Part shown: positions 1 to 18,000 of the stretch, piece by piece
How positions within the stretch are numbered: the first letter of the stretch is position 1
Layout of the letters: every line of letters begins with the position of its first letter
The notes under the pieces: model-generated
Seen by the model: only the letters and a program-made list of their open reading frames with translations
Told to the model about the DNA's origin: nothing
Databases searched by the model: none
NCBI GenBank assembly: GCA_050012475.1
Contig: JBEKHC010000098.1
Coordinates: 1-18,000 of the forward strand
Direction: 5' to 3'
DNA length: 18,000 nt
Source: Candidatus Velthaea sp.
Lineage (GTDB): Bacteria; Vulcanimicrobiota; Vulcanimicrobiia; Vulcanimicrobiales; Vulcanimicrobiaceae
Program-made: the position numbers and the translations under genes

Positions 1-47
1 TCGCAGGTCCTATCGTACGCGACTCCCAAACGCTTTGGTTGAGCGCC

Positions 48-185
48 CTCGGCCTCGCTTGAGTACAGCCTGCGGCTTGGCAGATTCGTCGAGCGCAGCC
101 GAGACGAATCCACGGGTTCGCCGAGCGTAGCCGAGACGAATCCATCAGGCCGGCCGCGCAGGGATTAGCGCCCTCGGCTTCGCTC
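48..185. repeat. REP/BIME-like cluster of short palindromic repeats
   Basis: Direct repeat GAGCG(C/T)AGCCGAGACGAATCCA at 91-112 and 123-144 (period 32). Each copy sits in a hairpin: GATTCGTC 83-90/GACGAATC 103-110 is perfect, and 115-122/135-142 is imperfect. Near-reverse-complement copies of the core, CTCGGC(C/T)TCGCT(T/C), lie at 48-60 and 173-185, both preceded by GCGCC. Confidence 0.7.
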
Positions 186-299
186 GCTACGTCCGCACCC
201 TTCGGCCTGTGGCGACGCCGCAAGCGCGCGGATCGACGAAGTCGATCTTCTCGAGAGGGTAGATCTCCGCGTAATGCAAACGTGGCCCGAGCAATGCTC

Positions 300-399
300 T
301 CCGCTTCCGTAAGCGACTGCTTTCCTCGTGCACGTCGTTGCGTGCGTCGCGGCGCTTGAACGAAAAGCAGCGTCTTCCGATGCCGGGCCGGTAGTGCCA
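300..399 (+). promoter_or_regulatory. Conserved structured 5' leader, copy 1 (candidate cis-regulatory RNA)
   Basis: Aligns by eye with 2506-2599. Hairpin CGCTT-ccgt-AAGCG (302-315); stem CTGCTTT/AAAGCAG (317-323/364-370) enclosing hairpin GCACG/CGTGC; 3' tail GTCTT.CG..GCCGGG-CCG.TAGTGCCA; ends 39 nt before ATG 439. Confidence 0.55.
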
Positions 400-438
400 G
401 GGTGATATCTCCCTCCCTTTTGTACGTAGAGGCTCGAT

Positions 439-897
439 ATGAATGAATCTCTTCGCTGCTGCGTGCAGCGAATACGCGTTCGGACCTTGCTCGTTGCATG
501 TCTCGCGCTCGTTCCCGCAGCCTGCGGGGGCGGCAGCGGGGGCAGTTCGCCGGTTTCGACTGCTCCCGGCCCGTCACCGTCGCCGACGGTTAAGCCGACG
601 GCAGCTCCGACGGCTGCACCGGTACCGGTTTCAACGGTCACCGTGAGCATCCCAGCGCTGGCGTTCAACGGTCCGGCACAGACCGCAACCTTCACCGCGA
701 CGTCGTCCACCGCATCGGCGCTGACGGCGACGGCGGGAACACCGGCCGTGGCTACGGTCGCCGCGAGCGCGGTTGCGGGCCAGTTTACGGTGACGTCCGT
801 CGCCGCCGGCACGTGCACGATCACGGTTTCCGATGCGAAAGGCGGCAAAGCCACCCTCGTCGTCACAGTGACGACCTTCCCGATCACGGTGAATTAG
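439..897 (+). CDS. Small lipoprotein: Pro/Thr linker, one Ig-like beta-sandwich domain, C-terminal TTFPITVN strand
   Basis: GAGG 7 nt before ATG; basic N-region, hydrophobic stretch and lipobox-like PAA|CGGG; Thr/Val-rich alternating beta pattern (FTVTSVAAGTCTITVSDAKGGKATLVVTV); N-terminus clearly paralogous to 2631..3017. Confidence 0.8.
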   Translation: MNESLRCCVQRIRVRTLLVACLALVPAACGGGSGGSSPVSTAPGPSPSPTVKPTAAPTAAPVPVSTVTVSIPALAFNGPAQTATFTATSSTASALTATAGTPAVATVAASAVAGQFTVTSVAAGTCTITVSDAKGGKATLVVTVTTFPITVN

Positions 898-899
898 CA

Positions 900-2192
900 A
901 TGAAGCGCAACATGCATCACTCGGCCGCTTCCATCGCGGCGCTGAGCTTCGCGGTTCTCGTTAGCGGGTGCAGCGGCGGCGGCAGCACGACGCCGGCGGT
1001 CATGGCACCGGCAACCGGAGTCGCCATCGCCAACGGTCAGGTCAAGGCGAAACTCACGATTAAGATCCCGCTGCACAAGGCCGGCACTGCGTCGAAATCG
1101 GCGCGCCGCTCGCCGCAGTACGTTTCGACGCATACGTTGGGAATCGGAGTCCAGACCGGGACGACGGCGACCGTCAGCAGCGCGCCGTGGCAGCTCTTCG
1201 ACGTCTCGGGTACGGCGACGCAGTCGCCGAACGCGAGTTGCACGACCGATCCGGCGAGCACGGTTCGCAGCTGCGTTCTCACGGTCACGGCACCCGCCGT
1301 TCAGGGCGGAACGGACCAATTCATTATCGATGCGACCGATGTCGCTCCCCTGGCGACCGATACCCAGCCTAACGGTAACATTCTTTCGAACGCCAATACC
1401 ACAGAAACGGTAGTCGAGGGAACGGCGAACGCGTTCAGCGTTTCGCTGACCAGCGTCATCGGTTCGCTCGCCATGGCGACAGCAGCCGGTGCGGTCGTAG
1501 CGACGCCGGTCTATAGCGTCTGGTCTCCGCCCGGAACGCCGGCAAACATCGGCGTGGACATCATCGCGAACGATATCGACGGCGGCCAAATCTTCGGCAA
1601 CCCGCCGTCGTTCAACAATCCCATCACGTTCAGCGACACGCTCGCAGCGGCATCGCCGTTCACGTATCCGAGTGGGAGCGCAAGTCCGTTCATTCTCGGT
1701 CTGCCGCCGCCGCAAACCCCGGGCCCGATTCCGGCGACGATCGTTTACACCCCGTCGGCGAGTATCACCGCCGTGCCGTCGGCAACGGTCACCGTCAGCA
1801 CGAGTTACCCCAGTTATCTCCAGCCGCCGGTAACGCCGCCGGCGACAACGTTCACGCTCAACGCAATGACCGTCAGCGTGGGTGGTGTTCCCATCGGTTC
1901 AATTCCCGGACTGACCATGGGTGGTGCGCCCGCTGTGGTTCTGGTCAACGAAGCGAACGCCACGAGTTTTACGATCTCCGATAACGCAGCCGCCCAAGCT
2001 GCGGTGCGGCTGGCCTCCAATGCACCGGGATTTCCTAACCTACCGATACCCGCGACGATACCGGCTGCCGGCGGCACCGCAGCATTTGCCGTCGTCCCGG
2101 TAGCGCCGTCGGCCGCTGGGGCCGCACCGGTGATTACGATAACCGACGCATCCGGAACCGTCGCAACGGTGTCGACAGCCGTCGCGCCCTAG
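900..2192 (+). CDS. Large beta-rich surface lipoprotein (paralog A), function unknown
   Basis: ATG at 900 (2 nt after the upstream stop) gives signal peptide MKRNMHHSAASIAALSFAVLVSG|C. Collinear motifs shared with 3019..4314: KLTIKIP, P.Y.S, PWQ.FDV, CT.DP....C..TVTAPAV.G.TD.F, GNP..F.NPI, VNE.N, ITD..GT.AT. Confidence 0.85.
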   Translation: MKRNMHHSAASIAALSFAVLVSGCSGGGSTTPAVMAPATGVAIANGQVKAKLTIKIPLHKAGTASKSARRSPQYVSTHTLGIGVQTGTTATVSSAPWQLFDVSGTATQSPNASCTTDPASTVRSCVLTVTAPAVQGGTDQFIIDATDVAPLATDTQPNGNILSNANTTETVVEGTANAFSVSLTSVIGSLAMATAAGAVVATPVYSVWSPPGTPANIGVDIIANDIDGGQIFGNPPSFNNPITFSDTLAAASPFTYPSGSASPFILGLPPPQTPGPIPATIVYTPSASITAVPSATVTVSTSYPSYLQPPVTPPATTFTLNAMTVSVGGVPIGSIPGLTMGGAPAVVLVNEANATSFTISDNAAAQAAVRLASNAPGFPNLPIPATIPAAGGTAAFAVVPVAPSAAGAAPVITITDASGTVATVSTAVAP

Positions 2193-2237
2193 GTTTCGCA
2201 CCGCTAACGCGACCTTCACCGTCGAAGTCCTAGGACC

Positions 2238-2271
2238 AAGCCCGGAGCGTTTGCTCCGGGCTTTCTTTTTT
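2238..2271 (+). terminator. Rho-independent terminator of cassette 1
   Basis: 11-bp stem AAGCCCGGAGC/GCTCCGGGCTT with GTTT loop, followed by TCTTTTTT, 45 nt after stop 2192. Confidence 0.9.
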
Positions 2272-2505
2272 CGTATTTCGTACCACGACCGAACCAGTAT
2301 TCTGATTCGTTCGCTTTCATGCGCCGGGCGTACCATGTACCGTTATTGTCGTGCGGCAGCGGTAGCACCGGATGCAGCACCGCTGCGGCCAAACGGCCCT
2401 TTTTTCGGGACCATGCGCTAACGCGGAAAGTCCCGGTCCCTTGGCACTAACGCAGAGCATAGAGCTACTTCGCAACGGAAACGTTAGAGGATGTAAACTT
2501 TCGCA

Positions 2506-2599
2506 TCTGCTCACGTGAGCGATTGCCCCCACAGCCCTACCGTCCACGGACGGTGCACAACGGGAGCAATGTCTTGCGCAGCCGGGTCCGCTAGTGCCA
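2506..2599 (+). promoter_or_regulatory. Conserved structured 5' leader, copy 2 (candidate cis-regulatory RNA)
   Basis: Hairpin TGCTC-acgt-GAGCG (2508-2521); stem ATTGCcCCC/GGGaGCAAT (2522-2530/2562-2570) enclosing hairpin ACCGTC-cacg-GACGGT; same 3' tail as copy 1. TGGCACTA (2442-2449) can pair with TAGTGCCA (2592-2599). Ends 31 nt before ATG 2631. Confidence 0.55.
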
Positions 2600-2630
2600 C
2601 TCGAATTCAAAAGTAACGTAAAGGTTTGAA

Positions 2631-3017
2631 ATGATTGATTACCTTCGCTGCCGCATGCGGCGTGCACGCGTTCGGGCCGTGCTCGCCGGATGTCTCGCGC
2701 TTGTGCCGGCAGCTTGCGGCGGCGGGGGCAGCAGCGCTCCGGCCAGCCTCTCCGTTCCCGTCGTAGCCGCCAGTCCCACGCCGAAAGCGTCGCCGACCGT
2801 CGCGCCGACGACTGCTCCCACAACGGCGCCGACGACGACGCCAACCGTAGCGCCGACCACGGCTCCGACCACCGCCCCAACCGTCGCTCCGACCACTGCG
2901 CCGACGGCGACACCAACCGCAACGCCGACCGCTACCCCCATCCCGACCGCAACACCCACCGCAGGACCCACATCGGTCCAGGTGCCCATCACCGTCCAGA
3001 GCGAGAAACTCAAATAA
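2631..3017 (+). CDS. Small lipoprotein consisting of a Pro/Thr repeat stalk and a short C-terminal beta-strand (SVQVPITVQ)
   Basis: AAGG 6 nt before ATG; signal peptide paralogous to 439..897 (LRC...R.RVR..L..CLALVPAA|CGGG); no globular domain visible. Confidence 0.8.
   Translation: MIDYLRCRMRRARVRAVLAGCLALVPAACGGGGSSAPASLSVPVVAASPTPKASPTVAPTTAPTTAPTTTPTVAPTTAPTTAPTVAPTTAPTATPTATPTATPIPTATPTAGPTSVQVPITVQSEKLK
2793..2966 (+). repeat. 12-nt coding tandem repeat (PTxA/PTAT units)
   Basis: 12 consecutive PT-x-x tetrapeptides (2793-2936), then PI, then two more units; synonymous positions vary between units. Confidence 0.9.
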
Positions 3018-3018
3018 G

Positions 3019-4314
3019 ATGAACATTCGCATGCAAAAACAAATCGGTATCGCTGCGGTTGGCGTCGCGTTTCTCGCCAGCGGCTGCAGCGGCGGCAGCA
3101 GCAGCTCCGCCGTCGTTCCGGCAGCGGGCAAAACCGCGGTTGCCAAGGGAACAACGGTCAAGTCCAAACTCACGATCAAAATTCCCGTTCGCAAGCGCGC
3201 AGCTTCGGCGAAAGTCTCGCCGAAATACATCTCTCCGTCGACATCGGGTCTTTACATTCAAGCGGGTGTGCTGGGCAGCATCACTTCGAGCACGCCCTGG
3301 CAGGCCTTCGACGTCACTCCCGCGTCATCAACGACCGCGTCGCCGATTGCCAGCCAACAATGCACCCTCGATCCAACCAATACGTTTACCATCTGCACGG
3401 TGACGGTCACCGCTCCCGCGGTCCCAGGCGCGACCGATGAGTTCCAGATCGTCGCCACGGACTGGGCGCCGACTCCCGCGCAAGCGCTGCTGAACACGTC
3501 ACCGATCGGCCTGATCGATGAAGCCCTCGATGACATCGGTGCGAACGGCGCGGGCGAGCCGATCGCCGCCGGAGCGACGAATGCCATCACCGTAACACTC
3601 GATGGCTACGTCGGCCGGCTGCAAGCCTCACCGGTCAGCGTTTGGGCCGCGCCCGGCACGTCGACATTATTCGACGGCTACATCCAAGCTACCGACGCGG
3701 ATTACAATCTCATCGCCGGAAATCCGTCAGCTTTCGTCAATCCGATTGTCGTGAGCGGTGCCGCGGGAACGCCGATCAGCAATTTCCCCGACCCCAGTAC
3801 ACTGACGCCGCCGGCGACCGCGGCGGCCCCTTCGATCTACGCCCAAATGACGTACACGGCGCCTCCGGCGAATCAAGGCATGGCGCCGGTCACAACCGTC
3901 AACGTTACGGCTCCTCAACCGGCTTGGATCGCGGCTCCGACCGCACCCTCGGGATTTGCTCCGCAAGTGTTGTCGCCCTCGACGACACTGGAAATCGATC
4001 CGATGACCGTCAATGCGATCGTGCAATCGAACGCAACGCCGATCGGCGCGATCGACCTCAGCAACGGCAACGTCACTGTGATGGTCAATGAAACCAATAT
4101 GGCTACGCTGACGGTCACCGAGCAGCCGTCAAACACGCCACTGACCGCGACGGTAACGAATGCCGGCACCGCAAACGCCAGCGCTCAGTTCACGGTTCTT
4201 GCAACCGATCAGTCGACGTCGATCGTGATAACCGACGATCGGGGCACGACGGCGACCTTGCCGGTCGGCGCGCCGCCGCCGACGACCTCCGCGCTTCACC
4301 GCGCTCGGGTCTAG
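3019..4314 (+). CDS. Large beta-rich surface lipoprotein (paralog B), function unknown
   Basis: Starts 1 nt after the upstream stop; lipobox LASG|C; collinear similarity to 900..2192, including the conserved Cys pair; followed by a terminator. Confidence 0.85.
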   Translation: MNIRMQKQIGIAAVGVAFLASGCSGGSSSSAVVPAAGKTAVAKGTTVKSKLTIKIPVRKRAASAKVSPKYISPSTSGLYIQAGVLGSITSSTPWQAFDVTPASSTTASPIASQQCTLDPTNTFTICTVTVTAPAVPGATDEFQIVATDWAPTPAQALLNTSPIGLIDEALDDIGANGAGEPIAAGATNAITVTLDGYVGRLQASPVSVWAAPGTSTLFDGYIQATDADYNLIAGNPSAFVNPIVVSGAAGTPISNFPDPSTLTPPATAAAPSIYAQMTYTAPPANQGMAPVTTVNVTAPQPAWIAAPTAPSGFAPQVLSPSTTLEIDPMTVNAIVQSNATPIGAIDLSNGNVTVMVNETNMATLTVTEQPSNTPLTATVTNAGTANASAQFTVLATDQSTSIVITDDRGTTATLPVGAPPPTTSALHRARV

Positions 4315-4324
4315 TCCAACCTCT

Positions 4325-4360
4325 GGGGTCCGCGCTGCGGCGCGGACCCCGTTCTTTTTT
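4325..4360 (+). terminator. Rho-independent terminator of cassette 2
   Basis: 11-bp perfect stem GGGGTCCGCGC/GCGCGGACCCC with TGCG loop, followed by GTTCTTTTTT. Confidence 0.9.
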
Positions 4361-4374
4361 CTAACGAGCAATCT

Positions 4375-5217
4375 ATGTTGAACAAGCTGAGCGCAGCGTT
4401 CGCCTGCGCACTGGGACTGGGACTTGCCGGCTGCGGCGGCGGCAGCGGCGCAGCGGTACACATCGCAACGCCGGTCCAAACGACGAGCCAATCGCTGACG
4501 GCATTCAAGACCCAATGGGGCATGGAGCTTTCGCCAGCGCAGGTCTGCAGCAGCGACATTTCCGCAGCGACCTCGACCCACGCGAGCGTGATCCGCGTGC
4601 AGTATCTGCCGGCACTGCAACCCCGGACGTGCTATGACGGCATCTATGCGACGGCAAAACATGCCGGCCTCAAGGTCCTGTGGATCACGCCGGCGGTCGA
4701 TCTGAACGCGCCGGTCGATCCGGCGAGCTATGCCCGGATCATGGCCGCGGCCGCTCGCAGCTATCCCGGCAGTACTTGGGAACTCATGAACGAGCCCGAT
4801 CTGCACCAGCCCGATATCAGCGACTATTGGAACGACGAGGCCCTCGCCGAACGACAGTACCTGTCGATCGCGACGGCAGCGGCACCGGCGATTCATGCCG
4901 CCGATCGCACCGCGGTCGTCATTTCTGGCGGACCCAGCGGATTCGAATCGAACAATCCGAGTTTGCCCTGGCTGCATGCGACGCTGCCGTTAGCGCCGCT
5001 CGTCGACGGCGTGAGTTTTCATCCGTACTCGGGCGTCAATCTTCAACAGATTCACGCCATCGGTCAGCTCTGGAACAAGCCGGTCTACATTACGGAGTGG
5101 AGCACGGACAACGGCGGCATCATCGAAGCGTATCTCGCGGCCTACAACGGCGTCGTTCCGCTGTTCAACTACTGCGGCCAAGCCTGCAATCGAACGGCCG
5201 TGCCAATTTTCCCGTAG
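4375..5217 (+). CDS. Lipoprotein, clan GH-A glycoside hydrolase (GH5/GH39-like TIM barrel)
   Basis: Lipobox LAG|C; acid/base motif WELMNEPD, VISGG, DGVSFHPY and nucleophile motif KPVYITEW occur in the order typical of clan GH-A. Confidence 0.8.
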   Translation: MLNKLSAAFACALGLGLAGCGGGSGAAVHIATPVQTTSQSLTAFKTQWGMELSPAQVCSSDISAATSTHASVIRVQYLPALQPRTCYDGIYATAKHAGLKVLWITPAVDLNAPVDPASYARIMAAAARSYPGSTWELMNEPDLHQPDISDYWNDEALAERQYLSIATAAAPAIHAADRTAVVISGGPSGFESNNPSLPWLHATLPLAPLVDGVSFHPYSGVNLQQIHAIGQLWNKPVYITEWSTDNGGIIEAYLAAYNGVVPLFNYCGQACNRTAVPIFP

Positions 5218-5276
5218 CCGTACGGCTGCGGCACTGCACTCGAGAAGAACGTAACGCGATATCAGCAGCCACGAAA

Positions 5277-5311
5277 CGAGGGAGTCCGGCGCAGCGAGCC
5301 GGGCTCCCTCG
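5277..5311 (-). terminator. Strong hairpin between convergent genes, probable terminator of the ABC operon
   Basis: 14-bp stem CGAGGGAGTCCGGC/GCCGGGCTCCCTCG (one T-G on +), 7-nt loop; only a short T run (TTTCGT) follows on the minus strand. Confidence 0.6.
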
Positions 5312-5404
5312 ACGTTATCTTATCGATACGTGCGGCTTCGGCGAACCCGAAACCCGACAGACGGTGCGAAGCGCCGCCCTTCTAAGCTAAGTGAATGGCG
5401 GCCT

Positions 5405-6403
5405 TCAGTGAATCTCGGCCTTCTCCCACACAGCGTGCGTCCACGCGCCGGTTGGTTTTTTGGTGATGACCGGTTCGCTCTTGCCCCCCATGAGGACTTG
5501 CACCGTCCGGTTTGCCGCCGCCTCGTCGAGATACCCCAGCCCGCGCGGGCTGCCGGCAACCAGCTTGGCGATCTCGGACATCATGCGCGTCTGATGCGCC
5601 GCCGTTTGTGACCCGGCCGTATCGTTCGCCAGCACGATCTTCACCGCTTCGTCTTGATGCGTGAGCGCATACTGCCAGCCTTGCATCGATGCCTTGAGAA
5701 AGCGCGCCAGCCGGTCGACGGCGGCCGGATCTTTGAGCTCCGATTCGGTTGCATACAGGCCGTCTTCGAGCGTTGCCACGCCTTGGTTCTCATATTTGAA
5801 GACGGTGAGATCGTCGGGTTTCATGCCGGCTTCGATGAGCTGCCAGTATTCGTTGTACGTCATCGTCGAGATGCACGCCGCTTGTTTCTGCAGCAGCGGA
5901 TCGACGTTGAAGCCTTGTTTGAGCACCGTGACGCCGTCGGCGCCGCCTGTCGTCGGATAATTGAGCTTGCTCATCCACGCCAGAAACGGATACTCGTTGC
6001 CCGAGAACCAGACCCCGAGCGTCTTGCCCTTGAAATCGGCGGGCGTTTTGACGCCGCTGTCGTTGCGGCACGTCAGTTCCATCCCTGATTTCTGAAAGAC
6101 TTGCGCGATGTTGACCAGCGGCAGTCCTTTCTCGCGCGCCGCGAGCGCCGAGGGCATCCAGTCGACGTCGACGTCGGCGCCGCCGCCGGCCATAACTTGG
6201 GCCGGGTTGATATCGGGACCGCCCGGCTTGATGGTCACGTCGAGTCCGGCGGCCTTGTAGAAGCCTTTCGCCTCGGCCACGTAGTAGCCGGCAAACTGCG
6301 CTTGGGCGACCCATTTCAGCTGCAGCGTCACGTGATCGGCAGCCTGCGCGGGACCGGCGACGGCGCACAGGCAGGCCGCGCTCAAGAAGAGTTTCTTTAT
6401 CAT
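5405..6403 (-). CDS. ABC transporter substrate-binding protein, NMT1/THI5 (SsuA-like) family, probably pyrimidine-binding
   Basis: Signal peptide ending AQA|AD; motifs LQLKWVAQAQFAGYYVA, GLDVTIKPGGPDI, KQGFNVDPLLQKQA, TMTYNEY, ATLEDGLY; GGGG Shine-Dalgarno-like sequence upstream. Confidence 0.92.
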   Translation of the reverse strand: MIKKLFLSAACLCAVAGPAQAADHVTLQLKWVAQAQFAGYYVAEAKGFYKAAGLDVTIKPGGPDINPAQVMAGGGADVDVDWMPSALAAREKGLPLVNIAQVFQKSGMELTCRNDSGVKTPADFKGKTLGVWFSGNEYPFLAWMSKLNYPTTGGADGVTVLKQGFNVDPLLQKQAACISTMTYNEYWQLIEAGMKPDDLTVFKYENQGVATLEDGLYATESELKDPAAVDRLARFLKASMQGWQYALTHQDEAVKIVLANDTAGSQTAAHQTRMMSEIAKLVAGSPRGLGYLDEAAANRTVQVLMGGKSEPVITKKPTGAWTHAVWEKAEIH

Positions 6404-6413
6404 TGCGTTACCC

Positions 6414-7274
6414 CTATCGGCGTTTGGAAAGCGCGAGTTTTTGAAAGGACGGATGCCAAAACAAGACCGTTCGTTCGAGCAGCGCGAGCAAGGCGAAGCA
6501 GGCCGACCCAGTGATTGCCGCCAGCGCGATCTCGGCCCACACCACGTCGAGGTCGAGCCGTGCTGCTTCGGTTGAGATGCGAAACCCCATGCCGACGATC
6601 GGCGTGCCGAAGAATTCCGCGACGATGGCGCCGATGAGCGCGAGCGTAAAGTTGAGTTTGAGCGCGTTGAACACGAACGGCAACGCGGCGGGTAAGCGCA
6701 GCTTCACCAGCGTCTGCCAATAGCTCGCGCCGTACGACTGCATGAGATCGCGTTCCATCACGCCCGTGCCGCTCAAACCCGCGACGGTGTTGACGAGCAT
6801 CGGGAAAAACGTCATCACCGCAGCGACGGCGGCTTTCGAGGGCCAATCGAAACCGAACCACATGACCATGATCGGCGCGATGCCGACGATCGGCATCGCC
6901 CCCAACAGGCCCGCGATCGGCAGGACGCCTCGGCGCAGAAATGCCGAACGGTCGAGGGCGATCGCGGTGAGGTACCCCGCGGCGCAGCCGATGGCGTAGC
7001 CGGGCAGCACCGCCCGGATGACGGTTTGCACGAAATCCGCCCACAGCATGGGCAAGTGCGCGACGAAGGCTTGCGCGATCCCGGTCGGCGCCGGCAAGAG
7101 CACGCGCGGCACGCCGAAGCCGACGCAAATGACTTCCCAGCACCACAGCAGCAAGAGGCCGAAGAGCAGCGGCGTGGCGATCAAGAAGGCTTGCCCGTCG
7201 CGCGCCGCCAGGCGGACGAGCGCGAAGCAGCCCAGTGCCACCGATGCGAGCAGAACGATGCCGGCCGCGATCAC
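6414..7274 (-). CDS. ABC transporter permease (NitT/TauT family)
   Basis: Multiple hydrophobic segments, EAA-like loop DLMQSYGAS..QTLVKLRLPAALP, LIGAIVAEF. Start taken as GTG 7274, overlapping the upstream TGA (GTGA coupling), rather than the ORF-track start 7373. Confidence 0.9.
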   Translation of the reverse strand: MIAAGIVLLASVALGCFALVRLAARDGQAFLIATPLLFGLLLLWCWEVICVGFGVPRVLLPAPTGIAQAFVAHLPMLWADFVQTVIRAVLPGYAIGCAAGYLTAIALDRSAFLRRGVLPIAGLLGAMPIVGIAPIMVMWFGFDWPSKAAVAAVMTFFPMLVNTVAGLSGTGVMERDLMQSYGASYWQTLVKLRLPAALPFVFNALKLNFTLALIGAIVAEFFGTPIVGMGFRISTEAARLDLDVVWAEIALAAITGSACFALLALLERTVLFWHPSFQKLALSKRR

Positions 7275-8128
7275 AGGCGGCCGCCGCGGCTCGCGATCAG
7301 GATGCGCTGCGCGCCGTCGGCAACCGCGACGGCCAACAGGGTGAGCAGCGCCGCCGTGACGAGCGCGGCCCAAATCTGGAGCGTTTGGCCGTAGTACGAA
7401 CCCGCGAGCAGCCGTGCGCCGAGCCCCGCCTGCGCACCGGTCGGTAATTCAGCGACGATCGCGCCGACGATCGCCAGCGTGGCGGCGACCTTGATGCCTG
7501 CAAAGAGAAAGCCCATCGACGCCGGCCAGCGCACTTTGGCGAACACGGCGCCGCCGCTCGCGTTGTAGGTGCGCATGAGATCGAGCTGCATGCGGTCCGG
7601 TGCGCGCAGCCCGGTCACCATCGCGGTGGTGATCGGAAAAAAGCTCAGCCAGCCGGCGATGAGGGCCTTGGGCAACACCCCGGTCAGGCCGATGTTGCCC
7701 AGCACCACCACGACCATCGGAGCGATCGCGAGCACCGGGATCGTCTGACTGGCGATCACCCACGGCATGAGCGAGCGGTCGAACACGCGCACATGAACGA
7801 TGGCGACCGCGAGACCGATCCCGACGACGAGTGCGAGCGCCAAACCCAGCGCTGCCGTCGCCGCCGTCACCCCGGCGTGATACAGCAGACTGCGCGGCGA
7901 GCCCAGGGGTTCGCCGAACATCCCGGTCAGCACGCTGTTGGCGACTTGATGCGGCGCCGGCAAGAGCGGACGCTCGAGCGACCAGGCCGCGCGGACGATC
8001 GCGCCGGCCGAGGCGCCGTTGCCTGCCGCCGCCGTCGCGGCGCTGTAGTTCAGCCCGATCGCCGCGAGATACCACATGCCGACGACGGCGCACAGCACGG
8101 CGAGCACGGGTGCCGCGCGCTCAATCAT
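7271..8128 (-). CDS. ABC transporter permease (NitT/TauT family)
   Basis: LLPAPHQV, SQTIPVLAIAP, DLMRTYNAS, IVGAIVAELPTGAQAGLGARLL; overlaps both neighbours as in an operon. Confidence 0.9.
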   Translation of the reverse strand: MIERAAPVLAVLCAVVGMWYLAAIGLNYSAATAAAGNGASAGAIVRAAWSLERPLLPAPHQVANSVLTGMFGEPLGSPRSLLYHAGVTAATAALGLALALVVGIGLAVAIVHVRVFDRSLMPWVIASQTIPVLAIAPMVVVVLGNIGLTGVLPKALIAGWLSFFPITTAMVTGLRAPDRMQLDLMRTYNASGGAVFAKVRWPASMGFLFAGIKVAATLAIVGAIVAELPTGAQAGLGARLLAGSYYGQTLQIWAALVTAALLTLLAVAVADGAQRILIASRGGRL

Positions 8129-8939
8129 AGCTTTGACCGGCGTGCAGCGCCGTTCGCACCTCGTGCGCGACGCGCAAGAACTCCGGGGTGTCGCGGATGT
8201 CGAGCGGACGATCGCCGGGAAGGTCGTTGGTGATGATGTCGACGATCCGGCCCGGATGCGGCGACATGACCACGATGCGCGTCGAAAGATACACCGCTTC
8301 GGGAATGGAGTGGGTGACGAAGACGACGGTCATCCCGGTGCGCCGCCACAAGTCGAGCAGATGCACGTTCAGACCGTCGCGCGTGATCTCGTCGAGCGCG
8401 CCGAACGGCTCGTCCATCAGCAGCAGCGCCGGTTCGAAGCTCAACGCGCGCGCGATCGATGCGCGCTGCTGCATTCCGCCCGAGAGCTGCCAGGGAAAGC
8501 GCCGGCTGAAGTCGCCCAAGCCGACGAGGTCGAGATTGCGCTTGGCTCGCGCGCGCCGCTCGTCGGGAGCCAGGCCCATGATCTCCAGCGGCAGCATCAC
8601 GTTGCGCTCGACATTGCGCCACGGATAGAGCGCCGGCGCCTGAAAGACATAGCCGTAGGCGCGCTCGCGCCGGGCCTGGGCGGGCGTCTTTCCGTTGACG
8701 ACCAAGCTGCCGCCGGTCGGGTGGTCCAAATCCGCGATCGCGCGCAGCAGCGTCGTTTTGCCGCAGCCCGAAGGTCCGATGAGCGAGATGAATTCGCCGC
8801 GGCGAATGCTCAGATCGACGTCGGTGAGCGCGACCGTGCGGTGCTCGTTCGAGCTGAAGATGATGCTGAGATTACGCGCTTCGACGACCACTGCTGTAAG
8901 CGGCGGGAGGGTCTGCACGATTACGGCATCCTGCTGCAT
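8121..8939 (-). CDS. ABC transporter ATP-binding protein (NitT/TauT family)
   Basis: Walker A GPSGCGKT, Q-loop YVFQ, signature LSGGMQQR, Walker B LLLMDEPFGALD, H-loop VTH. Start placed at ATG 8939 (MQQDAV), which is uncertain. Confidence 0.95.
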   Translation of the reverse strand: MQQDAVIVQTLPPLTAVVVEARNLSIIFSSNEHRTVALTDVDLSIRRGEFISLIGPSGCGKTTLLRAIADLDHPTGGSLVVNGKTPAQARRERAYGYVFQAPALYPWRNVERNVMLPLEIMGLAPDERRARAKRNLDLVGLGDFSRRFPWQLSGGMQQRASIARALSFEPALLLMDEPFGALDEITRDGLNVHLLDLWRRTGMTVVFVTHSIPEAVYLSTRIVVMSPHPGRIVDIITNDLPGDRPLDIRDTPEFLRVAHEVRTALHAGQSYD

Positions 8940-9041
8940 CGGCTCAGACGACGCGCGAAGACCAGGGCATCGGGTCCGCTTTGGCCAGCACCGGGGAAAA
9001 CCTTTGGCCAAAACGGTCGCGCCCGCGCGCGAAGGCGAACG

Positions 9042-10571
9042 CTATGACGGCGCGCCGAGTTTGCGCAATCGGGCGTCGGGACCGCTCGCCGTTCGGCCGT
9101 GAAGCTCAATGGGCAGGTCATTCGGAAGCATCGCGGCACCCTCCGTCCCGTCCATTTCGAGCCGATTGAATTGCAGCGCGCCGATCGAGGCGACGCGCGC
9201 GGTTGGCCCGGCCGACTTGAAGCGCACGGTCAAGATTGCAACGTCGTCGGTGGGCGACGTGCCGGCGAAGATGCGGCGTTGAATTGCCAGCGCCGGATCG
9301 TCTTCGGCGATCGCGAGCCGGGTGACTTCGAGCAACCGGGCCGAACCTTCGATCACGTCGCGCTTGTGCTCGATCACGCCGTCCGTGTAGAGCACCATGA
9401 CGGCACCATCGGAGGCGGTTGCGTTGAAGGTGCGATACGTGGCTTTCGGCACGATGCCCAGCGGCAGCCCGTCGTAGGCCAAGAAAACCGACGGCACTCC
9501 CGGCCGCGCCAGGATTGGCGGCGGATGGCCGGCCGTTGCGTACACGATTGCCAGCGTCGCGGGATCGATGTAGCCGCAAATCGCGGTGACCATCCGCGAA
9601 TCTTGCAGCAGAATCGCCTCGTTAGCGCGTTCGAGCACCTTCCCCGGATCGTTCTCGTGCAGCGCGGCCGCGATGATCGCCTGGCGTGCCCGGCTCATCA
9701 CGACCGCCGCCTCGAGGCCGTGCCCAGCGACGTCGCCGATCGAGAAGAGAATCCGCTTGTCCGGCAACTCGATGGCGTCATACCAATCGCCGCCGACCTG
9801 CGCTTCGCTCGTGGCCGGAATGTACGTCGCGTGCAGCCCCAAATTCGGTGTCGCAGGCAAATGTTTGTTCAAGAACGCGGTCTGCAAGGCGTCCGCGATG
9901 CGCTTCTGGTTTTCGTAGCGCAGGCGGCTCTCGAATGCTTGGCGCGCTGTGCGCGTTTGAAAAAAGCCGAAGACCGTCGCCGCGCCCGTGAGCACCGCCA
10001 GGACGGCGAAGACGAAGAGCGAGACGTTCGCGATCGCCCGATTGGCGCGCTGGTCGGCGCTTGCCGCCGCCGCGTTCAACAGCTCTTGGAGTTGCCGGTC
10101 TTGCGCGCGTAGACCGTCGACGATCCCTTTTCCGCGCCACATGAGGCTGCGGACGTGCGGTCTGCTTGTCGTGCGGAGCAGCGGCTCGCCGATGTCGGCA
10201 ACCCAGCGCGCTGTCTGCTGCTTTTCGGTCGCGACAATCGGCGCCGTCCCCGCGATCGCCAGCGGCGCCAGATCCCGTTCGAGTTGATCCAGCGCGCCCG
10301 GAAGCACCGCTTTGGCCTTGGCGTACGGATCGAGATAGAGTGTCTGCCCGGTCGCCTGGAACCCGCGAATCCCCGTTTCTTCATCGAGCATGTACCGCAG
10401 GACGCGGCCGCGCACCAGTTGCGCGATGCGAATCTGCTGCTGATAGCGCGCCGTCCGGTCGACGGCACCGTGAACCTCGAAACCCGCGTATGCCAGCACC
10501 GGGATGAGTAGGACGAGGACCAAGAGCGGGACGCGCGCCGCGGTTGAAATCTCGGCTCGTTGCAGCGGCAT
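9042..10571 (-). CDS. Membrane sensor phosphatase: CHASE3 domain + SpoIIE/PP2C (RsbU-like) domain
   Basis: Two TM segments flank CHASE3 motif LDEETGIRGF..TG...YLDPY; PP2C motifs VGGDWYD, IGDVAGHGLEAA, AGHPPP, LYTDGV, DDVAIL. Confidence 0.9.
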   Translation of the reverse strand: MPLQRAEISTAARVPLLVLVLLIPVLAYAGFEVHGAVDRTARYQQQIRIAQLVRGRVLRYMLDEETGIRGFQATGQTLYLDPYAKAKAVLPGALDQLERDLAPLAIAGTAPIVATEKQQTARWVADIGEPLLRTTSRPHVRSLMWRGKGIVDGLRAQDRQLQELLNAAAASADQRANRAIANVSLFVFAVLAVLTGAATVFGFFQTRTARQAFESRLRYENQKRIADALQTAFLNKHLPATPNLGLHATYIPATSEAQVGGDWYDAIELPDKRILFSIGDVAGHGLEAAVVMSRARQAIIAAALHENDPGKVLERANEAILLQDSRMVTAICGYIDPATLAIVYATAGHPPPILARPGVPSVFLAYDGLPLGIVPKATYRTFNATASDGAVMVLYTDGVIEHKRDVIEGSARLLEVTRLAIAEDDPALAIQRRIFAGTSPTDDVAILTVRFKSAGPTARVASIGALQFNRLEMDGTEGAAMLPNDLPIELHGRTASGPDARLRKLGAPS

Positions 10572-10713
10572 ATCGTGTCCGAGCTACTATGTCCGCCGCG
10601 TGGCGGGAGACCTTCCGCCAATGGTCCTGTGCTCTCCCAACAAAGAGGCGCTCCGTTCGGGATGCCGGGAAATCGGCTGTCAGAAACACCGTCATTGCGG
10701 GAATCGGCACAGC

Positions 10714-11589
10714 GTGGGATTGCGCGTTTTGTTAGCCGTCAATGTCCGCGCCCGGCGCGGCCGCGATGCCCGCGATCGTGCGGCTGCCGCGTTGCGCGGC
10801 CGCGGCCATAGCGTGATCGTCGTCGACACGCGCAAAGCGGGGGATCTCGAGCGCGCGATCGCGGCCCAGCGCGGCCGCATCGACGTTGCGGCAGTCGGCG
10901 GCGGTGACGGCACCCTCATTTCGGCGATCGGCGGATTGCGCGCGGCCGGCATCCCGCTGCTGATTTTGCCGCTCGGCACGATCAACGAGCTGGCTCGCAC
11001 GCTTTCCATACCGCCCGACATCGACGGCGCCTGCGGATTGCTCGACGCCGGCGAACGGCACGCCATCGACGTCGGTTGCGTCAACGGCTTTTGGTTTTTC
11101 AACGAGGCCAGCATCGGGCTTTCGACGCACGTCGTGCGCGAGCAGACGGGGGAGGTGAAGAGCCGCTGGGGTATGCTTGCCATTCCGCTGGCGACGGTTC
11201 GCGCCTGGCGCTCGCTGCGGCCGTACCACCTCGACGTCGAACTCGAGAACGGCGATCACGCGGCGTTTCGTACCATGCAGCTGACGGTCGCCAATAGTTA
11301 CCGCTTCGGCGGCGTCGTGGAGAACACGGCCGCGCGCATCGATGACGGCGTGCTCGATCTGTACAGCATCGAACTTCGGCGCTGGTGGGATCCGCTTGAA
11401 ATTCTGGGCGCGGTCGCGGTCAAGCGTTTTCCCGATGCTCGCGGCGTGCAGACGATTCGCGGCCGGCGCTTCGTGGTGCGTGGGCGGCATCGGCATCACG
11501 TGTTTGCCGACGGCGAGCCCGCCACGCACACGCCCGCGGAGTTCACGGTCGTGCCGCGCGCGATCTCGGTGTTCGTGCCCAAAGCGTGA
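10714..11589 (+). CDS. Diacylglycerol kinase family (YegS/DAGK-like) lipid kinase
   Basis: VGGGDGT, ILPLGTINELAR, IDVG, FFNEASIG, ANSYRFGG, IDDGVLD, ADGE. Start is GTG 10714 or TTG 10720; the ORF-track extension from 10504 overlaps the divergent gene. Confidence 0.9.
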   Translation: MGLRVLLAVNVRARRGRDARDRAAAALRGRGHSVIVVDTRKAGDLERAIAAQRGRIDVAAVGGGDGTLISAIGGLRAAGIPLLILPLGTINELARTLSIPPDIDGACGLLDAGERHAIDVGCVNGFWFFNEASIGLSTHVVREQTGEVKSRWGMLAIPLATVRAWRSLRPYHLDVELENGDHAAFRTMQLTVANSYRFGGVVENTAARIDDGVLDLYSIELRRWWDPLEILGAVAVKRFPDARGVQTIRGRRFVVRGRHRHHVFADGEPATHTPAEFTVVPRAISVFVPKA

Positions 11590-12086
11590 AGCGCCGACGC
11601 TGGTGGTGGCCGACCTCGTACGCGCCCAGCGTCGGCGCGATCGACCTCGACGAGCTGGCCGCCAACGGATTCAGCGGCGTGATCATCGATCTCGACAATA
11701 CGCTGGTGGCCTATCGCCAGCTTGCACCGGGCGAACGCGATGCCCGCTGGATTCTCGCCGCGCGCGACCGCGGCGTGGCCATCGTGATGGTGACGAACAA
11801 CGGAACGCCGTGGGCCGCCGGCGTCGCGCGCGAACTGGGCATTCCGTGCATCCCCAACGCGCGCAAACCGCTGCCGTCGGGCTTTCGCCGCGCTCTGGCC
11901 GTCTTGGGACTGCCGCGCAAAGCGGTGATCGTCGTCGGCGATCAGCTCTTCACCGATATCTTGGGCGCGAAGCTGTTTGGCTTGGCAGCGATTCTCGTCG
12001 AACCGCTGGCCGGTCGCGATCCGCTCAACACGCGCTGGCTGCGCCAGCTCGAACGCTGGCTGCTCCACGGGTTACCGCGCAACTAA
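11586..12086 (+). CDS. yqeG: YqeG-family HAD subfamily IIIA phosphatase
   Basis: HAD motifs IIDLDNTL, VTNN, ARKP, VGDQLFTDILGA; GTG start overlaps the kinase TGA. Confidence 0.9.
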   Translation: MKRRRWWWPTSYAPSVGAIDLDELAANGFSGVIIDLDNTLVAYRQLAPGERDARWILAARDRGVAIVMVTNNGTPWAAGVARELGIPCIPNARKPLPSGFRRALAVLGLPRKAVIVVGDQLFTDILGAKLFGLAAILVEPLAGRDPLNTRWLRQLERWLLHGLPRN

Positions 12087-12104
12087 AGCCGAACGCGAAT
12101 CGCC

Positions 12105-13079
12105 ATGCGCTATCGGAAACTCGGCCGCTGGGGCGTCAGCATATCGGCAGTCGGCCTGGGCTCCTGGCTGACCTACGGCGGAGCCGTCGACGGCACGGCG
12201 GCCCGCGACTGCATCGTGCGCGCGTTCGAGCGCGGCATCAATTTTTTCGACACGGCCAACGTCTACGCGCGCGGCGGCGCCGAGGAAGTCGTCGGCCGGG
12301 CGATCGCGCAGCTCGCGCGCAACGAAATCGTGCTCGCAACCAAAGTGTATTTTCCGATGGGGACGGGGCCCAATGACCGGGGTTTGTCGCGCAAGCATAT
12401 TCGCGAACAGATCGATCGCAGTTTGATCCGGCTGGGCACCCACTATGTCGATCTCTACCAATGCCACCGTTACGACGATGCAACGCCGCTGGAAGAAACC
12501 TGCGGTGCGATGAACGACCTGGTGCGGATCGGCAAGATCCTCTACTGGGGTGTGTCCGAGTGGACGGCCGATCAGATCAGCGCGGCGGTGCTGTTGTGCC
12601 GCGCACGCGGCTGGGCCGAGCCGGTCAGCAATCAGCCGCAATACAGTGCGTTGTGGCGGCGCATCGAAGCACGGGTGCTGCCGGCCTGCCGCGAGTACGG
12701 GCTAGGCAATGTGGTGTGGTCGCCGCTGGCGATGGGGATTCTCACCGGCAAGTACACCGACGCGAAACGCCCGCCGGCCGGTACGCGCGCCGCGGGCCAA
12801 TCCGCCGAGATGATGGACCGCTACTACGCGCAGCCGGTCCTCGACGCGGTGCAGCAACTGCTGCCGCTGGCGCACGAAGCCGGCTGCACGCTCGCGCAGT
12901 TGTCGCTGGCCTGGTGCTTGCGCGATCCGGGCATCAGCGCGGTGATCGTCGGGGCGACCCGGCCCAGCCAAATCGACGACAACGCGGTAGCCGCCGATTT
13001 GGACGTTGCACCCGAGATCTTCGCGCGCATGGAGGCGATCCTGGCTCCGGTCGTGCCGCACGAGCCGTACCCGAGTTAA
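12105..13079 (+). CDS. Aldo/keto reductase (Kv-beta-like subfamily)
   Basis: GLGSWLTYG, GINFFDTANVY, LATKV, SLIRLGTHYVDLYQCHR, YWGVSEW, NQPQY, WSPLAMGILTGKY. Confidence 0.95.
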   Translation: MRYRKLGRWGVSISAVGLGSWLTYGGAVDGTAARDCIVRAFERGINFFDTANVYARGGAEEVVGRAIAQLARNEIVLATKVYFPMGTGPNDRGLSRKHIREQIDRSLIRLGTHYVDLYQCHRYDDATPLEETCGAMNDLVRIGKILYWGVSEWTADQISAAVLLCRARGWAEPVSNQPQYSALWRRIEARVLPACREYGLGNVVWSPLAMGILTGKYTDAKRPPAGTRAAGQSAEMMDRYYAQPVLDAVQQLLPLAHEAGCTLAQLSLAWCLRDPGISAVIVGATRPSQIDDNAVAADLDVAPEIFARMEAILAPVVPHEPYPS

Positions 13080-13080
13080 C

Positions 13081-15447
13081 TTAAAGCGGCAGCGCGTACG
13101 TCAGGCGGGCTGTCCGTTTGACCGACGGATGGAAGTGGTAATCGTTGATGCCCGCGCCGCCCAACGCCGGATTGATCGCGGGGTTGCCCGCATTGGCGCG
13201 ATTGGCGGCATCCTGCGGCAGCCACGACGCATAGAAGTAGGTTACGTCAGCGACGGCGGCGTTCAAGATGTTGAAGACGTCGAATGAGAGGCGCCGGCCG
13301 CTGCGGAGTTTCGCGGTGTACTGCGCGTTCCACAGCGTTGACGGCGGCGATTTCGCGTCGCCTTGCGTGTCGAGCGTGCGCGGACCGAAGTAGCGCATGC
13401 GCAAGCCGGCCGCGAAGTGTTTCGTGTCGGCCGTCGCACCCAGCGAGACGACGCCGTTGAGCGATTCGGGGACGCCGGTTCCCTGGTGCAGCGGATCGGC
13501 CAGGAAACGCGCCGTCGAGGTGGCCAAGTCGGCGTCGAGCGTCAACCACGGGCGCGGCCGAAAGTCGTTGGAGAGTTCGATCCCCTTGCGCTGCGAGGGG
13601 CCGCCCAGCGACGTCGTGCCGTGGTCGCCGTCGAATTCGAGTTCGTCGGCTTGGTAGAGTTCCCACAGCGAAACCGTGCTCGTGATCCGGCCGGCGGAGA
13701 AGCGATAGCCGATCTCTTCGCCCACCGAGCGGTTCAAGAGCGGATTTCGCTGCACGGGGACGCCGCCGGCATCGAACGCGGCGTGGGTCTGCGGATCGTC
13801 GACGTAGGTTACGCCGCGCACATCGTTGGAATGAAAGCTGTCGCCGAAATCGAGATAGAGTTCGCTGTGGGGGGTGAACGCGTAGGCGACGTTGAGCTTC
13901 GGACTGACGAGCGCCGCGCTGCCGCTGCCGCTGTTGTTGGGATCGTACGCGGCGTCACGGTACGCGTAGAGATCGGCGCGAATGCCCGGATTCAGCCGCA
14001 GCTTGGGGCCCAGGCGCAGATCCGAGGCGACGAAGACGTCCGCCGGCCGCTCGACGACATGGTCGTTGCTCAGCGTCCCGCCGGGAAGCCGATTGCGCTC
14101 GTCGACGAGATCGAGCCCGACGGTCGGAATGTTGTCGTTGGCGAACCCCGCGCCCACCGTCGTGGTCGTGCCGGGGGTGAGGAACGTGCGCGAAACGTTG
14201 ACGCCGGCGAAGAAGCGCCGGTCGAGCTGTTCGCGCCCATCGCCGCATTGAAAGCCGTACGGAACGGGCGTGAGCGAATGCGGTGCGGCGCCGGCTGGTG
14301 CCGTATAGGCCGGGCAGTACGAAGCGTAATTTGCCGCGCGCGGTTTTCCGGACGGATTCGGAACGCATGTTCTGAACTCCGCATTGCACGTAATTGGATT
14401 GGCCGTTTCGTTGTAGTAGTTGTTCGCGTCGTCATAGTAGTAGGTGAAATTCGAGAAAAGATCGAGCGTCGAGGCGACGGCGTAGGCGTCGATGGCCGTC
14501 ATCCCGTTGGGATCCCGATGCTGCCAGCGTGCCGAGAGCGCATAGCGCGACGTGTTTCCGCCGTCGCTGGGGTCGATGTAGCCGAACGGATTGAGTTGTC
14601 CGTCGGCGACGAGCCGTTGCGGGATCTGGTCGGTCGAATTGAAGGTGCCGCTGTACCCGCTTGCGGTCAAGCTGAACGCATCGTTGCCTTTGACGCGGCT
14701 GTAGCGCAAAAGGCCGTTGAACTTCCGGTACTCGTCGGGCCGCGCGAGCGAATTGTTGTCGTGATAAACCTCCAAGGCGGAAAGGAACGTGCTCCCGGGA
14801 CCGCTCGGATGCGATCCCGCCGCGAAAAAGCGGTCGTAGCCGAAATCGCCAAGGCCGAACGAGGCGACCGGCGCGATCGTGTTGCGCAAAAAGAGATCGT
14901 ACGCGCCTGCCGTCGAGAAGTCGCCCTCATCGGCGTAGTACGGTCCCTTTTTGAATTCGACGTAGCTCACCAGTTCCGGGATGAGCCAATTGATGTCGGA
15001 GTAACCCTGGCCGTGCGCGTGGGTTGGCAAGTTGATCGGCACGCCGTCGACGGTTGATTCGAGATCGGTCCCGTGGTCGAGTTGAAAGCCGCGCAGATAG
15101 TACTGGTTCGCCTTCCCTTCGCCGCTGTGCTGACTGATGACCAGGCCAGGAATTTGTTCGAGCAGTTCGGCCGGCCGCAGCAGCGGCCGGTCGGCGATGT
15201 CTTCTTGACCGATCGTGCCTTCCGAAGCGGCCGCTGCCGTACCGACGAGATTCGTCTTGCGGCCGGCGGTCTGCACGGTTCCGATGGTCCTGATCGCCGC
15301 GCTCGGACACGGTGAGGGTGCGACCGGCGGTATCCGGGCGTTCGCGGTGTCTGAAGCGCACGGATCAGCTGGAGGTTGCGTTCCGGCACCAACGGTGACG
15401 AGCAAGATGGCGACACCGCAAAGGGACGCGCGCAGAAAAGCCTTCAC
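13081..15447 (-). CDS. TonB-dependent outer-membrane receptor, putative metal uptake
   Basis: Plug motifs AELLEQIPG, QHSGEGKANQYYLRGFQLDHG, VDGVPIN, KKGPY, STAG; amphipathic barrel strands; C-terminal FDVFNILN...ARLTYALPL. Start placed at GTG 15447, with AAGGGA upstream and a signal peptide following. Confidence 0.9.
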   Translation of the reverse strand: MKAFLRASLCGVAILLVTVGAGTQPPADPCASDTANARIPPVAPSPCPSAAIRTIGTVQTAGRKTNLVGTAAAASEGTIGQEDIADRPLLRPAELLEQIPGLVISQHSGEGKANQYYLRGFQLDHGTDLESTVDGVPINLPTHAHGQGYSDINWLIPELVSYVEFKKGPYYADEGDFSTAGAYDLFLRNTIAPVASFGLGDFGYDRFFAAGSHPSGPGSTFLSALEVYHDNNSLARPDEYRKFNGLLRYSRVKGNDAFSLTASGYSGTFNSTDQIPQRLVADGQLNPFGYIDPSDGGNTSRYALSARWQHRDPNGMTAIDAYAVASTLDLFSNFTYYYDDANNYYNETANPITCNAEFRTCVPNPSGKPRAANYASYCPAYTAPAGAAPHSLTPVPYGFQCGDGREQLDRRFFAGVNVSRTFLTPGTTTTVGAGFANDNIPTVGLDLVDERNRLPGGTLSNDHVVERPADVFVASDLRLGPKLRLNPGIRADLYAYRDAAYDPNNSGSGSAALVSPKLNVAYAFTPHSELYLDFGDSFHSNDVRGVTYVDDPQTHAAFDAGGVPVQRNPLLNRSVGEEIGYRFSAGRITSTVSLWELYQADELEFDGDHGTTSLGGPSQRKGIELSNDFRPRPWLTLDADLATSTARFLADPLHQGTGVPESLNGVVSLGATADTKHFAAGLRMRYFGPRTLDTQGDAKSPPSTLWNAQYTAKLRSGRRLSFDVFNILNAAVADVTYFYASWLPQDAANRANAGNPAINPALGGAGINDYHFHPSVKRTARLTYALPL

Positions 15448-15455
15448 AACATCGG

Positions 15456-15551
15456 TCCCTTTGTCCAGGAAGCCTGCAGCGCCGGCAATCCACCGCACCG
15501 GGAAGCCGAGCCGTTTAAAGAAGTTAACGGCATTCTCCGGGCGATGGATTG
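15456..15551 (-). promoter_or_regulatory. Structured leader upstream of the TonB-dependent receptor
   Basis: On the minus strand, CAATCCATCGC/GCGGTGGATTG (11 bp, one G-U) closes inner stems CCGG/CCGG, GAA/TTC and GCCGTT/AACGGC; a second small hairpin TTCCT/AGGGA covers the Shine-Dalgarno sequence. Confidence 0.4.
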
Positions 15552-15594
15552 TACGTTCCACGCGGGCGACATCGTCGATGCCGCGAAGCGAAAG

Positions 15595-15822
15595 TCAGGC
15601 CGCCCCGGCGCCCCCGAGCGCAACGGCGTGCGCGAGATTTCGCGCGCCGAGTTTTTCTTTGACCGTGGTGAGATAGGCGCCGACGGTGCGCTCGGCCAGC
15701 CCGACCTGTCGGCCGATTTCGTCGCGCCGCAGACCCCGGGCGTAGGCCATGAGGACCTCGCGCTCGAGCTCATTGAGTGCGTCGCTGCACCGTAGGCGAC
15801 GGTACTTGTTCTGCTGCCGCAT
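15595..15822 (-). CDS. Stand-alone LuxR/GerE-type helix-turn-helix protein (75 aa)
   Basis: LNELEREVL..YARG....EIG..VGLAERTV..YLTTVKEKLGARNLAHAV matches the LuxR HTH pattern; GGGAG upstream of ATG 15822. Confidence 0.85.
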   Translation of the reverse strand: MRQQNKYRRLRCSDALNELEREVLMAYARGLRRDEIGRQVGLAERTVGAYLTTVKEKLGARNLAHAVALGGAGAA

Positions 15823-16073
15823 CGATCGTGACTCCCTTGACTCCCGCAGCATAGCTCGCCAACGTCCGAAAAGCGTCCCGGCTTTGCGTCGGCGTCCGGC
15901 TCCCCGCCGTGACCGCCGCCGATAGCACGCAAGAGCGCGAAAATCAAGGTCTTCATGACGTTCCGCCGCGTCGACGCGCGCTTTAGTGTGAGCGGCACGC
16001 TCCTCCCTCTGCCGCGCGCCGGCATTGGGACGGGCGCGTTCCGTCTATTGCTTTTCACGAAGGAGTCATGGTC

Positions 16074-17396
16074 ATGCGAACGTTTTTCCAAAGGTCCGTG
16101 GCGGCGTTTGCGGCGGGCACGATCGTTTCGATCGGTCCGGCTGCGAATGCCGCAATCCTTGCCCCATCCCGCGTCGCAAGCGCGGTCGACCTCACGTTGC
16201 CGGCGGCGGCAAATACTTCGGTTTCGTTTCAAACGCAGCGCAACGCGCGCTGCGTGCTCTCGGCTCCCGGCACGGCTGCGACGATGACCGTCTATGCTGA
16301 TGACCGCGGCGTCGTCTCGCTCCAGTTCACTCCCGAGCGCGCTGGCGCGGCGAATGGCGCCGTCACCGCGCAGTGCTCGGCGGCGGGTGTCGCAAACACG
16401 CAGCTCGTGCGTCTGCATGTCGTGCCGGGCGCTCTGCGGCAGAACGCAGTACGTCCGGCGCTGGGCGCGCAGCCGCTGGTGCCGCGCGGGCTCGATCCCG
16501 CGGCGCTCTCGAGTGCCGACATCAACCGACTGCAACTGCCGCCGCGGCCGGATGCCGCGCGCGATCCCGAAGCCTACGCGCAATGGAAGCGCGCCGTAAC
16601 GACGCCGGTCACGCGGGTCGGCGGAACGACGGTCTTACGTACCGACGTCATTCACGGACCGGTTCAGCGCGCGCGCGCCGCGAGCGCCGCGACGGCCGGC
16701 GTGACGAACGGTACCGGCTACTCGACGAACTGGAGCGGCGTCGTTGCGACCGGCCGCACGAATCAGTTCACGTATTGGGTCGCCGGAGAATGGTTCGTTC
16801 CCGCGGTGACGACCAACGCCGCCGAGAGCCCGGCGTATTCGTCGGTCTGGGACGGCATCGACGGTTGGGGCTCGGGCGACGTGATTCAAAACGGGACCGA
16901 GCAGGACGCGCTGTACCTTCCGTTCTTCGGTTCGCTGGCGTTCTATTCGGCCTGGTACGAGTTCTATCCCGACAACGGCTCGACCACGCTGCCGAACTTT
17001 ACGGTTGCGGCGGGTGACGAAATCTATGCCGTTTCCTGGCTGTGCTATAACGGCAGCGGTCAGCGTTTCGGCTGCTACTACATGGAAGATCTGACGCGCG
17101 GCGAAGCCAGCCCGACGTATTCGGAGCTGGGCGCGAAACCGAGCCTGTTCCAGGGCAATTCCGGCGAGTGGGTCACCGAGCGTCCGACCGTCGGCGGCAC
17201 GTTGCACCCGCTCCCGCACTTCAATAACTTCTCGTTCTGGTGGCAGCACGTCTACGACAGCGTCGCCGGCGGCGGACGCAATGCGTGCAACGAATCGTTC
17301 AGCACGATCACGATGTACAACGCCTTCGATTTCCTCGCCACGACGACGCCGACGGCCTGCGATGCGTCGACGTTCAGCTGGCTCAATTACCAATAG
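16074..17396 (+). CDS. Secreted glutamic endopeptidase, family G1 (eqolisin/peptidase A4 type), with pro-region
   Basis: AGGAG 8 nt before ATG 16074; signal peptide ending ANA|A; pro-motif LPPRPD; mature motifs STNWSG, EWFVP, VWDGIDG, IQNGTEQ (catalytic Gln), AWYEFYP, GDEI, EWVTERP (catalytic Glu). Confidence 0.9.
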   Translation: MRTFFQRSVAAFAAGTIVSIGPAANAAILAPSRVASAVDLTLPAAANTSVSFQTQRNARCVLSAPGTAATMTVYADDRGVVSLQFTPERAGAANGAVTAQCSAAGVANTQLVRLHVVPGALRQNAVRPALGAQPLVPRGLDPAALSSADINRLQLPPRPDAARDPEAYAQWKRAVTTPVTRVGGTTVLRTDVIHGPVQRARAASAATAGVTNGTGYSTNWSGVVATGRTNQFTYWVAGEWFVPAVTTNAAESPAYSSVWDGIDGWGSGDVIQNGTEQDALYLPFFGSLAFYSAWYEFYPDNGSTTLPNFTVAAGDEIYAVSWLCYNGSGQRFGCYYMEDLTRGEASPTYSELGAKPSLFQGNSGEWVTERPTVGGTLHPLPHFNNFSFWWQHVYDSVAGGGRNACNESFSTITMYNAFDFLATTTPTACDASTFSWLNYQ

Positions 17397-17430
17397 CTCC
17401 TGCCGCGCGACTCGCTTTTTGCGCGCCGCT

Positions 17431-18000
17431 TCAGCCAAGTTCTCGCAGCGCGCGCGCGATCGCCGCCGCGTCGTCGTCCCAGCGGCCGAATGCCCGCAGC
17501 GAGCCGTCGCGTCCAATGTAGTAGATCGTCGTGCTGTGGCCGACGGCGTAGCTTTCCCCCGTGCCCGCGTCGTGCACCGGTTGGCGCCACACATGATAGG
17601 CGGAATAAACGGAACGCAGCGCCGCCGAACTGCCGGTCAGCCCGACAAAATGCGGATCGAACAACCGCACGTAGCGTCCCAGCAGCGGCGCGGAATCGCG
17701 CGCCGGATCGACGGTGACGAACCCCACCCGAACGTCGCGCGCAACGTTGGGCAGGCGCACGGCTTGGGCCAGATGCGCGAGCGTCGTGGGACACGCGTCG
17801 GGGCAGTGCGTGTAACCGAAAAATAGCACGACCGGATGTCCGCGCTGCGCCGCCAGCGAGTACGGCCGAGCCTGTTCGGCGTACATCGAGAAACCCGGAT
17901 GAAACGTGTGCGCCAAGCCGAATTCGACGTAGCTATCGCGTTCGGGCTTGAGGTCGTAGGGCGGATTCGCATCGGCCGTCGTTTGGGTCACGATCGCGTC
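17431..18000 (-). CDS. SCO (Sco1/SenC) copper-chaperone domain, preceded in frame by a TonB-receptor-like segment; 5' end lies outside the window
   Basis: VVLFFGYTHCPDACPTTL (CxxxC at 17805-17791), VTVDPARD, FVGLTG, YAVGHS (Cu-ligand His). The frame stays open to position 18000. Residues upstream of ~17880 (YDLKPERDSYVEFG) do not look like SCO. Confidence 0.8.
   Translation of the reverse strand, partial: DAIVTQTTADANPPYDLKPERDSYVEFGLAHTFHPGFSMYAEQARPYSLAAQRGHPVVLFFGYTHCPDACPTTLAHLAQAVRLPNVARDVRVGFVTVDPARDSAPLLGRYVRLFDPHFVGLTGSSAALRSVYSAYHVWRQPVHDAGTGESYAVGHSTTIYYIGRDGSLRAFGRWDDDAAAIARALRELG

Follow-up and report, generated by a model that had tools for sequence, protein, structure and literature searches.

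A duplicated leader with apparently compensated helices upstream of tandem lipoprotein genes in Candidatus Velthaea

Tandem lipoprotein cassettes and their leaders

We analysed a window of 18,000 nucleotides (64% G+C) from Candidatus Velthaea sp., an uncultured peat bacterium with a genome of 5.36 Mb (G000). The window contains two lipoprotein cassettes in tandem, each comprising a short Pro/Thr-rich predicted lipoprotein (ORF A) and a predicted lipoprotein of ~430 amino acids (ORF B). A terminator-like site closes each cassette, and the operons are shorter than 2 kb. Both cassettes are preceded by a leader element, corresponding to copies 1 and 2, and a third copy is present in G003, another genome of the same genus. 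The features are the following.

302..315, plus strand: hairpin A of copy 1, with 5 bp and a 4-nt loop
316..371, plus strand: stem B of copy 1 (316-325 with 362-371), with a variable hairpin in its interior
372..391, plus strand: 3' block of copy 1, conserved in all three copies
392..399, plus strand: TAGTGCCA tail of copy 1, common to copy 2 and absent from the G003 copy
424..432, plus strand: conserved ACGTA and Shine-Dalgarno-like AGAGG of copy 1, as read from the sequence
439..897, plus strand: ORF A1, a 152-aa lipoprotein as predicted from sequence, with a signal peptide with Cys, a Pro/Thr-rich linker and a small beta-rich C-terminal part
900..2192, plus strand: ORF B1, a 430-aa predicted lipoprotein and paralog of B2
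2238..2272, plus strand: intrinsic terminator-like site at the end of cassette 1
2400..2440, plus strand: T-run and GGGAC...GTCCC inverted repeat, 76% identical to G003 and absent before copy 1
2441..2505, plus strand: conserved upstream stretch and candidate promoter region, 58% identical to G003, its last 55 nt 60% identical to copy 1
2508..2521, plus strand: hairpin A of copy 2
2522..2570, plus strand: stem B of copy 2 (2522-2532 with 2560-2570), with an interior hairpin at 2538-2555
2571..2599, plus strand: conserved 3' block of copy 2, with the tail
2616..2624, plus strand: ACGTA and Shine-Dalgarno-like AAAGG of copy 2, as read from the sequence
2631..3017, plus strand: ORF A2, a 128-aa predicted lipoprotein made up chiefly of Pro/Thr repeats (PT repeat match at E 0.02, below the cut-off)
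3019..4314, plus strand: ORF B2, a 431-aa predicted lipoprotein with three beta-sandwich domains
4324..4361, plus strand: intrinsic terminator-like site at the end of cassette 2

ORF A1 has no match in Pfam. B1 and B2 share 43% identical residues, and close homologs of B include P0002, P0003, P0005 and P0006. An AlphaFold model of B2, calculated with an alignment of 21 sequences, has a pLDDT of 81 (an earlier model was poor, pLDDT 56). The structures most similar to it are Ig-like tandems (Z 7.9, rmsd 4.8, 158 aligned), and a weak similarity links the N-terminal domain to several fimbrial proteins of Bacteroidetes (3r4r; Z 6.7, rmsd 3.4, 115 aligned); since all matches have Z below 8, they provide a hint only. 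In the contig of a near-identical strain, a lactate permease gene is located upstream of copy 1.

The duplication of the leader (300-399 and 2506-2599), reported in a preliminary description of the sequence, is real. Recounting reproduced exactly the identities in the 5' block (17 of 25) and the 3' block (24 of 29), as well as the spacers of 39 and 31 nt to the ATG. Local alignment of the two copies gives a score of 47, which was reached by 2 of 20,000 random 94-nt windows of the genome. With up to three substitutions allowed, the 3' pattern occurs at these two sites only in the 5.36-Mb genome, and neither blastn nor nhmmer detected a third copy there.

Hairpin A and stem B are adjacent, with a single A between them. 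Four pairs differ on both sides between the copies (T306-A311/C2512-G2517, C317-G370/T2523-A2569, T322-A365/C2528-G2564 and T323-A364/C2529-G2563), and copy 2 contains the wobble T2508-G2521 and the mismatch C2527-A2565, all as described previously; the mismatches C324-A363 and A316-C371 of copy 1 had been omitted. A hairpin is predicted in the interior of stem B in both copies. Folding of the two elements as single sequences on the plus strand is unexceptional (z 0.25 and -0.22). The leaders match no Rfam family: Rfam 15 gave eight matches in the window at E ≤10, none of them over 300-399 or 2506-2599 and none at the gathering score, and no match over the G003 copy (L028) at E up to 5. No published description of this element was found in a literature search of main texts, and a full-text search for Eremiobacterota and riboswitch returned nothing.

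A third copy in the genus and the distribution of the element

A covariance model was built from copies 1 and 2 and searched in related genomes, as the preliminary description had proposed, and yielded one credible further copy (G003:C216:395-481, minus strand; 31.5 bits, E 1.7e-5 with the two-sequence model). The score alone is at noise level, because with a later model a coding stretch of G000, part of a hydrogenase-like gene, also scores 32 bits (E 2e-5). We accept the copy as real because of its position before an orthologous ORF A: it lies 39 nt upstream of the only other close ORF A ortholog, such orthologs being found in G000 and G003 only among 348 genomes of the family. The B homolog of G003 is located on another contig and is 61% identical to B2.

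All five pairs of hairpin A are present in the G003 copy, with a new basal T-A where the other copies have C-G and T-G, and stem B is kept with one deletion. Ensemble prediction for the whole G003 leader gives stem B a probability of 0.00. The CGT loop, AACG and the TAGTGCCA tail, which had been described as conserved, are indeed common to the two window copies, but all three are missing from the G003 copy, in which the loop is GCAT. The residues proposed to make contacts are therefore mostly not conserved; part of the 3' block is kept.

The models R1 and R2 were searched against 151 genomes of the class, 151 of the phylum, 239 chosen genomes of the family and the three other genomes of the genus. 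These sets overlap, many of the genomes are incomplete, and scoring was limited to the top 26-150 candidates in each genome. We read 10 of 10 non-window matches for the class, 9 of 10 and 9 of 18 for the genus (the others among these 18 with E of at least 0.18), 13 of 13 and 4 of 4 for the family, and one new match for the phylum. No credible copies beyond those of G000 and G003 were found in the searched family, class and phylum genomes. Matches other than G003 are mostly within reading frames; L140 and L141 are perhaps intergenic, but without the motif, and L159 has a similar look, but lies inside a dprA-like frame.

The exact pattern of the 3' block was absent from 60 relatives and from genome_contigs, and a related gapped pattern was absent from viral_contigs. 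Scanning of metagenome_contigs gave three matches, one of which (L027) is a near-identical strain copy of copy 1, the other two being without the 5' half. No copy was present in two overlapping sets of 38 and 54 loci that surround weaker homologs of B and A. In another genus, the genomes with the closest B homologs (G355, G359 and G374) have in common a conserved leader of a different kind. Occurrence of the element was thereby limited, in these searches, to the A-B gene pair in two genomes of one genus.

Conservation and base pairing

The leader blocks are identical at 16-18 of 25 and 9-13 of 16 positions (56-81%), and fourfold-degenerate sites at 56-59% across codons 1-35 of ORF A (16-17 sites) and at 43-49% in ORF B, with saturation at 32%. 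Judged from these alignments, identity of the leader sequence is only slightly above that of synonymous sites and needs no special cause. Homology reaches ~100 nt upstream of the element as originally delimited, and starts at about position 2400 between copy 2 and G003. The block 2400-2440 (76% to G003) is better kept than the element, and the arms of its repeat are invariant; ahead of copy 1 this block gives way to a repeat that occurs 21 times in the genome.

The G003 leader is copy-2-like through hairpin A (0.68, 0.62, 0.79) and copy-1-like from stem B to the ribosome-binding site (RBS; 0.89, 0.77, 0.68). The switch point of this mosaic coincides with the junction of hairpin A and stem B, and each helix is left whole. 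The pattern points to exchange between the cassettes. By their homology and mosaic pattern, copies 1 and 2 are the paralogous 5' regions of a two-gene A-B operon that was duplicated in tandem, with later exchange between the cassettes.

Across the three copies, 35 of 38 cells in the helices are paired, against 40-47% in slid-structure controls, and 5 of 13 pairs show two-sided changes. Paired sites differ 11 times between copies 1 and 2, each time by a transition, compared with one transition among five differences at unpaired sites and a transition share of 22-57% at fourfold sites; over the three pairwise comparisons this holds for 26 of 26 paired-site differences (11, 7 and 8), and for 11 of 19 at unpaired sites. 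When the columns were shuffled and the two best helices could be chosen anew each time, five compensated pairs occurred in 4 of 3000 trials. For the held-out third copy, random placement of the same number of changes gave p values of 0.005-0.007, 0.02 and 0.07 at transition shares of 0.35, 0.6 and 0.8, respectively. A star-tree null that keeps the substitutions per branch gave P ≤3e-4 for five or more compensations, also when confined to variable sites and transitions; separated by helix, the values are 0.0002-0.03 jointly for hairpin A and ≤0.004 for stem B. The star-tree P is generous, since the structure was fixed beforehand (chosen from copies 1 and 2).

The covariation sample consists of three related, mosaic sequences from two genomes, and all three compensations of stem B fall on the copy-2 branch. 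Small alignments give low covariation power (PMC7214042, PMC11234323), and a test of the R-scape type would have little of it on three sequences (PMC7214042). The proposal that selection acts on an RNA structure together with conserved unpaired residues is supported in its first part, as pairing is kept in the third copy and the 5 compensated pairs of 13 are above three nulls, and unsupported in its second, as the unpaired residues are lost in G003. The two helices seem to have been kept by compensatory change, a statistical statement on three sequences only, and we consider it probable that pairing of hairpin A and stem B is under selection.

An unlikely alternative for these observations is residual similarity without RNA function, left by duplication and gene conversion, with template switching at quasi-palindromes mimicking compensation. 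Such a history is consistent with a leader identity near the fourfold-site level in ORF A, with the mosaic copies and with the unremarkable folding energy. Template switching can create multibase compensatory mutations (PMC8794818), and phylogenetic covariation confounds small alignments (PMC11234323). However, the compensated pairs are spread across two helices and three branches, the arms of stem B, which are 31-38 nt apart, kept pairing while similarity of the interior decayed to shuffle level, and the aligned blocks contain one gap in 48 columns.

Possible roles of the leader

The best explanation overall, which we favour tentatively and give slightly less than an even chance, is a constitutive structured 5' leader, lineage-restricted, of a duplicated lipoprotein operon. 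In the operon mRNA, this leader structure would consist of hairpin A and stem B. The structure may shield the transcript from 5'-end-dependent decay, or may offer a site to an RNA-binding protein, and either effect could set the level of an abundant surface protein.

By analogy, the element would most plausibly act like the structured leaders of surface-protein mRNAs. Secondary structure at the 5' end stabilises mRNA by blocking RppH and RNase E (PMC3997798). The stabiliser leaders of ompA and papA from E. coli and of aprE from B. subtilis resemble the leaders described here in that a structured 5' region precedes an exported or surface protein, in having neither a terminator nor ligand-type conservation, and in their lineage-specific sequence. 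In contrast to the one terminal hairpin of those leaders, there are two helices with a variable interior here, the 5'-terminal position is putative, and no homology is claimed. If correct, the constitutive-leader reading would offer a first, limited glimpse of how surface proteins are controlled post-transcriptionally in a phylum of soil and peat that has hardly been studied. The locus further illustrates, on a small and clean scale, how much of a covariation claim three sequences can bear.

Contigs of the RNA library X12 fit with transcription of the 3' part of the leader together with ORF A2. A 172-nt contig (unstranded, depth 4.4, which may hold DNA) spans 2535-2706, from inside stem B into ORF A2; coverage by contigs is near-continuous from 2535 to 4104, and another contig spans 433-663. 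Among the 32 of 132 X12 pieces listed, none covers 901-2520 or 4501-5400; from contigs, neither absence nor a start can be read.

The promoter would probably be located in the conserved stretch just upstream of the element, and is perhaps read by an alternative sigma factor. No conserved sigma-70-type -10 box was found directly upstream in all three copies, and placement of hairpin A at the 5' terminus is therefore putative. A TANNNT hexamer at 2494-2499 would suit copy 2, and has no counterpart in copies 1 and 3. Promoter and sigma consensus patterns, used with rough gene calls, gave nothing common to the three copies. There are 32 sigma-70 region-2 matches in G000, which makes an unrecognised alternative promoter likely.

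The same 32 matches, and the block at 2400-2440 with its invariant arms, would also suit control at the level of DNA, by an alternative-sigma promoter and palindromic operators that include hairpin A and the GGGAC/GTCCC repeat. We regard this as improbable. Both arms change together, which argues for pairing rather than protein contact, and none of the sigma consensus patterns tried fits all three copies. Furthermore, the hairpin A palindrome occurs 63 times upstream of genes versus 63 times on the reverse strand, with 59 expected (rough gene calls), and the GGGAC pattern has 5 other matches in 347 genomes, 4 of them in long frames, versus 3 for the reversed control.

About as improbable is a small RNA from the minus strand, antisense or divergent, that overlaps the 5' region of the operon and could regulate by pairing. 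Stem B has five non-Watson-Crick cells in its first ten rungs, each of them A-C on the plus strand and G-U on the minus strand, which gives 10-11 contiguous rungs on the latter; of the 13 pairs, only the terminal one of hairpin A in copy 2 is G-U on the plus strand. Because the A-C mismatches read G-U on the minus strand, the structure could belong to a minus-strand RNA or to a strand-neutral DNA hairpin. The consensus fold is -19.7 on the minus strand versus -16.7 on the plus strand, and copy 2 adopts the proposed structure on the minus strand, whereas copy 1 folds better on the plus strand. The strand bias corresponds to ~4 independent events versus 1 and is not significant (binomial p about 0.2). 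Searches at this site found no conserved -10 box and no terminator on the minus strand, and the distance from the element to the RBS is fixed.

The suggestion of a riboswitch-like class with ligand contacts is not supported. The proposed contacts are lost in G003, the element was found before one gene pair only, and identity is near that of synonymous sites. Three of the four riboswitch features tested, namely a conserved pocket, an expression platform and occurrence with varied genes or taxa, are lacking. No terminator or U-run was found in the leaders. Pairing between the conserved CGGGCC and the RBS region is possible in copies 1 and 3 but poor in copy 2; this anti-RBS helix is at chance level and not copy-specific (p 0.10-0.87 versus shuffled or other RBS-like windows), as is pairing of the 3' block with the interior of stem B (p 0.08-0.82). 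With no conserved terminator or RBS-masking alternative, the leader does not appear to be a ligand-sensing switch. Two further candidates were rejected: csrA is encoded, but the three leaders contain 0, 2 and 0 GGA motifs, and short frames that could serve as a leader-peptide attenuator start, by eye, at differing places in the three copies and have no terminator.

Very unlikely, too, is a new, narrow riboswitch or protein-dependent switch in which hairpin A toggles with a longer helix that pairs its 3' arm with the 3' block. In its favour, 16 of 18 cells allow that helix (one A-U/G-U/G-C series among them), its energy in copies 1 and 2 differs from that of the hairpin A state by no more than 1 kcal/mol, and the lack of an Rfam match and the surface proteins encoded downstream would suit a new class. 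Against it, the helix lacks significance (joint p 0.05-0.30), is disfavoured by about 10 kcal/mol in the third copy and brings no consistent change in RBS accessibility between the states (0.60/0.60 in copy 1, 0.67/0.45 in copy 2 and 0.38/0.36 in copy 3), and no spread of the element to other genes or genera was found. The wider proposition, either a new cis-acting RNA switch of Vulcanimicrobiota (responding to a small signal or a protein) on the lipoprotein operon or an antisense RNA of the same fold from the minus strand, is improbable in our view. A true switch would constitute a new regulatory RNA class, and the evidence points away from it. Within that switch reading, the large subunit B may polymerise like a type V pilin.

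Surface-protein genes are often under cyclic-dinucleotide control. The c-di-GMP-I riboswitch (RF01051) and its relatives share with the element the position before surface or adhesion-type genes, and the 3' stretch with GCCGGG bears a loose resemblance to c-di-GMP-I. They differ from the element, which has no Rfam match, no expression platform and no spread across taxa. A c-di-GMP-I search of the G000 genome gave no match, the controls were also silent, and the search is hence uninformative.

The put antiterminator RNAs of phage HK022 consist of two stem-loops with one unpaired base between them, near the transcript start. The two adjacent stem-loops described here are also parted by one base, but have no sequence match in Rfam. 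Processive antitermination would be without evident use in operons of this length that each have their own terminator. Orphan cis-regulatory motif candidates from CMfinder-type comparative genomics (e.g. PMC1950547) are called at far greater depth than the three sequences from two genomes available here, and likewise combine conserved intergenic structure and compensatory changes with a position upstream of one gene family.

The B lipoproteins

The two B proteins encoded in the tandem cassettes (B1, 900-2192; B2, 3019-4314) are predicted lipoproteins. Going by the structure model of B2, they have a strand at the N-terminus and, after it, a basic region that is disordered (residues 60-73 of B2). 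Structural comparison of the model relates their first domain weakly to Bacteroidetes type V pilin proteins, with 3r4r, 3gf8, 3liu, 3up6, Mfa2 and Mfa3 as matches (Z 5.2-6.7). The B proteins may form a pilin-like polymer. Members of the protein family are widespread, occurring in 95 of the 348 genomes of the bacterial family, and some relatives carry additional NHL or phosphoesterase domains.

Neighbouring genes and repeats

Features surrounding the cassettes and leaders in the window
42 and 167: 19-nt REP-like unit, 5 matches in the genome (2 substitutions allowed)
90 and 122: 23-nt REP-like unit, 21 matches in the genome (2 substitutions allowed)
2442-2449 and 2592-2599: 8-bp inverted repeat, TGGCACTA / TAGTGCCA, flanking the region of the second leader copy
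4375-5217: third predicted lipoprotein, downstream of cassette 2
5405-9011, minus strand: operon for an ABC transporter whose binding protein is NMT1/THI5-like (E 2e-42)

The third lipoprotein has a weak match of the glycoside-hydrolase type (Cellulase PF00150, E 1.6e-4), which is below the cut-off, and a paralog is present on contig C13. REP-like repeats occupy positions 42-185. The 8-bp inverted repeat is probably incidental, because it is absent around the first leader copy and in G003, the same-genus genome that holds the third copy.

Other predicted RNA structures

A hairpin of 6-8 bp is predicted within codons 5-11 of ORF A in all three copies (452-472 and 2647-2663 in the window, and locus L028 in G003), and one position of it reads T-A, T-G and C-G among them.

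About 200 nt upstream of a B homolog, a conserved leader is found at loci L061 (G359), L062 (G355) and L063 (G374), three genomes of one genus. It combines several predicted helices with an invariant 5-bp hairpin, and is different from the window element.

Elsewhere, a weak model match at L140 (G315, contig C220, 23441-23529) lies in a structured, apparently non-coding stretch unrelated to the window element. Locus L159 (G301) contains a dprA-like gene on the minus strand (856-1792), seemingly split across two frames.
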